A stretch of DNA of 64,000 nucleotides, taken from contig JAKDUK010000005.1 of the NCBI GenBank assembly GCA_030457765.1, positions 12,484 to 76,483 of the forward strand. Direction: 5' to 3'. Within the stretch, counting starts at the first letter, position 1; each line of letters starts with the position of its first letter. Below are positions 1-64,000 of this stretch, one piece after another. The position numbers and the translations under genes are program-made. This DNA comes from Marinobacter sp. GTDB lineage: Bacteria; Pseudomonadota; Gammaproteobacteria; Pseudomonadales; Oleiphilaceae. The notes beneath the pieces are model-generated. The model was not told the origin of the DNA and ran no database searches. It saw nothing but the letters and a program-made list of their open reading frames with translations.

Positions 1-699
1 TTTGCAGTGTCGCTGGCCATTCTGTTCGGGGCCAGCACGGCTACGCTAACCACGTTGGTGTCCCAAGCCGGAGCCCTTGCGGGTTGCGCCCTGGTGATTG
101 CTGCCACCCGCATTCAGGGCGTAGGGCAAGACCCGGTGCGGCTGGTACTGGCAGGCGCCACCCTAACTGCGTTGCTATTATCTCTGACCTCCCTGTTAAT
201 GCTAATCGATCAACGGGCCGCGGATGAAATTCGCTTTTGGATCACCGGCAGCATTGCTGGCAAAAGCTGGGACCAGCTAACCGCCACGCTACCCACAATG
301 CTGTTGGCTGGCGCCATAGTGATCGGCGCGGTGAAACCTTTGGCTTCACTTGCCCTGGGTGAAAGAGTCGCCATAGGCCTGGGGCACCGTCCGGGGCTGA
401 TCCGGCTGATGGTCATTATTGCTGTGGCGTTACTGGTCGGTGGTGCGACTGCACTGGCTGGGCCATTGGTATTCGTCGGGCTGGTGGTTCCGTTTGTAGC
501 CCGAGCATTAGGCGGTGCCGATATCCGTAAAACCCTGTGGCTGTGCCTGCCCATAGGGCCAGCCATTATTATTGCCGCAGACACATTGTCTCGATTATTG
601 GTGGTTCCTTCGGAAATGCCACTTGGCGTGATTACCGCCCTGATTGGTGCTCCGGTCTTAATGCTGATTATCCGCGCCCGAAGGATACCGACATTATGA
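1..699 (+). CDS. Fe-siderophore ABC transporter permease (FecCD family), 5'-truncated by the window edge
   Basis: Hydrophobic ORF with FecCD motifs 'FWITGS', 'AGPLVFVGLVVP' and 'EMPLGVITALIGAP'. Its stop overlaps the next ATG (ATGA at 696-699). Confidence 0.9.
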   Translation, partial: FAVSLAILFGASTATLTTLVSQAGALAGCALVIAATRIQGVGQDPVRLVLAGATLTALLLSLTSLLMLIDQRAADEIRFWITGSIAGKSWDQLTATLPTMLLAGAIVIGAVKPLASLALGERVAIGLGHRPGLIRLMVIIAVALLVGGATALAGPLVFVGLVVPFVARALGGADIRKTLWLCLPIGPAIIIAADTLSRLLVVPSEMPLGVITALIGAPVLMLIIRARRIPTL

Positions 700-1802
700 A
701 TGCGCCCATACATACACCGCGGGAGACGCCACCAACATCGCAAGTGCCAGACCCGCAGAGGCTAACCCGTGGCTACTGGTACTGGCGCGCGAAACGCCAA
801 CGCTGGAGCCTGCTTATAGAAAAGCGGGCGCTGGTAGTAAACACAGTTCTGCTTATGGTTTTGGTGCTCTGCAGCTTGGCGTCATTGGCATTCGGCACTC
901 TGTCGATCCCCATGCCCGATGTTCTGCTCACTTTGCAAGGCGAAGGCACCAGCATGCACACCTTCGTAATTGAAGAATTACGCTGGCCCAGACTGCTGGC
1001 CGGAGGTCTTGCCGGGGCAGCGTTCGCTCTCGCAGGCTGCCTGATGCAAACTCTGGCCCGCAACCGGCTGGCTACACCGGGCATTATCGGCATTGATAAC
1101 GCTGCCACCGCGTTTGCCGTGGCCTCGGTAGTCGGTACCGGTATCAGCCTGGCCCCGCCAGCTATGGCACTTACCGGTGCCGCTGTTGCAACAGCCCTGG
1201 CCTTCGGGCTGGCGGGGGCAACTGGCACTCGCGGCTATCGCTTTATTATTGCCGGCCTGGCCATTGGCGCCATCTCCGGCGCACTCACCCAGGTCATGCT
1301 AAGCAGTGTGGCCCTGGACGACGCCAACGCAGCCTACCCCTGGACGGTGGGCAGCCTGAACGCCCGCGCACCAAACTCTGTTCATGCGCTCACCATCGGA
1401 TTGGCCGTAAGCTATGTATTGTCGCTGTTTCTTAACCGTGCCCTGGCTACCTTACAACTGCCCGAAGCAGTTACCACCAGCTTGGGCACCCACCCTGGCC
1501 GGGTAAGACTTATGGGGTTGATTTTGTCAGTTTTACTAACCGGGCTGGCGGTATCTGTTGCCGGCCCCGTTGGATTGATCGCATTGCTGGCCCCAGAACT
1601 GGCGCGCACCGTAAGCCGGCCCGGTAGCATTCCACTGACCGCGTCATTTCTGGCGGGTGCCATCCTAATGGTAGTGTCGGATTTGGCGGGCCGCCTGGTA
1701 CTGGCGCCGCTGGAAATTCCCGTGGGCATTGTCACCGCACTGGCGGGCAGCCCTTACCTGCTCTGGATACTACTGCGCAAATCACCGGACATTAATCGAT
1801 GA
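696..1802 (+). CDS. Fe-siderophore ABC transporter permease (FecCD/FepG-like)
   Basis: Motifs 'LRWPR', 'QTLARNRLATPGIIGI' and 'EIPVGIVTALAGSPY'. Start moved to the ATG at 696, which is coupled to the upstream stop. Confidence 0.9.
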   Translation: MNAPIHTPRETPPTSQVPDPQRLTRGYWYWRAKRQRWSLLIEKRALVVNTVLLMVLVLCSLASLAFGTLSIPMPDVLLTLQGEGTSMHTFVIEELRWPRLLAGGLAGAAFALAGCLMQTLARNRLATPGIIGIDNAATAFAVASVVGTGISLAPPAMALTGAAVATALAFGLAGATGTRGYRFIIAGLAIGAISGALTQVMLSSVALDDANAAYPWTVGSLNARAPNSVHALTIGLAVSYVLSLFLNRALATLQLPEAVTTSLGTHPGRVRLMGLILSVLLTGLAVSVAGPVGLIALLAPELARTVSRPGSIPLTASFLAGAILMVVSDLAGRLVLAPLEIPVGIVTALAGSPYLLWILLRKSPDINR

Positions 1803-2623
1803 ACCAAACCGTCACAATGGCAAATACGCAAACCTCTGCCACCCCGCTGTCTGCAAAGCATTTGGTTATGGCCCACGGCTCGCACACGGTCATTCCACAA
1901 TTGGATGTCGCCCTGCCCGCCGGCCAGGTAACTGCGATTGTGGGCCCAAATGGCTGCGGTAAATCGACCCTTCTTAACGGCCTTGCACGCATCCACAAGC
2001 CACGCCAAGGCACAATTGTTCTCAACGGTGCCGACATTCACAAACAACCAGCACGAGAAGTGGCCCGCAAGCTTGCCCTACTGCCCCAAGACAACAGTGC
2101 GCCGGAAGGCCTTACGGTGACAGATCTGATTCGATTCGGCAGGCATCCGCATCAAAGCTGGCTAAGCCAATGGTCTGATGAAGATCAACATGCGGTTGAA
2201 AGTGCTTTAAGAGCTGCAGATGTGGGCGATCTGGCCGACCGACCTTTAGATACGCTTTCCGGAGGCCAGCGACAACGGGCGTGGGTGGCCATGAGCATTG
2301 CCCAGGAAACACCCCTGTTGCTGCTGGATGAACCCACCTCTGCGCTGGATCTGGGCCACCAGATTGAAGTATTCGAGCTGATCCGCGCCCTGGCCCACCA
2401 AGGCAAAACCATCGCCATGGTGGTGCACGATCTTGCCAGTGCCTGCCGGTACGCGGACCACATTGTTGCCATGCTTGGCGGCGAAATTATCAGCGAAGGG
2501 CCGCCTTCAGACGTCATCACCACCAATCTGATAGAACAGCTTTATGGCGTTACCTGCGACTTGATGCAGGACCCGACCTCGGGCAGCCCGATGTTGTTCA
2601 ACATTCGCCGTGCCCGATGCTGA
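1799..2623 (+). CDS. Fe-siderophore ABC transporter ATP-binding protein (FecE/FhuC/FepC family)
   Basis: Walker A GPNGCGKST, signature LSGGQRQR, Walker B LLLLDEPT and 'VVHDL'. Confidence 0.93.
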   Translation: MNQTVTMANTQTSATPLSAKHLVMAHGSHTVIPQLDVALPAGQVTAIVGPNGCGKSTLLNGLARIHKPRQGTIVLNGADIHKQPAREVARKLALLPQDNSAPEGLTVTDLIRFGRHPHQSWLSQWSDEDQHAVESALRAADVGDLADRPLDTLSGGQRQRAWVAMSIAQETPLLLLDEPTSALDLGHQIEVFELIRALAHQGKTIAMVVHDLASACRYADHIVAMLGGEIISEGPPSDVITTNLIEQLYGVTCDLMQDPTSGSPMLFNIRRARC

Positions 2624-2659
2624 TCCGAAACCGCCAGCCAGAAGGTCAGACTCTACAAA

Positions 2660-3592
2660 TCAAGCTAGCGCGGGTTTGCGTTGACTGCCTGTTCTGATTG
2701 AAGCCACAACAGATCCGGCAACCACCAATACAGCGGCCAGAGGCAAACGCCAGTCTGGCGCGGCAACACCCGCAATAACCAAAAACACGGCCGCCAGCAC
2801 AGGGACACCATAGGCCAGGCTCCCTATCAGCCCGGTAGGCCCGTTACGAAGCGCCATATCCCAAGCCACCATGGCAAGCCCATAAGGCCCAACACCAAGC
2901 CCGATACCAGCCATAAGCGCCAACCCGGAAGGCAAACCAAAAAGGCTGCCAGACAAGCCGTCAGCCACCACAGCACCAATCGCCGCCAGCACAAACAGAC
3001 CGGGCATAACCGGGGCAACCGGAGCGGGCGCAGCCTGGCAAATCCACGAATACAAAGCCCAGCAACAGGCCGCCATCAACGCCAGCCCATAACCTGCCAT
3101 GTAGTCTGAAAACCCCTCACTCTGCGCTCCAGGCGAAAGCAGTAAGACGGCGCCGGAAAACGCAATAAGCGCACCACATAACACCGGCAATGGAATCCGG
3201 CGATGAATCAGCCATTGGCTAATCACAATAAACATCACCGGCCAGGTGTAGGTAATTAGTGCGGCTTCAGCGGTGGGAGCCATACCAACGCCGGTCAGGT
3301 AACCCCCAACAGCCCCCAGAACCAACGCTGGTACCGCACCATAAATAGCCAACTTCCATTTCAGGGGAAGTTGTGCGCGAACCGCCCCATTCCTCCGATT
3401 GCGGCGGTTGCCCAGGCTGGTGGGCAGTGCTGCTATGGCACCACTTAGCAACGCAATGGTCGTAAGCTGAAAAGGCGGAACCGAACTGGCTAAATCCACC
3501 AGTAAAGGCGCACCGGCCCAGAGCACAACGGCAAAAAGGGCGGCAATAATACTGATAATAAGCGGGCGAGATGTGTGTGTGATTGCATGCAC
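2660..3592 (-). CDS. DMT/EamA-family exporter (YddG-like)
   Basis: About 10 hydrophobic segments with 'EAALITYTWP' and 'CWALYS'. The GTG at 3592 is preceded by an AGGAG Shine-Dalgarno (SD). Confidence 0.8.
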   Translation of the reverse strand: MHAITHTSRPLIISIIAALFAVVLWAGAPLLVDLASSVPPFQLTTIALLSGAIAALPTSLGNRRNRRNGAVRAQLPLKWKLAIYGAVPALVLGAVGGYLTGVGMAPTAEAALITYTWPVMFIVISQWLIHRRIPLPVLCGALIAFSGAVLLLSPGAQSEGFSDYMAGYGLALMAACCWALYSWICQAAPAPVAPVMPGLFVLAAIGAVVADGLSGSLFGLPSGLALMAGIGLGVGPYGLAMVAWDMALRNGPTGLIGSLAYGVPVLAAVFLVIAGVAAPDWRLPLAAVLVVAGSVVASIRTGSQRKPALA

Positions 3593-3705
3593 CGTTGTAA
3601 CTCCTGTTGATGTAGGTGAATGGATTCGACAGTGATAGGTTAACCACTTAACATTCATCACAACATCAATGGTTTTTGATAGATAACATCAACAGGATTG
3701 ATATA

Positions 3706-4569
3706 TTGAGACAACGGGTACTGGATTTGAACATGCTGCTGACTCTGGTGACCATTGCAGACACCGGCACCGTAACCGCAGCCGCAGAACGGCTGGCTTA
3801 CACCCAGTCCACCGTGAGTATGCAGTTAAATCGCCTGGAAGCGGCGCTTGGCGTGCCGCTCCACGAGCGGGATGGGCGGCGTATAAGGTTTACAGCCGAG
3901 GGCCAAAAACTCGTCGGCTACGCCAGAAAAATGCTGGAACTGAATAACGAAGCCGTTGATGATGTACAGCAGCAACAGGTGTCCGGGGAGCTGAATCTGG
4001 GCATTCCCGAAGACTACGCGTTTTTGCTTACCTCGGTATTATCCCACTTCAACCGGCTGTTTCCGGCGGTACAACTACAGGTAACCTGCAGATCCAGTGT
4101 AGAACTGGTGAAACAGGTCCAGGCCGGCACCATGGATTTGGCCGTGGTGACACGGCAGGTGCGGTCGCCCGGAGGCGAAGTTATCCTGCGCGAGCCTCTC
4201 ATGTGGGCCGTCGGCGCCAACGCCCAGCCATCACTTACCGATCCAATACCCCTGGCGCTTTATTCCCCCGGCGCAGACGTATTCCGGGATGTGGCCGAAG
4301 AGGCCCTGGCTGGCGCTGGCCGGGATTGGCGAATGGCCTACTCAAGCCAGTCCATGACCGGTTTGATGCCTGTGGTTGCAGCTGGGCTGGCTGTGGTTGT
4401 GGTGACCCGGAACATGCTCACACCGCAACTGCGGGTGCTGGATGAGCGCAGCGGCATGCCCGCACTGCAATCTGTAGAGATTGCCCTGCACCGGCCATCG
4501 GGGCGGCCGTCAGAGCCGGTAAAACAACTGGCAGAACTGATTCGGAGCCACTTATCGACAAGTGATTAG
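3706..4569 (+). CDS. LysR-family transcriptional regulator, divergent from the DMT gene
   Basis: N-terminal HTH 'TAAAERLAYTQSTVSMQLNRLE' plus a LysR substrate domain. Start uncertain (TTG 3706 after AGGA; ORF open from 3676). Confidence 0.9.
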   Translation: MRQRVLDLNMLLTLVTIADTGTVTAAAERLAYTQSTVSMQLNRLEAALGVPLHERDGRRIRFTAEGQKLVGYARKMLELNNEAVDDVQQQQVSGELNLGIPEDYAFLLTSVLSHFNRLFPAVQLQVTCRSSVELVKQVQAGTMDLAVVTRQVRSPGGEVILREPLMWAVGANAQPSLTDPIPLALYSPGADVFRDVAEEALAGAGRDWRMAYSSQSMTGLMPVVAAGLAVVVVTRNMLTPQLRVLDERSGMPALQSVEIALHRPSGRPSEPVKQLAELIRSHLSTSD

Positions 4570-4662
4570 CCCACGCCAAGGGTTTTAGAAAGTTGCACAA
4601 CCATTAGCGTGGCCCTAGGCTACGTTAAAAACCCAACCAAGCCAGTCATGGAATGAAATCCT

Positions 4663-5430
4663 ATGTATGATCCAAAGCACTTCACACTCAAAGACCAGGT
4701 TGCTGTTGTTACGGGCGCAGGCGCAGGTATCGGCCGAGCCATTGCAGAAACTTTCGCGGCGGCCGGTGCAGCGGTTATGGTCAGCGACCTTGACGCCGAA
4801 ACGGCCAACACCGTTGCCAGAGTCATCGAAGCGCAAGGTGGCAAGGCAGCCGGAATCGCCTGCGATGTCACCAAGGAAGAAGACCTTGTCGCGCTGGTGA
4901 ACCAAACCGCAGAGACCTTCGGCAAACTGACCATTGTTGTCAGTAATGCCGGCGGCGGTGGACCCCAGCCTTTCGACATGCCCATGGACAACTTTCGCCG
5001 CGCCTACGATCTGAACGTATTCTCGCTGTTCCGCCTGGCCCAGCTAGCGGTGCCCGAAATGGAGAAAGCCGGGGGTGGTGCAATCCTGGCCATCACATCC
5101 ATGTCTGCCGAGAACAAGAACAAGCGTATGGCCTCTTACGGTTCTTCAAAGGCCGCGACCAGCCACCTCGTTCGCAACATCGCCTTCGATCTGGGCCCCA
5201 AAGGCATTCGCGTAAACGGCATAGCCCCCGGCGCCACACGCACCGACGCGCTGAAATCCGTGTTGAATGAGGACATCGAGAAAAAGATGCTGGAACACAC
5301 CCCCATTAACCGGTTAGGCGAACCTCAAGACATGGCCAATGCTGCCCTGTTTTTGTGCTCACCCGCTGCTGGTTGGGTCGACGGGCAGATTTTGACGGTG
5401 TCTGGTGGCGGCGTTCAGGAACTGGACTGA
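4663..5430 (+). CDS. hdhA: 7-alpha-hydroxysteroid dehydrogenase (SDR family)
   Basis: TGAGAGIG, 'NAGGGGPQPFDMPM..FRRAY.LNVFS', catalytic YGSSK and C-terminus 'GQILTVSGGGVQELD' closely match E. coli HdhA as I recall it; 255 aa. Confidence 0.85.
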   Translation: MYDPKHFTLKDQVAVVTGAGAGIGRAIAETFAAAGAAVMVSDLDAETANTVARVIEAQGGKAAGIACDVTKEEDLVALVNQTAETFGKLTIVVSNAGGGGPQPFDMPMDNFRRAYDLNVFSLFRLAQLAVPEMEKAGGGAILAITSMSAENKNKRMASYGSSKAATSHLVRNIAFDLGPKGIRVNGIAPGATRTDALKSVLNEDIEKKMLEHTPINRLGEPQDMANAALFLCSPAAGWVDGQILTVSGGGVQELD

Positions 5431-5502
5431 ACACCAGCAATATCAATAGCAACCATGCGGTGCCGGGTTCGGCGGCTTAGCCGGCCTTGCGCCGGGTGGT
5501 GC

Positions 5503-5991
5503 TCACTCTGCCTTTCGGGGTTTCAACGCCTTGTAACGCTCCTCTAACTCAGCACGAATCTCACGGCGTTGCTGGCCGTTCATGAAGCGCCTTATCTCGT
5601 CATCTGTACGCGGCTCAAGTTTGGGTACTTTGATGGCCGCCCCACCTTCGTCCACGGCCACCATGGTAAAGAAGCAACTATTGGTGTGCCTGACAAGCTT
5701 GTCACTGATGTTTTCTGTAATCACTTTAATACCCACCTCCATAGAGGTGTTTCCGGTGTAGTTCACACTGGCCAGAAATGTGACCAACTCCCCCACATGG
5801 ATAGGCTGCTTGAAGGTCACCTGGTCAACCGACAGGGTAACAACGTAGTTACCCGCATAACGGCTGGCACAGGCATAGGCCACTTCATCAAGATATTTAA
5901 GCAAGGTGCCACCGTGCACATTGCCAGAAAAGTTGGCCTTGTCCGGTGTCATTAACACCGTCATGGTGAGTGTTGTAGATCCGAGTGTCAT
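5503..5991 (-). CDS. Acyl-CoA thioesterase (hotdog fold, YciA-like)
   Basis: Motifs 'ANFSGNVHGGTLLKYLDEVA' and 'VNYTGNTSMEVG'. Likely ATG at 5991 after GAGAG. Confidence 0.88.
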   Translation of the reverse strand: MTLGSTTLTMTVLMTPDKANFSGNVHGGTLLKYLDEVAYACASRYAGNYVVTLSVDQVTFKQPIHVGELVTFLASVNYTGNTSMEVGIKVITENISDKLVRHTNSCFFTMVAVDEGGAAIKVPKLEPRTDDEIRRFMNGQQRREIRAELEERYKALKPRKAE

Positions 5992-6128
5992 AGTGCTCTC
6001 TTGGTTAGCGAAATATCTGAACAAACCCCCAGAGTCGATGATAGCGCAGCCACCGTCAACTGCGCCTCTAATGCAGTGCAAATTGCTTAACCAGAACTGT
6101 GTGGTACATGCTTACTATTTAGCTGGTT

Positions 6129-6156
6129 AGGTGGCCGACTCGTTTACCGGCCACCT
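6129..6156. terminator. Hairpin downstream of the P1B-ATPase (possible terminator)
   Basis: Perfect 9-bp inverted repeat AGGTGGCCG-N10-CGGCCACCT; no clear U-tract. Confidence 0.4.
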
Positions 6157-6175
6157 TCTCAATCCAACAGCTGTA

Positions 6176-8125
6176 CTACGCAGCTCTTGCGGTGTAATGA
6201 GCAACCGGCAGGGAACGACGCCCATGTGAGCGGCGAGCACGCAGCAATCGCATGCCGTTCACCACAACCACCAGTACGGAGATCTGGTGAATGAACATGC
6301 CGCCCGCCATATGTACTTCGTTGGCGAACACGCCGGCTAAAAGCCCGGCTACGGTGATCAGCGCAATGACCACGTTTTGGCGAATGTTGTTCAGGGTCGC
6401 CCGGGCCAGCCCGATTGCCTCGGGAATTTTGCCGAGATCGTCGGCCATCAGTGCTATATCGGCGCTCTCAATTGCCACATCGGTTCCAGCGGCGCCCATG
6501 GCAATGCCAATGTCTGCTGCTGCCAAGGCCGGGGCGTCGTTTATGCCGTCGCCGACCATGGCTGTGGGGCCACTTTCGTGCTGAATTGTTTTGACGGTAT
6601 CCAGCTTTTGTTCCGGCAAAAGCCCCGCATGAACTTCATCAATCCCCAGTTCTCGAGCAACTCGCCAAGCGCTTGCGGTGTGGTCGCCGGTAAGCATCAC
6701 CAAGCGCTTCACCCCGGTATTACGAAGGGCATGCAGTGCTGCTTTTGCGTCTGCACGAACCCGGTCGGCGAACCCCAGTAATCCGACCACAGCACCATCG
6801 ACGGCGATTGCAGCGGCAGTTTCACCTCGTGAATACAGGTCTTCCAAAGCCGCAACCGCTGTTACTGGCCATTCCTCAACTCGGGTTTCAATCCAATCCG
6901 GGCGGCCGATCTCAACGTGCCGCCCCTGCCAGCTGGCACTGATTCCGCCGCCTGGCGCTGTATCAAAGTGCTCTGCTCGCGGGCCAGAATAGCTTTCCGA
7001 TAAGGCGCGCTCCACCGCGCGACCAAGAGGGTGCTCCGAGCCACTTTCGGCCAATGCGGCCCAGTGTAGTAAACGGGTGCGAGACGATGCTTCATCTGCT
7101 AGCGCTGGAACCCCAGCTAACGGTATAACGGTCATTACCTCTGGGCGCCCTTCCGTGAGAGTGCCGGTTTTATCGAAGGCGACGGCATGGATACGGCCGG
7201 CTGTTTCGAGGTATTCCCCGCCTTTGATCAAAATCCCATCGCGGGCCGCTCGACCAATGCCGGCGATTACCGAAATAGGTGTGGAAATAACCAACGCACC
7301 CGGGCAGCCAATGACCAACAATGTAAGTGCCAGAGCGATGTTCGAAGTGAACACATAGGCGCCTATGGCCAGAAGAATAATCGCGGGCGTGTACCAGCTA
7401 GCAAACCGCTCAATCATTCGCTGGGTTGGGGCTTTGGCTTCTTGCGCTTCCTCTACCCGCTGAATAATCCGCGCCAGAGTGGTATCGGCGCCAACGCCTT
7501 CAGCCCGAACCTCAAGGTAGCCATTATGGCTAACAGTGCCTGCAAATACGGTATCCCCCACCTGCTTCTCGGCCGGAATGGGCTCGCCGGTGATAGCGCT
7601 CTCGTCAATTGCAGAACGGCCACTGAGAATTGCACCGTCTACACCAATGCGCCCGCCTGGGCGGACGACGACCGTTTCTCCCGGTATTATTTCGTGGGGT
7701 GCCACATTGATCTCATCCCCCTCGCGGAGCACAGTAACCTCGGTTGGCGCCAACGCCAGCAAATCTTTAAGCGCAGAGCGAGTACGGGCCAGAGTACGAG
7801 CCTCCAGGTAGCCGCCCAGCACGAACAGAAAGGTGACTGCGGCCGATTCCCAATATTCGCCGATGAATATCGCGCCAACCGCAGCAATCGTAACCAGTAA
7901 CTCAATGCTTATGGTTCTTGCCCGGAATGCCGAGAAGGCTCGCAGCGCAATGTCTGTACCAGCCACAGCTGCGGCGGTGAGCCACAGGGTATCGGTGAGC
8001 AAGGAAGGGCCACCAAGAAAGTAACTGGCGACACCACCTACGCTCGCCAAACCAGCAACCAGAGCTACCACGGCACGCCGGTTAGCCGGGGAGCGCCACT
8101 TAGATAACAGAGTGATAAATTTCAT
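6176..8125 (-). CDS. Heavy-metal-translocating P1B-type ATPase with a CPG motif and no N-terminal metal-binding domain
   Basis: TGE, DKTGTLT, SEHP and GDGINDAP motifs. Transmembrane metal motif 'IGCPGALVIS'; last helix 'HQISVLVVVVNG'. Confidence 0.93.
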   Translation of the reverse strand: MKFITLLSKWRSPANRRAVVALVAGLASVGGVASYFLGGPSLLTDTLWLTAAAVAGTDIALRAFSAFRARTISIELLVTIAAVGAIFIGEYWESAAVTFLFVLGGYLEARTLARTRSALKDLLALAPTEVTVLREGDEINVAPHEIIPGETVVVRPGGRIGVDGAILSGRSAIDESAITGEPIPAEKQVGDTVFAGTVSHNGYLEVRAEGVGADTTLARIIQRVEEAQEAKAPTQRMIERFASWYTPAIILLAIGAYVFTSNIALALTLLVIGCPGALVISTPISVIAGIGRAARDGILIKGGEYLETAGRIHAVAFDKTGTLTEGRPEVMTVIPLAGVPALADEASSRTRLLHWAALAESGSEHPLGRAVERALSESYSGPRAEHFDTAPGGGISASWQGRHVEIGRPDWIETRVEEWPVTAVAALEDLYSRGETAAAIAVDGAVVGLLGFADRVRADAKAALHALRNTGVKRLVMLTGDHTASAWRVARELGIDEVHAGLLPEQKLDTVKTIQHESGPTAMVGDGINDAPALAAADIGIAMGAAGTDVAIESADIALMADDLGKIPEAIGLARATLNNIRQNVVIALITVAGLLAGVFANEVHMAGGMFIHQISVLVVVVNGMRLLRARRSHGRRSLPVAHYTARAA

Positions 8126-8187
8126 GATTATTCACCTCATGATGAAACGCCTGAGCGGGCTACAAACCTGCCCAGACGTTAGAGAGC

Positions 8188-8403
8188 TCAGAACGCGCTA
8201 ACGCGCGCCTCATAACCAACCTCGCGTACCGCCGCGCGCAGGCGCTCGGCCCCAACCTGCTCTGCATCGTGCTCCACTTCGATGCGCCCGGTGTTGAAGT
8301 GCACTTTGGCAGAGGCTACGCCTTCAAGATGGTTCAGTGCGTTCTCAATCTTGGGAACGCAGGAGGGGCAGTTCAGTTCGTCGCTTCGCAGTAGGGTTTT
8401 CAT
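8188..8403 (-). CDS. HMA-domain metallochaperone (CopZ-like)
   Basis: 71 aa with 'LNCPSCVPKIE' (CxxC) and 'VGY' at the C-terminus; AGGAG SD. Confidence 0.9.
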   Translation of the reverse strand: MKTLLRSDELNCPSCVPKIENALNHLEGVASAKVHFNTGRIEVEHDAEQVGAERLRAAVREVGYEARVSAF

Positions 8404-8463
8404 CTCTTATCTCCTGTCTCATTGTTTCGACAGGTTTAGAGTGAATGATAAGCGGGGTTGGTT

Positions 8464-8481
8464 ACATGAGCCGGAACATGT
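8464..8481. promoter_or_regulatory. Candidate Crp/Fnr-family operator upstream of the chaperone-ATPase pair
   Basis: ACATGAGCCGGAACATGT is 14/18 palindromic with a TGA-N6-(T/A)CA geometry, centred ~70 nt upstream of ATG 8403. Confidence 0.35.
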
Positions 8482-8562
8482 TGCTCCACAAAAGGGTAAC
8501 TAAATACACAATGCGGCCGAAAAGTCGGTGTGCGGTTCGATTAGGGGGTTCAATTAGACGGC

Positions 8563-9330
8563 TCAGTTCGTGGGTTCGGCTTCGTTGGCCAGGCGGGCTA
8601 AATTGGTGCGGTTACGTAAGCGTATCCATTGCCGGCCAGTTTCAATATCACCGCTTCGGCGCAAGCCTGAAATAACGCGGCTCACGGTTTCGGCAGTCGA
8701 GCCCACCATGGCAGCCAAGTCTTGTTGTGAGAGCGGCGACTGAATCAAAATGCCGTCGTTTCCATGATCGGCCTCGCCCAGCCGGTCTGCAAGACGCAAA
8801 AGCACCAGGGCAATCCGGGCTTCCACCGGTAAGGTGCTGATCTCCCGAATGGTCGTATGAGCTGCCTCAAGGTCGCGGGCTACTGTGTCGAGCACGGTTA
8901 GCGCCATCTCAGGATATGTTCGCAGTAAGTGCCGAAAATCAGCGGGGGTAATTGCAAGTGCGCAGCAGGTTGTTTGAGCAAGTGCGCTTTGCGGGTACCG
9001 ACGCTGACCAAGCACGGCCAGACCACCAAACAGGCCCCCTTGGCTCAACAGGTCGAGTACAACTTCTTCGCCCGAGACACTATGCTGGAGCAATTTCACC
9101 TTGCCATGAGCAACCAGAAAGAGAGCTTCCGCCAGCTCACTCTCATGGTAAATCCTGGCGCCGGCCGGATAATCAAAGGCACGAAAGTGACGATTCACAT
9201 CACTCAACGCCTGTGCCGATAGCCCCTTAAAATAAGGAACAGCACTCAGAATTCGGGCCCGCTCTTCTATCGAACAGTGGCCAGGCGCTACAGCCTCGTC
9301 TCTCAGCGGCGTCGTGCGTTTTCGGCTCAC
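8563..9330 (-). CDS. Crp/Fnr-family regulator, Flp-like
   Basis: cNMP-type beta-roll and HTH 'QQDLAAMVGSTAETVSR'. The only Cys residues are C19 (in 'HCS') and C122/C123. GTG 9330 follows GAGAGG. Confidence 0.9.
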   Translation of the reverse strand: MSRKRTTPLRDEAVAPGHCSIEERARILSAVPYFKGLSAQALSDVNRHFRAFDYPAGARIYHESELAEALFLVAHGKVKLLQHSVSGEEVVLDLLSQGGLFGGLAVLGQRRYPQSALAQTTCCALAITPADFRHLLRTYPEMALTVLDTVARDLEAAHTTIREISTLPVEARIALVLLRLADRLGEADHGNDGILIQSPLSQQDLAAMVGSTAETVSRVISGLRRSGDIETGRQWIRLRNRTNLARLANEAEPTN

Positions 9331-9340
9331 AGCATACCTC

Positions 9341-9892
9341 TCATGAAAACGGCGACGGCGCCGCCTTAAACTCCGCATAAAGCTCTGGGTAGTCTTCTCG
9401 TAGCCGCGATAAGTTTGCTTGAGCCCCGTCTGGCAACATCTCCAGCAAAGCTTTCTGCTGCGCATCGGTTAGATGCTCACGAAGGAATGGAAACAGCTCT
9501 TCGCGCTCAGCGTGCAGGTAGGCGAGATGGGCATCGAGATAGGTTTTCAAATCTTCAATGAAGCGCTCCATGGGCACTACCGCATCCAGCAGGATCATGT
9601 CTATGGTCTCGGAAAGCTCATTCAGTCGCTTACGCAAGGCTTGATAGTCCTCAGCCAGCCTGTGACTGAGCGCTTCGGCTTTGGGTTCCCTGGCCAGCAG
9701 ATGCTCAGTGTAAAGGCGCTCCAACGGCATAATAAAGCCGTCCATGTACTCCAGAATGTAATCCACAACCTCACGCATCAGGTGAAAATCCGGGCGCTCG
9801 CCCTGCTCCAGTGTGCCATGTCGAAGCATAAGTATGTGCAGCAGCCGCGCCATATTGGCGTGGTCGCGACGTAATTGGTTAAGGGTAGCCAT
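9341..9892 (-). CDS. Hemerythrin-like helical protein with degenerate metal ligands
   Basis: 'LRRDHANM', 'REVVDY', 'DMILLDAVVP' and 'EREELFP' match the hemerythrin-domain pattern, but the His ligands are replaced; AGGAGG SD. Confidence 0.7.
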   Translation of the reverse strand: MATLNQLRRDHANMARLLHILMLRHGTLEQGERPDFHLMREVVDYILEYMDGFIMPLERLYTEHLLAREPKAEALSHRLAEDYQALRKRLNELSETIDMILLDAVVPMERFIEDLKTYLDAHLAYLHAEREELFPFLREHLTDAQQKALLEMLPDGAQANLSRLREDYPELYAEFKAAPSPFS

Positions 9893-9954
9893 GATAAAGC
9901 CTCCTTTGCTGATAACCCCATACTGGATCGTTCGTTAGTGTAATACCAGACCTG

Positions 9955-10311
9955 TCAGGCCCCTGGCAATGCCGCCGTAACCATCACTTCTACCTTCCAC
10001 TTGGGTTCCGCCAGTGCTGCTTCAACGCAGGCACGAACCGGCGGACGACCCGGCGTTACCCAAGCGTCCCAGGCTGCATTCATCTCGCTGAATTCAGCCA
10101 TATCTGTGACCCAGATAGTGGCGGCCAGTAGTTGGGATTTGTCAGTGCCAGCCTTGACCAGCAAAGCATCAACCGCCGCCAACGCTTGCTCTGTTTGGGC
10201 TCGCATCGATGCGTTGCCATCCTGTGCAACTTGACCGGCCAGGTACACCGTCTGGTTGTGAATAACCGCCTGGCTCATCCGTTGATTTGCGTCGACATGC
10301 TTCATTGTCAT
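9955..10311 (-). CDS. RidA/YjgF-family protein (YoaB/Rid2-like)
   Basis: Motifs 'RMSQAVIHNQTVYLAGQV', 'MNAAWDAW', 'PVRACV' and 'KVEVMVTA'. Confidence 0.9.
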   Translation of the reverse strand: MTMKHVDANQRMSQAVIHNQTVYLAGQVAQDGNASMRAQTEQALAAVDALLVKAGTDKSQLLAATIWVTDMAEFSEMNAAWDAWVTPGRPPVRACVEAALAEPKWKVEVMVTAALPGA

Positions 10312-10417
10312 GATAATTTACTCGCTCTCAAGGATAGTAAATACGTGCTACATGGAGTCACTCTTAGGGTAGCTTAGTACCGCTTGCTCATTTAGATAGC
10401 TTGGCCTATGTTGAAAT

Positions 10418-10464
10418 GACTACGCCAAAGTAGAGTGTATGAGTTTGTGGTCTTTAACGTAGTC
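10418..10464. promoter_or_regulatory. Long-spacer inverted repeat in the divergent rid/TRAP intergenic region
   Basis: GACTACGCCAAAG-N21-CTTTAACGTAGTC; arms are 11/13 complementary. Confidence 0.4.
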
Positions 10465-10513
10465 TTTACTGGCGTTAGATAATAAATACAAAACAATAAG
10501 AGACCCTGCGCAT

Positions 10514-11596
10514 ATGATTATCAAGACGATTTCACGAATTGCCATACTTGCCGCATTGCCGCTGGCCATGGCTGCTGTACCGGCACAAGCCAATGAAATG
10601 GCGATTGCCACCATTCTGCCCGAAAACATGAGCAACAACTCGGTCTACCCCGCGTTGGTGCGCTTCAAGGATTTGGTCGAATCACGCACCGACGGCGAGG
10701 TAACGGTTAATATTTTTGGCAACAGCCAGTTGGGGTCAGAGGTAGACACCGCCAAAGAAGTTCAGGGCGGTCGCACCCTCCAATCCACTATTATCACTAC
10801 CGGCGCCATGTCGTCCTACTATGACGATTACCAGCTGATGACAGCTCCCTTCGTGTTCGATAACTGGCGCCAGGCCTGGGCTTTCCTCGATGGTGAGTGG
10901 TTTGCCGATTTGATGTCCGGCACGGTTGAAGAAACGAATATGCGTTATCTGGGCACCTTCGATGATGGCGGCGGTTTCGTGGCTTTCACCAACAACGAAC
11001 ACCTCATAAAAACAGTGGAAGACCTTGAAGGGCTTAATATCCGCACCGAGGAGAATCCCGGGCACGTAGCAATCATGAAGGCGCTGGGTGCATCTGCCAC
11101 ACCGCTACCCTGGGGTGAAGTGATCACCGCACTTGAAACCGGCCTGGCTGACGGTCAGTTCAACGCAACGGTGCTCAATACAACCTTTAACTTCCACGAA
11201 GTAACCGATTACACCACCCTGACCGGTCACGTATACAACAGCGCCGCCTGGCTGATCAGCGAAGACTGGTACCAGAACCTGACCGATGAACAGCAGGAAG
11301 TCATTGTAACCTCAGCCCGTGAAGCCATCGCCATAGGGCACGGCATGTCTGCGGCACTGGCCACAGCTGGCTGGCAGGAATCCTGCGAGACCTTCAAGGA
11401 TTGCTACCTCATGCCTGCCGAAGAGCGCGAGCGCATGGCCGACATTGCGCGCCCTGCCTGGAAAAAGTGGATCGTGAATGACTTTGGTATCGACGCTAAA
11501 AAGGTCGATGAGTTTCTGGCAGAGGTAAAGCGTGTCGGTGAAGAAGTGAAAGAATCGGACATGGCCAAATACGGCTCAGACAAAACAGGTAAGTAA
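10514..11596 (+). CDS. dctP: TRAP transporter substrate-binding protein (DctP family)
   Basis: Signal peptide ('AQA'), 'NSQLGSE', conserved Arg in 'GLNIRT' and 'ALETGLADGQ'. Confidence 0.9.
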   Translation: MIIKTISRIAILAALPLAMAAVPAQANEMAIATILPENMSNNSVYPALVRFKDLVESRTDGEVTVNIFGNSQLGSEVDTAKEVQGGRTLQSTIITTGAMSSYYDDYQLMTAPFVFDNWRQAWAFLDGEWFADLMSGTVEETNMRYLGTFDDGGGFVAFTNNEHLIKTVEDLEGLNIRTEENPGHVAIMKALGASATPLPWGEVITALETGLADGQFNATVLNTTFNFHEVTDYTTLTGHVYNSAAWLISEDWYQNLTDEQQEVIVTSAREAIAIGHGMSAALATAGWQESCETFKDCYLMPAEERERMADIARPAWKKWIVNDFGIDAKKVDEFLAEVKRVGEEVKESDMAKYGSDKTGK

Positions 11597-11622
11597 CGAC
11601 TAACATCGCTCGCTCACCCATC

Positions 11623-11648
11623 GGCCGGCTGGGCACTGCTAGCCGGCT
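11623..11648 (+). terminator. Intergenic hairpin between dctP and dctQ (mRNA stabiliser or partial terminator)
   Basis: GGCCGGCTGG-GCACTG-CTAGCCGGCT followed by TATGTTGCTTTT. Confidence 0.5.
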
Positions 11649-11671
11649 TATGTTGCTTTTAAGGTACATTG

Positions 11672-12217
11672 ATGCAACTTCTTCAGCCTCTGCGCCAATT
11701 GAGTGACCGGGTTAACCAAGCGGCGATTGTGGCCTGTGTGACCTGTGTACTTATTATGCTGGGCATCTCGTTCACGGCCTTCATCTATAAACTGGTTACC
11801 GGCGGCAGCCTGAGCTGGACCTACTCATTAGCAAGGCTTTTCCTACCCTGGATCGGCTTTCTTTCCATGACTATCTCATTACGCTACGGCGAGCACGTGG
11901 CCATGACGCTGTTGGTTCGCAGCCTGCCCAGGGCGCTACTGACGTTTGCCGCGGCTCTGTGTCTTATTATGATCGCAGTGTTTGGAGTGCTGTTGCTGTG
12001 GTATGGCTGGAGCTACTTCACAAGTGCAAACCAGATTTACATGGTTTCTGACCAGATCCAGATTTCTGCCAAGTTTACCGCCATTGTGGTGCCTATCAGC
12101 GGCGCTATCATTTTGTTGCACCTGGTACAGGGCTTCGCCCTACTCGAGCACTTCATCGATGACGAAGCGCTAATTGATGAATATATCGGAACCCAGGATA
12201 TGGAGAAGCGCACATGA
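11672..12217 (+). CDS. dctQ: TRAP transporter small permease (DctQ)
   Basis: Four TM segments with 'GEHVAM'; lies between dctP and dctM; ATGA overlap with dctM. Confidence 0.88.
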   Translation: MQLLQPLRQLSDRVNQAAIVACVTCVLIMLGISFTAFIYKLVTGGSLSWTYSLARLFLPWIGFLSMTISLRYGEHVAMTLLVRSLPRALLTFAAALCLIMIAVFGVLLLWYGWSYFTSANQIYMVSDQIQISAKFTAIVVPISGAIILLHLVQGFALLEHFIDDEALIDEYIGTQDMEKRT

Positions 12218-13488
12218 TCCCCGCCATTGTTGTATTTGTGGTGCTTCTGCTTATCGGCATGCCGGTAGCCGTTGTTATGGCTCTTTCTGGCCTGGCCGGT
12301 GGCTTTTCCATGGGTGGCGAGTACATGCTCAGCATTATTGCTGACCGCATGTTTGCCGGTGTTTCGGGCTTTATGCTCATTGCCGTGCCTTATTTTATTT
12401 TCACCGCCGAGTTGATGAACCAGGGCGGCCTGACCCAAAAACTGATCGACTTCAACAATGCGCTTTTTGGCCGAGTGCGCGGAGCACTGTCGCACGTTAA
12501 TATTTCTGTATCTGTGTTCTTTGCCGGGCTAACTGGCGCGGCCATCACCGATACCGTGGCGATCGGTAAAATCATGATCCCCGAGATGAAAAAACAAGGT
12601 TATGACGCCGACTACGCCGCGGCCATCACTGCCTGCTCATCAATCATCGGGCCGATCATTCCACCCAGCGTCGTGATGGTGATTTATGCCACGCTGCTGC
12701 GTGATATTTCAGTTATCGACCTGTTTGCCGGCGGCATCATTCCCGGCCTATTGATGGCATTGGCGCTGCTTGCAGTGAGCTTTTTTCTGGCCTGGAAGCG
12801 AGGCTACCCCAAACAGGCGCCGACGCCACTCAAGGTAGCGGGGATGGCTTTTTTAATGGCCTTGCCGGCGATGTTCGTGCCGCTGATCATTCTTGGCGGG
12901 ATTTTATCAGGGCTGACAACCATCACCGAGGCTTCAGGATTTGCCGCCGTTTATGCCATCGTGATTGGCTTGGTGTTCTATCGTAACCTTACCTGGAAAA
13001 AAATCTGGCACGCACTGGTGGTAACCGTGCGCTTCTCCGGCGTGGTGTTTTTCCTGCTGGCAACCTCGGCGGTGCTTGGCTGGTTTGTGACCCGCTCTGG
13101 CATCGCCCGGGACGCGGCTGAACTAATCACCACCTTCAGCGATTCGATGTTTGTCCAGCTACTGCTGGTGTGCGCGCTATTGTTGCTGGTTGGAACGGTA
13201 ATGGATGTGCTGCCGGCGCTTGTTGTTGTCGCGCCGGTACTGGTGCCGGCAATGGTTCAGCTGGGCGTAGACCCGCTGCACTTTGCAATTCTGATGATTG
13301 TGGTGCTCAATATCGCCAACGTTACACCACCCGTGGGGATGACGCTCATGACAGCGGCCCGAATCGCCAACGTGCCGTTCGAGCGGGCAATTATTGCCTC
13401 GCTGCCGTTTTACTTCGCCTTTGCGGCGGTGATTCTGCTGCTGGTGGCGTTTCCCATACTGTCAACCTGGGTACCCTCGCTGCTCTAG
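12214..13488 (+). CDS. dctM: TRAP transporter large permease (DctM)
   Basis: Motifs 'IIGPIIPPS', 'LFAGGIIPG' and 'TPPVG'; 424 aa, hydrophobic. Confidence 0.92.
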   Translation: MIPAIVVFVVLLLIGMPVAVVMALSGLAGGFSMGGEYMLSIIADRMFAGVSGFMLIAVPYFIFTAELMNQGGLTQKLIDFNNALFGRVRGALSHVNISVSVFFAGLTGAAITDTVAIGKIMIPEMKKQGYDADYAAAITACSSIIGPIIPPSVVMVIYATLLRDISVIDLFAGGIIPGLLMALALLAVSFFLAWKRGYPKQAPTPLKVAGMAFLMALPAMFVPLIILGGILSGLTTITEASGFAAVYAIVIGLVFYRNLTWKKIWHALVVTVRFSGVVFFLLATSAVLGWFVTRSGIARDAAELITTFSDSMFVQLLLVCALLLLVGTVMDVLPALVVVAPVLVPAMVQLGVDPLHFAILMIVVLNIANVTPPVGMTLMTAARIANVPFERAIIASLPFYFAFAAVILLLVAFPILSTWVPSLL

Positions 13489-14367
13489 CGAGGGGCTCTT
13501 GCTTGGCAAGCGCAAACGCCGCTGCGACAACACCGCTTGAATTACGCCCGATACAATAATCAAAGCACTTCCAGACATCTGCATGGCATTCAAGCTTTGG
13601 CTGAACAACCCCCACCCTAGCGCAACAACCACGATAGGCTCCAGATAAGCCAGAGTGCCAAACGTAGCAGCCGGGAGAGCCTTCAGCGCCACCACCGCAA
13701 ACATAATCGCCAGGAACCCCGGAACAACACCTGCCGCCACAAGCCAGCCCCACTGCCCTGCATCAATGCTGTCGCCTTGCTGCAACATAAAAGGCAACAT
13801 GCACAGGGCGCCCGCCGCCATTTGAAAGCCACTGCGGGTCAGCACATGTACACGCTCGTGAATAAGTCGATTGGTGAGAATAAAGGCCGCATAACACAAC
13901 ATCCCACACAGCGCGTAAAACAGCCCAATTGCTTCTTCTCCTCGCCCTGAGAGATTAAAATTGAATTCCATCATCATCGCAAAGCCAAACAGCGCCATGG
14001 CTATCAAGGCAGTGCTGGCTCCCGACAATCGTTCCCCCATAAAAAAGTGCGCAATCGTGGCTGCAGTCACCGGTGCCAAATACAGCAGCATGACTGCGTT
14101 CGCCATACTGGTATAGCTCATGGCCATCACATAAAAAACCACAAAGCCTGAGAGAAACGCGCCTGTTACCAAAACCTTCATGCCCGGCCAGGTGAACACC
14201 TTCTCTTTCTGGCCTGTCACTAAAAGGAAACAACCCATTAAAACGGCGCCGATAAACAAACGGTAAAACGTAACTGTTTCGGCGCTCACGCCGGCGTAAA
14301 TAGAAATCGCGCCAATGGTGCCCATGAAAACGGCAGAAAGAACGGCCGCCAATATGTATGAGTTCAT
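13462..14367 (-). CDS. DMT/EamA-family transporter
   Basis: Two EamA repeats ('ANAVMLLYLAPV', 'LAYLEPIV'). Overlaps the dctM 3' end by 27 nt. Confidence 0.85.
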   Translation of the reverse strand: MNSYILAAVLSAVFMGTIGAISIYAGVSAETVTFYRLFIGAVLMGCFLLVTGQKEKVFTWPGMKVLVTGAFLSGFVVFYVMAMSYTSMANAVMLLYLAPVTAATIAHFFMGERLSGASTALIAMALFGFAMMMEFNFNLSGRGEEAIGLFYALCGMLCYAAFILTNRLIHERVHVLTRSGFQMAAGALCMLPFMLQQGDSIDAGQWGWLVAAGVVPGFLAIMFAVVALKALPAATFGTLAYLEPIVVVALGWGLFSQSLNAMQMSGSALIIVSGVIQAVLSQRRLRLPSKSPSLEQRGYPG

Positions 14368-14501
14368 TCGCTCAGGAACCTTTTACGGTTTTGGAAGGGA
14401 TCGGAATGGTCGCTAGTCTGCCTGGTGCAGCCTAAAGAAGGAAGCATGGCAACGACCCACTGACCACGCCACTGGAACACCCGAATAAGCCTTGGTGTTG
14501 A

Positions 14502-16394
14502 CTATGACCAAAGGCCAAACCGTTTTATTTTTCGATAGAGCGTTGCTCGCGTAATGCCCAACTCCCGGGATGCAGCACTTACATTGTTATCGTGCTTTTC
14601 GAGCACCGCACACACTGCCTTACGCTCTGCATCAGCCAACAGCATTCCCGGTATTGCGTTTGGCGCTGAGACTGAAGGCCGATTCACTTTGATTTCATCA
14701 GGCAAGTGATCTACCTCTATAGTACCCAGGTCAGAGAGTGCTTGCCCAAGATTCAACGCCTGCTTTAGCTCTCTAATATTACCTTTCCAATCGTGGCTGT
14801 TTAACAGTTTTCGGGCTTCAGGCGTCAGTGTCGAGGCCCCCTCCGGGCGTGCAATCAAGGCCAACAAATGATCGATCATGGAATCCAGCTCTTCACGCTC
14901 CCGAAGAGCTGGCAGAGCTACCCTAAGGCCATTGACTCTATAATAGAGGTCGTCGCGAAAACCTCCTTTCTCCATCAGCACCTCCAGATCCCGGTGCGTC
15001 GCGCAAATTAAAGAAAAAGAAATGGGGCGTGGTCTTTCTTCCCCAAGCCTGGTCACTGTGCGCTCCTGCAGTACACGCAACAAACGCGCCTGAAACTCCG
15101 TTGGCATATCGCCTATTTCGTCCAAAAAAAGCGTACCCCCACACGCCTCTTCAAACTTTCCCTTCGCGCCCCCACGGCGAGCACCGGTGAATGCCCCATC
15201 GGCATAGCCAAACAACTCTGACTCGATTAGCCCGGCGGGAATAGCCGAGCAATTTACAGCGACAAAAGCGCCTTTTGGAGAAGGCCCTTCAACATGTAGC
15301 CAGCGAGCCAGAACCTCCTTGCCTGTCCCGGTTTCACCGTTAATCAGAACAGGCACTCCATGCTTGAAGGCGCGCCGCGCCTTCTCGAAAAGGGGCTTCA
15401 ATGAAGCGTCCACAAAGAAGGCAGGGAAAGGTGACGGCTGTTTTGTTTCGGGCCTAACGTTAGCCGAAAAAGGTTTTCTACGCTGGGTCTCCGTCTGAAG
15501 ATACAGCCTTGATCCATTATAACATTCCACCTCAATGGGGCGGTGTTGCGACCGCCATATTTCGTCAGGGTGGCATGAGAACAAGTCTCTAAAGCACACA
15601 CCACCCTGACTCTGTTCAAGAAAATCAAGGCCTAACATTTGACGGGCTGAAGGATTTGCTCCCAGTACCTCGCCATCCTCACCAAAGTGTATCAAGCCAC
15701 GCATGGGTGAATCCGAAAGCTCAGGACGATAATGAAGAGCCAAAACCAGTGCACCAGACAAATCCCCAACCATTCGGTTTTCTACGGCCCGAGTTGTCAG
15801 CGCAACTGACTCAAGAATCCCAACTGGACGGCCATCGTAGGGCTTAGAGGCGTTCAAAGCTCCCACCAACTTCCCTGCAGGATCAAAAATAGGTACGGCA
15901 ACGCAAGAAAGGTCACGCAATTCATGCAAAAAATGCTCATTGCCACACACAACTGAGGGCCGGTGTTCTATTAATGCACATCCGGGACCGTTAGTGCCCA
16001 CAACCCCCTCTGAAAGGTCAATACCCGAATTCAGGGCAACACCCAGTACTTTGTACGAGGGACTGTCATTGCCAAAATACTTGATGCTACGGCCTTCTCT
16101 TTCCAGACACGCTAACACCCAGCCAGCGGAACCCAATGAGCGGAATAGCCGGCGCATTTCTGGTTCAGCATAGCTCATGAGCTGTTGATGTCGGTCGCGG
16201 ATATGGGGCAACTCTTTGCAGGGCGTGGCGTTTAGTAGGACCTGCTCAACCGGAGAAAGGCCATGCTCTCTGGACCGTAACCAGGATCGCATAACCTCAT
16301 CTCGTACCCATTGTGATGGCACTTCCCGCCCTTCATCAAAGAGCTCACGCGCCTGTTGAATCCGGATATCTGGATCGGAATGGTGTGTCTGCAT
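14502..16394 (-). CDS. Sigma54-dependent activator, AcoR type (GAF-AAA+-Fis HTH)
   Basis: GAF 'SWLRS...VGTNG...EHF'; AAA+ 'GETGTGKE', 'ELFGY..GAFTGA', 'FLDEIGD' and 'FRDDLYYR'; HTH 'NVSAASRELGITRATLYRK'. ATG 16394 follows GGAG. Confidence 0.93.
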   Translation of the reverse strand: MQTHHSDPDIRIQQARELFDEGREVPSQWVRDEVMRSWLRSREHGLSPVEQVLLNATPCKELPHIRDRHQQLMSYAEPEMRRLFRSLGSAGWVLACLEREGRSIKYFGNDSPSYKVLGVALNSGIDLSEGVVGTNGPGCALIEHRPSVVCGNEHFLHELRDLSCVAVPIFDPAGKLVGALNASKPYDGRPVGILESVALTTRAVENRMVGDLSGALVLALHYRPELSDSPMRGLIHFGEDGEVLGANPSARQMLGLDFLEQSQGGVCFRDLFSCHPDEIWRSQHRPIEVECYNGSRLYLQTETQRRKPFSANVRPETKQPSPFPAFFVDASLKPLFEKARRAFKHGVPVLINGETGTGKEVLARWLHVEGPSPKGAFVAVNCSAIPAGLIESELFGYADGAFTGARRGGAKGKFEEACGGTLFLDEIGDMPTEFQARLLRVLQERTVTRLGEERPRPISFSLICATHRDLEVLMEKGGFRDDLYYRVNGLRVALPALREREELDSMIDHLLALIARPEGASTLTPEARKLLNSHDWKGNIRELKQALNLGQALSDLGTIEVDHLPDEIKVNRPSVSAPNAIPGMLLADAERKAVCAVLEKHDNNVSAASRELGITRATLYRKIKRFGLWS

Positions 16395-16501
16395 GACCGT
16401 CTCCATCAAACTGTATTGTTATTGTCCACCTGGCCGATTCGCATGTACTAAAACGACCCAGTTATTTTTCAAAAATAGCAGCCAACCCTTACAAGGCCCC
16501 G

Positions 16502-16514
16502 CAATAAGTTGATT
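16502..16514 (-). promoter_or_regulatory. IHF-binding site
   Basis: The reverse strand reads AATCAACTTATTG, matching WATCAANNNNTTR, ~30 nt upstream of the -24 element. Confidence 0.7.
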
Positions 16515-16542
16515 TTACTGAATATTTAAAGCTCAAAAGTTC

Positions 16543-16558
16543 TGGCACGCTCGCTGCA
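16543..16558 (+). promoter_or_regulatory. Sigma54 (-24/-12) promoter of the alcohol-oxidation operon
   Basis: TGGCAC-GCTCG-CTGCA versus consensus TGGCAC-N5-TTGCW; divergent from a sigma54 activator. Confidence 0.85.
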
Positions 16559-16604
16559 TATGCAATAAATGCGATACCAACAAAACCAATAAGGAATCTG
16601 CATT

Positions 16605-17528
16605 ATGTCGCTTGTATCAACCTTTGAAAAAAGAATACTGCCCTTCTCCAAACAGCGGTATGTAAGCATTGCTTCAGCTGCTTTTACCACACTCTTGTTG
16701 TCTTCAGGCTCTGCGCAGGCTGTTGACATGGATGCGGGAGATTACACCGCTCTCCCTCCAGGCACTAATCTAGCTATGGGCTACTACCAGTTTGCTACAC
16801 GGGACGCCCTCTATTCCGACGGAAACAAAGCTCCTACCAATGCAGGTCTTGACTCCCATATAGGAATTTTGCGCGGAGTTCACTTCACTGAAATCGGCGG
16901 CTTTACCGTAGATCCTCAGTTCCTTCTACCAATAGGTAAGCTCGAAGGCAAGGACGATACATCTAGCCTCGGCGACGCCAGTGGCATAGGCGATTTAACT
17001 CTAGCTGCTACAGTGTGGCTACTGAATGAACCTGAAAGTAACACCTACTTCGGCATTACCCCTTTCGTCTACGCCCCTACGGGAAGTTATGATCAAAAGG
17101 ACGCGCTGAATTTGGGGGAAAACCGCTGGAGGTACGCACTCCAGGCAGGCTATATCACCGGGCTTACGCCCAAAATTTCTCTGGACTTGGCCGGGGACGT
17201 CACATTTTATGGAGAAAATGACAAGTTCGGAGCCGCCAAAGCGACTTTGAAACAGGACCCGTCTTATCAGTTGCAAAGTTTTTTTCGTTACCACATGACC
17301 TCTCAATGGGACCTTCGAGCTGGCCTTTCACACACTCTTGGCGGCGAGACTTCGGTTGACGGTGTAGACCAAGGTGACCGGATGTCATACACAAAAATGA
17401 CACTGGGAACCGCCTGGTTCGCAACCCCAAGTTTGCAGTTGCTGGCTAACTATGGAAGAGACCTCTCTGTAAAAAACGGGTTTAAAGAAAAACATCGAAT
17501 CAACCTTCGTGTTCTCAAAGCCTTCTAA
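16605..17528 (+). CDS. QbdB/SphA-like (COG4313, MetA-pathway) outer-membrane beta-barrel
   Basis: Signal peptide, 'DAGDYTALPPGT', 'PTGSYD...LNLGENRW' and C-terminal Phe; directly upstream of a quinohemoprotein ADH as in qbdBA. Confidence 0.8.
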   Translation: MSLVSTFEKRILPFSKQRYVSIASAAFTTLLLSSGSAQAVDMDAGDYTALPPGTNLAMGYYQFATRDALYSDGNKAPTNAGLDSHIGILRGVHFTEIGGFTVDPQFLLPIGKLEGKDDTSSLGDASGIGDLTLAATVWLLNEPESNTYFGITPFVYAPTGSYDQKDALNLGENRWRYALQAGYITGLTPKISLDLAGDVTFYGENDKFGAAKATLKQDPSYQLQSFFRYHMTSQWDLRAGLSHTLGGETSVDGVDQGDRMSYTKMTLGTAWFATPSLQLLANYGRDLSVKNGFKEKHRINLRVLKAF

Positions 17529-17568
17529 TACGGCTTAAAACAGTAATAAAAACGAAAAGGACATTGAG

Positions 17569-19689
17569 ATGACACTAATAAAGAGCTATTCCGGATTTCG
17601 GCTAAAGCACCAGGCACTCCACGTCGCACTAATTTCATGTTTGGGGCTTGCGGGCGGTGATGCAATCGCGGCCAATCGCATTGATCAGGTCAATGAAAGC
17701 TATATAAAAGAAAACGCCAAGACGGGTAAAGACTGGCCAGCCCACGGCTTTGACTACGCAGAAACCCGTTTCAGCCCTCTCTCGCAAATTACAGATTCCA
17801 ACGTCAATAAGCTGGGGTTAGCCTGGTCCTATGATCTGAAATCAAGCCGTGGCATTGAGGCTACGCCTCTGATTGTAGACGGGGTGATGTATGTAACCGC
17901 GTCGTGGAGTGTCGTACACGCACTTGATGCGACAACCGGCGAAAACCTTTGGACTTTCGACCCTGAAGTACCTCGGGAAAAGGGCTATGAAGCCTGCTGC
18001 GATGTGGTTAACCGTGGTGTTGCCCTGTATGAAGGCAAGGTCTACGTTGCCGCACTTGATGGCCGGCTGGTCGCCATTGATGCAAAAACCGGGCAAAAAG
18101 CCTGGGAAAGGAACACGCTAATTGACAACGAAATCGGCTACACATTAACCGGTGCGCCTCGCGTCTTTAAAGGTAAAGTGATCATCGGAAACGGCGGCGC
18201 AGAGCGTGGCGTAAGGGGTTATATCACGGCCTACGATGCAAAAACCGGAGAACAGAAATGGCGCTGGTATACCGTACCAGGGGATCCTGGCAAACCATTC
18301 GAAAACGAGGCCATGGCCAAAGCGGCCGAGACCTGGGACCCCAGCGGTAAATACTGGGAAAGCGGTGGCGGCGGCACCGTGTGGAACTCTATGGTTTTTG
18401 ATCCCGACCTGAACCTTATGTATATCGGCACGGGCAACGGAGCCCCATGGTCCCATAAAAAACGCAGTCCAAAGGGCGGAGACAACCTGTACGTAGCCTC
18501 TATTGTTGCGCTTAACCCTGATACCGGAGAGTACGTTTGGCACTACCAAGAGACGCCGGGGGATAACTGGGACTACACCTCAGCCCAAGACATGATTCTC
18601 AAGGATCTCATGATAGATGGGGAGCTGCGAAAAATTATTATGCACGCTCCTAAAAACGGTTTCTTTTTTGTCGTTGACCGCACCAACGGCGAATTCATCT
18701 CCGCTGACAACTTTGTCGATGTGAACTGGGCGGAGGGCTACGATAGCAACGGGCGCCCAATCGAAGTGCCTGCTGCACGCTCGGGAGACAAGCCATTTGA
18801 TGCCATTCCAGGCCCCTTCGGCGGTCATAACTGGCACTCGATGTCCTTCAACTCCGAAACAGGGCTCGCGTATTTCCCTTCTCAGAACATTCCCATAACG
18901 CTATCAGAAGACCCTACCTGGACAAGTATAGAAAGTAATGAGCCCGGCCAGCCAATGAGCGGTATTGGCTGGAATACCGCAATGAGAATCAACGAAGCCC
19001 CGCCCTCCGGTAAACCATTCGGACGACTAACGGCCTGGGATCCAATCAAACAACAGGAGGCCTGGCGTTACGAGCATGCCTCACCCTGGAACGGCGGTAC
19101 GCTTTCTACTGCTGGCAACCTAGTGTTCCAAGGAACTGCAGATGCACGGTTAATGGCATTTAACGCACAAACGGGCAAACCGTTATGGGAATCCCCCATG
19201 GGCACCGGAGTCATTGCCGCTCCGGTCACCTATGAGGTTGATGGTACTCAATATGTCTCAATTGCAGCTGGCTGGGGAGGAGTATACGGGCAGGCCCAAA
19301 GAGGCTCTGACCTGAAGACCTCCGGCACTGTTTATACATTTGCGCTGAACGGTAACGCCGAATTGCCTGAGTTCACGAAATATCAGTTGGGGTCATTAAT
19401 TTCTGGTGTTAAGTACAACCCAGATTTCGTTGAGGAAGGCACTGGCATTTACGTTAGCAACTGCGTGTTTTGCCATGGCGTCCCTGGGGTAGATAAAGGC
19501 GGCAATATCCCGAACCTGGGCTACAGCGATAGCGCTGTTATCGAAAACCTTAGCTCCTTTGTATTTAATGGCCCATTTGTCGGTAACGGTATGCCTGATT
19601 TTACCGGCAAGTTAAGTGAGACAGATGTCGAAAAAATAAAGGCCTTTATCCAGGGTACAGCTGACGCAATTCGCCCCAAAAGCCAGTAA
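17569..19689 (+). CDS. Type II quinohemoprotein alcohol dehydrogenase (PQQ plus heme c)
   Basis: PQQ beta-propeller motifs, vicinal Cys 'ACCDVVNRG', active site 'DNWDYTS', C-terminal CVFCH with 'GMPDF' axial Met, and a signal peptide. Confidence 0.93.
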   Translation: MTLIKSYSGFRLKHQALHVALISCLGLAGGDAIAANRIDQVNESYIKENAKTGKDWPAHGFDYAETRFSPLSQITDSNVNKLGLAWSYDLKSSRGIEATPLIVDGVMYVTASWSVVHALDATTGENLWTFDPEVPREKGYEACCDVVNRGVALYEGKVYVAALDGRLVAIDAKTGQKAWERNTLIDNEIGYTLTGAPRVFKGKVIIGNGGAERGVRGYITAYDAKTGEQKWRWYTVPGDPGKPFENEAMAKAAETWDPSGKYWESGGGGTVWNSMVFDPDLNLMYIGTGNGAPWSHKKRSPKGGDNLYVASIVALNPDTGEYVWHYQETPGDNWDYTSAQDMILKDLMIDGELRKIIMHAPKNGFFFVVDRTNGEFISADNFVDVNWAEGYDSNGRPIEVPAARSGDKPFDAIPGPFGGHNWHSMSFNSETGLAYFPSQNIPITLSEDPTWTSIESNEPGQPMSGIGWNTAMRINEAPPSGKPFGRLTAWDPIKQQEAWRYEHASPWNGGTLSTAGNLVFQGTADARLMAFNAQTGKPLWESPMGTGVIAAPVTYEVDGTQYVSIAAGWGGVYGQAQRGSDLKTSGTVYTFALNGNAELPEFTKYQLGSLISGVKYNPDFVEEGTGIYVSNCVFCHGVPGVDKGGNIPNLGYSDSAVIENLSSFVFNGPFVGNGMPDFTGKLSETDVEKIKAFIQGTADAIRPKSQ

Positions 19690-19704
19690 ATGAAGGAAAT
19701 AACA

Positions 19705-21219
19705 ATGAACAAAATGACAAACGAAGCAGCGAATATAGAACAGAAGACCCAAGCGTTTCTCGACCGTCAAAGCCATCGCATGCTGATTGGCGGGGAATGG
19801 GTTGATGCAGCGAAAGACAAGCGTATGCAGGTTGTAAACCCAGCCGAAGAAGCGATCATTGGAACTATTCCGTCTGCAAATTCGGACGACGTAAACAAAG
19901 CTGTTGATTGTGCCAGAAACGCTCTGGAACAAAGTGCCTGGAGTCGGATGAGACCTTCCACTCGGCAGAATTTGCTCCTGAAACTTGCTGACCTGATTGA
20001 GCGGGATGCCCGAATAATCGCGGAGTTAGAGGCTATCGACAATGGTAAATCTGCCGCTGTTGCTCAGGCTGTTGATATAAGCTTAGGCTTGGAGTTCTTC
20101 CGCTATATGGCAGGGTGGGCAACCAAAATCGAAGGGTCTACTCTGGATGTGTCCATGCCTTTCGCACCGCCCGAAGCTGACTTTTTTGCATACACCCGAC
20201 GTGAGCCTATCGGTGTTGTAGCTGCAATCATACCGTGGAACTTTCCATTTCTTATGGCCTGCTGGAAGTTGGCACCGGCGCTGGCAGCGGGCTGTACGGT
20301 GGTTCTAAAACCTGCAGAGCAAACATCTCTTTCTGCACTATATTTAGGCGAGCTGATTGAGGAGGCCGGTTTCCCCAGCGGCGTTGTGAATATTATTACA
20401 GGTGATGGTCAGAGTACGGGCTCGACTTTGATAGCACACCCTGACATAAACAAAATCAGCTTTACAGGTTCAACACAGGTGGGCCAGCTCATCGGCCGCG
20501 CAGCTATGGATAACATGGCCCGTGTAACACTGGAGCTGGGCGGCAAGTCGCCAATGATTGTCCTGGAAGATTGTGATCCCGAGAAAGCAGCGCAAGGTGC
20601 GGCCGTCGCAATCTTTTTCAATCATGGACAAACTTGCAGCGCAGGCTCTCGGCTGTACGTGCACCGAAGCATCTTTGATACTGTCGTCAACCGACTCGCG
20701 GAGTTGGCTGAGGCCATACCCCTGGGGCCAGGCCTAGATCCGGCCGCACAAATGGGGCCCCTTGTATCCCAGACACAGCTGGACAGAGTCTGCCGCTATA
20801 TTGAAATAGGCTGCCAGGAAGGTGCACGCTTGGTTACCGGAGGGGAGAGGGCTGACCGCAAGGGGTATTACGTCAAGCCCACCATCTTCACATGCGAAGA
20901 TGACAGCCTGGTTATTGCCAGGGAGGAGATTTTTGGCCCGGTAATGGTAGCAATTCCCTTTGATGATGTTGACGATGTTGTGGATCGTGCCAATGACAGT
21001 CGCTATGGCCTGGCAGCCAGTATCTGGTCAAACGACCTCTCTCAAGTGCAACGCTTAATACCGAGACTAAAAGCGGGCACTGTATGGGTAAATGGACACA
21101 ACATGCTTGACGCAAACGTGCCATTCGGAGGCTACAAACTATCAGGCGTTGGCCGCGATATGGGCAAGCAATCCCTTGATTCGTATCTTGAAACCAAATC
21201 GGTTTTCATGGCCCTCTAG
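19705..21219 (+). CDS. NAD-dependent aldehyde dehydrogenase, phenylacetaldehyde dehydrogenase (FeaB/StyD)-like
   Basis: PWNFP, 'FTGST', 'LELGGKSP', catalytic 'GQTCSAG' and 'EEIFGPV'; N-terminal 'AFLDRQ' resembles FeaB. ATG 19705 follows AAGGA. Confidence 0.85.
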   Translation: MNKMTNEAANIEQKTQAFLDRQSHRMLIGGEWVDAAKDKRMQVVNPAEEAIIGTIPSANSDDVNKAVDCARNALEQSAWSRMRPSTRQNLLLKLADLIERDARIIAELEAIDNGKSAAVAQAVDISLGLEFFRYMAGWATKIEGSTLDVSMPFAPPEADFFAYTRREPIGVVAAIIPWNFPFLMACWKLAPALAAGCTVVLKPAEQTSLSALYLGELIEEAGFPSGVVNIITGDGQSTGSTLIAHPDINKISFTGSTQVGQLIGRAAMDNMARVTLELGGKSPMIVLEDCDPEKAAQGAAVAIFFNHGQTCSAGSRLYVHRSIFDTVVNRLAELAEAIPLGPGLDPAAQMGPLVSQTQLDRVCRYIEIGCQEGARLVTGGERADRKGYYVKPTIFTCEDDSLVIAREEIFGPVMVAIPFDDVDDVVDRANDSRYGLAASIWSNDLSQVQRLIPRLKAGTVWVNGHNMLDANVPFGGYKLSGVGRDMGKQSLDSYLETKSVFMAL

Positions 21220-21224
21220 GAATG

Positions 21225-21268
21225 AATGCTACCCCTCCCCGGCATTCGCAGCCGGAGGGGGTAGCATT
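21225..21268. terminator. Strong intergenic hairpin between the ALDH and the TonB receptor
   Basis: AATGCTACCCCTCCCCGGC-ATTCGCA-GCCGGAGGGGGTAGCATT (near-perfect ~18-bp stem); lacks a poly-U tail. Confidence 0.6.
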
Positions 21269-21318
21269 AATAGCCGAACGCTTCAGCTATCCCTAGCTTT
21301 AATACCACCCATCCCAAG

Positions 21319-23376
21319 ATGAGAGCTATGACTAACTACAAATCTACATTTCTCTTTTTGAGTGGACTAGTAACCCTCCCATTCACAATGACTGCCCATG
21401 GGCAACCTGCCGCCGACATTATGGTGACAGCGCCAGTGATGGAGCGTGACCTTTACGAAACGCCCGCTGCCATGTCGGTCGTTCGGCAGAGCTCCATTCA
21501 GGAAGGTCAGTCCCGATTAAAGTTGAATGAGAGCCTTGGCCAAGTTCCGGGCATTTTTTTGCAGAATCAGGAGAACTACGCCCAGGGTGAACGCATCGCG
21601 ATACGTGGGTTTGGGGCACGAGCGCCATTTGGGGTTCGCGGCATTACGGTTATGGTTGACGGCATTCCATACACCCTCCCAGACGGCCAGGCGCAACTGG
21701 ATGCAATCGATTTGGATACCGCTCAACGCATCGAAGTGATTCGTGGCCCCGCGTCGGTCTTATATGGTAATGCGGCGGGCGGCGTGATCAGTGTGACAAC
21801 AGCCGATGGGCGCTCTCAGCCCGATCAGACATCGGTTCGTATGACCGGTGGCAGTAATGATTTCGGCAAACTTTCGATAACCAACAGCGGCAGCAATGGG
21901 CCCTGGTCGCACAGCGTCAGTGGTTCCGCCCTCAACTATGAGGGCTATCGTGATCAAGCCAAGGTCGAAAAATACCTGCTGAACACCAAGCTGCGCCGGG
22001 AGCTAGGTAACGATCGCTCCGTGACCGCCATGTTAAACCTGCTGCAAAACCCACGGTCGGAAGATCCGGGGGCTCTCACAATTGAACAAGTTAAAGCCGA
22101 CAAATCCCAAGCTGGTAAATTTACCGAGAAGTTTAATACCGGGCAAACCGTCGACCAACAAGTGCTTGGCCTGCAATATCAGGACCTTTCTGCAGGTCCG
22201 GGTGAGCTTCGCGTAAAAACCTTCTACATGCGCCGGAACTTTGAACAACAACTTCCTTATATTGGTCCAAGCCGCATCGATTACAACCGCAATTATTTTG
22301 GAGTAAATGCGGATTATCGTCAGGCCCTGCAAGTTGCGGGATTTCCGTTTCGTTATGTTGCGGGGATCGAGGCACGGGATCAACAAGATGACCGCATACG
22401 CACAAAAATGAACCCAAACGGAAATTTAGGAGGGCTCAAGGAGGATGAACGTCAATCCGCCACTGTTCTCAGTACTTTTGCTCAAGGTGACTTGAACCTT
22501 AGTGAACAATTAACTTTTTCTCTTGGGGCTCGCTTCGACCGAGTTCGCATGAAAGTTAGTGACGACTTCCTTTCAAATGGCAATCAAAGCGGAAGTAACA
22601 GCTTTAAAGAATGGAGCGGCTCTGCGGGCTTGAACTATCGCTACCTTCCAGCTCACCAAGCGTATGCGAACCTTAGCACCGCCTTCGAAACACCAACCTT
22701 CACGGAGTTTGCCAACCCGTTGGGAGTAGGTGGACTAAATCCGGAAACTCAGGCACAAAAATCACTTAATCATGAGTTGGGGGTGCGTGGGGAATTCAAC
22801 AACGGCATCGATTATGACCTCACATTGTTCTGGGTTGATGTTCGAGATGAGCTTATCGCCTATAACCTCCCTGGCCGGGGTGATCAGGACTTCTACCGCA
22901 ACGCCGGAGACACTACACGTAAGGGGTTTGAAGCAGCCGTTGGCTGGCTGATTACCTCAAGCTGGCGTATTGACAGTGCATTAACGTTAGCCAGCTATGA
23001 ACTTGAAACCTACCGCACGGATAGCAACAACTATGATGGGAACAGGTTACCCGGCCTGCCAGAGCATACCTGGAGCAACCAGCTGAAGTGGCACGGCCTG
23101 GGCGGCACCTTTGCAACGTTGGAAAGCCGTTATGTTGGCGATATGGTTGCCGACGATGCCAATGAGGTGAAAGTTGACGACTATTGGCTGTTAAACCTGC
23201 GCGGCGGCGACACGCTGTATGCGGGGCAAAAGTTGCTTCTTAAAGGCTTTGCTGGCATTGATAACCTGACTAACAGGAATTATTTTGCCAACGTACGTAC
23301 TAACGCCACCTACGGTAAATATTTTGAGCCAGCCTCCGGGCGCACCTGGTACGCAGGACTCGAGGTTGTTTTCTGA
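21319..23376 (+). CDS. pqqU: TonB-dependent receptor, PqqU/YncD family (putative PQQ uptake)
   Basis: Plug 'VPGIFLQNQENYAQGERIAIRGFGARAPFGVRGI..VDGIP.TLPDGQ', 'FETPT' and 'YFEPASGRTWY' resemble E. coli YncD/PqqU as recalled; C-terminal Phe. Confidence 0.75.
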   Translation: MRAMTNYKSTFLFLSGLVTLPFTMTAHGQPAADIMVTAPVMERDLYETPAAMSVVRQSSIQEGQSRLKLNESLGQVPGIFLQNQENYAQGERIAIRGFGARAPFGVRGITVMVDGIPYTLPDGQAQLDAIDLDTAQRIEVIRGPASVLYGNAAGGVISVTTADGRSQPDQTSVRMTGGSNDFGKLSITNSGSNGPWSHSVSGSALNYEGYRDQAKVEKYLLNTKLRRELGNDRSVTAMLNLLQNPRSEDPGALTIEQVKADKSQAGKFTEKFNTGQTVDQQVLGLQYQDLSAGPGELRVKTFYMRRNFEQQLPYIGPSRIDYNRNYFGVNADYRQALQVAGFPFRYVAGIEARDQQDDRIRTKMNPNGNLGGLKEDERQSATVLSTFAQGDLNLSEQLTFSLGARFDRVRMKVSDDFLSNGNQSGSNSFKEWSGSAGLNYRYLPAHQAYANLSTAFETPTFTEFANPLGVGGLNPETQAQKSLNHELGVRGEFNNGIDYDLTLFWVDVRDELIAYNLPGRGDQDFYRNAGDTTRKGFEAAVGWLITSSWRIDSALTLASYELETYRTDSNNYDGNRLPGLPEHTWSNQLKWHGLGGTFATLESRYVGDMVADDANEVKVDDYWLLNLRGGDTLYAGQKLLLKGFAGIDNLTNRNYFANVRTNATYGKYFEPASGRTWYAGLEVVF

Positions 23377-23397
23377 AAACCTGGAAACTTTAACGAC

Positions 23398-23423
23398 AAC
23401 TGCGGCACGGAACTGCCGCAGTT
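23398..23423. terminator. Hairpin after the TonB receptor
   Basis: Perfect 10-bp stem AACTGCGGCA-CGGAAC-TGCCGCAGTT. Confidence 0.55.
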
Positions 23424-23569
23424 CGGTGCTTACACCTACAGGCGTTATAACTTACCCCGCTCTTCGCTAAAACCTTACCGTAAAAGGTCGACATTTCGCT
23501 GTATAATGTCGCCGTCAGCGAAATTAATGTTTATTTAAGCATCAGCCGTTTGAAGACAGTAGGTAGTAA

Positions 23570-24640
23570 ATGACCGCAACGCCCCTAGAAAAATGGCCTT
23601 CAAAAGCACGCGAGCCCAGCTCAAATAGAACCCTAGCGCCATCTCGCCGCTTCAGCGTAGCGCCTATGATGGATTGGACTACCCCGCACTATCGGTATCT
23701 TGCCCGCCTGCTAAGCAAGCACACCCTGCTCTACACCGAGATGGTTACCACCGGTGCGCTGATTCATGGCGATACTGAGCGGTTTTTACGCCACAACGCT
23801 GCTGAGTACCCGTTGGCCCTTCAACTTGGGGGCAGTAATGCTGGCGAGTTAGCGCATTGTGCAAGGCTGGCTGAGCAGTTTGGTTTCAGTGAAGTAAACT
23901 TGAACGTTGGCTGCCCGAGCGACCGGGTGCAAAACAATATGATTGGCGCCTGTTTGATGGAGCACCCGGATAAGGTAGCGGAAGGCGTTCGTGCGATGAT
24001 TGCAGCCACCAGTCTTCCAGTTACGGTTAAACACCGCATAGGCATTAATGGCCGAGAGTCCTGGGAAAATCTGTGCGAGTTCGTGGACAAGGTAAGCGAG
24101 GCCGGTTGCCGGACATTTATTGTGCATGCCCGCATCGCCGTTCTTGAGGGCCTGAGCCCTAAAGAAAATCGCGATGTGCCTCCATTAAAGTATGACTGGG
24201 TGTACCAGCTTAAGCAGAAGTATCCGCACCTTGAGATCATTATCAACGGCGGCATCAAAACCTTTGCGGAATGCCAGGAGCACTTGGCGCACACAGATGG
24301 CGTGATGCTGGGCCGCGAGGCTTATCACAACCCTTGGCTTTTGACCGGTGTAGACCAGGAATTTTTCGGCGGCGAGCCGGCTCTTGCTTCACGTCATGAG
24401 GTGCTGGAAGCCATGTATCCGTTTATTCAGAGCGAATTGGATCGCGGCGTATACCTTGCACACATATCCCGACACTTGCTTGGGCTGTTCCACGGCATGC
24501 CCGGTGGCCGGCTGTTCCGCCGCTATATTAGTGAAAATGCTCACAAATCCGGGGCTGGACTGGAGGTAATACAGACCGCCCTTGAGAAGGTTCGTGAACA
24601 GGAGCAATCCGCACTGGCTCGCGCTGCTGCCAGTGCCTAA
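23570..24640 (+). CDS. dusA: tRNA-dihydrouridine(20/20a) synthase
   Basis: 'RFSVAPMMDWT', 'NLNVGCPSDRVQ' and 'GLSPKENRDVPPL'; a TATAAT lies upstream at 23502. Confidence 0.95.
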   Translation: MTATPLEKWPSKAREPSSNRTLAPSRRFSVAPMMDWTTPHYRYLARLLSKHTLLYTEMVTTGALIHGDTERFLRHNAAEYPLALQLGGSNAGELAHCARLAEQFGFSEVNLNVGCPSDRVQNNMIGACLMEHPDKVAEGVRAMIAATSLPVTVKHRIGINGRESWENLCEFVDKVSEAGCRTFIVHARIAVLEGLSPKENRDVPPLKYDWVYQLKQKYPHLEIIINGGIKTFAECQEHLAHTDGVMLGREAYHNPWLLTGVDQEFFGGEPALASRHEVLEAMYPFIQSELDRGVYLAHISRHLLGLFHGMPGGRLFRRYISENAHKSGAGLEVIQTALEKVREQEQSALARAAASA

Positions 24641-24802
24641 TCATTCTTTAGTCATTTTTTACCGCAAGGTTAACGCACTATTGCCAAAACCTTACTTTTT
24701 GCTGTCTTGTTCCTGCCTTTGCAGCCCGCTATTGTAGAGGCACAGCCTGCACCCGGGGTTTGGGGTGCGCAGATAATAATATCAACCGGGACGACAGTAC
24801 GA

Positions 24803-25771
24803 ATGACCAGCAAGCTTGATCAACTCAAAACCATGACCACGGTAGTGGCAGACACCGGCGATATCGATGCTATTGCCCAGTGGCTGCCCCAAGACGCAAC
24901 AACCAACCCGTCGCTACTACTGAAAGCTGCCGCTTCTGAAGCCTACCGGCCTATGCTTGAAAAAGCTGTTGCCCTGGCCCAAAGGCAAGGCGGCTCCAGT
25001 GCTGAACAGTTAACCATGGCAACCGATATGTTGGCGGTTTTGGCGGGCCAGGAAATACTCAACCTGATACCGGGCGTGGTGTCCACCGAAGTGGATGCGC
25101 GGCTGTCATTTGACACTGAAGCAACACTTAGGCGGGCGCGGCGTTTGATAGCGCTATACGATCAACAAGGCGTGGATACAAGCCGGGTGTTAATCAAGAT
25201 TGCGTCTACCTGGGAAGGTATTCGTGCGGCCGAGATTCTTGAGCAAGAAGGTATTCGCTGCAACCTCACTCTTTTATTTTCGTTCGTGCAGGCAGCGGCC
25301 TGTGCGCAAGCGGGCGCATTTCTGATTTCACCATTTGTAGGGCGTATTCTGGACTGGCACCTTGCCAACAGTGGCCGCGACCACTTCCCTGCCGCCGAGG
25401 ACCCGGGTGTATTGTCTGTTGCTCGTATTTATAACTACTACAAGGCCCATGGCTTCAATACCGTGGTAATGGGTGCGAGTTTCCGTAACCTGGGTGAGAT
25501 CGAAATGTTGGCAGGCTGCGACCGGCTTACCATCAGCCCAGCGTTATTGCAGGAACTGAAAAATGATACCGGAACCCTGGAGCAGCAGCTTTCGGCAGCC
25601 GGCGCCACATCCTCGGATGGTTTCGGAGCGTTGGATGAAAAAATGTTCCGTTGGGAGTCGAACGAAGACGCCATGGCCACTGAAAAGCTGGCCGACGGCA
25701 TCCGCCGCTTTACCGCGGATCAGATTGCACTGGAGAACCAGGTTCGCCAGCTGGCCATTAAAGCGGCTTGA
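24803..25771 (+). CDS. tal: Transaldolase
   Basis: 'VVADTGD', 'DATTNPSL', '[10 protein letters not shown]' and 'VMGASFR'; true start MTSKLDQLK. Confidence 0.95.
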
Positions 25772-25814
25772 TAGTAAGCGCACTTTCAACACACCAGAAT
25801 GACCGTACCAGATT

Positions 25815-26264
25815 ATGATTGAAAGCCTGAAAAAACTATTTAGCACTCCGGAAACAGAGCATCACAAACCCGACGCGCATCACATCGCGATTGCTGCAAC
25901 CGCCTTAATGGTGCAGCTTTCGCAAGTTGACAACGATGAAGATGAGCGAGAGTTGCAGGCCATTATAGATTGCGCGGTACAGGTGCATAATTTAACGCGT
26001 GAAGAGGCCAGAGAAATTCTTGAGCAGGCGATGGCCCAAGCACAAAGCGCCACATCGTTGTATGAGTTTACCGGGCAACTCAACGAATTTCTGGATCAAG
26101 ACGGTAAGCAGGCGTTATTGGAAAACATCTGGCGTGTTGCCCTTGCTGACGATCGAGTCGACAAATACGAAGAACATCTTATTCGCCGCATTGCAGATCT
26201 GATGCATCTTAATCATCGGGAATTTATTCTGGCGCGACACAGGGCCGAAAGCTCAAGCTCTTAA
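25815..26264 (+). CDS. TerB-family protein
   Basis: Motifs 'ATSLYEFT' and 'WRVALAD..VDKYEEHLIRRIADL'. Confidence 0.8.
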   Translation: MIESLKKLFSTPETEHHKPDAHHIAIAATALMVQLSQVDNDEDERELQAIIDCAVQVHNLTREEAREILEQAMAQAQSATSLYEFTGQLNEFLDQDGKQALLENIWRVALADDRVDKYEEHLIRRIADLMHLNHREFILARHRAESSSS

Positions 26265-26287
26265 CCGCATGTAAAGAAGGAGTCTCC

Positions 26288-27415
26288 ATGCTAGCCATTC
26301 TTCACCCCAACACTCCGCTGGACAGCGAAGCTTATCGCCAGACCATGCACTACCTGGAACACCTGCCAGGGGTAACGGTGCGGGTGCACGAGATTCAGGG
26401 CGCCAGTCAGCGACTGACCGAATTATACCTGCTGGGCGACACCAAACCGCTCAATAAAGAAGAGATAGAAGCCCTGCCCGCTGTTGAGCGTGCTATTCGT
26501 ATATCCGATGATTATCGGATATTGGGGCGTCACCAGGATGATAACCGGCAAAACGGTTTCACCTATAACGGCGTGGACTTTAATCAGTCAAACCTGAACG
26601 TATTTGCCGGGCTTTGCGCCGTGGATATTCCCGAGCATGTTGAAATGATGCTGAAAGCTCTGGAGGATAACGGTCAGGTTTGCACGCGTATGGGTGCTTA
26701 CAAGCCACGCACCAATCCCTATTCATTCCAGGGTCATGGCAAGGGCTGCCTGCCATGGGTGTTTGAGAAAGCCGGCAAGCACGGCATCAAAGTGGTTGCC
26801 ATGGAGATCACCCATGAAAGCCACATTGAAGAGATCGACAACTGTCTGGAAAAACTCGGTCGGCCAACCGGCGTTATGTTGCAAGTGGGCACCCGGAATA
26901 CTCAGAACTTTGAGCTTCTCAAGGCAATTGGCCGTCAGACAACCTATCCGGTGCTGCTAAAGCGGGGCTTTGGCATTACGTTGAACGAATCCCTGAACGC
27001 CGCCGAATATCTGGCCAGCGAAGGCAACGCCAACGTTATTTTTTGCTTACGAGGCATGAAAACCGAGGCCGGCCAACCACACCGAAACATGGTGGATTTT
27101 GCCCACGTGCCAACCGTGAAACGGTTAACCCGCATGCCTGTGTGTATTGACCCGTCCCATTCTGTTGGCACCCGCGCCAAGGCGCCAGACGGCATTTTAG
27201 ATGTGATGCACGCCACTGCACAGGGCGTTGTTTCAGGGGCGAATATGGTACTGGTAGACTTTCACCCTAAACCGGAGAAAGCCCTGGTAGACGGACCACA
27301 AGCGCTGCTGATGAATGAGCTGCCAGCTTATCTCGAAGATATACGCCTGTGCCACGACACCTGGAAAAAACGCCAGGACATTTACCAACGTTTGAGAGGT
27401 GAAACACCCGAATGA
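26288..27415 (+). CDS. DAHP synthase, class I-beta-like, with an N-terminal regulatory domain
   Basis: 'YKPRTNPYSFQG', 'LLKRG', 'DPSH' and 'DGPQAL'. Confidence 0.8.
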   Translation: MLAILHPNTPLDSEAYRQTMHYLEHLPGVTVRVHEIQGASQRLTELYLLGDTKPLNKEEIEALPAVERAIRISDDYRILGRHQDDNRQNGFTYNGVDFNQSNLNVFAGLCAVDIPEHVEMMLKALEDNGQVCTRMGAYKPRTNPYSFQGHGKGCLPWVFEKAGKHGIKVVAMEITHESHIEEIDNCLEKLGRPTGVMLQVGTRNTQNFELLKAIGRQTTYPVLLKRGFGITLNESLNAAEYLASEGNANVIFCLRGMKTEAGQPHRNMVDFAHVPTVKRLTRMPVCIDPSHSVGTRAKAPDGILDVMHATAQGVVSGANMVLVDFHPKPEKALVDGPQALLMNELPAYLEDIRLCHDTWKKRQDIYQRLRGETPE

Positions 27416-28206
27416 TCGTGTACGGACACCGGGGCGCCAAAGGTGAAGCCCCTGAAAACACCCTGCCCGGATTCACACTTGCGTACAAGCAGGGTATTCG
27501 ACATTTTGAGCTGGACCTGGTGCTGTCGAAAGACGGTAAACTCGTTGTGGTGCACGACCTTACAATAGAGCGCACCACCGGCCAAAAGGGCGATGTAGGT
27601 CAGTACACTGCTGCCGAGCTCGCGCAAATGGACGCTCGCCGTAATACCAGCCCTTGGCCGAAAAAAACCGGCATCCCAGAGCTGGAAGATATATTGGACC
27701 GGTTTGGCGACGTTGAGCATTTTCAGCTTGAAGTAAAAAAGGACTCGCGCGCCCGGCTAAACATTCTCTGCAACCGGCTCACGGAAGTGATTCAGAGCAG
27801 AAATCTTTACCAAACGGCTGCAGTGACCTCATCTGACACGTGGTTTTTGAAAGAAATTCGTAGAAGAAACAAGCGTATTCGTACGGGGCTGGTATCAGAA
27901 AGACGTTTTCCGCGGCCCATTGGACTGACAGCGCGCCTGGGCTGTGAATATCTGTGTATCAATTGGAAGATGTGTTCTCAGGAGCTAGTGCAGACAGCCC
28001 ACCGAAAAGGTATGCATGTTTCCTGTTGGACCGTTAACAGCATTCAAGACATGCTTAGGCTGGAGGCCATGGGTGTAGACAGTATAATCACCGACTACCC
28101 CACAAGTACCCGGATGTTCTTTGACAACCGTGCACGCTCTGCGCCCTCACTACCTGATCGCCAGGACTGCATAGCGGCGGGCAATGAGGCACTGCCCGCC
28201 AACTAA
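27412..28206 (+). CDS. Glycerophosphodiester phosphodiesterase
   Basis: 'GHRGA..APENTL', 'ELDL..SKDG..VV.HD' and 'GVDSIITDYP'. Confidence 0.9.
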   Translation: MIVYGHRGAKGEAPENTLPGFTLAYKQGIRHFELDLVLSKDGKLVVVHDLTIERTTGQKGDVGQYTAAELAQMDARRNTSPWPKKTGIPELEDILDRFGDVEHFQLEVKKDSRARLNILCNRLTEVIQSRNLYQTAAVTSSDTWFLKEIRRRNKRIRTGLVSERRFPRPIGLTARLGCEYLCINWKMCSQELVQTAHRKGMHVSCWTVNSIQDMLRLEAMGVDSIITDYPTSTRMFFDNRARSAPSLPDRQDCIAAGNEALPAN

Positions 28207-28236
28207 CTCGTTAACCAATCGAAAAGCCTGAATCGG

Positions 28237-29628
28237 TCAGAAAATCCGGTTCAGGCCGTTCAATGCAGCTACCCGATAAGCTTCCGCCATAGTTGGGTAG
28301 TTAAAGGTTGTGTTAATGAAGTAATTGAGCGAGTTGGCCTCTCCCTCCTGGTTCATGATCGCTTGGCCGATGTGCACGATTTCTGCTGCCTGGTCTCCAA
28401 AGCAGTGGATGCCCAGAATCTGCCTGGTTTCACGATGGAACAGAATTTTCAGCATGCCTACTGGCTCGCCGGTAATTTGTGCTCGGGCCAGGTCCTTGAA
28501 AAACGCTTGGCCAATTTCATAAGGCACTTTAGCGGCGGTTAGCTCTCGCTCGGTTTTCCCGACGGAACTGATCTCCGGAATCGTATAAATACCGGTTGGG
28601 ACATCGGATACGAACCGGAAGTAATCATCGCTAACAATATCTGAAGACGCAGAACGCCCCTGATCATAAGCGGCGCTGGCCAAGCTTGGCCAGCCGATCA
28701 CATCACCGGCGGCGTATATGTTTTCTACCTCAGTGCGGTACTGCTCATCAATAGAAAGCTGGCCCCGACCATTTGGTGTCAGGCCAATGTTCTCAAGCCC
28801 CAAGCTGTCGGTGTTGCCGCTCCGGCCATTACACCAGAGAAACGCATCTGCGCGGATCTTTTTGCCTGACTGCAAAGAGAGAACAACACCATGGTCATCT
28901 CCATCCACAGATTCGTACTGCTCGTTGTGGCGCACCAAAACGCCGTTATTACGTAGGTGATAACTGAGCGCATCGGAGATTTCATCATCAAGGAATGAGA
29001 GCAAACGGCTGCCCGGGTTGATCAGATCAACCTTCACACCAAGACCCGCAAAGATAGAAGCATATTCCGAACCGATAACACCAGCACCATAAATAATAAG
29101 GGTGCGCGGTGTATGGGACAGATTGAGTATGGTATCTGAGTTGTAAACCCTGTGGTGACGAAAATCCACATCGGGTGGCAGATACGGGCGAGAACCTGTC
29201 GCAATGATCGCCTGCTTGAAATGCAATGTCTCGACGGACTTGTTGCCACGCACTTCGAGCCGGTTATTGTCGATGAACGACGCGCGTCCGTTAATCAGAT
29301 CTACACGGTTACGGGAGTAGAACTGGGTTCTTAATTTTACCTGTTTACCAATAACCTTCTGTGCGTTTTGCAGCACCCGGGGAAACGAAAACCAGCGGGG
29401 CTCGCCGATATCCCGGAACATTTGGTTGGTATTAAAGGTAATGATCTGTTTGACCGAATGGCGCAAAGCCTTGGAAGGAATCGTTCCCCAGTGAGTGCAG
29501 TTGCCTCCCACGGTTGGCTTGTCTTCAACGATCGCAACACGCCTGCCACTTTTCGTCGCATTCATTGCCGCACCTTCGCCTGAAGGTCCGGCACCGATAA
29601 CGACGACGTCGTAATGATGTTCTGCCAT
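28237..29628 (-). CDS. sthA: Soluble pyridine nucleotide transhydrogenase
   Basis: GAGPSG, '[10 protein letters not shown]' and '[20 protein letters not shown]'. Confidence 0.96.
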
Positions 29629-29692
29629 GCGCGCAGTGACTCCTTATCTACGTCGTGTATAAAACATTATGATTATTTGGTATTGCCAACGC

Positions 29693-29944
29693 TTACTGCT
29701 TGCGTCCAGCGGTGCTGGCATCATAAGCCAACTCTGCGGGCGCGACAGCCTCTGAGCCCGCGCGTTGATTTTCCTCTTCGCATTTTTGGGTGTTACCACC
29801 ACAAATATCACAGGACGAACTGATACCCAGCGCACCTATGCCACCGCAGGTGCCACTGATCGGTTTACCGCTGAAAATAACGCCAACGGACATGCCGGCT
29901 ACCAGCAAAACCACAATGGCAAAAACCAGAAGAAAAGTACCCAT
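29693..29944 (-). CDS. nqrM: Na+-NQR maturation factor
   Basis: One TM helix, 'ISGTCGG' and a Cys-rich tail; follows apbE. Confidence 0.85.
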   Translation of the reverse strand: MGTFLLVFAIVVLLVAGMSVGVIFSGKPISGTCGGIGALGISSSCDICGGNTQKCEEENQRAGSEAVAPAELAYDASTAGRKQ

Positions 29945-29956
29945 ATTGCCCTCCCC

Positions 29957-31009
29957 TTACTGCGTCACGTAGGACGAAAAAGCCGGTGTTTGATGAGATT
30001 CAAACCCGTTCTTCGTCCGGATAATAAAATAGGCCGGAATGTTCTCCCGCGTTGCCAGTGCACTGGCTCGCTCATAACCCATGGCTGTAAAACCGGTTGC
30101 CAGTGCGTCTGCACTCATACTGTCATCAGTAATAACGGTCACCGAAGCCAGGTTATGGGCAATCGGCTTTCCAGTCTCCGGGTCTATTGTATGCGAGAAG
30201 CGCTGGCCTTGTGATTCGTAATAGTTCCGATAGTCACCCGAGGTTGCCAGAGCCATGGAAGGCAGGGTAACGATGCGGTTGACCGTATGTTCTCCCCCCT
30301 CTGCCGGCTGCTCGATGGCGAGTTTCCACACACTGTCGTCTGGTTTCTTACCTTGGGTGCGCACTTCGCCTCCAATTTCTACAAGGTAAGCGTTAACGCC
30401 CTCACTATCGAGATACCGTGCCACCACGTCCACGCCATAGCCTTTGGCAATGGCCGAAAGATCAATATACTGGGGCTTTACGGCTTTTACCGCTGGCGGA
30501 TCAGCCTGTAGCCGCAGGTTTTCAAACCCTGTGGCAGCCAGAGCGTGAGAAAGAGCATCATCTGACGGAATATGTTCAGGCCGTGCATTTGGCCCAAAGC
30601 CCCAAAGATTAACCACTGGCCCGATGGTTATATCGAAGGCGCCGTTAGTAAGCCGTGAAATCTCATCTGATCGGGCAAGTACCTCAAAAAGTGGAGCCGA
30701 TACAGGAATCCAGTCAGACTGATCTTCAAGACGGTTCAGCTTTGACAGTTCAGAATCTTCTCTCCAGGTAGACATAGACGCATCAACGCCCTCTAAAGCC
30801 TTGTCGATGCCTTCTGCCAATACCTCAAGCCTTTCCCGGTCTTCTGGCAATACTACGCTGATGTGATAGCTGGTGCCGAATACTGCCCCTGAGATTTCCC
30901 AGATTTTTTCATCCGGCTGAAACGAGCAACCCGCCAGGGTCACCAATGCCAGCGTCAAAATAACGCTGGCAAAGGCCACCCGGGCGGGCTGTAAGATACA
31001 AGATGTCAT
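29957..31009 (-). CDS. apbE: FAD:protein FMN transferase
   Basis: Lipobox LAGC, 'DLSAIAKGY', 'ATSGDYRNY' and 'SHTIDP'. Confidence 0.95.
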   Translation of the reverse strand: MTSCILQPARVAFASVILTLALVTLAGCSFQPDEKIWEISGAVFGTSYHISVVLPEDRERLEVLAEGIDKALEGVDASMSTWREDSELSKLNRLEDQSDWIPVSAPLFEVLARSDEISRLTNGAFDITIGPVVNLWGFGPNARPEHIPSDDALSHALAATGFENLRLQADPPAVKAVKPQYIDLSAIAKGYGVDVVARYLDSEGVNAYLVEIGGEVRTQGKKPDDSVWKLAIEQPAEGGEHTVNRIVTLPSMALATSGDYRNYYESQGQRFSHTIDPETGKPIAHNLASVTVITDDSMSADALATGFTAMGYERASALATRENIPAYFIIRTKNGFESHQTPAFSSYVTQ

Positions 31010-31018
31010 CTAAGCGGC

Positions 31019-32245
31019 TTAGCCTCCGAAGTCATCCAGCATAATATTCTCGTCTTCAACACCCATATCTTTCAGCATCTTGATCACTGACGAGTTCATG
31101 ATAGGGGGGCCGCACATATAATACTCGCAGTCTTCCGGCGCAGGATGATCTTTCAAGTACTTATCGTACAGTACGTTATGGATGAAGCCCGTTGGGCCTT
31201 CCCAGTTGTCTTCAGGCTGTGCATCAGACAAGGCCACGTGCCATTCGAAGTTCTCGTTCTCTTCGGCAAGCATGTCGAAGTCTTCCACGTAGAACATCTC
31301 GCGAACACTTCGTGCGCCATACCAGAAGCTGATTTTACGTTTTGATTCCAACCGCTTGAGCTGATCAAAAATGTGTGAGCGCATGGGTGCCATGCCGGCA
31401 CCACCGCCAATGAACACCATTTCAGCTTCGGTTTTCTTGGCGAAGAATTCACCAAACGGCCCCATAACCGTAACCTTGTCACCCGGCTTCAGGCTGAACG
31501 TGTAGCTGGACATAATGCCCGGCATGTGATCAGTACCTGGAGGCGGCATAGCAATACGAATGTTGAACTTGAGAACACCCTTCTCTTCCGGATAGTTTGC
31601 CATGGAGTAGGCACGAATGGTCTCTTCTTTGTTGATCGCCTTAAAGCGCCAGAAATCGAGCTTGTCCCAGTCGCTATGGAACTCTTCTTCGATATCAAAA
31701 TCTTTAAAATCGATTTCGTAAGGATCACACTCAAGCTGCACATAACCACCCGCGCGGAAATCCACTTCCTCGCCTTCTGGCAGCTTCAGTACCAGCTCCT
31801 TGATAAAGGTGGCCACGTTATGGTTGGAAGCAACTTCGCATTCCCACTTCTTAACGCCAAAGAATTCTTCGGGCACCTCTATTTTCATGTCCTGCTTAAC
31901 CGGAACCTGGCACGACAAGCGCCAGCCTTCTTTCTCTTCCCGATTTGTGAAGTGCGTTTTTTCGGTGGCCAGCATGGCGCCGCCGCCGTCAAATACCTTA
32001 CATTTGCACTGGGCGCAGGTACCGCCGCCGCCACAAGCAGACGACAGGAAGATACCACTGCCTGCCAGAGTGCCAAGAAGTTTTCCGCCGGCCTCCGTTT
32101 TCACGGTATGTTCCGGGTCGTCATTGATTTCGATGGTCACGTCACCGGTGCTTACCAGTTTGGATCTCGCCGCGAGGATGATCGCTACAAGCGCCAGAAC
32201 GATAACGGTGAACATGACCACGCCAAGTGTTATTTCTATAAACAT
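31019..32245 (-). CDS. nqrF: Na+-NQR subunit F
   Basis: 2Fe-2S motif '[10 protein letters not shown]', 'RAYSMA' and C-terminal 'LDDFGG'. Confidence 0.97.
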
Positions 32246-32282
32246 GGTCTCGCCTTTTCGTTAAACCGAATCACCGGGTGAA

Positions 32283-32891
32283 TTACAGAGAAATCCCTGA
32301 GAACGACATAAAGCCAAGGGACATCAAGCCAACGGTAATGAAGGTGATACCCAGGCCACGCAGCCCTTCTGGAACATCGCTGTACTTCAGCTTTTCACGG
32401 ATACCGGCTAAAGCAATAATAGCCAGAGCCCAGCCCACACCAGCACCAAAGCCATACACCACACTTTCGCTGAAGGTGTAATCACGCTCCACCATAAACA
32501 GTGCAGCACCCATAATGGCGCAATTCACTGTGATCAGCGGCAGGAACACACCCAGTGCGGAGTAAAGCGCCGGAATATACTTGTCCAGAATCATTTCCAT
32601 AATCTGAACAATGGCCGCGATCACACCAATGTAGGTAATCAAACCAAGAAAACTCAGATCGACATCCGGCAAGCCGGCCCAGGCCAGCGCGCCATCACGA
32701 AGTATGTTGTTATAGATCAGATTGTTGACCGGCACGGTCAGCGTCAGAACCACAACAACGGCAATACCCAGACCAGTAGCCGCCTCTATTTTCTTGGAAA
32801 TAGCGAGGAACGTGCACATACCCAAGAAAAACGCGAGAGCCATGTTCTCAATGAAAATTGCTTTAAGAAGCAAACTGATATAATGCTCCAT
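32283..32891 (-). CDS. nqrE: Na+-NQR subunit E
   Basis: '[10 protein letters not shown]' and 'LPLITVNCA'. Confidence 0.97.
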
Positions 32892-33556
32892 CAGAAGGCC
32901 TCCTTATGGGTATGGCGGGACATTTTGTAGTCCTCTTCTTCTACTTGCTCAGGCATCCAGGTACGCAGGCCCCAAATGGCCAGGCCAATAATGAAGAAAG
33001 CACTCGGCGGCAGCAGAAGCAGGCCGTTAGTGATGTACCAGCCACCTTCGTTAACCGGAGTCAGCAGGGTTACACCAAACAGTGAACCGGCACCCAGAAG
33101 CTCGCGGAAGAATGCCACAAACAGCAGCATAATCGAGTAGCCCATACCGTTACCGATGCCGTCCAGGAAACTCAGCCAAGGGCCGTTTTTCATAGCGAAG
33201 CCTTCGGCACGCCCCATAACAATGCAGTTGGTTATGATCAGACCTACGAACACCGACAGCTGCTTACTGATTTCATAGGCATAAGCCTTGAGGATCTGAT
33301 CCACCACGATAACCAGAGACGCAATAATGGTCATCTGCACGATGATTCGAATGCTGCCCGGTATTTGGGTGCGAACCAGGGATACAGCCAGGTTGGCAAA
33401 TGCGGTCACCGCAATAACCGACAAGCACATAACGATAGTCACGTTCATGCTGGTAGTTACGGCAAGCGCTGAACAGATACCAAGAATCTGCAGCCCGATC
33501 GGGTTGTTACTGAATATTGGTTCGAAAAGAACCTGCTTGGCAGTTACTTCGGCCAT
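32891..33556 (-). CDS. nqrD: Na+-NQR subunit D
   Basis: '[12 protein letters not shown]' and '[14 protein letters not shown]'. Confidence 0.97.
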
Positions 33557-33558
33557 GA

Positions 33559-34362
33559 TCAGACCTCCCCTTCACGAAGTTTCTTGAGGAACGGCGCGTA
33601 ACCCCGGTCACCCATCCAGTAATTCACCAGGCTTTGAACGCCACGACTGGTCAGTGTCGCGCCGGAGAGCGCATCAACCTTGTGTTCTTTACCAGGAGCG
33701 TTAGAGCTAACCCCACCCTTAATCAAACGGATCTGCGGCTTGGTTTTATCTTCATCGTACAGCTCTTTACCAACCCACTGGGATTTCCAGCGCGGATTAT
33801 CCACTTCACCGCCAAGACCCGGCGTTTCAGCATGATCGTAAAAACCCAGACCTTCAATAGTGTTCAAGTCGCCTTCCAGTGACATGAATCCGTACAGGGT
33901 AGACCAGAGGCCATAACCATGAACAGGCAATACCACGCGCTTAATATTCCCGTTTTCGCTCAGAGTATAAACCTTGGAAATATTGGGACGACGCTTGATA
34001 CCCGCCTTGTCTGCTGAAGATAAAATATTGGTAGACATCTCGGGATCGGAGGTGGCTTTATACATATCGTACTTCATAGGGTCTTTTACACCCACAAAAG
34101 ACGGCTCCACATAGTCGCCAGTTTCAAGATCCACCAAGCGTACTTCAAATTGCGAGAATACTTTTTCAATCTCCTCGGCTCCTGCTCCCTCAGGCAACAT
34201 GCCAGATGCGGCCAGAATATTGGTTTTGATGTCCAGATTCTGGTTTTTGATCTGAGCCGGGCGAAGTACAACCGCGGCGGTTGATACCACCACGGAGAAA
34301 ACGATACTCAGCACAAGCGCTACAAGCAGCGTTCTTGGGACAGTTTCTTTACCCTTAGCCAC
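33559..34362 (-). CDS. nqrC: Na+-NQR subunit C
   Basis: 'GLWSTLYG', 'ETPGLG' and FMN site 'SGATLT'. Confidence 0.97.
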
Positions 34363-35563
34363 GAGCGAGCCTCCGTTTAACGTTTGCCTGAACCACGTAA
34401 TGGTCCATTAGCGGAGCAAAAAGGTTAGCGAACAGGATCGCCAGCATGATGCCTTCCGGGAACGCGGGGTTAACAACCCGGATCAGGATAGTCATCACAC
34501 CCACCAGAATACCGAAGCACCAGCGGCCTGTATTGGTCATTGAAGCTGAAACCGGATCCGTTGCCATGAACATCATACCGAAAGCAAAGCCGCCCATAAC
34601 CAGGTGCCAATGAGCCGGAACGGAGAACATCGGGTTGGTGTCAGAGCCTACAACGTTCATTAGCACTGCTGTAGCAATCATGCCAATCAACACGCCACCC
34701 ACAATCCTGTAACTGGCAATTCGCATCACAATCAGAGCCAAGCCACCAATCATTACCGCCAGCGTGGAGGTTTCGCCCATAGAGCCCTGAACAGAACCCA
34801 TGAATGCGTTCATCCAGCCAATGCCCTCATTCAGGGCGTCAAGACCACCATTTGCAGCCAGGCTGAGTGCGGTTGCACCACTGAAACCGTCAACCGCTGT
34901 CCAAACAGCATCGCCGGAAATCTGTGCCGGGTACGCAAAGTACAGGAATGCACGGCCAGTCAGTGCCGGGTTCAGGAAGTTTTTGCCGGTACCGCCAAAA
35001 ACTTCTTTACCGATCACGACACCGAAGGTGATGCCCAGCGCCACCTGCCAAAGAGGAATGGTTGGCGGGCAAATCAGTGCGAACAGGATAGAGGTAACAA
35101 AGAACCCCTCGTTTACTTCGTGACGACGCACGGTTGCAAACATAACTTCCCAGAAACCGCCGACTACGAAGGTAACAAAATATACGGGCACAAAGTACGC
35201 CATTCCGTATACAAAGTTATCCCAGATACCGGCTCCGGCCCCGGTCACAGCAAGCGCTTGAATAAAGGCTGTACGTAACCCGCCGTCTGCAATCAATGCA
35301 TCCGGATTGGTCGCCAGAAAGCTGTTGGCTTGAAAGCCAATGTTCCACATACCGAAGAACATGGCTGGAAATGCACACAACCACACCGAGATCATGATGC
35401 GCTTGAGATCAATGCCATCACGCACATGCGAGGTTGTAGAGGTTACCGAGCTTGGTGTGTAAAACATGGTGTCGGCAGCTTCGTAAAGCGCATACCAGCG
35501 CTCGTACTTGCCACCTTTTTCAAAGTGATGCTCGATTCCATCGAGAAACTGTCTGATAGCCAT
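34355..35563 (-). CDS. nqrB: Na+-NQR subunit B
   Basis: '[13 protein letters not shown]', FMN site 'SGAT' and 'MATDPVS'. Confidence 0.97.
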
Positions 35564-35567
35564 CGTA

Positions 35568-37106
<1,539 letters not shown>

Positions 37107-37110
37107 CTAA

Positions 37111-37145
37111 CAAAAAACCCGGCGACTTTCATCGCCGGGTTTTTG
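37111..37145. terminator. Rho-independent terminator after gap (bidirectional type)
   Basis: CAAAAAACCCGGCGA-CTTTCA-TCGCCGGGTTTTTG. Confidence 0.9.
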
Positions 37146-37177
37146 GAGCTACTAACACTTGCTCAAGCGCACTCTAT

Positions 37178-38647
37178 TCAGTCGCGCGTGCGCTTCGGGA
37201 AGATGGGGTAATTAACACCCGCCATCTGACTTACAACACGGACCACCTGAGCACTGTAGCCAAACTCGTTATCGTACCAAACGTACAAAATCAACCGCTT
37301 ACCGTCGGCAATCGTGGCTTGAGCATCCACAATACCGGCATGGCGAGAGCCTACAAAGTCTGAAGACACTACCTCTGGAGACCTCACAAAATCGATCTGT
37401 TTTTGCAACTCAGAGTGCAAGGCCATCTCACGCAAATAGTTATTTACACCTTCAACATCCACATTTTTCTTCAAGTTGAGGTTCAAAATAGCCATGGAAA
37501 CGTTCGGGGTTGGCACCCGAATAGCGTTGCCAGTCAGCTTGCCAGTCAGCTCTGGCAGGGCCTTAGAGACAGCTTTTGCCGCGCCTGTCTCGGTAATTAC
37601 CATGTTTAACGGTGCGCTACGGCCACGACGACTACCTTTGTGGTAGTTGTCGATCAGATTTTGGTCGTTGGTGTAGGAGTGAACGGTTTCAACGTGGCCA
37701 TCTTCAATGCCATATTCGTCGTAAATCGCTTTAAGTACCGGCGTGATGGCGTTGGTGGTGCAAGAGGCCGCTGACAGGATTTTGTCTTCTTCGGTAATCC
37801 AGTCGTTATTAATGCCATAAACGATATTTTTGATCTCACCCTTGCCAGGCGCAGTCAGCATAACCCGGCTAACACCTTTGGACTTCAGGTGCAGGCCCAG
37901 ACCTTCTTCATCGCGCCACTTACCTGTGTTATCAATAACAATTGCATTATCAATGCCGTACTGGGTGTAATCTACTTTGTCCGGGCCATCTGAATAGATA
38001 ACTTTAATAAAGTTGCCGTTGGCAATCAGCGCCGACTCTTTCTTGTCTACACGAATGGTGCCGTTAAAAGGTCCGTGTACCGAGTCACGGCGAAGCAGGC
38101 TGGCGCGCTTTTGCAGATCGTCATCTGCGCCGCCCTGACGCACCACAATTGCCCGAAGGCGAAGGTTGTTACCACCCCCAGCTTTTTCAATCAGAATGCG
38201 GGCGAGCAAGCGGCCGATACGACCGAAGCCATAAAGCACAACATCTTTGGTGCCATTGCTAGCGTCTTCTTCCGACTGCGAATGGTACTGACCAACCACC
38301 GAACCAATTTCTTTGTTAAGAAACTCAGACAGGTCGCCGCCCTGCTCCTTGAACTTTACCGCCAGCTTGCCAATATCTACGTGCGCGCGCCCAAGCTCCA
38401 TAGTGTCCATAGCCTGGAGGATTGGCAGGGTGTCGTGCACCGAAAGCTCGCTGTCCTCTACCTGGCGCACAAACCTGTGGGCACGGATAATATCAATAAC
38501 CGACTGATTAATTATGGAGCGGCCGTATACGGAAGTAACAATGTTGTTCTTCCGGTATAGACGGCCAATCAACGGAATCATTGCCTCCGCTGTGGATTCT
38601 CTATCCATCCAGTTGGACAAGCACTGGTTCATCTGTTCGTGGCTCAC
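37178..38647 (-). CDS. gap: Glyceraldehyde-3-phosphate dehydrogenase, long (~490 aa) form
   Basis: GFGRIGR, 'SAASCTTN' and 'WYDNEFGY', with a ~130-aa N-terminal extension. Confidence 0.95.
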   Translation of the reverse strand: MSHEQMNQCLSNWMDRESTAEAMIPLIGRLYRKNNIVTSVYGRSIINQSVIDIIRAHRFVRQVEDSELSVHDTLPILQAMDTMELGRAHVDIGKLAVKFKEQGGDLSEFLNKEIGSVVGQYHSQSEEDASNGTKDVVLYGFGRIGRLLARILIEKAGGGNNLRLRAIVVRQGGADDDLQKRASLLRRDSVHGPFNGTIRVDKKESALIANGNFIKVIYSDGPDKVDYTQYGIDNAIVIDNTGKWRDEEGLGLHLKSKGVSRVMLTAPGKGEIKNIVYGINNDWITEEDKILSAASCTTNAITPVLKAIYDEYGIEDGHVETVHSYTNDQNLIDNYHKGSRRGRSAPLNMVITETGAAKAVSKALPELTGKLTGNAIRVPTPNVSMAILNLNLKKNVDVEGVNNYLREMALHSELQKQIDFVRSPEVVSSDFVGSRHAGIVDAQATIADGKRLILYVWYDNEFGYSAQVVRVVSQMAGVNYPIFPKRTRD

Positions 38648-38834
38648 GGTAGGGACCCCTGTTTTCGCACGTGGAATAATTTAGGTGAGGCATTATCCAA
38701 CTTAAACCTGCCAACGGCAAATACGAACTGGCACGCATGTCGTAGATTTGCTGCCATGACAGCGCCAACTGCGGGCGTTAGAATAGCCGCCTTATTGGCT
38801 CCCCCATACCCAAAGCAGGAGAATACGACTGCCC

Positions 38835-41800
38835 ATGAATCAAGGTGCCCCTACTTCCGCTCCACTGCAAACACTGGTCGCGCCGGCATTTCCTGCGAAA
38901 TCGGCCGATCATCGCACTTGGGGGCAGTTACATGGTAGCAGTAACGCCCTGGCCATTTGCGAGAGCGCCCGAGCACACAAAGGGTTAACCCTGGTGATAA
39001 CCCGCAGCACGGCCGAAGCAATCCGCCTGGAACAATCCATGCGGTTCTTTCTGGGGCTGCCTGCGGAGGAAGACGGCGCCACCATGACAGACGACGGCCT
39101 GGAGCTATTGTCGCTGCCAGACTGGGAAACCCTGCCGTATGATCTGTTTTCCCCGCATCAAGATATTACGTCGCGGCGCATTCGCACCTTGCATCGCCTG
39201 CCGAGCATAGAACGTGGCGTTATTGTCGTGCCGGCCCGCACTCTGATGCACCGACTGCCTCCGGTTAATTACCTTCAGGGCAACACCCTGCTACTGGAAA
39301 CCGGCCAATCTTTAGATATGGATAACTGGCGCCTGCAGCTTACAACCGCTGGCTACAGGCACGCCGAGAACGTGTACGAGCACGGTGAGTACGCCGTTCG
39401 TGGCTCCATACTCGACATATTCCCAATGGGTTCAAATCTGCCCTATCGAATTGATTTATTTGACAATGAAGTAGAAACTCTCCGCACGTTCGATCCGGAA
39501 ACCCAACGCTCCATCGATCGGATTGAGCGCATCGAGCTTCTCCCTGCCTACGAATTCCCGTGGTACAAAGAAGCCCGCTCCGGTTTCCGTAACCGCTGGT
39601 TTGAGCAGTTTCCAAACGCGAACAAAGACGCGCCTATCTACCAGGACGTTAGCCACGGCATTACACCACCGGGTATCGAATATTACTTGCCGATGTTTTT
39701 TGAAGAAACAGCAACTCTATTCGACTACCTGCCCGGTACGACCCACGTTTTTACAGCCGAAGGTTTGAACGAAGCGATAAGCCACTTCGATGCAGACACC
39801 CGGAACCGCTACGAAGACCGGCGCCACGACCTGCATCGGCCCATTCTTCCGCCCGCCAGTCTGTTTTTGCAGCAGGACGAGCTGTTCGGCCACTTGAAAA
39901 CCTTCCCCCGGGTGACCACTTCCGCCGAGCCTGCAGAAGGTGCTGGAGCCATTAACTGCAACAGCGCGCCACTGCCCGACATTGCCATGAACGCACGGGC
40001 AGCCGATCCTGCGGGACGTTTCAAGGGCTTCCTTGAAAATTTTGCCGGTAGAGTGCTGATTTGCGCCGAGTCATCCGGTCGCCGAGAGGCGCTGATTGAA
40101 CATCTGGGTGAACACCAGCTTCGATTGCAGGGTGTCGCCAACTGGCAAGAATTCCTGGCGGATGAGAATTGCACCCTGGGCATTACCATCGCACCCATGG
40201 AACAAGGATTGGTGCTACCTGATTACCATGTTGCCCTGGTCACCGAGACCGCTCTGTTCGGCGAGCGTGTACTACAGCGCCGCAGGCGCGAGAAGCCTAC
40301 CGAAACAAACGATGACGGCTATCGTGATCTGTCTGAACTGCGCACTGGCTCCCCTGTTGTACACATAGACCACGGTGTTGGCCGATATTTGGGGCTGGAA
40401 ACTATTACCGTGGGAGGCGACGCCAGTGAGTTTCTGATGCTTGAATACGCCGGTGGCTCAAAACTGTACGTACCGGTATCCAGCCTGCACCTGATTTCCC
40501 GTTACGCCGGCGCTGATACCGAGCATGCTCCGCTTCACAAGCTTGGCACTGAACGCTGGAGTACTGCCAAGCAAAAAGCTTTAGAGAAGATCCGCGACAC
40601 TGCCGCAGAGCTCCTGGATGTATACGCCCGCCGAGAAGCCCGTAAAGGTTTTGCATTTGAAGACCCGAAAGAGGCTTACCGGGCCTTTGCAGCTAGTTTC
40701 CCGTTCGAGGAAACTCCTGATCAGCAAGTTGCAATCGAAGCGGTTTTTGAGGATATGACTAACGAAAAACCCATGGACAGACTGGTGTGCGGCGATGTCG
40801 GTTTTGGCAAAACCGAAGTAGCCATGCGCGCGGCATTCCTGGCCACCTGGTCTGGCAAGCAGGTAGCAGTACTGGTGCCTACAACCTTGCTGGCTCAACA
40901 ACATTACGACTCCTTTCGGGATCGCTTCTCGGATACTCCGGTGAACGTCGAACTGCTGAGCCGTTTTCGCAGTACGAGCCAGACCAACAAAGCTATGGAA
41001 GCCATTGAAAACGGCAAGGCTGATATTGTTATCGGCACCCACAAGCTTCTGCAAGGCGACATCAAGTTCAAAAACCTGGGGCTGGTCATTATCGATGAAG
41101 AGCATCGATTTGGCGTGGGGCAGAAGGAAAAGTTAAAAGCTCTGCGCGCCGAAGTAGATATGCTAAACCTCACAGCAACGCCCATACCCAGAACCCTTAA
41201 CATGGCGATGGGCCACCTGAGGGATTTGTCCATCATAGCCACCCCACCGGCGCGACGACTCTCGGTGAAAACCTTTGTGCGCCAGCGGGACAACCCCATG
41301 GTAAAAGAAGCGATCCTGCGTGAGGTTTTGCGGGGCGGGCAGGTGTACGTACTGCACAACGATGTGGCGAGCATTGAAAAAACCGCCAAGGACTTGCGTG
41401 AGCTTGTGCCGGAAGCACGAGTGGGCGTAGCCCATGGCCAAATGCGAGAGCGGCAGCTTGAGCAAATTATGTCGGACTTCTACCACAAGCGCTTCAACGT
41501 GCTGGTGTGTACCACCATTATTGAAACCGGTATCGACATTCCAAGCGCCAACACCATTATTATCGAGCGGGCGGATAAGTTCGGCCTGGCCCAGCTGCAC
41601 CAGCTTCGCGGCCGCGTTGGTCGCTCACACCACCAGGCTTACGCTTACCTGCTCACGCCGCCACCCAAGGCTATCTCGTCGGATGCCAAAAAGCGGCTGG
41701 ACGCCATTGCCGAGGCGCAGGACCTGGGTGCTGGCTTTATGCTTGCCACCCACGACCTGGAAATTCGCGGCGCAGGTGAACTGCTGGGCGACGAACAAAG

Positions 41801-42365
41801 TGGTCAAATCGAGAGCATTGGCTTCACTTTATACATGCAATTGCTGGATGAAGCCGTAAAAGCTATCCGCGACGGCCGCACACCCAATGCAGAGCTGCCC
41901 CTGAGCCACGGCACAGAAATGAATCTGCGCATACCTGCACTCATTCCGGAAGACTATCTACCAGATGTTCATAACCGATTGATGCTCTACAAGCGAATTG
42001 CCAGCGTGAGTGACCGTAATGCATTAAAAGAGCTTCAGGTTGAGATGATTGATCGCTTCGGATTATTACCAGAACCGGTCAAAAACCTAATGCAACAAAC
42101 CGAGCTCCGATTGCAGGCTGAAGCCCTGGGCATAGTGAAAGTAGACGCTGGCAAGGAGTGGGGCCGCCTTGAGTTTGGTAATTCAACACCTGTAGACCCA
42201 CTGGTGCTGGTTAAAAAAATGCAATCCGCACCGGATACCTATCGGCTTGAGGGTGCCAACAGTTTCCGTTTTCGGCTGAACGACACCTCAACCAGTGGTA
42301 AACTCGACGGCATTTGTGGAATGCTGGGCGAACTCGTGCCCGAGCAGGGCGCCGTCTCTGCCTGA
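38835..42365 (+). CDS. mfd: Transcription-repair coupling factor
   Basis: 'PDWETLPYD', 'CGDVGFGKTEV', 'DEEH' and 'QLRGRVGR'; 1176 aa. Confidence 0.97.
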   Translation: MNQGAPTSAPLQTLVAPAFPAKSADHRTWGQLHGSSNALAICESARAHKGLTLVITRSTAEAIRLEQSMRFFLGLPAEEDGATMTDDGLELLSLPDWETLPYDLFSPHQDITSRRIRTLHRLPSIERGVIVVPARTLMHRLPPVNYLQGNTLLLETGQSLDMDNWRLQLTTAGYRHAENVYEHGEYAVRGSILDIFPMGSNLPYRIDLFDNEVETLRTFDPETQRSIDRIERIELLPAYEFPWYKEARSGFRNRWFEQFPNANKDAPIYQDVSHGITPPGIEYYLPMFFEETATLFDYLPGTTHVFTAEGLNEAISHFDADTRNRYEDRRHDLHRPILPPASLFLQQDELFGHLKTFPRVTTSAEPAEGAGAINCNSAPLPDIAMNARAADPAGRFKGFLENFAGRVLICAESSGRREALIEHLGEHQLRLQGVANWQEFLADENCTLGITIAPMEQGLVLPDYHVALVTETALFGERVLQRRRREKPTETNDDGYRDLSELRTGSPVVHIDHGVGRYLGLETITVGGDASEFLMLEYAGGSKLYVPVSSLHLISRYAGADTEHAPLHKLGTERWSTAKQKALEKIRDTAAELLDVYARREARKGFAFEDPKEAYRAFAASFPFEETPDQQVAIEAVFEDMTNEKPMDRLVCGDVGFGKTEVAMRAAFLATWSGKQVAVLVPTTLLAQQHYDSFRDRFSDTPVNVELLSRFRSTSQTNKAMEAIENGKADIVIGTHKLLQGDIKFKNLGLVIIDEEHRFGVGQKEKLKALRAEVDMLNLTATPIPRTLNMAMGHLRDLSIIATPPARRLSVKTFVRQRDNPMVKEAILREVLRGGQVYVLHNDVASIEKTAKDLRELVPEARVGVAHGQMRERQLEQIMSDFYHKRFNVLVCTTIIETGIDIPSANTIIIERADKFGLAQLHQLRGRVGRSHHQAYAYLLTPPPKAISSDAKKRLDAIAEAQDLGAGFMLATHDLEIRGAGELLGDEQSGQIESIGFTLYMQLLDEAVKAIRDGRTPNAELPLSHGTEMNLRIPALIPEDYLPDVHNRLMLYKRIASVSDRNALKELQVEMIDRFGLLPEPVKNLMQQTELRLQAEALGIVKVDAGKEWGRLEFGNSTPVDPLVLVKKMQSAPDTYRLEGANSFRFRLNDTSTSGKLDGICGMLGELVPEQGAVSA

Positions 42366-42410
42366 CTCTCGCCTGAAAAGTAAGGGCTTAAATCAAACTG
42401 GAGCAATCTC

Positions 42411-43139
42411 TTGCGCAATGAAGGTAATCGCTTGTGCCGGCTACTGGCACACACTCTACTGACCGCTATTCTGGCAACCACCTCTCTAGCCAGCCAAGCG
42501 CAGCAAACGCCCGACGACTATTACCGGGCCGAGTTCGTTATTTTGGAACGTATTGTCGAACCAGGTAATGTGAGCGAGCGCATGGTTAACCAACAAGTCG
42601 AGCCCCCGGTAAGAACCGACAAGTCCCTTTACCGTATCGATCAAAACGGGTCTGCAAGCTCCTCTTTAAAATTGGTAAACCGCAACCAGCTGCATCTTGG
42701 CAACGCAGCCAATCGGCTTGAAAACAGCGGGAACTACCGAGTGCTTATGGCTGCAGGCTGGTACGAGGCTTTCCCGCCAAATTACGAAGGCGAACCGCTG
42801 CGTATCGAAATAGGAGATTGGCTGACGCAGGCAGGCCAAAGAGAAATCGAAGGGAATATCACAATCGACCGGCAGCGCTACCTGCATGTGAATGTGCATT
42901 TAAACCACTGGCAGGAAAGTAAGATTGCAGCCCCGACCACCAACGAAGACAGCGCAACGGAAGCACAAAACACCGACCTTGCAGCAGGCGACGAGGTGAG
43001 CCTTCAACCTGAAGTGCCGCTGGAATTGCTAACCTGGATCAGAGAAACCCGCAGGATGCGAAGTGAGGAAATCCATTTTCTGGACTCCCCCACCATTGGG
43101 GTTCTGGTGTTTTTCAAGAAGGTTGAGGCAAAGCCCTAA
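42411..43139 (+). CDS. csiV: CsiV-family peptidoglycan-binding protein
   Basis: Signal peptide, 'RYLHVNV' and 'RRMRSEEIHFLDSP..GVL'; follows mfd. Start uncertain. Confidence 0.75.
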   Translation: MRNEGNRLCRLLAHTLLTAILATTSLASQAQQTPDDYYRAEFVILERIVEPGNVSERMVNQQVEPPVRTDKSLYRIDQNGSASSSLKLVNRNQLHLGNAANRLENSGNYRVLMAAGWYEAFPPNYEGEPLRIEIGDWLTQAGQREIEGNITIDRQRYLHVNVHLNHWQESKIAAPTTNEDSATEAQNTDLAAGDEVSLQPEVPLELLTWIRETRRMRSEEIHFLDSPTIGVLVFFKKVEAKP

Positions 43140-43899
43140 GCGCACCAAGGCCGGCCATCGATGCTTCAAGAATGTGCCTGACACCAGTCATGCCCTGCTC
43201 GATGGCCGCTCTGATTTCATCCATGGTAATAATGTGGTCTGATTTGCCTGCGGCCCAGTTAACCACCAGCCCCAAGCATACATACCGCATACCCAGCTCG
43301 GCTGCCAAAGCAGCCTCCGGCATGCCAGTCATCCCTACCAGGTCACAGCCATCTCGCTCCATACGCCTAATTTCAGCTGCGGTTTCCAGCCTGGGCCCCT
43401 GAGTTGCACCATAAACACCAAACCCTGCGTGCAAGACATCCTGATCCCTGGCGGCTTGCATCACGATATCCCGGGTTGCGTTATCGTACGGCCAGGTAAA
43501 ATCGATGTGTGTGACAGCGTCTATCTCGCCCTCAAAGAAGGTGCCTGCCCTGCCCCAGGTATAATCAATAATCTGATCAGGAATAACCACACAGGCTGGC
43601 GTCATATCCGGGTGTATTCCACCCACAGCGTTTACGCCAATCACGGTGCGAACTCCGGCATCATAAAGCGCTTTTATGTTCGCCTTATAGTTCACCTCGT
43701 GGGGCGGGATTTTGTGAGGGTTGCCATGGCGCGACAAAAACACAACCGGCTGGCCATCCAGATGGCCTTCGGTCAGCTCAGATGAAGGGGCGCCCCATGG
43801 CGTGGCAACGGCTCGGGTGCCTGTGATATCCAGGCCTGACAGCGTGGTCAGACCGGTACCGCCAATAATACCAACAGCTTGGCTTGCGATAGAAGTCAC
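43114..43899 (-). CDS. S-methyl-5'-thioinosine/adenosine phosphorylase
   Basis: 'GIIGGTG', 'RHG', 'QGPRLETAAE', 'VGMT' and 'VVNWAAG'. Confidence 0.92.
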   Translation of the reverse strand: MTSIASQAVGIIGGTGLTTLSGLDITGTRAVATPWGAPSSELTEGHLDGQPVVFLSRHGNPHKIPPHEVNYKANIKALYDAGVRTVIGVNAVGGIHPDMTPACVVIPDQIIDYTWGRAGTFFEGEIDAVTHIDFTWPYDNATRDIVMQAARDQDVLHAGFGVYGATQGPRLETAAEIRRMERDGCDLVGMTGMPEAALAAELGMRYVCLGLVVNWAAGKSDHIITMDEIRAAIEQGMTGVRHILEASMAGLGALRALPQPS

Positions 43900-45188
43900 T
43901 CGCCTTCTCCCTCACCATCCATAGATTGCTCGCCGACATCACCTTTGCGGGTGTCGTGGCGGCGACTACGCTGGTGTATGCCATTATCGCGACGGGATGC
44001 CCGCTGCGACTCTTGCGCGTGGTTTTCATCTTCGTCTTGAGGTTCTCTTCTGTCTCGCTCAACGAACTGTATGTTTTCGTTCTCGGGAAGCCGGGTATCT
44101 TCACTAAGATGCAATGTTTGCGTAGGCAGCGCCACCTGGCCGCCATGACCGGTAATAACATCGCTGATTTTCAGCAGAACATCCTGCTTTACCTCGTGGT
44201 AACGCACCCATTGAGTTGTTTTGGTGAAGGCATAAACCATGATATCCAATGAGGATGGACTGAACGCCAAAAAGTTCACGATCAGGGTTTCGTCACTGGC
44301 AATATCTTCGTGGTTTTCAAGCACCGAGCGAATGGCTGAAACCATCGTCGACATTTGACTGATATCTGCGTGGCGGATACCAATATTTTCATAAATGCGC
44401 CGATTAGTCATCCGTGAAGGGTTCTCTACTGCAATGGTCGTGAACACCGCATTTGGTACATATAAAGGGCGTTTATCAAACGTTCGAATGGTGGTCAGAC
44501 GCCAGCCAATTTGTTCCACGATGCCTTCAATACTGCGATCTGGCGAGCGAATCCAGTCACCTACCTTAAATGGCCTGTCCAAGTGGATAATAAAGCCGCC
44601 AAAAAAGTTGGCCAGCAGATCTTTGGCGGCAAAACCCACCGCAATACCGCCAACGCCACCAAATGCCATCACCCCCGAAATGCTGTAACCCAACGACTGC
44701 ATGCTGATCAAAACGGCTGTAACAATCACCACCGCGCGGGACACCTTACTCACCGCGTTTACAGTGGTGTAGTCCATGGGCGTTGTCATTTTTACCGGAG
44801 ACACAAGAATGTTCTCGATGGCCTTAATTATTCTCAACAAAGCCCAAACAGCAATAAAGATAAAACCAATCTGCAACAGGGTTCCATTGGCCTCGAAAAT
44901 CGCTGCATCGGAATAATAATGGGCCACTTCAGCAGCCCAATACACCCCTTGCAGCCAGACAAAAGCCACCACAGGTGTACGGGTAGCGTGCAGTGCTGCG
45001 TCGTCCCAAACATTATCCGTTTTGACAAACCGTCGTTCCAAGGCACCAATAACATGGCCGGCAATGTAGGCAATAATGGCAGTACCCAATACAAGCGCAA
45101 ACACCACAATGCCTACGCGCCACGCCTCGGATAACAGGCCGAAACTCTTGATCCAGCCATTCAGGGCGGTCATCATTTGTCCGATCAT
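43896..45188 (-). CDS. MscS-family mechanosensitive channel (YnaI-like)
   Basis: 'GGVGGIAVGFAAKDLLANFFGG', 'PFKVGDWI' and 'VPNAVF'; charged C-terminal tail. Confidence 0.92.
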   Translation of the reverse strand: MIGQMMTALNGWIKSFGLLSEAWRVGIVVFALVLGTAIIAYIAGHVIGALERRFVKTDNVWDDAALHATRTPVVAFVWLQGVYWAAEVAHYYSDAAIFEANGTLLQIGFIFIAVWALLRIIKAIENILVSPVKMTTPMDYTTVNAVSKVSRAVVIVTAVLISMQSLGYSISGVMAFGGVGGIAVGFAAKDLLANFFGGFIIHLDRPFKVGDWIRSPDRSIEGIVEQIGWRLTTIRTFDKRPLYVPNAVFTTIAVENPSRMTNRRIYENIGIRHADISQMSTMVSAIRSVLENHEDIASDETLIVNFLAFSPSSLDIMVYAFTKTTQWVRYHEVKQDVLLKISDVITGHGGQVALPTQTLHLSEDTRLPENENIQFVERDRREPQDEDENHAQESQRASRRDNGIHQRSRRHDTRKGDVGEQSMDGEGEGE

Positions 45189-45221
45189 GGGGGTCCTTTA
45201 ATCAGTCTTTTCAATAAGAGT

Positions 45222-45722
45222 TCAGCAGATGATAACCAGCATACCCGGGTGAACACGGTCGAACAGCTCAATAACATCATCGTTGCGCATACGAATACAG
45301 CCATGGGATAAGGCTAAACCCATGGGCTCTGTATCGGGCGTACCATGTATGTATATAAAACGACGGAAGGTATCAACCCCGAAACCACGGTTCTTACCTG
45401 GTTCCAGCCCGCAAAGCCAGAGAATGCGACTAAGAATCCAGTCTCGGTCAGGGTGTTTGGCGGCCAATTCGGGGGTATATATTTCACCGGTGGGGCGACG
45501 GGCACGGAAAACGGTATTCGCAGGAAGCTTGTCACCAATCTTGGCACGTATAAAGTGCCTGCCCATTGGCGTACACCCGCTTCCATTTTCCTCACCCGCA
45601 CCGTTAACTGCGGTGGAAACAGCATACCTTGCAACGGCCCCGCCACACTCATCCAGCAGAGTAAGAGTTTGATTGTCTAGGCTGACACTGATTGAGCTGA
45701 CAGTAGGGTTATAATGACTCAA
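45222..45722 (-). CDS. L,D-transpeptidase (YkuD family)
   Basis: 'IYIHGTPD....ALSHGCIRM'. Confidence 0.9.
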   Translation of the reverse strand: MSHYNPTVSSISVSLDNQTLTLLDECGGAVARYAVSTAVNGAGEENGSGCTPMGRHFIRAKIGDKLPANTVFRARRPTGEIYTPELAAKHPDRDWILSRILWLCGLEPGKNRGFGVDTFRRFIYIHGTPDTEPMGLALSHGCIRMRNDDVIELFDRVHPGMLVIIC

Positions 45723-45777
45723 AACGATTGCGACTCCCCCATGGTTTCAGCAGAAAGCCTAACCGAGTGGGCGTCGC

Positions 45778-46455
45778 TCAGGCAACCGGAACGTTGGTGT
45801 CGGTGGGCGGAATCAGCACCGCATCTTGAGCCTGCATGCCAGCAGCCAGGAATGGTACCAGGCGCGCAGCAATTTCTTGAACCGTGGTCTCCACCCCAAG
45901 CTTGTTACGCAAAATGTCTTGCAGTGCATCGCTACTGGACATGGTAAATGCCGTGGCGCCCAACATAAACTGGATACGCCAATAGCGATCTACCGCTGAG
46001 AGCTGCGGTGTTGCACCTTTCAAAAGTCGCATAAAGCGGCCAAAAGGCTCACTGTATTCCTGCTCCAGAAACTTGCGCAAATGCCCCTGTGACTGGGTAT
46101 ATGCCAGCCCCAGCAACCGCATGAAGATCGAAATACCTCGTTCATTGCGTTGCGGCATACGGACAGCGCTTTCTGTAAGCGCCCAAAGTGTTTGATTCAA
46201 GGTAGGTGGTGTACCTTCGCAACTTGCTTCCAGATCATCAAATGCGCTTTCAAGCGTCGCTGAGAAAGGCGTGAGAAAGCGACCAAAAACAGCATGTATT
46301 AACGCATTTTTGGAACCAAAGTGATAATTAACAGCCGCCAGGTTTACTCTGGCCTTGCTGGTAATCATGCGCAGGGAAGTTTCTGAAAAGCCGCGATCGG
46401 CAAACAGCTCTTCTGCGGCGTCTAGGATCCGGTCAACAGTATCAGACTGGGCCAT
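45778..46455 (-). CDS. psrA: TetR-family regulator PsrA
   Basis: 'MAQSDTVDRILDAAEELFA..GFSETSLR.IT...VNLAAVNYHFGSK' and 'SQGHLR'. Confidence 0.9.
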   Translation of the reverse strand: MAQSDTVDRILDAAEELFADRGFSETSLRMITSKARVNLAAVNYHFGSKNALIHAVFGRFLTPFSATLESAFDDLEASCEGTPPTLNQTLWALTESAVRMPQRNERGISIFMRLLGLAYTQSQGHLRKFLEQEYSEPFGRFMRLLKGATPQLSAVDRYWRIQFMLGATAFTMSSSDALQDILRNKLGVETTVQEIAARLVPFLAAGMQAQDAVLIPPTDTNVPVA

Positions 46456-46475
46456 TTTATTTTCAGTGCCTCTAG

Positions 46476-46519
46476 CAAACGTCTGTTTGAAACATACGTT
46501 TGACGCACATTTATGTCAA
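46476..46519 (-). promoter_or_regulatory. psrA sigma70 promoter overlapped by two tandem PsrA boxes (autorepression)
   Basis: Minus strand TTGACA (46519-46514), 17 nt, TATGTT (46496-46491). Boxes CAAAC-GTCT-GTTTG (46476-46489) and GAAAC-ATAC-GTTTG (46489-46502). Confidence 0.85.
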
Positions 46520-47397
46520 GTTCTATCCTCTGGCTCAGCCACTACTGTTTGCCAGCCCTGGTCGATGGCTGCCTGGTGGCCCTCAAAGAAAGCAGCCTGA
46601 ACCCGACCATACGCTTTTTCGGCTTCAAGAAGATAGATTAAATAAAGCCGAATATGCTCTCGCCTGGATAGCGCGCGGGGTAGAGATTTTTGCTCCGATA
46701 ACCCCAAAAGACTGCTGAATCGGGTATTTTTCAGAGCGGGGTTAAACTCAGCCATGCGGGCGCACTGCCAAATTAAACCGTCGCTGCCCTCAAGATGGTC
46801 TGCGTGCTTTCGCGCGTCTCGCATCATTCGTTGGCGTTTGATTAATAAATCTAAATAAGAGGGCGTCGCGGAGTAAATGCCACGAACAACAGGGACTCCC
46901 AGCAGCAAAATAATAACAAACGCACCAAAGCCGCCGCCGGCAATCCAGGCAGGCACAAACCCCGTCAGCCCACTAAGAAAAATCGTTGCCGCAACCAGCG
47001 CACTGAACAACCACAAATCCCGGCGACGGCGGGCGGCTGCTACACTGTAATTATCGGGCCAGTCAGTCATTGCCAGCAGATCAAAATCCATCAACAATAC
47101 ACGATCGCACTGGCGTAACATGAGCCTTAGCTTTCGCTGACGGGACTGTGCTTGTGCCGGACCGTTTTCTTCATGGTTATCAATACTACTGTTTTGCTCT
47201 TGCCCAGGCTGTTCGCCCTCTGCTGGAGAATTCTCAGCGGCGTGGTTGCCAGCATCTGCCTGGCCCTCATGCTGGGCTGCCTGTACCGGCGAGCTACCCT
47301 GGCCTGCACTTTTTACAGTGTTTACCGGCGAAGGAACCGGGTCGGCCGCGCGACCTGGCCGCAACACTGCTTCTGCTGATGTCTGATTCTGAGCCAT
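46516..47397 (-). CDS. Hypothetical membrane protein
   Basis: 293-aa ORF with a low-complexity N-terminus and two adjacent TM segments; no family recognised. Confidence 0.7.
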   Translation of the reverse strand: MAQNQTSAEAVLRPGRAADPVPSPVNTVKSAGQGSSPVQAAQHEGQADAGNHAAENSPAEGEQPGQEQNSSIDNHEENGPAQAQSRQRKLRLMLRQCDRVLLMDFDLLAMTDWPDNYSVAAARRRRDLWLFSALVAATIFLSGLTGFVPAWIAGGGFGAFVIILLLGVPVVRGIYSATPSYLDLLIKRQRMMRDARKHADHLEGSDGLIWQCARMAEFNPALKNTRFSSLLGLSEQKSLPRALSRREHIRLYLIYLLEAEKAYGRVQAAFFEGHQAAIDQGWQTVVAEPEDRT

Positions 47398-47588
47398 GGC
47401 GATGCATCCGATCCGTTAAAAAGCCTTTATTGCCCAACATACTCCTGAGTGGGTATCGACCGCACTTCCTAAACCTTGAGTTAAACAGCTTCATGAAGCG
47501 CTTACCAGCACTCAAACTTGGCAACGGCAACATGGCTGGTTATGATTTCTGCCTCGCGCTGCACTCTGCTCTCTAACGAGGTTTGATT

Positions 47589-48227
47589 ATGTTCACAGGT
47601 ATTGTCCAGGGAATTGCCGTTGTTGAAGAGGTTACGGCTGCCACCGGGCTGAGCTCCTTCGCAATTAGCTTGCCCGACAACAGTGCAGAGGACATCACCA
47701 TTGGTGCGTCTGTGGCCATTAATGGCACTTGCCTGACAGTGACTCGTCAAATCGGCAACACACTGTTTTTTGATGCCATGCAAGAAACGTTAACGCTGAC
47801 AACACTTGGCGCTTTACAGCCGGGCCACAGGATCAACTTTGAGCGAGCAGCGCGGATTGGAGATGAAATTGGCGGGCACCTGCTTTCTGGCCACATTCAT
47901 ACTACTGCAAATGTGGTTGAGATCCTGCGGCCGGAAAATAACGTAACTATTTGGCTTGATGTCCCAGATCAGTGGGCTAGCTATATCTTTCCCAAGGGTT
48001 ATATTGCGATAAATGGCGCCAGCCTCACTATTGGTGAAGTGGCGGGCAATCGGTTCAATGTCCATCTTATTCCCGAAACCCTGAGAGCCACAACCTTCGG
48101 CGAAATCGAAAAGGGTATGGCAGTAAACATCGAGATCGACAGCCAAACACAAACCATCGTAGACACGCTGGCGCGTCTGGGTTACAGCGGTAATGACAGC
48201 CAAAACCGCCCTATTCCCTCGCGGTAA
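47589..48227 (+). CDS. ribC: Riboflavin synthase (alpha chain)
   Basis: MFTGIV N-terminus, 'NGTCLTV', 'GGHLLSGH' and 'VNIEID'. Confidence 0.95.
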   Translation: MFTGIVQGIAVVEEVTAATGLSSFAISLPDNSAEDITIGASVAINGTCLTVTRQIGNTLFFDAMQETLTLTTLGALQPGHRINFERAARIGDEIGGHLLSGHIHTTANVVEILRPENNVTIWLDVPDQWASYIFPKGYIAINGASLTIGEVAGNRFNVHLIPETLRATTFGEIEKGMAVNIEIDSQTQTIVDTLARLGYSGNDSQNRPIPSR

Positions 48228-48245
48228 GAAGAAAAAGCAAAGGTA

Positions 48246-49397
48246 TCAACCTTGCCAGGCTTCGAAGACCACAAATTTTGGGTTGGCATCTAACTGGCGC
48301 ACTTGTGAAAAAAACCGTCGTAAACTTCGATGGTAACCAAGGTGCCGGTTCCCCACCATAAGCAGGCGGCCTGTTGCGGACAAGCCTCGGGACGCCTGTT
48401 CAAAAAGCCTCAAAGCAATATGATCCCCTACCACACCACCTTCATGAAACGGTGGGTTTAGTATGATTCGCTCAAACGGCTCACTGGCGCCCGTTAACCC
48501 ATCTGCATGCACAAACGAAGCCTTGGCCTCGGGAAACGCCGCCTCAATGTTACGGCGTGCGCTAAGCACAGCCTGGCTGGACACATCACTAAACGTTATG
48601 TCGATGTTTGGTTTGGCAGCCAACGCACTCAGGCCGAGAACACCATTACCGCAAGCAAGGTCCAGAACACGGGCATCAGGTTGGCAAGGTTTCACCACAG
48701 ATTCGACATGAGGCAACATTAACCGCGTACCTATATCCAGTTTTTCCCGAGCGAACACAGCCGGCATGGCGTCGACACGCACGCCCGCCCTTTCCAACTG
48801 ATAGCCCTTCCAAGTGCCGGGCCAGTTGCTTAACGTGGCTTGGCCGCGACCACAGGTGATAACACGGGCCTTTTTTACCGCCCGGCTCACATTTTTAACG
48901 TCTATCGCTGCGGCAAACACGTCTACACTGCGATCAGGTAAGTGCTTGATCATTCCGGCAGCCAGTAGGGTTCCGTCAGGTTTGAGTACACTGTTGGCCC
49001 AACGCAGCAACCAGGCCAGATAATCGGTCTCGCGGGGGATTTTCAACAGAACCAGATCGTAAGGGCCTACGGGAGGCTGTTGCCAGCTGTATGTTTGTGC
49101 GGGTGTTGCACGATCAGGGTTCTGGCGGGTATTTTGAGCCAATGCCGCACCTAGCTGGGCATTATCAGCAACCACATCTGGTGAAAACTCAGACAACCCC
49201 AGAGTTAACGCGCCGTACTGATCATCAACCACCAAAACCCGAGAGTTGGGCGCGGCTTCCAGTTGACTCAATGATTCCTGCAAAAGCAGTTCGTCGGCAG
49301 CGCTCCAGGCGCGAAGGCTCGGATCCTCAGTGCCGGGGCGGCTCAAAGCCAAGCTACCACCGGAAAATTCCAGTACAGCGGATGTTATGTCAGGCAA
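48246..49397 (-). CDS. rlmG: rRNA (guanine-N2)-methyltransferase, RlmG-like
   Basis: 'LRAWSAADELL', 'KLDIGTR', 'DLACGNG', 'NPPFH' and 'VGNRHLGY'. Confidence 0.8.
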   Translation of the reverse strand: MPDITSAVLEFSGGSLALSRPGTEDPSLRAWSAADELLLQESLSQLEAAPNSRVLVVDDQYGALTLGLSEFSPDVVADNAQLGAALAQNTRQNPDRATPAQTYSWQQPPVGPYDLVLLKIPRETDYLAWLLRWANSVLKPDGTLLAAGMIKHLPDRSVDVFAAAIDVKNVSRAVKKARVITCGRGQATLSNWPGTWKGYQLERAGVRVDAMPAVFAREKLDIGTRLMLPHVESVVKPCQPDARVLDLACGNGVLGLSALAAKPNIDITFSDVSSQAVLSARRNIEAAFPEAKASFVHADGLTGASEPFERIILNPPFHEGGVVGDHIALRLFEQASRGLSATGRLLMVGNRHLGYHRSLRRFFSQVRQLDANPKFVVFEAWQG

Positions 49398-49430
49398 CTG
49401 GTCACTCTCTGTTTGTTCTTTAATGGAACT

Positions 49431-50495
49431 CTAATTGTTCCGAAAAGCCCGGTACACTGTAAAGCGGCTGTCTTCGTGCAGACGCTCAACTCGGCCAATA
49501 TAACGCTTGATTAGCGGCTCGTAAGGTAAAAAGCTGTTCGCTACCAGGCGCAATTCGCCACCTGGCTTTAGGTGCCGTTTCACGCCTTGAAGGAACTGCT
49601 CAGTCATAGAGATGTCGGTTTTTACCCCCGTATGGAAAGGAGGGTTACTGATAATGGCCGGCCAGAGGCCCTCAAGCCCCAAGAGGCCGTCTAGGGCATA
49701 TATAGTTCCACCGGTGCGGTTACGCTGGTAGGTTTGTCTTGCACAGATCACGGCTTGAGACTGAACATCCACACCGTCAATAATGGCAACCGGCTCTTCA
49801 CGCACAGCCTGCCAAGCCTGAACCCAAGCACCTATAACGCCGGCCCCACACGCAAAATCCAGCAGCCTGTCAGCCCTGATTGGCTGTTCTGCCAGCGTTT
49901 CCAGTAGACTCCGGGTGCCAGTATCCAAACCATTTTGACTGAAAATTCCAGGCAGCCCTGCAACCTCAACCGTTACGCCTGCGCACTCCGCCACCCCCCA
50001 GGTTAACCAGTCTTGAGCCCGAAACCCGGAAGCTGGCTCAATGGCTTCTGCGCACCACACCTGGCAGTGCCGCGCACTGTCAGCTTTGAATGCCTGCGGC
50101 GCCACGGCCTTCAGTTGTTTGATGGCCCCGGCAATGCCTTCTTTTTTCTCGCCAACCAGTATTAATCGCGCCTTGTCTGCGGCAAGCGAGCGGGCAAGCG
50201 CCAGGCGCATTTCAAGCTCAGCGCGAACTTTAGGCAGAAACACCACAATACTGTCGTAGTTACCTTGTGCCAACACAGAGTCTTCATAACCAAAACAGGC
50301 TTGCCAGTTCTGGTTACGCTCAAGGGCATGAAAAACACCGGCATGCTCGCTCATGGCGAGACCGCTGAAAGGAAGCTCTTGCAAAAGGTGCGCAGATGCG
50401 ACACCTAACAAGGCCAAACGACCAGATAGCAGATGCTGGTTTTTAAGCAGCGCCTGATGAGAGTTAGGTAAACCAGAGCCAGAGGAACTTTGCAT
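49431..50495 (-). CDS. rsmC: 16S rRNA m2G1207 methyltransferase, RsmC-like
   Basis: 'DSARHC', 'PGIFS...LDTGT', 'DFACGAG', 'NPPFHTG' and 'VANSFLPY'. Confidence 0.85.
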   Translation of the reverse strand: MQSSSGSGLPNSHQALLKNQHLLSGRLALLGVASAHLLQELPFSGLAMSEHAGVFHALERNQNWQACFGYEDSVLAQGNYDSIVVFLPKVRAELEMRLALARSLAADKARLILVGEKKEGIAGAIKQLKAVAPQAFKADSARHCQVWCAEAIEPASGFRAQDWLTWGVAECAGVTVEVAGLPGIFSQNGLDTGTRSLLETLAEQPIRADRLLDFACGAGVIGAWVQAWQAVREEPVAIIDGVDVQSQAVICARQTYQRNRTGGTIYALDGLLGLEGLWPAIISNPPFHTGVKTDISMTEQFLQGVKRHLKPGGELRLVANSFLPYEPLIKRYIGRVERLHEDSRFTVYRAFRNN

Positions 50496-50517
50496 GAACT
50501 GGAAAGGCCGTGTTGCG

Positions 50518-51204
50518 TTAAAGGCTGGATTTTTTCTGACGACCTGAGCGTACCGGACGCAAGATCAGCTCATCAAGGCTGTTTTGCTTGATCTGCTCCC
50601 AGTTGTCTGCGCCAGAAACCCACAACCCCATATCCCGGAGCAAGCCGTCTGCCACATCGTATACAAAACCGTGAACGTTCAGCCGCTGACCTCGCTTCCA
50701 GGCTTCCTGAACAATGGTGTTCTGGCACACATGGCCTACCTGTTCAATGACGTTCAGCTCACACAATCGGTCGATCTGATCCTGGTCACTGCTACTGGAA
50801 TCGAGAACATTCTGGTGCAGGTCGCGTACATCCTGAACATGCCTCAACCAGTTACTGATCAAGCCAGCTCCCTCATTATGCAAAGCGGCCTTAACACCAC
50901 CGCACCCGTAATGCCCAACCACAAGAATATGCTTAACCTTGAGCACCTCTATGGCGAACTGCAGTACCGATAGGCAGTTAAAATCTGTGTGTACCACCAC
51001 GTTAGCAACGTTTCTGTGCACAAATAACTCGCCCGGCAACAGATCCACAATCTGATTGGCGGGTACTCGACTGTCGGCGCAGCCAATCCACAAGTATTCC
51101 GGCGCCTGTTGGTTCGACAAACGATGAAAAAACTCCGGATCTTCAGCTTTAATACCATCAGCCCAAGCCTGGTTTTTCTCAAGAAGGTGGTCAAGTTGAC
51201 CCAT
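50518..51204 (-). CDS. can: Beta-class carbonic anhydrase
   Basis: 'WIGCADSRV' and 'GHYGCGGV'; ATG 51204 follows GGAG. Confidence 0.93.
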   Translation of the reverse strand: MGQLDHLLEKNQAWADGIKAEDPEFFHRLSNQQAPEYLWIGCADSRVPANQIVDLLPGELFVHRNVANVVVHTDFNCLSVLQFAIEVLKVKHILVVGHYGCGGVKAALHNEGAGLISNWLRHVQDVRDLHQNVLDSSSSDQDQIDRLCELNVIEQVGHVCQNTIVQEAWKRGQRLNVHGFVYDVADGLLRDMGLWVSGADNWEQIKQNSLDELILRPVRSGRQKKSSL

Positions 51205-51320
51205 GTGCACTCTCCATTTCGTGATTCCCGCCCATAATTGAACGGGAATCACGGCTTCAACGCAATACTCAATTTATCTGGATCAAGTCACTGGCTGCGT
51301 TTTTGTCTTGGCAATCAGTA

Positions 51321-54300
51321 TCAGTCACCGTCTGGCTGATGCAGAGTGCTTTGTGCTAAATCCAGCAATTCGCGCAGGGCAACGGAGAACATCGCGTATT
51401 CAGGCTCTCTTACACTTTTAAGCTCTGCCAACATGGTTTTCCAGCGATCGATCATGTGATCATGCCGCTGCATCCAGTTTTCCACACACGCCGGTACATC
51501 CTCCGGTTTACTCGCCAGGTTCAGTACCCCTGTGGTTAGTGCTCGCTGCTGCCAGCCCAGATCTTCGCGGAAGCTTTCCCGCGCCAGTGCCTGCCAATGC
51601 GATGCAGGTGTGAGGCCGGTAATTGTGGTACCAAACCAGTTGAGATCGAGAAGGTCGCCCAGTTGGTAATAAAGATTGGCAACCGTCTTCAATGGCATGC
51701 CCGTAGCCTTCTGGGCTTCGATAATACCAAGTGACGAATTCAGATAGCCGGTGCCGGACAAAACCGAAGCCAATTCTGCAGGTAATCCGACCTTCTCCAG
51801 TGCCTTGTAGCGTTTTTCCCAATCTATGCGTGCCTGGCCACCCAAATAGTCTGACAGGCCAGACGTTATAGCCCACACACTGTCGGCATAACGTTCCATT
51901 TGTCCTTCAATGCTTAACTCTGCCCGGCGGTTACGTAACAGCCACTGCACAGACCTGCGCATCAGGCGCATGAGATCCCCCATCAACTCTATTTGCAGTT
52001 CCGCCGGAATGTGGAAGTCCAGGTCTTCAACCTTGTCCCACCAGTTGTCTATTCGAAATACATCCCTGGTGACCAGCCAGGCCAACGCTATCGTTGCCGC
52101 ATCGGCACCGGTGGACTGATTCATCCTTTCCACAAAGGTGATCCCCATGTGGTTGATCATGTCGTTAGCAATCTGCGTGGCAATAATTTCCCGTCGCAGC
52201 TGATGCTCACCAAGTTCTTTTGCGAAGTTCTTGGTCAGATCCCTGGGGAATACTTTATACATTTCCCGGGCAAGTACCGGGTCGTCTGGCAAGCTGCTGT
52301 CTATCAGCGTCTGCTTCAAATCGCCCTTCACATAGGCAATCATAACCGCCAGCTCAGGCCGGGTGAGGCCTTGCTTATTCAGTTTGCGCTCGCTCAGTGC
52401 GTCATCATCTGGCAGAAACTCTAGCGCCCGGTTCAGTTTGCCTTCACTTTCAAAGGTGTTCATTAACCGGCGATATTCCTCAAGACGCGCTGCGGCGTCC
52501 TTGTTGGCAATACTGATGGCCTGGGTTTGCCGGTAGTTGTTCTTGAGCACAAGCGCCGACACATCACTGGTCATCTCTTCGAGCATAACGTTGCGCTTTT
52601 TAGCCGTGAGGTCCCCCATGGCTACGCAGCGGTTGAGCAGGATTTTCATGTTCACTTCGTGGTCTGAACAGTCAACGCCGCCGGAGTTATCAATAAAGTC
52701 GGTATTAAGTCGCCCGCCCTTCAGGGCATAATCGATGCGGCCAAGTTGGGTCATCCCCAGGTTGCCGCCCTCGCCCACAATCTTACAGCGCAAATCGCCG
52801 CCATTGATGCGCACGCCATCGTTGGCTTTATCGCCTACATCACTGTGGGACTCGCCACTGCCTTTCACGTATGTGCCTATACCACCTACCCATAGCAAAT
52901 CAACCTGAGCTTTCAGGATGTGGGCAATCAACATATTGGGTGGCACCCGATCAGAATTGATACCTAGCAACTTCTTGATTTCCGGGCTGACTGCGATGGA
53001 CTTGGCGCTCCGGTTAAACACGCCGCCGCCTTTGGAGATTAGCTTCTCGTTATAGTCTGTCCACGCCGAGCGTGGCTTTTCAAACAGACGTTTACGCTCT
53101 TTGTAGCTCTTGGCTGAATCTGGATTCGGGTCCACAAAAATGTGGATATGGTTAAATGCGGCTACCAGCCTGGTTTTCTCCGAACTGAGCAAGCCGTTAC
53201 CAAATACGTCACCGGCCATATCGCCAATACCAATAGCGGTAAATTCGTCCTCTGCCGGGTTAATACCCACTTCACGGAAATGCCGCTCTACCGATACCCA
53301 GGCACCCGAAGCGGTAATGCCCATTTTTTTATGGTCGTAACCGTTGCTGCCGCCAGACGCAAACGCATCACCCATCCAGAAGCTGTATTCCGCTGCCAAG
53401 CCATTGGCTATGTCGGAGAATGTCGCGGTGCCCTTATCGGCCGCAACAACCAGGTAGTGATCGTCAGAATCATGGCGAACCACGCGCTCTGGCGGCTGAA
53501 TGCCGGCATCCACCAGATTGTCGGTAATGTCGAGCAGGCCACGAATAAATGTTTTGTAGGCCACAATGCCTTCTGCCTGAAACGCTTCGCGATCAGAAGA
53601 ATCTGGCAGCTGTTTAGCTACAAAACCGCCCTTGGCGCCTACTGGAACAATCACCGCGTTTTTCACCTGCTGCGCCTTCACCAGGCCCAACACCTCGGTT
53701 CGATAATCCTCAAAACGATCAGACCAACGCAGGCCACCACGGGCAACCTTACCGCCCCGCAGATGAACACCTTCCACTCGCGGCGAGTACACGAAGATTT
53801 CGTACACCGGCAGGGGTAGCGGCATGTCTGGAATCCGGGAAGGATCAAACTTAACGCTGATGTATGATTTCGGCCCGCCCGCCTCGTCGTGCTGATAGTA
53901 GTTGGTGCGCAGCGTGGCCTGCATTAGCTCTAAATAGAGCCTCAGAACACGATCTTCACTGAGATTGGCCACCTCTTCCAGCCCGGCGCTAAATTCGATT
54001 TCAAGCTTTTGCTGTGCGGCCTGACACTTGCCTTCGCTTTGGAAGCGATCCGGATTGAAACGTACTTCAAAGTATTCAAGCAGAATTCGAGTGAGCCCTA
54101 CATGGTTCACCAAGGTGTTGGAAATAAAGGTTTGACTGTTGGAAAAGCGAATTTGCCGCATATACCGGGCAAAGGTGCGCAATAAAGCAATTTCTCGCCA
54201 GCTCATGTAGGAAGTAATGAGCATGCGGTTGAACGCATCGTTTTCGGCCTCGCCGTACCATACCCGGTGGAACAGTTCTTCAAATATAGGCCGAATCCTA

Positions 54301-56189
54301 TGGATATCGACTACCGTTCCGCCCTGGGCGTATAGCGTGAAATCGTGAATCCAAACGCTTTTATTGTTGCGATCGGTTACCTCAAATGGATGCTCGCCCA
54401 GCACTCTGAAGCCAAGGTTGTCGAAAATGGGCATTACGTCAGACAGTGGCAGGGGCTGGTCTGGATAGAACAGTTTGAAGTGCAGCGTACTCTCATCTTC
54501 TTCCTGCGCCCGGTAAAAGCTCATGGTCAGGTCGTTTTCAGACGACGCGGCAGAGATATGTTCCAGATCGATAGCAGCACGACGTGGCGAGAACATTTCG
54601 ATATAACTCGCCGGAAAACCCGTAGCCCAACACCGGTAAAGCTCGTTACCCTGTTCTTCACCGCAGGCCTCGGTAAGTGCTGTTGAGAGCCCATCGCGCC
54701 AGGACTGCGCAATTTCGAAAACCTTTTCGCGAATTTCGGCAATCGGCAGTGTGCGGTTATCAACCTGAGCCACCCGAATCGTAAACTGAACCCGAGCTAA
54801 TACAGACTCCGAAAAGTGCGTAACAAACTCAATGTCTTCAGCTTGCAGACTATCCATCAATACTTTTTGAACCCTCAGGCGGAGCTCAGTGGTATAGATA
54901 TCTCTTGGAAAAAACGCGAGGCAGGTAACAAACTGACCGTAAACGTCTTCGCGCATAAACAGCTCAATGCGGCGGCGCTCCTGTATATACAGGATGCTTT
55001 TGGCTACACTCAGCAGTTCGCTTTCTTCAATCTGAAATAGCTCGTCTCGAGGATAAACCGTCAGGATTTGCTCGAGCTCCTTGCCGGCGTAATCGTCAAG
55101 CAGAAACCCGGAGCGCTTAATAACATTCTGAAACTTGCGCTTAAGCAGCGGAATTTCATCTGGCCGCTCGTTGTAGGCACGGGCTGTATACAGGCCCAGA
55201 AAACGGCGCTCACCGACAACCTCACCTTTTTTATTGAATTTTTTGACCGCAATATAATCCGGATACGCGGGGCGATGCACTCTGGAGCGCTGTGCAGATT
55301 TGGCAAAAATCAGAATGTCATCGGCGCGGGTCATCTCATTGCGAGTGCGCTTGGGAAGATCATTGAGACGAACCCGCTCAGGCCGCTCATTGTTCACCCG
55401 TAATATGCCCAGCTCAGACTTTCCTACCCGGTTGGCAGTTAAGCCCGACTTGTCTTTAACGAAATCGTATTCATCATAACCAAGGAAGGTAAAATGATCG
55501 CGCAAAAGCCAGTTAAGAAACGCCTTTGCCTCGTCTTTTTGCGCACCGCTGATACCCGATGTGGCAGCATCCAGCTCTTTGATGATTTCGTTTACTTTGT
55601 CGGTGACTAACGGGAAGTCAGACACGGCAATTCGCACTTCGTGCAATACTGTTTGCAAGGTTTTCTCAAGATCTCTGAGGTCTTCTGGGTTGCTGTGCCT
55701 GTCTATTTCCAGAACGATAAACGCCTCATAGTCAGCTGATGAATGCCCTTTTTTAGCTGGCATCAGCTCTTTTAACTTTCCGGAATTATCACGTTCTACC
55801 TGCAAAATGGAGTGCTGGATAGAATGGGTTCCAATTTCCTGCTGGTTGATTGCTATGCGCAGCGAGTCAATCAGGAAGGGAATGTTCGGGTGCAAAATAA
55901 ACACAACTGTGTGGGTAGATTGCCAGCCATCACTTTCCAGATCCGGATTGAACACCGACACGGGCGTTTGTTCATCGCTGCGTTTTTGCAGAAATTGCCA
56001 GGCTGCCAATGCGGCGCCGTAGGTATCGGAAAGGCGCCGACTGAGCAACTCCTCTAACGGAATATGGGCATAATGCTGTTTAACAAATTCGCTGATTTTT
56101 TTAGCTTCGGCCTTAGCAATTTTTTTGGAAAATTCATCAGCCAAACGCTCAAAAAACTGATCTTTGCTAGCCACTGTCAGCGCATTCAT
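51321..56189 (-). CDS. gdhB: Large NAD-specific glutamate dehydrogenase
   Basis: ~1620 aa with 'ARGGLRWSDR', 'VAADKGTATFSD' and 'GYDHKKMGITA'. Confidence 0.95.
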   Translation of the reverse strand: MNALTVASKDQFFERLADEFSKKIAKAEAKKISEFVKQHYAHIPLEELLSRRLSDTYGAALAAWQFLQKRSDEQTPVSVFNPDLESDGWQSTHTVVFILHPNIPFLIDSLRIAINQQEIGTHSIQHSILQVERDNSGKLKELMPAKKGHSSADYEAFIVLEIDRHSNPEDLRDLEKTLQTVLHEVRIAVSDFPLVTDKVNEIIKELDAATSGISGAQKDEAKAFLNWLLRDHFTFLGYDEYDFVKDKSGLTANRVGKSELGILRVNNERPERVRLNDLPKRTRNEMTRADDILIFAKSAQRSRVHRPAYPDYIAVKKFNKKGEVVGERRFLGLYTARAYNERPDEIPLLKRKFQNVIKRSGFLLDDYAGKELEQILTVYPRDELFQIEESELLSVAKSILYIQERRRIELFMREDVYGQFVTCLAFFPRDIYTTELRLRVQKVLMDSLQAEDIEFVTHFSESVLARVQFTIRVAQVDNRTLPIAEIREKVFEIAQSWRDGLSTALTEACGEEQGNELYRCWATGFPASYIEMFSPRRAAIDLEHISAASSENDLTMSFYRAQEEDESTLHFKLFYPDQPLPLSDVMPIFDNLGFRVLGEHPFEVTDRNNKSVWIHDFTLYAQGGTVVDIHRIRPIFEELFHRVWYGEAENDAFNRMLITSYMSWREIALLRTFARYMRQIRFSNSQTFISNTLVNHVGLTRILLEYFEVRFNPDRFQSEGKCQAAQQKLEIEFSAGLEEVANLSEDRVLRLYLELMQATLRTNYYQHDEAGGPKSYISVKFDPSRIPDMPLPLPVYEIFVYSPRVEGVHLRGGKVARGGLRWSDRFEDYRTEVLGLVKAQQVKNAVIVPVGAKGGFVAKQLPDSSDREAFQAEGIVAYKTFIRGLLDITDNLVDAGIQPPERVVRHDSDDHYLVVAADKGTATFSDIANGLAAEYSFWMGDAFASGGSNGYDHKKMGITASGAWVSVERHFREVGINPAEDEFTAIGIGDMAGDVFGNGLLSSEKTRLVAAFNHIHIFVDPNPDSAKSYKERKRLFEKPRSAWTDYNEKLISKGGGVFNRSAKSIAVSPEIKKLLGINSDRVPPNMLIAHILKAQVDLLWVGGIGTYVKGSGESHSDVGDKANDGVRINGGDLRCKIVGEGGNLGMTQLGRIDYALKGGRLNTDFIDNSGGVDCSDHEVNMKILLNRCVAMGDLTAKKRNVMLEEMTSDVSALVLKNNYRQTQAISIANKDAAARLEEYRRLMNTFESEGKLNRALEFLPDDDALSERKLNKQGLTRPELAVMIAYVKGDLKQTLIDSSLPDDPVLAREMYKVFPRDLTKNFAKELGEHQLRREIIATQIANDMINHMGITFVERMNQSTGADAATIALAWLVTRDVFRIDNWWDKVEDLDFHIPAELQIELMGDLMRLMRRSVQWLLRNRRAELSIEGQMERYADSVWAITSGLSDYLGGQARIDWEKRYKALEKVGLPAELASVLSGTGYLNSSLGIIEAQKATGMPLKTVANLYYQLGDLLDLNWFGTTITGLTPASHWQALARESFREDLGWQQRALTTGVLNLASKPEDVPACVENWMQRHDHMIDRWKTMLAELKSVREPEYAMFSVALRELLDLAQSTLHQPDGD

Positions 56190-56247
56190 GGGCAACCTCA
56201 GATAGTGTGAAATAAACGTAATCGGGATATCGTGAGATAAGCATAGT

Positions 56248-56260
56248 CAAACCCTTGATT
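56248..56260 (-). promoter_or_regulatory. Possible IHF site between the divergent gdhB and moxR genes
   Basis: The reverse strand reads AATCAAGGGTTTG, matching WATCAANNNNTTR. Confidence 0.35.
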
Positions 56261-56319
56261 TTTGCTGCACAGACACCAAAACTGCGGCAACTACTTACGC
56301 ACGAGAGCAATCACTTCCA

Positions 56320-57282
56320 ATGTCGTTACAGCATACGTTCGGTGAGCTACGTTCACAGTTAGCAAAAAGAATTATTGGGCAAGCCAAACTGGTAGACCGC
56401 CTTCTGGTTGCATTGCTTGCCGATGGCCACCTTCTGGTTGAAGGTGCTCCCGGCCTGGCAAAAACCACTGCTATAAAAGCCTTGGCGGATCATCTCACCG
56501 GTGACTTTCACCGCATTCAGTTCACTCCAGATTTGTTGCCATCCGATGTCACCGGCAGTGAGATTTACCGTGCCGAAACCGGGCTCTTTGAATTTCAGCG
56601 GGGACCGATTTTCCATAACCTTGTGCTGGCCGATGAAATCAACCGCGCACCGGCGAAGGTACAGTCTGCCTTGCTGGAGGCCATGGGCGAACGCCAGGTA
56701 AGCGTGGGCATGCGTACCTTCCCCCTTGATCGCTTGTTTATGGTTATGGCTACCCAAAACCCCATTGAGCAAGAAGGCACCTACCCTCTGCCCGAGGCCC
56801 AACTAGACCGATTCTTGATGCACGTGGTTATTGGTTATCCCTCAGCAGAAGCAGAGCAGGCCATTCTGCACCTGGCCAGAAGCGATTACAGGCAAGGCCA
56901 GCCTGCTGCCGATATTCGCCTGACCGCAGATCAGGTATTTGAAGCCCGGGCCCAGGCAGCCGACGTGTTTATGGCTGAATCGGTTGAGCAGTATCTGCTT
57001 GCTCTGGTACTGGCAACAAGAGACCCCGGCACGTTAGACCCGGAGTTGGCACGCTGGACAGCGTTTGGCGCCAGCCCAAGAGGAACCATTGCTCTGGATC
57101 GCTGTGCCAGAGCAATGGCGTGGCTAGATGGCCGGGATTACGTAACCCCGGACGATGTTCGTGCGGTTGCATTCGACGTGCTCAGACACCGGATTCTGCT
57201 AACGTTTGAAGCCGAGGCTGAAGGCATAACCGCCGACAAAGTCATCCAACGCCTGATTGATCGTGTACCAGTAAGCGCTTGA
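56320..57282 (+). CDS. moxR: MoxR-family AAA+ ATPase
   Basis: 'GAPGLAKT', 'RIQFTPDLLPSD', 'DEINRA' and 'LPEAQLDRF'. Confidence 0.95.
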   Translation: MSLQHTFGELRSQLAKRIIGQAKLVDRLLVALLADGHLLVEGAPGLAKTTAIKALADHLTGDFHRIQFTPDLLPSDVTGSEIYRAETGLFEFQRGPIFHNLVLADEINRAPAKVQSALLEAMGERQVSVGMRTFPLDRLFMVMATQNPIEQEGTYPLPEAQLDRFLMHVVIGYPSAEAEQAILHLARSDYRQGQPAADIRLTADQVFEARAQAADVFMAESVEQYLLALVLATRDPGTLDPELARWTAFGASPRGTIALDRCARAMAWLDGRDYVTPDDVRAVAFDVLRHRILLTFEAEAEGITADKVIQRLIDRVPVSA

Positions 57283-57290
57283 GGCTGGAC

Positions 57291-58223
57291 ATGAAAGCAA
57301 CCGACAGCGATGCAACAACCCGCATCAGCCTGCAGGCACTCATCCGCCTGCAGGCTGATGCCAGGGCGCTAAAACTGCCATCGGCACGTCCGGCGCGAGC
57401 TCGACAGGCAGGGCTCCAACATTCTTCCCAGCGTGGACGTGGAATGGCGTTTGCCGAAGTACGGCTGTACCAACCGGGTGATGATATTCGCAGCATTGAC
57501 TGGCGGGTAACGGCCCGACGCCAGGCGCCTCACACCAAACTTTACGAAGAAGAACGGGAGCGCCCGGTGCTGCTACTGTGCGATCTTGGCCCTACACTTT
57601 TCTTTGCCAGTGCCGGTGCCTTCAAGCAGGTGCGTTGTGCTCAGCTTTCAGCCATTCTTGCCTGGTTATCCCTATCGGCAGGCGATCAGGTAGGCGGCAT
57701 TGTCTTTAACGGCGACACTTTAACAGTCCAGCGCCCGGCAAGGCGCAAAAAATCTGTACTGCGACTGCTCGACACAGTGGCCAGTCAGCAACGCACATCA
57801 ATAGATAGCCCGGCGTCAAAAACCACTCTTGATACGGCCCTTGGTGAAGCGCGGCGAGTTGCTCATACCGGCAGCCGTATCTTTGTGATCAGCGATTTCC
57901 TCAACATATCGGAGAAAACAACGTCGTTACTGGGTGCGCTGGCCCGCCATAACAGTGTCAGTGCACTCAGAGTTGTCGATCCGTTAGAACAGACGCTACC
58001 GCAAAGCGGCCGCTTTGCCATTGCAGGAGAAGGCGGCCCTGTGTGGTTTGATGCTTCAAACAGCAGTTTCCAACAGGCTTGGCGTAAAAAAATCACCCAT
58101 CACGAAGCTGCCCTTGAAGAATGTTTTCGTTTGTCTGGCGTCAGCGCAACCGACGTTTCAACGCAAGAAGCGCCGGCGGTAAGCCTTAAAGCCATACTCG
58201 GGCCGGGAGGACGAATCGGATGA
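57291..58223 (+). CDS. DUF58-domain protein
   Basis: 'GRGMAFAEVRLYQPGDDIRSIDWRVTAR' and 'ISDF'. Confidence 0.9.
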   Translation: MKATDSDATTRISLQALIRLQADARALKLPSARPARARQAGLQHSSQRGRGMAFAEVRLYQPGDDIRSIDWRVTARRQAPHTKLYEEERERPVLLLCDLGPTLFFASAGAFKQVRCAQLSAILAWLSLSAGDQVGGIVFNGDTLTVQRPARRKKSVLRLLDTVASQQRTSIDSPASKTTLDTALGEARRVAHTGSRIFVISDFLNISEKTTSLLGALARHNSVSALRVVDPLEQTLPQSGRFAIAGEGGPVWFDASNSSFQQAWRKKITHHEAALEECFRLSGVSATDVSTQEAPAVSLKAILGPGGRIG

Positions 58224-58690
58224 TGCCCGACGACCCTCTTAGCCAGCTTCGTGATATTCACCTGCCACAGACCGGCGGCTTTTGGCCGCCCGCACCCGGC
58301 TGGTGGATTCTGGCATTTGTGCTTCTTGCAGGCGTCGCAGCATTGATTTGGCTGGTACGCCGTCGCCACCGCCGTAACCTTTGGCTGAAGCTTGCCAAGG
58401 CTGAATTGGCCAACCTCGAACGCACGGCGGCAAAAGAACCACAATGGTTTACGCAACTGAATACGCTGCTCAAACGAGTGGCGCGCGAGCGTTACCCGAG
58501 TGAACACCCTGAGGCGCAATCTGGCGACCAATGGGCCGCCTACTTGCTACGCCGCGCCCCAGACGGCCAGACCGCACAGCAACCGGTTGTGGAAGCATTG
58601 GTAAACAGTGCCTGGCAACCAACGCCAACCGCCGAACCCGCACAAGCCCTGGATTTCGCCCATACCTGGCTGGAGGCACAAAAATGTTAA
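58220..58690 (+). CDS. DUF4381-domain membrane protein
   Basis: 'LRDIHLP...WPPAPGWW' followed by a TM helix; expected position in moxR-bat operons. Confidence 0.85.
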   Translation: MMPDDPLSQLRDIHLPQTGGFWPPAPGWWILAFVLLAGVAALIWLVRRRHRRNLWLKLAKAELANLERTAAKEPQWFTQLNTLLKRVARERYPSEHPEAQSGDQWAAYLLRRAPDGQTAQQPVVEALVNSAWQPTPTAEPAQALDFAHTWLEAQKC

Positions 58691-59712
58691 GCCTCGCCTA
58701 CCCTTGGGTACTGCTGCTAAGTTTGGTGCCCGTGCTTTTGCAGTGGAAAAAACCCACGGCGCACGCTGTAGATGCCCCAGTCTTTCCCATAGGCCACTGG
58801 CTCTCGGACTTACCGGGTGTTTCTCGTCAGGGCAACGCCGTGCCTCGCTGGCAAACTCTGTTGTTAGTACTGGCTTGGGTGTTACTGGTGCTGGCACTGG
58901 CGCGCCCGCAGCACGTGGGTGAGCAGATCCAAATGCCGGTGTCCGGACGCGATCTCATGTTGGTTGTGGATATTTCACCCAGTATGGAAGAGCAGGACAT
59001 GGTTCTTCAGGGGCGCAGCATTAATCGCTTACAGGCGGTTAAAAGAGTATTGAACGAGTTCATTGATCGCCGAAAAGGTGATCGGCTTGGCCTTATATTG
59101 TTCGGCACAGAACCCTACGTTCAAGCGCCCCTGACATTCGATCTCAAAACTCTTGAAACCCTGTTGCACGAATCAGGCATTGGCATGGCCGGGCGTGCAA
59201 CCGCTATTGGCGACGCCGTAGGCCTGGCCACCAAACGCTTGCGCGACAGACCCCAACAGCAGAGAGTTGTAGTACTGCTCACAGATGGCGCCAACACGGC
59301 CGGTGAAATTACGCCAGACAAAGCTACCGAAATAGCAGCGGCTGCTGGAGTTCGCCTTTACACCATCGGCATAGGCGCCGATTCCATGATCCAGCGCGGG
59401 CTGCTCGGCTCCCGCCGGGTAAACCCTTCCAGAGATCTGGATGAAGACTTGCTAACCCGTATGGCCCAGCAAACCGGTGGCGAATACTTTCGCGCCCGCA
59501 ACCTGCCAGAGTTGGAGATGATTTACGAAACCATCAACCAGCTTGAGCCCATTGAGCTGGATGGCAAATTCTACCGGCCAGTCACCGAACTGTTTTTCTG
59601 GCCTGCAGGCATAGCCGCAGCGCTGTGGCTTAGCCTTTTTGTTTTCCGGCGCAATACAAGCAGGCTTAATCGGGTTCGCCAACACACGGGCAGGAGCGTG
59701 AACCATGGCTGA
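58684..59712 (+). CDS. VWA-domain protein, BatA-like
   Basis: MIDAS 'DISPSM', 'TAIGDA' and 'LLTDGANTAG'; start moved to MLSLAYPW. Confidence 0.9.
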   Translation: MLSLAYPWVLLLSLVPVLLQWKKPTAHAVDAPVFPIGHWLSDLPGVSRQGNAVPRWQTLLLVLAWVLLVLALARPQHVGEQIQMPVSGRDLMLVVDISPSMEEQDMVLQGRSINRLQAVKRVLNEFIDRRKGDRLGLILFGTEPYVQAPLTFDLKTLETLLHESGIGMAGRATAIGDAVGLATKRLRDRPQQQRVVVLLTDGANTAGEITPDKATEIAAAAGVRLYTIGIGADSMIQRGLLGSRRVNPSRDLDEDLLTRMAQQTGGEYFRARNLPELEMIYETINQLEPIELDGKFYRPVTELFFWPAGIAAALWLSLFVFRRNTSRLNRVRQHTGRSVNHG

Positions 59713-61405
59713 TTTCCACTTTCTTCGCCCGCTGTGGTTACTCCTGCTTTTGGTTATACCCGCGCTCTACCTTGTACTGAGGAGCAAAGGGACGGGTAAT
59801 AGCGGCTGGTCTGGCCTGATTCCTGAACCATTTTTATCGCCGGTTATCCGGCGTTACGGCGGCGTTTCACAAAAGCCCGGCTCAAGGCTTTTCCCGGCAA
59901 TCAGCGCGGTTGTTATCCTGGCTATAGCGCTTGCGGGCCCAGCTTGGCGTGAAGCACCCACCCCTCTGAAAAAACCGGGCGATAGCCTGGTGATTGTGCT
60001 CGACCTGTCGCTCTCCATGCTGGCAACCGATCTGGAGCCAGATCGTCTTACCCGGGCAAAGCGCAAGATTCGCGATATACTCACCGTGCGTGAAGGTAGT
60101 CTAACCGGGTTAGTGGTGTATTCAGGCGATGCCCATGTCGTGACGCCCCTAACCGACGACAGCAACACGCTGGCAGGCATGCTCAATGTGCTTGACCCGG
60201 TGATCATGCCCGCTCAAGGCAATCGTTCTGATCTGGCTATCGCCAAAGCCAGCACCTTGCTGGAACAGGGTGCTCCGGGCGAGGGCCGCATTTTGCTGAT
60301 TACAGATGACGTGCCAGATCGCTACACTGGGCCCATCCTCGATTCACTTGCGGGAACCAACCACACCCTGAGCACTTTAGCTGCCGGCACCCGGGATGGC
60401 GGACCTATTCCGCTGGCCAAACGTGGTTTTATTCGGGATAACGGCAACATTGTGATCGCTCGAACAGACCCGGATAGGCTCGCAGAGCTTGCCCGCGATA
60501 CCGGCGGCACAAGCCACGAGCTAACACTGGATGACAGCGACATAGCCAGCCTGAACCTCAGCCCCGAGGAATCTGATGAATGGCAGGATACAGACAGCGG
60601 GCTCACCATAAACCGCTGGAAAGATGACGGTTACTGGCTGTTATGGCTGGCTCTGCCGTTGTTGTTACTGGGCTGGCGTCGTGGTGCTTTTACAGCCATG
60701 GCACTGATTTTATTGCCTGCGATCCCTCAGCCTGCGGCTGCCATGGACTGGGATAGCCTCTGGCAGCGGGAAGATCAAAGAGCCCCAGAGCTGATTCAAC
60801 AGGATGCCAGCAATGCAGCGAAGGTGCTTAAATCACCCGACTGGCGAGGCTCAGCGCTCTACAAAGCTGAACAATACGAACAAGCTGCCAAGGCCTTCGC
60901 CGCAACAGAATCGAGTTTGGCTGACTATAACCGCGGCAACGCCCTGGCCAAAGCAGGTAAGCTCGAAAAAGCTCTTAAGGCCTATAACAGCGCCCTGGAT
61001 CGCAGCCCGGATATGGAAGATGCCAGGGTAAACCGGCAATTGGTTGAAGACCTGCTTAACAAACAAAAAGAAGAATCTAGCCAAAAGCAGGGTGACAGCT
61101 CCGAGTCTTCTGAAAATGAATCTGACCAATCCCAGCAACAGGGGCAAAGTGAAGCTCAAGAAAAGCCGGGCGAAGAGTCACCCGCAAAGGCACAGCAAAG
61201 CGAGAGATCAAATACCTCGGACCCAGAACCTGGCAAAGAAGAAGCTCAGGCACCAGCGCCAGTATCCGAGACCCCACTGTCGCAGAGCCAGGAACAATCA
61301 CTGCGGCGGATTCCCGATAACCCTGGCGGTCTTTTACAGCGGAAGTTCCTGCAGCAATATCAGGAGCGCCAAACACCACCCGATGAGGGCGACACACCAT
61401 GGTAA
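59705..61405 (+). CDS. VWA-TPR protein, BatB/C-like
   Basis: 'FHFLRP', 'DLSLSM', 'TPLTDD', TPR 'YNRGNALAKAG', a Gln/Ser/Glu-rich linker and 'IPDNPGGLL'. Confidence 0.9.
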   Translation: MADFHFLRPLWLLLLLVIPALYLVLRSKGTGNSGWSGLIPEPFLSPVIRRYGGVSQKPGSRLFPAISAVVILAIALAGPAWREAPTPLKKPGDSLVIVLDLSLSMLATDLEPDRLTRAKRKIRDILTVREGSLTGLVVYSGDAHVVTPLTDDSNTLAGMLNVLDPVIMPAQGNRSDLAIAKASTLLEQGAPGEGRILLITDDVPDRYTGPILDSLAGTNHTLSTLAAGTRDGGPIPLAKRGFIRDNGNIVIARTDPDRLAELARDTGGTSHELTLDDSDIASLNLSPEESDEWQDTDSGLTINRWKDDGYWLLWLALPLLLLGWRRGAFTAMALILLPAIPQPAAAMDWDSLWQREDQRAPELIQQDASNAAKVLKSPDWRGSALYKAEQYEQAAKAFAATESSLADYNRGNALAKAGKLEKALKAYNSALDRSPDMEDARVNRQLVEDLLNKQKEESSQKQGDSSESSENESDQSQQQGQSEAQEKPGEESPAKAQQSERSNTSDPEPGKEEAQAPAPVSETPLSQSQEQSLRRIPDNPGGLLQRKFLQQYQERQTPPDEGDTPW

Positions 61406-63192
61406 AAAGGCTGATTATTTCCTCTATTCGGCTGACGGTTTTGGCGGCGTTGATGATTCTCTGGCTACCAGCCTTTGCCGGCGAGCTCACCGCTGAGCCA
61501 GACAAAACGCGGCTGTACGAAGGCGATGTTTTGACGCTTACCGTTAAAGGCAGCACAAAAATCGACATTAGCCTGAGTAATATTTTCGATTTTGATATCT
61601 CCAGCCTGCCTGCGCCGGATATTGAAAAGGTATCCCCAGACTTCGACATACTGGCCCGCAATCAGCGTTACAGCATTCGCACTATAAACGGCGACATGGT
61701 TGGAGAAATAACCTGGACCTACCAGCTGTCGCCCAAATCAACCGGCAAGTTAACCATTCCAGCGCTTACCTTTCAGAATGCTGTATCCAAACCCCTGACC
61801 ATAGATGTGGTAGACGGCACTCCGCCAGATCAGGCGGCTGAAAACCGGGACAGCTTTATTGAACTAACGGCCGACAAAGCAGATGTCTATGTTCAGGAGC
61901 AGCTTATTCTTACCGTTCGACTGTTCTTTCGGGGCAACCTTATTCGAGGCGAACTGTCCGATCCTCAACACCCTAATGCCCTTATCGAAACTCTGGGGAA
62001 ACAAAAAGAATCGTCACGCATGCGCGACGGTGTACGTTACCGGGTAGTAGAACGGCGATATGCGTTGTTTCCACAAAAACCTGGCACATTGAACCTGCCC
62101 GCTATTCGTTTTGAAGGCCAGGCAAGAGGCGCCGATGGCTCGCTTAAGTTTCTTCGGGACAGCGCCGAACTTTTTGAAGTGCATGTGAAAGATGTGCCTG
62201 CAGAGTTCAGTGGTTCAACCTGGCTGCCGGCGACCGACCTTACGCTAGCTGAGGCTGGCATGCCGCCCGCCCTGAATCTGAGTACCGGAGACAACCTCAC
62301 ACGCACTCTGAGTTTGCAAGCTACTGGTTTGCCCTCAGAGACCCTGCCTCCCCTGCCAGACTCTGTACCGGACGGGCTTCGTATTTATCCCGAAAGCCCC
62401 CAGCGAGACACCAGTTCCGGACCAAATGGTATTACGTCAACCCTGACCCAAACACGGGCGTTGGTTCCTGTATCTCCGGGCAAGCTCACACTCCCGGCGA
62501 TTCGTATTCCCTGGTGGGATACGGAGTCGAACAGTGAAAAAGTAGCCTTGATCCCCGCGCAAACCCTGAATGTGGCCAGTGCGGGTGAAAACAATGGGGC
62601 TGTGCCCGCGGCCGGCCCGGCAGATAACCAGAGCACCCCTCCAGAAACTGGCAACAAAGAGAGAACCTTCAACGCTACAGGTAACACCGGCGGCAATCAC
62701 TTTTGGCAGTGGATCAGTCTTGCGCTGGCCGGGATCTGGATACTGACCATGCTGGCCTGGTGGCGAACGCGTCGCATGACCCAACAATCGCCGGCTAACA
62801 CAGAACCTCCCAGTCCTGGAAACGAGCAAGCAGCATTCGAGAAGTTACTTAATGCTGCAAAGAAAGGCCATGCCGCTACGTCCGGTTTATTCATAAGCTG
62901 GGCTGGTATGCGCTTGCCTGGCCACGACTTTTGCTCAGTGGCAGATGTTTTTCGGGCATTCCCAGAACCTGATCTGGAAGCGGAACTCGGAAAGCTACAA
63001 GCGTACCTATTCAGCCAAAATCATGCAGCTGGAAAGAATCATACAGAGGATAGTAGCGGGAATAGAAACGATGCCTGGGACGGCACCGCGTTGACTCAGG
63101 CTCTTAAACAAGCTCGGAGAAGGATGGAAAACGGGGTTTCAGAATCGGGTTTGCCACCGCTTTACCCCGGTAACCTTTCGGTGTCGGGGTAA
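61399..63192 (+). CDS. BatD-family protein
   Basis: Signal peptide, Ig-like repeats ('YVQEQ', 'WLPA', 'IPWWD'), C-terminal TM and 'LPPLYP'. Confidence 0.88.
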   Translation: MVKRLIISSIRLTVLAALMILWLPAFAGELTAEPDKTRLYEGDVLTLTVKGSTKIDISLSNIFDFDISSLPAPDIEKVSPDFDILARNQRYSIRTINGDMVGEITWTYQLSPKSTGKLTIPALTFQNAVSKPLTIDVVDGTPPDQAAENRDSFIELTADKADVYVQEQLILTVRLFFRGNLIRGELSDPQHPNALIETLGKQKESSRMRDGVRYRVVERRYALFPQKPGTLNLPAIRFEGQARGADGSLKFLRDSAELFEVHVKDVPAEFSGSTWLPATDLTLAEAGMPPALNLSTGDNLTRTLSLQATGLPSETLPPLPDSVPDGLRIYPESPQRDTSSGPNGITSTLTQTRALVPVSPGKLTLPAIRIPWWDTESNSEKVALIPAQTLNVASAGENNGAVPAAGPADNQSTPPETGNKERTFNATGNTGGNHFWQWISLALAGIWILTMLAWWRTRRMTQQSPANTEPPSPGNEQAAFEKLLNAAKKGHAATSGLFISWAGMRLPGHDFCSVADVFRAFPEPDLEAELGKLQAYLFSQNHAAGKNHTEDSSGNRNDAWDGTALTQALKQARRRMENGVSESGLPPLYPGNLSVSG

Positions 63193-63219
63193 AGGGTATG
63201 CGCCATGCACAGCAGCGGC

Positions 63220-64000
63220 TCATTCAATCAACTGCTTATCGATGACCAACTCTACGGGCGCATCCTGATTTTCCGAAACCGCAACGGGCGAATCTGTGCT
63301 GCCCTGCCAGTCGCCCGACTGGGCGCTGATGTTACCCGAACGTGTTAAGCGGGCTGTTACGACCACCTTTTCTACGCCAGATATCACCGCTTGCGGCGCC
63401 ATGGCATGACTGTCGTCCAACCGAATCTCTATGGGCAAATCGCCAGCGGTTAATCTAACGACAGCCAAGGGTGGACCTGACTGCACATTGGCTGCTCGGG
63501 CAAACAGAAACAGGGTGGTGTCTGCTGGAATGTCTTTTTGGAGGGCCTCATCCAGAGTCACCCGAACGGTTACGCCCAAGCGATTAGCGTCTGAGGCATT
63601 CTCCGAAGATTGAAAAGCAGGTTTTGCGGCCGGCGGCTGCTCACCAAGGCGCGAATAGGCTTCTTTTATACCGCCCTGAATAGAGGCCAACTGCGGATGA
63701 TCAGGCGCTACCGTCTCGACACGCTCCCAGTACTCGATTGCATCGCGGTAGTTGCCTTGGCTAAACGCGTGAATGCCCAGCAACCCAAGAGAGTTAACCT
63801 CATCAGGGTTCAACGCCCTCGCCTCTTCAATGGTAGACGTTACCTTGTCGGTCATCGTGCCTTGGCTGCGAAAAAACTGCGCCTGGGCAGCCAGGCCCAA
63901 AGCCACGGCCCGGGAATTGTCATCGGAGCTAACACTATCAGCCAGCTTGCGAAACGCCCAGGCAGCGTCTTCATGGCGCTCTAATCGCATGTATGTTTGC
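63220..64000 (-). CDS. ccmI: Cytochrome c biogenesis protein CcmI/CycH, 5' part outside the window
   Basis: TPR 'LGLLGIHAF...AIEYW' and C-terminal 'PPLAVVRL...LP..I.LDDS.AM..' / 'ARL..SG'. Confidence 0.85.
   Translation of the reverse strand, partial: QTYMRLERHEDAAWAFRKLADSVSSDDNSRAVALGLAAQAQFFRSQGTMTDKVTSTIEEARALNPDEVNSLGLLGIHAFSQGNYRDAIEYWERVETVAPDHPQLASIQGGIKEAYSRLGEQPPAAKPAFQSSENASDANRLGVTVRVTLDEALQKDIPADTTLFLFARAANVQSGPPLAVVRLTAGDLPIEIRLDDSHAMAPQAVISGVEKVVVTARLTRSGNISAQSGDWQGSTDSPVAVSENQDAPVELVIDKQLIE

Follow-up and report, generated by a model that had tools for sequence, protein, structure and literature searches.

A predicted sigma-54-controlled alcohol-oxidation cassette ending in a PqqU-family receptor gene in a Marinobacter genome that encodes PQQ synthesis

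What is a TonB-dependent receptor gene doing at the end of a gene cluster for alcohol oxidation, and does its presence mean that the cofactor PQQ is taken from neighbouring organisms instead of being made? The question is raised by a stretch of 64,000 nucleotides (the window) from a Marinobacter MAG (86% complete, 147 contigs, contamination 0.4%). The original prediction described an activator gene divergent from genes for an outer-membrane channel, a quinohemoprotein alcohol dehydrogenase (ADH), an aldehyde dehydrogenase (ALDH) and, last, a receptor, and the ORF list and domain profiles agree with this layout for all five (Table 1). The five-gene unit, activator through receptor, is also found in two other Marinobacter genomes (G018 and G035), with promoter and spacer hairpin conserved.

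Table 1 Features of the cassette. Positions are those of the window; the evidence is from profile searches, motif scanning and RNA folding.
Feature	Position	Strand	Evidence
Sigma-54 enhancer-binding activator, 635 aa	14502..16409	-	Sigma54_activat 2.3e-60 (PF00158), AAA_lid_14, HTH_8 (Pfam)
Sigma-54 -24/-12 promoter, TGGCAC-N5-CTGCA (TGGCACGCTCGCTGCA)	16543..16558	+	47 nt upstream of channel ATG
COG4313 (PF13557) outer-membrane channel	16605..17528	+	PF13557 2e-41; 4RL8 match
Type II quinohemoprotein ADH	17569..19689	+	Eight-bladed PQQ propeller and C-terminal heme c domain; TIGR03075
NAD(P)-dependent aldehyde dehydrogenase	19690..21219	+	Aldedh 2.8e-177; start codon immediately after ADH stop codon
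GC-rich hairpin, ALDH-receptor spacer	21225..21268	+	No T-tract; RNA folding
TonB-dependent receptor TBDR1, PqqU family	21319..23376	+	Signal peptide, Plug, TonB_dep_Rec_b-barrel (Pfam)

The cassette is predicted to be a sigma-54-controlled operon, as its activator is an enhancer-binding protein carrying the sigma-54 interaction domain and a -24 GG/-12 GC promoter lies upstream of the operon. In a motif scan of the 64 kb, this promoter was the sole -24/-12 match with zero mismatches, and its GG-N10-GC core does not vary when aligned with the G018 and G035 sequences; in both genomes activator orthologs (73-80% identical) occupy the equivalent position. The sensor region of the activator (residues 1-330) gave a sub-threshold PAS_8 match (E 0.005) and nothing else; of the predicted "AcoR-like activator" the sigma-54 activator is therefore kept and the AcoR-like label dropped.

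The ADH exceeds the cut-off of TIGR03075 (667 against 480 bits), in agreement with its earlier identification as a quinohemoprotein. Among solved structures the nearest is Comamonas testosteroni QH-EDH (1KB0; 1088 bits, 1KB0 aligned over residues 31 to 704), and Pseudomonas putida HK5 ADH-IIB (1KV9) scores 703 bits. Both match the cassette enzyme over its full length and share with it the PQQ propeller, a vicinal disulfide (Cys143-Cys144), the D-Y-T motif and a C-terminal CxxCH heme domain (Cytochrome_CBB3, residues 621-694; C632-x-x-C-H, read as CVFCH). Lanthanide-dependent quinoprotein ADHs carry D-Y-D, whereas in Ca-type enzymes the residue two positions after the catalytic Asp is other than Asp. 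The active-site motif GDNWDYTS (D335-Y-T) thus points to a Ca-type enzyme, predicted to be periplasmic; the ExaA-type enzyme encoded on another contig (C18) has D-Y-S and is also Ca-type.

The ALDH has no signal peptide and is therefore taken as cytoplasmic. Its best family is StyD (NF045735), at 719.5 bits and thus under the equivalog cut-off of 850 bits, and its best solved matches are 4O5H, deposited as phenylacetaldehyde dehydrogenase (648 bits), and 4QYJ (566 bits). The enzyme, called FeaB-like in the original prediction, is related to the phenylacetaldehyde dehydrogenase (StyD/FeaB) family and may share its specificity; the relationship holds, equivalog rank does not. The channel, with a signal-like N-terminus, matches 4RL8 (P. 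putida Pput2725) at 230 bits (2.1e-67). It has the PF13557 barrel in common with Pput2725, TcpY and SphA, but differs from these in that its gene opens a PQQ-ADH operon. As COG4313 channels are implicated in taking up amphipathic and hydrophobic molecules (PMC4493636), an amphipathic or hydrophobic alcohol presumably enters through this one. An aromatic-alcohol substrate, not specifically 2-phenylethanol, is possible, given an ALDH nearest to phenylacetaldehyde dehydrogenases, a channel of an amphipathic-molecule family and the presence of paaA and paaK in the genome.

The true start of TBDR1 is probably the ATG at 21328, since the ATG at 21319 reads ACG in G018. Its best family is PqqU (NF041535; 389.9 bits, under the equivalog cut-off of 1200 bits), followed by a family at 185 bits; in control genomes NF041535 matched E. 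coli and Caulobacter alone, and just one of these passed the cut-off. Among solved receptors, E. coli PqqU scores 309 bits (6V81) and 307 bits (9C4O) and any other at most 57 bits; identity to E. coli PqqU is about 31% in the alignment. The PqqU signature consists of an aromatic residue at 99, R304 and R365, with K274 and R536 as semi-conserved PQQ contacts stated to be non-defining (Munder et al. 2025, PMC12124388). TBDR1 has F at 99, R304 and R365, and all three positions are kept in 59/59 aligned relatives; K274 is replaced by Q in TBDR1 and throughout the genus, and R536 is Q in TBDR1 and R in its paralog TBDR2 and most relatives. The earlier assignment to the PqqU/YncD type thus stands at family level, and PQQ is the ligand that these residues suggest. 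A LutH-like lanthanide receptor was considered and rejected on published description: lanthanide-importing receptors cluster near PqqU, and also have PqqU (6V81) as top match, but lack the PQQ-binding residues (bioRxiv 10.64898/2026.07.10.737718), which are present in TBDR1. TBDR1 thus belongs to the same TonB-dependent transporter family as E. coli PqqU (YncD) and P. aeruginosa PqqU (PA2289), sharing the plug contact at 99 and the barrel contacts R304 and R365 with the former and a PQQ-producing host with the latter. It differs from the E. coli protein in the Q residues at 274 and 536 and in that E. coli pqqU adjoins yncE, whereas the TBDR1 gene closes a sigma-54 alcohol-oxidation cassette; unlike both, it is duplicated, each copy lying beside a different quinoprotein gene.

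The profile search of the assembly found no pqqB, pqqC or pqqE on the contig of the window, as had been noted for the 64 kb, and gave above-cut-off matches on C3 alone. This separate contig of about 10 kb carries a complete, uninterrupted pqqABCDE operon in the order exaC-pqqABCDE-S9 peptidase-ercA-ercS. All five Pqq proteins score above their family cut-offs. PqqA (45.6 bits) has the E-x-x-x-Y motif, and the other four cover their profiles in full, without internal stops. C3 is 87% identical to and syntenic with G035 over 8.7 kb, and for the housekeeping stretch of the window, too, the nearest relative is G035. The Pseudomonas exaABC-pqqABCDEH-ercAS/ped cluster thus has its counterpart in this genome on C3 and C18 (ExaA-type ADH, pentapeptide protein, LuxR-type regulator, CXXCW protein). 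The cassette of the window is a separate unit, placed under sigma-54/EBP control instead of ErcS/ErbR-type two-component control, with a quinohemoprotein in place of a type I ADH and separate cytochrome, and with a channel and PQQ importer of its own.

The gene for TBDR2, which is 78% identical to TBDR1, and that for a membrane PQQ glucose dehydrogenase (Gcd) lie 30 bp apart on C46, and related receptor genes adjoin the ExaA/ped cluster in G035, G012 and Marinobacter sp. 1-4A. An eight-bladed PQQ dehydrogenase lies within 10 kb at 13/80 PqqU-type loci and is directly adjacent at 10 of these 80; PqqU-type genes adjoin PQQ dehydrogenases in Halomonadaceae, in M. segnicrescens (as an ALDH-QH-ADH-receptor cluster) and in a Binatia MAG, and a search for pqqC in the latter two found none. 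In a 250-genome class sample, none of the 11 genomes with QH-ADH-like enzymes had an adjacent PqqU-type gene; the linkage is lineage-specific. Recurrence of the cassette, the paralog beside Gcd and adjacency in other lineages together tie a periplasmic PQQ enzyme to a PqqU-family importer.

The gap of about 100 bp between the ALDH and receptor genes holds a strong hairpin, unique within the window (106-nt spacer, MFE -39.9 kcal/mol, z -4.68; an equally good fold in 0/200 shuffles). It is present in G035 and in G018, where the stem differs in sequence yet pairs perfectly. A search of the spacer gave no sigma-70-like promoter, and in G035 the roughly 25 nt from hairpin to receptor start leave too little room for a promoter of the receptor's own. 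We infer that ALDH and receptor genes are co-transcribed, the hairpin being a candidate for an element that sets the receptor dose, either as an attenuator or as an mRNA-stabilising stem.

Other readings of the receptor have to be weighed. In the original prediction the organism lacked PQQ synthesis, and the cassette was an obligate cofactor-scavenging unit dependent on cross-feeding. The absence of pqq genes from the window would fit this, as would the kinship of the ADH with QH-EDH, which the title of Groen 1986 (cited in PMC12997753) describes as an apoenzyme; a point of difference from QH-EDH and ADH-IIB is that the present host encodes PQQ synthesis. The whole-genome pqq search proposed at the time turned up the intact pqqABCDE operon with its S9 peptidase, on a contig syntenic with the nearest relative in an assembly of low contamination, and a complete operon elsewhere was one half of what had been named as evidence against scavenging. 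The proposed co-occurrence of ADH, pqqU and pqq genes did not point to scavenging either: pqqC was found in 28/36 Marinobacter congeners, equally often in genomes that have the receptor (15/19) and in those that lack it (13/17), and in 5/6 Marinobacter genomes carrying the receptor clade of TBDR1, so that the receptor is no substitute for pqqC within Marinobacter. PqqU is also documented in PQQ producers, which make up 23% of PqqU encoders (PMC12124388). Obligate scavenging is thus already contradicted genomically and very improbable here; it may hold in relatives such as M. segnicrescens and G027, in both of which pqqC was searched for and not found. The pairing of a PQQ enzyme with a PqqU-family importer survives from that proposal, scavenging in place of synthesis does not.

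Nor need the receptor be linked to the dehydrogenase at all: the hairpin could be a terminator and the receptor an independent gene, either a constitutive PqqU, as reported for P. aeruginosa pqqU (PA2289), without carbon-source regulation, in one regulatory study, or an importer of lanthanides, a metal chelate or a siderophore. The top match shared with lanthanide receptors and the loss of K274 and R536 lean this way, but we consider it unlikely, as TBDR1 has every PQQ-binding residue that lanthanide receptors lack, both the cassette ADH and the ExaA-type enzyme are Ca-type, a search near the receptor gave a best Fur-box match of 11/19 (background level), the G035 spacer leaves no room for a promoter, and receptors of this clade adjoin three different PQQ-enzyme loci that have PQQ alone in common. 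TonB-dependent receptors within catabolic operons often import the substrate, and TBDR1, encoded by the last gene of the cassette, might likewise import a bulky or scarce alcohol, or export or handle a product, instead of a cofactor. Little credence can be given to this: a dedicated COG4313 channel is already provided, the paralog adjoins a dehydrogenase for an unrelated substrate, glucose, and the PQQ-contact signature is conserved.

The explanation that we prefer, and hold to be probable, is that the cassette is a sigma-54 operon by which an amphipathic alcohol is oxidised in the periplasm, its importer supplementing the PQQ of a PQQ-producing Marinobacter. The activator would switch on the -24/-12 promoter; the channel would admit the substrate, a medium-chain or aromatic amphipathic alcohol; the Ca/PQQ/heme-c quinohemoprotein would oxidise it in the periplasm, and the cytoplasmic StyD-like ALDH would convert the aldehyde to the acid. 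The PqqU-family transporter would draw external PQQ into the periplasm, where apo-enzyme would be loaded, recapturing PQQ lost by leakage across the outer membrane as well as exploiting community PQQ; it would be made together with the PQQ-requiring enzyme but in smaller amount, the spacer hairpin setting its level. With pqqABCDE in the genome, the importer most likely serves to supplement or recapture PQQ and is no signal of dependence on neighbours.

Limits to this explanation are set by the PqqU match of 390 against 1200 bits, the Q residues at 274 and 536, a hairpin that could terminate transcription, the constitutive pqqU of P. aeruginosa, the lineage-specific ADH-receptor linkage and the location of the pqq operon on a separate contig of a MAG.

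The importer family is known; its operon-embedded, quinoprotein-linked arrangement is apparently undescribed. Published work on PqqU has treated it mainly as a scavenging device and examined synteny with the pqq operon only, and PQQ is increasingly seen as a good that microbial communities share. We tentatively suggest, from two recently diverged paralogs that each lie beside a different PQQ enzyme, that PqqU-type importers may be hard-wired to individual quinoprotein loci, so that capture is induced with the apo-enzyme and modules could be transferred without a pqq operon. If so, PqqU in an inducible catabolic operon of a PQQ producer would mean uptake or recapture tuned to demand, and the enzyme-importer module would work both in producers (the present genome, G018, G035) and in apparent non-producers (M. 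segnicrescens, Halovibrio variabilis). M. segnicrescens offers an example isolate in which real PQQ dependence may show. The recurrent adjacency to quinoproteins in several lineages gives a practical rule for predicting PQQ-carrying TonB-dependent receptors, and in Marinobacter, marine degraders of hydrocarbons and alcohols, it bears on how a leaky cofactor is supplied to periplasmic oxidation.

The contig that carries the window (C20) belongs to a Marinobacter MAG (3.17 Mb in 147 contigs; 86% complete, 0.4% contamination). The five-ORF layout of the original prediction was recovered in full, each ORF being found where it had been placed, and the cassette components are all from known families. 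N-termini resembling signal peptides are present in the channel, the quinohemoprotein alcohol dehydrogenase (ADH) and the receptor, and absent from the aldehyde dehydrogenase (ALDH).

Coordinates of the cassette genes in the window, with strand and assignment
Feature	Position	Strand	Evidence
Sigma-54 enhancer-binding protein	14502-16409	-	Sigma54_activat 2.3e-60; AAA lid; HTH_8
PF13557/COG4313 outer-membrane barrel	16605-17528	+	230 bits vs P. putida Pput2725 (4RL8)
Type II quinohemoprotein ADH	17569-19689	+	TIGR03075 667 bits; C-terminal cytochrome c domain
Aldehyde dehydrogenase	19690-21219	+	start directly after ADH stop codon
TonB-dependent receptor (TBDR1)	21319-23376	+	

The activator had been described as AcoR-like; its sigma-54 class stands, and the likeness to AcoR could not be confirmed because the N-terminal 330 residues yield just a sub-threshold PAS match, with nothing beyond it to indicate an AcoR-type sensor domain, which was dropped. 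Bit scores of the ADH are 1088 against 1KB0 from Comamonas testosteroni and 703 against P. putida ADH-IIB; it has the vicinal Cys-Cys, the D-Y-T motif (Ca-type) and a CVFCH heme site. Phenylacetaldehyde dehydrogenases are the closest kin of the ALDH (4O5H, 648 bits), which falls under the StyD equivalog cut-off (719.5 vs 850 bits). COG4313 channels have been linked to uptake of amphipathic or hydrophobic compounds (PMC4493636), and PaaA and PaaK are encoded in the same genome. Given channel, ALDH and PaaA/PaaK, a medium-chain or aromatic alcohol is a possible substrate, 2-phenylethanol being one example to which this evidence is not specific.

TonB-dependent receptors all share a common fold. 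TBDR1 matches E. coli YncD/PqqU over its full length (solved structures 6V81, 309 bits, and 9C4O, 307 bits); all other solved TonB-dependent receptors match via the plug alone, at no more than 57 bits. The published definition of PqqU is an aromatic at position 99 together with R304 and R365 [Munder et al. 2025, PMC12124388]. Aligned by MAFFT with E. coli PqqU (NC_000913) as reference, TBDR1 has F, R and R at these positions, a signature kept in 59 of the 59 relatives examined; Q stands at both of the less conserved PQQ contacts (K274 and R536). The narrow NCBIfam PqqU equivalog cut-off is not reached (390 vs 1200 bits). The full-length matches and the signature bear out the predicted PqqU/YncD type, and by its sequence TBDR1 is a member of the PqqU family. 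The annotated start, the ATG of the longest ORF at 21319, is ACG in a relative that carries the same cassette (G018); the ATG at 21328 is conserved and probably is the true start.

Two other roles for the receptor were weighed. Lanthanide-importing receptors also match 6V81, without the PQQ-binding residues (bioRxiv 10.64898/2026.07.10.737718); a lanthanide role was rejected for TBDR1, in which the PQQ residues are kept, both ADHs examined being Ca-type. Iron regulation was rejected as well: no Fur-box-like site was found upstream of the TBDR1 gene, where agreement with the 19-bp Fur consensus peaks at 11/19, the same as the window-wide background.

The window has a single exact -24/-12 sigma-54 motif, 47 nt upstream of the channel gene; the GG-N10-GC core of this motif does not vary among the three cassettes compared (window, G018 and a further relative, G035). 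A near-match, TGGCACGCTCACTGCC at 35789-35804, was discarded as a second site, since it falls within an ORF on the minus strand (35568-37052) and is probably due to chance. Also conserved in the three are the entire 5' leader of the cassette and the block GTGTAYTAAAACGAYCCAG (window 16410-16470), which is located ~90-110 nt upstream of the -24/-12 element and may be a binding site for the activator or for IHF. The spacer between ALDH and receptor contains a strong hairpin (21225-21268; z -4.7; no T-tract), and no sigma-70-like promoter was detected in it. The hairpin is retained in G035, where only ~25 nt separate it from the receptor start codon; the stem in G018 has another sequence with still perfect pairing. 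A REP-type repeat was rejected, the hairpin motif being unique in the window; attenuation, processing and mRNA stabilisation are candidate roles of the hairpin. In the simplest reading, the receptor would be transcribed by read-through from the sigma-54 promoter, with damping by the hairpin.

According to the original prediction the unit scavenges PQQ and growth would depend on cross-feeding from other organisms. A whole-genome profile search placed pqqB, pqqC and pqqE next to each other on another contig (C3), all above curated cut-offs and free of internal stops. The gene order there is exaC 3' end, pqqA (TIGR02107, 45.6 bits; 23 aa), pqqB, pqqC, pqqD, pqqE, S9 peptidase, ercA and ErcS-type kinase, which is the exa-pqq-erc layout of Pseudomonas. 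The operon is thus carried on a contig separate from that of the window in a MAG. C3 is 87% identical to G035 and collinear with it over 8.7 kb, and the housekeeping stretch of the window likewise has G035 as its nearest relative (80%); on these grounds C3 is a genuine contig of Marinobacter and is consistent with the same genome. Obligate PQQ scavenging was therefore rejected, and with pqqABCDE present the dependence of the organism on cross-feeding is not borne out. Across the genus, pqqC was found in 28 of the 36 congeners sampled, in 15/19 with a PqqU-type receptor and 13/17 without, so the receptor is no substitute for PQQ synthesis there. PQQ producers with PqqU are already known, at 23% of PqqU encoders (PMC12124388), P. 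aeruginosa PA2289 being a further PqqU in a producer.

A Pseudomonas-like ethanol-oxidation system is divided between contig ends, on C3 (locus L006) and on contig C18 (locus L013); the latter encodes an ExaA-type ADH (truncated; Ca-type, D-Y-S) together with a pentapeptide protein, a regulator of LuxR type and a CXXCW protein associated with PQQ.

The same five genes, activator through receptor, recur as a unit in G018 and G035 (protein identities of 71-76% for the receptor and 73-93% for the other four), and the genes directly flanking the unit differ. A second PqqU-type receptor of the same genome (TBDR2; contig C46, locus L012, 9353-11398, +) is 78% identical to TBDR1 and convergent, at a distance of 30 bp, with a membrane-bound PQQ dehydrogenase of the glucose/quinate family (11429-13765, -; TIGR03074, 1108 bits). 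The relative G007 has this pair too, and seven Halomonadaceae genomes have it at lower identity. Further receptors of the TBDR1 clade lie at the edge of an ExaA/ped-type cluster in G035, in another relative (G012) and in Marinobacter sp. 1-4A. A receptor tree, without printed support values, does not separate duplication of TBDR1 within the genome from other origins, identities within the TBDR1/TBDR2 clade being all 71-79%. A more distant receptor clade of Marinobacter (~50% identity) has housekeeping surroundings (LrgB, SBF, prkA-DUF444-spoVR), and no PQQ enzyme is near it.

In the close relative Marinobacter sp. Lab_640_Diesel_bin.10 (locus L035, 8308-13816), EamA, DusA and Tal adjoin a PqqU-type receptor that shares 79% identity with TBDR2. 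At this same chromosomal junction the window holds the complete ADH cassette, which points to a spot of variable insertion. In G012 (locus L018, 9206-11323, -), the porin-FIST-kinase start of a ped/erc-type cluster is separated from a PqqU-type receptor by a 705-aa protein with Fer4_5 (4Fe-4S binding) as its sole Pfam match.

In the small set of PqqU papers examined, three features indicated by the present loci are not described: a substrate-inducible catabolic operon with an embedded PqqU, paralogs allotted to different quinoprotein loci, and recurrent adjacency of PqqU to PQQ dehydrogenase genes. Synteny was tested with the pqq operon only [Munder et al., PMC12124388], yncE was the only neighbour discussed by Hantke and Friz, and expression was constitutive in the P. 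aeruginosa pqqU study.

Beyond the genus, the survey covered the 10-kb neighbourhoods of 80 loci of PqqU type in named genomes. An eight-bladed PQQ dehydrogenase lies within 10 kb in 13/80 and directly adjacent in 10/80, cases that are not all phylogenetically independent; by our rough estimate, if a 4-Mb genome has a handful of these genes, chance would place one within 10 kb in only a few % of loci. Seven of the ten adjacent cases are Halomonadaceae, in which receptor and Gcd are convergent, and the other three are M. segnicrescens and two MAGs, one from Binatia and one gammaproteobacterial; pqq genes lie within 10 kb of none of these receptors. The cluster of M. segnicrescens CGMCC 1.6489 (locus L052, 3952-11989) contains a sigma-54 activator, an ALDH, a quinohemoprotein ADH (67% identical) and a PqqU-type receptor in a gene order other than that of the window, and is independently arranged. 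The linkage of ADH and receptor is not general, since among 250 genomes sampled from the class the 11 with quinohemoprotein ADH-like enzymes, all distant homologs (44-52% identity), have no adjacent PqqU-type gene (0/11).

A search for pqqC found none in M. segnicrescens, Halovibrio variabilis or the two MAGs (Binatia and gammaproteobacterial) and found the gene in Vreelandella sulfidaeris; the pairing of enzyme and importer thus occurs in producers and apparent non-producers alike. Lacking a detectable pqqC, M. segnicrescens is a candidate true PQQ scavenger; a further candidate is the relative G027 (100% complete; ADH 62%, receptor 52%; no pqqC found). At the level of the module, the pairing of a PQQ enzyme with its importer is supported by the conserved cassette, the TBDR2 pair and the adjacency elsewhere.
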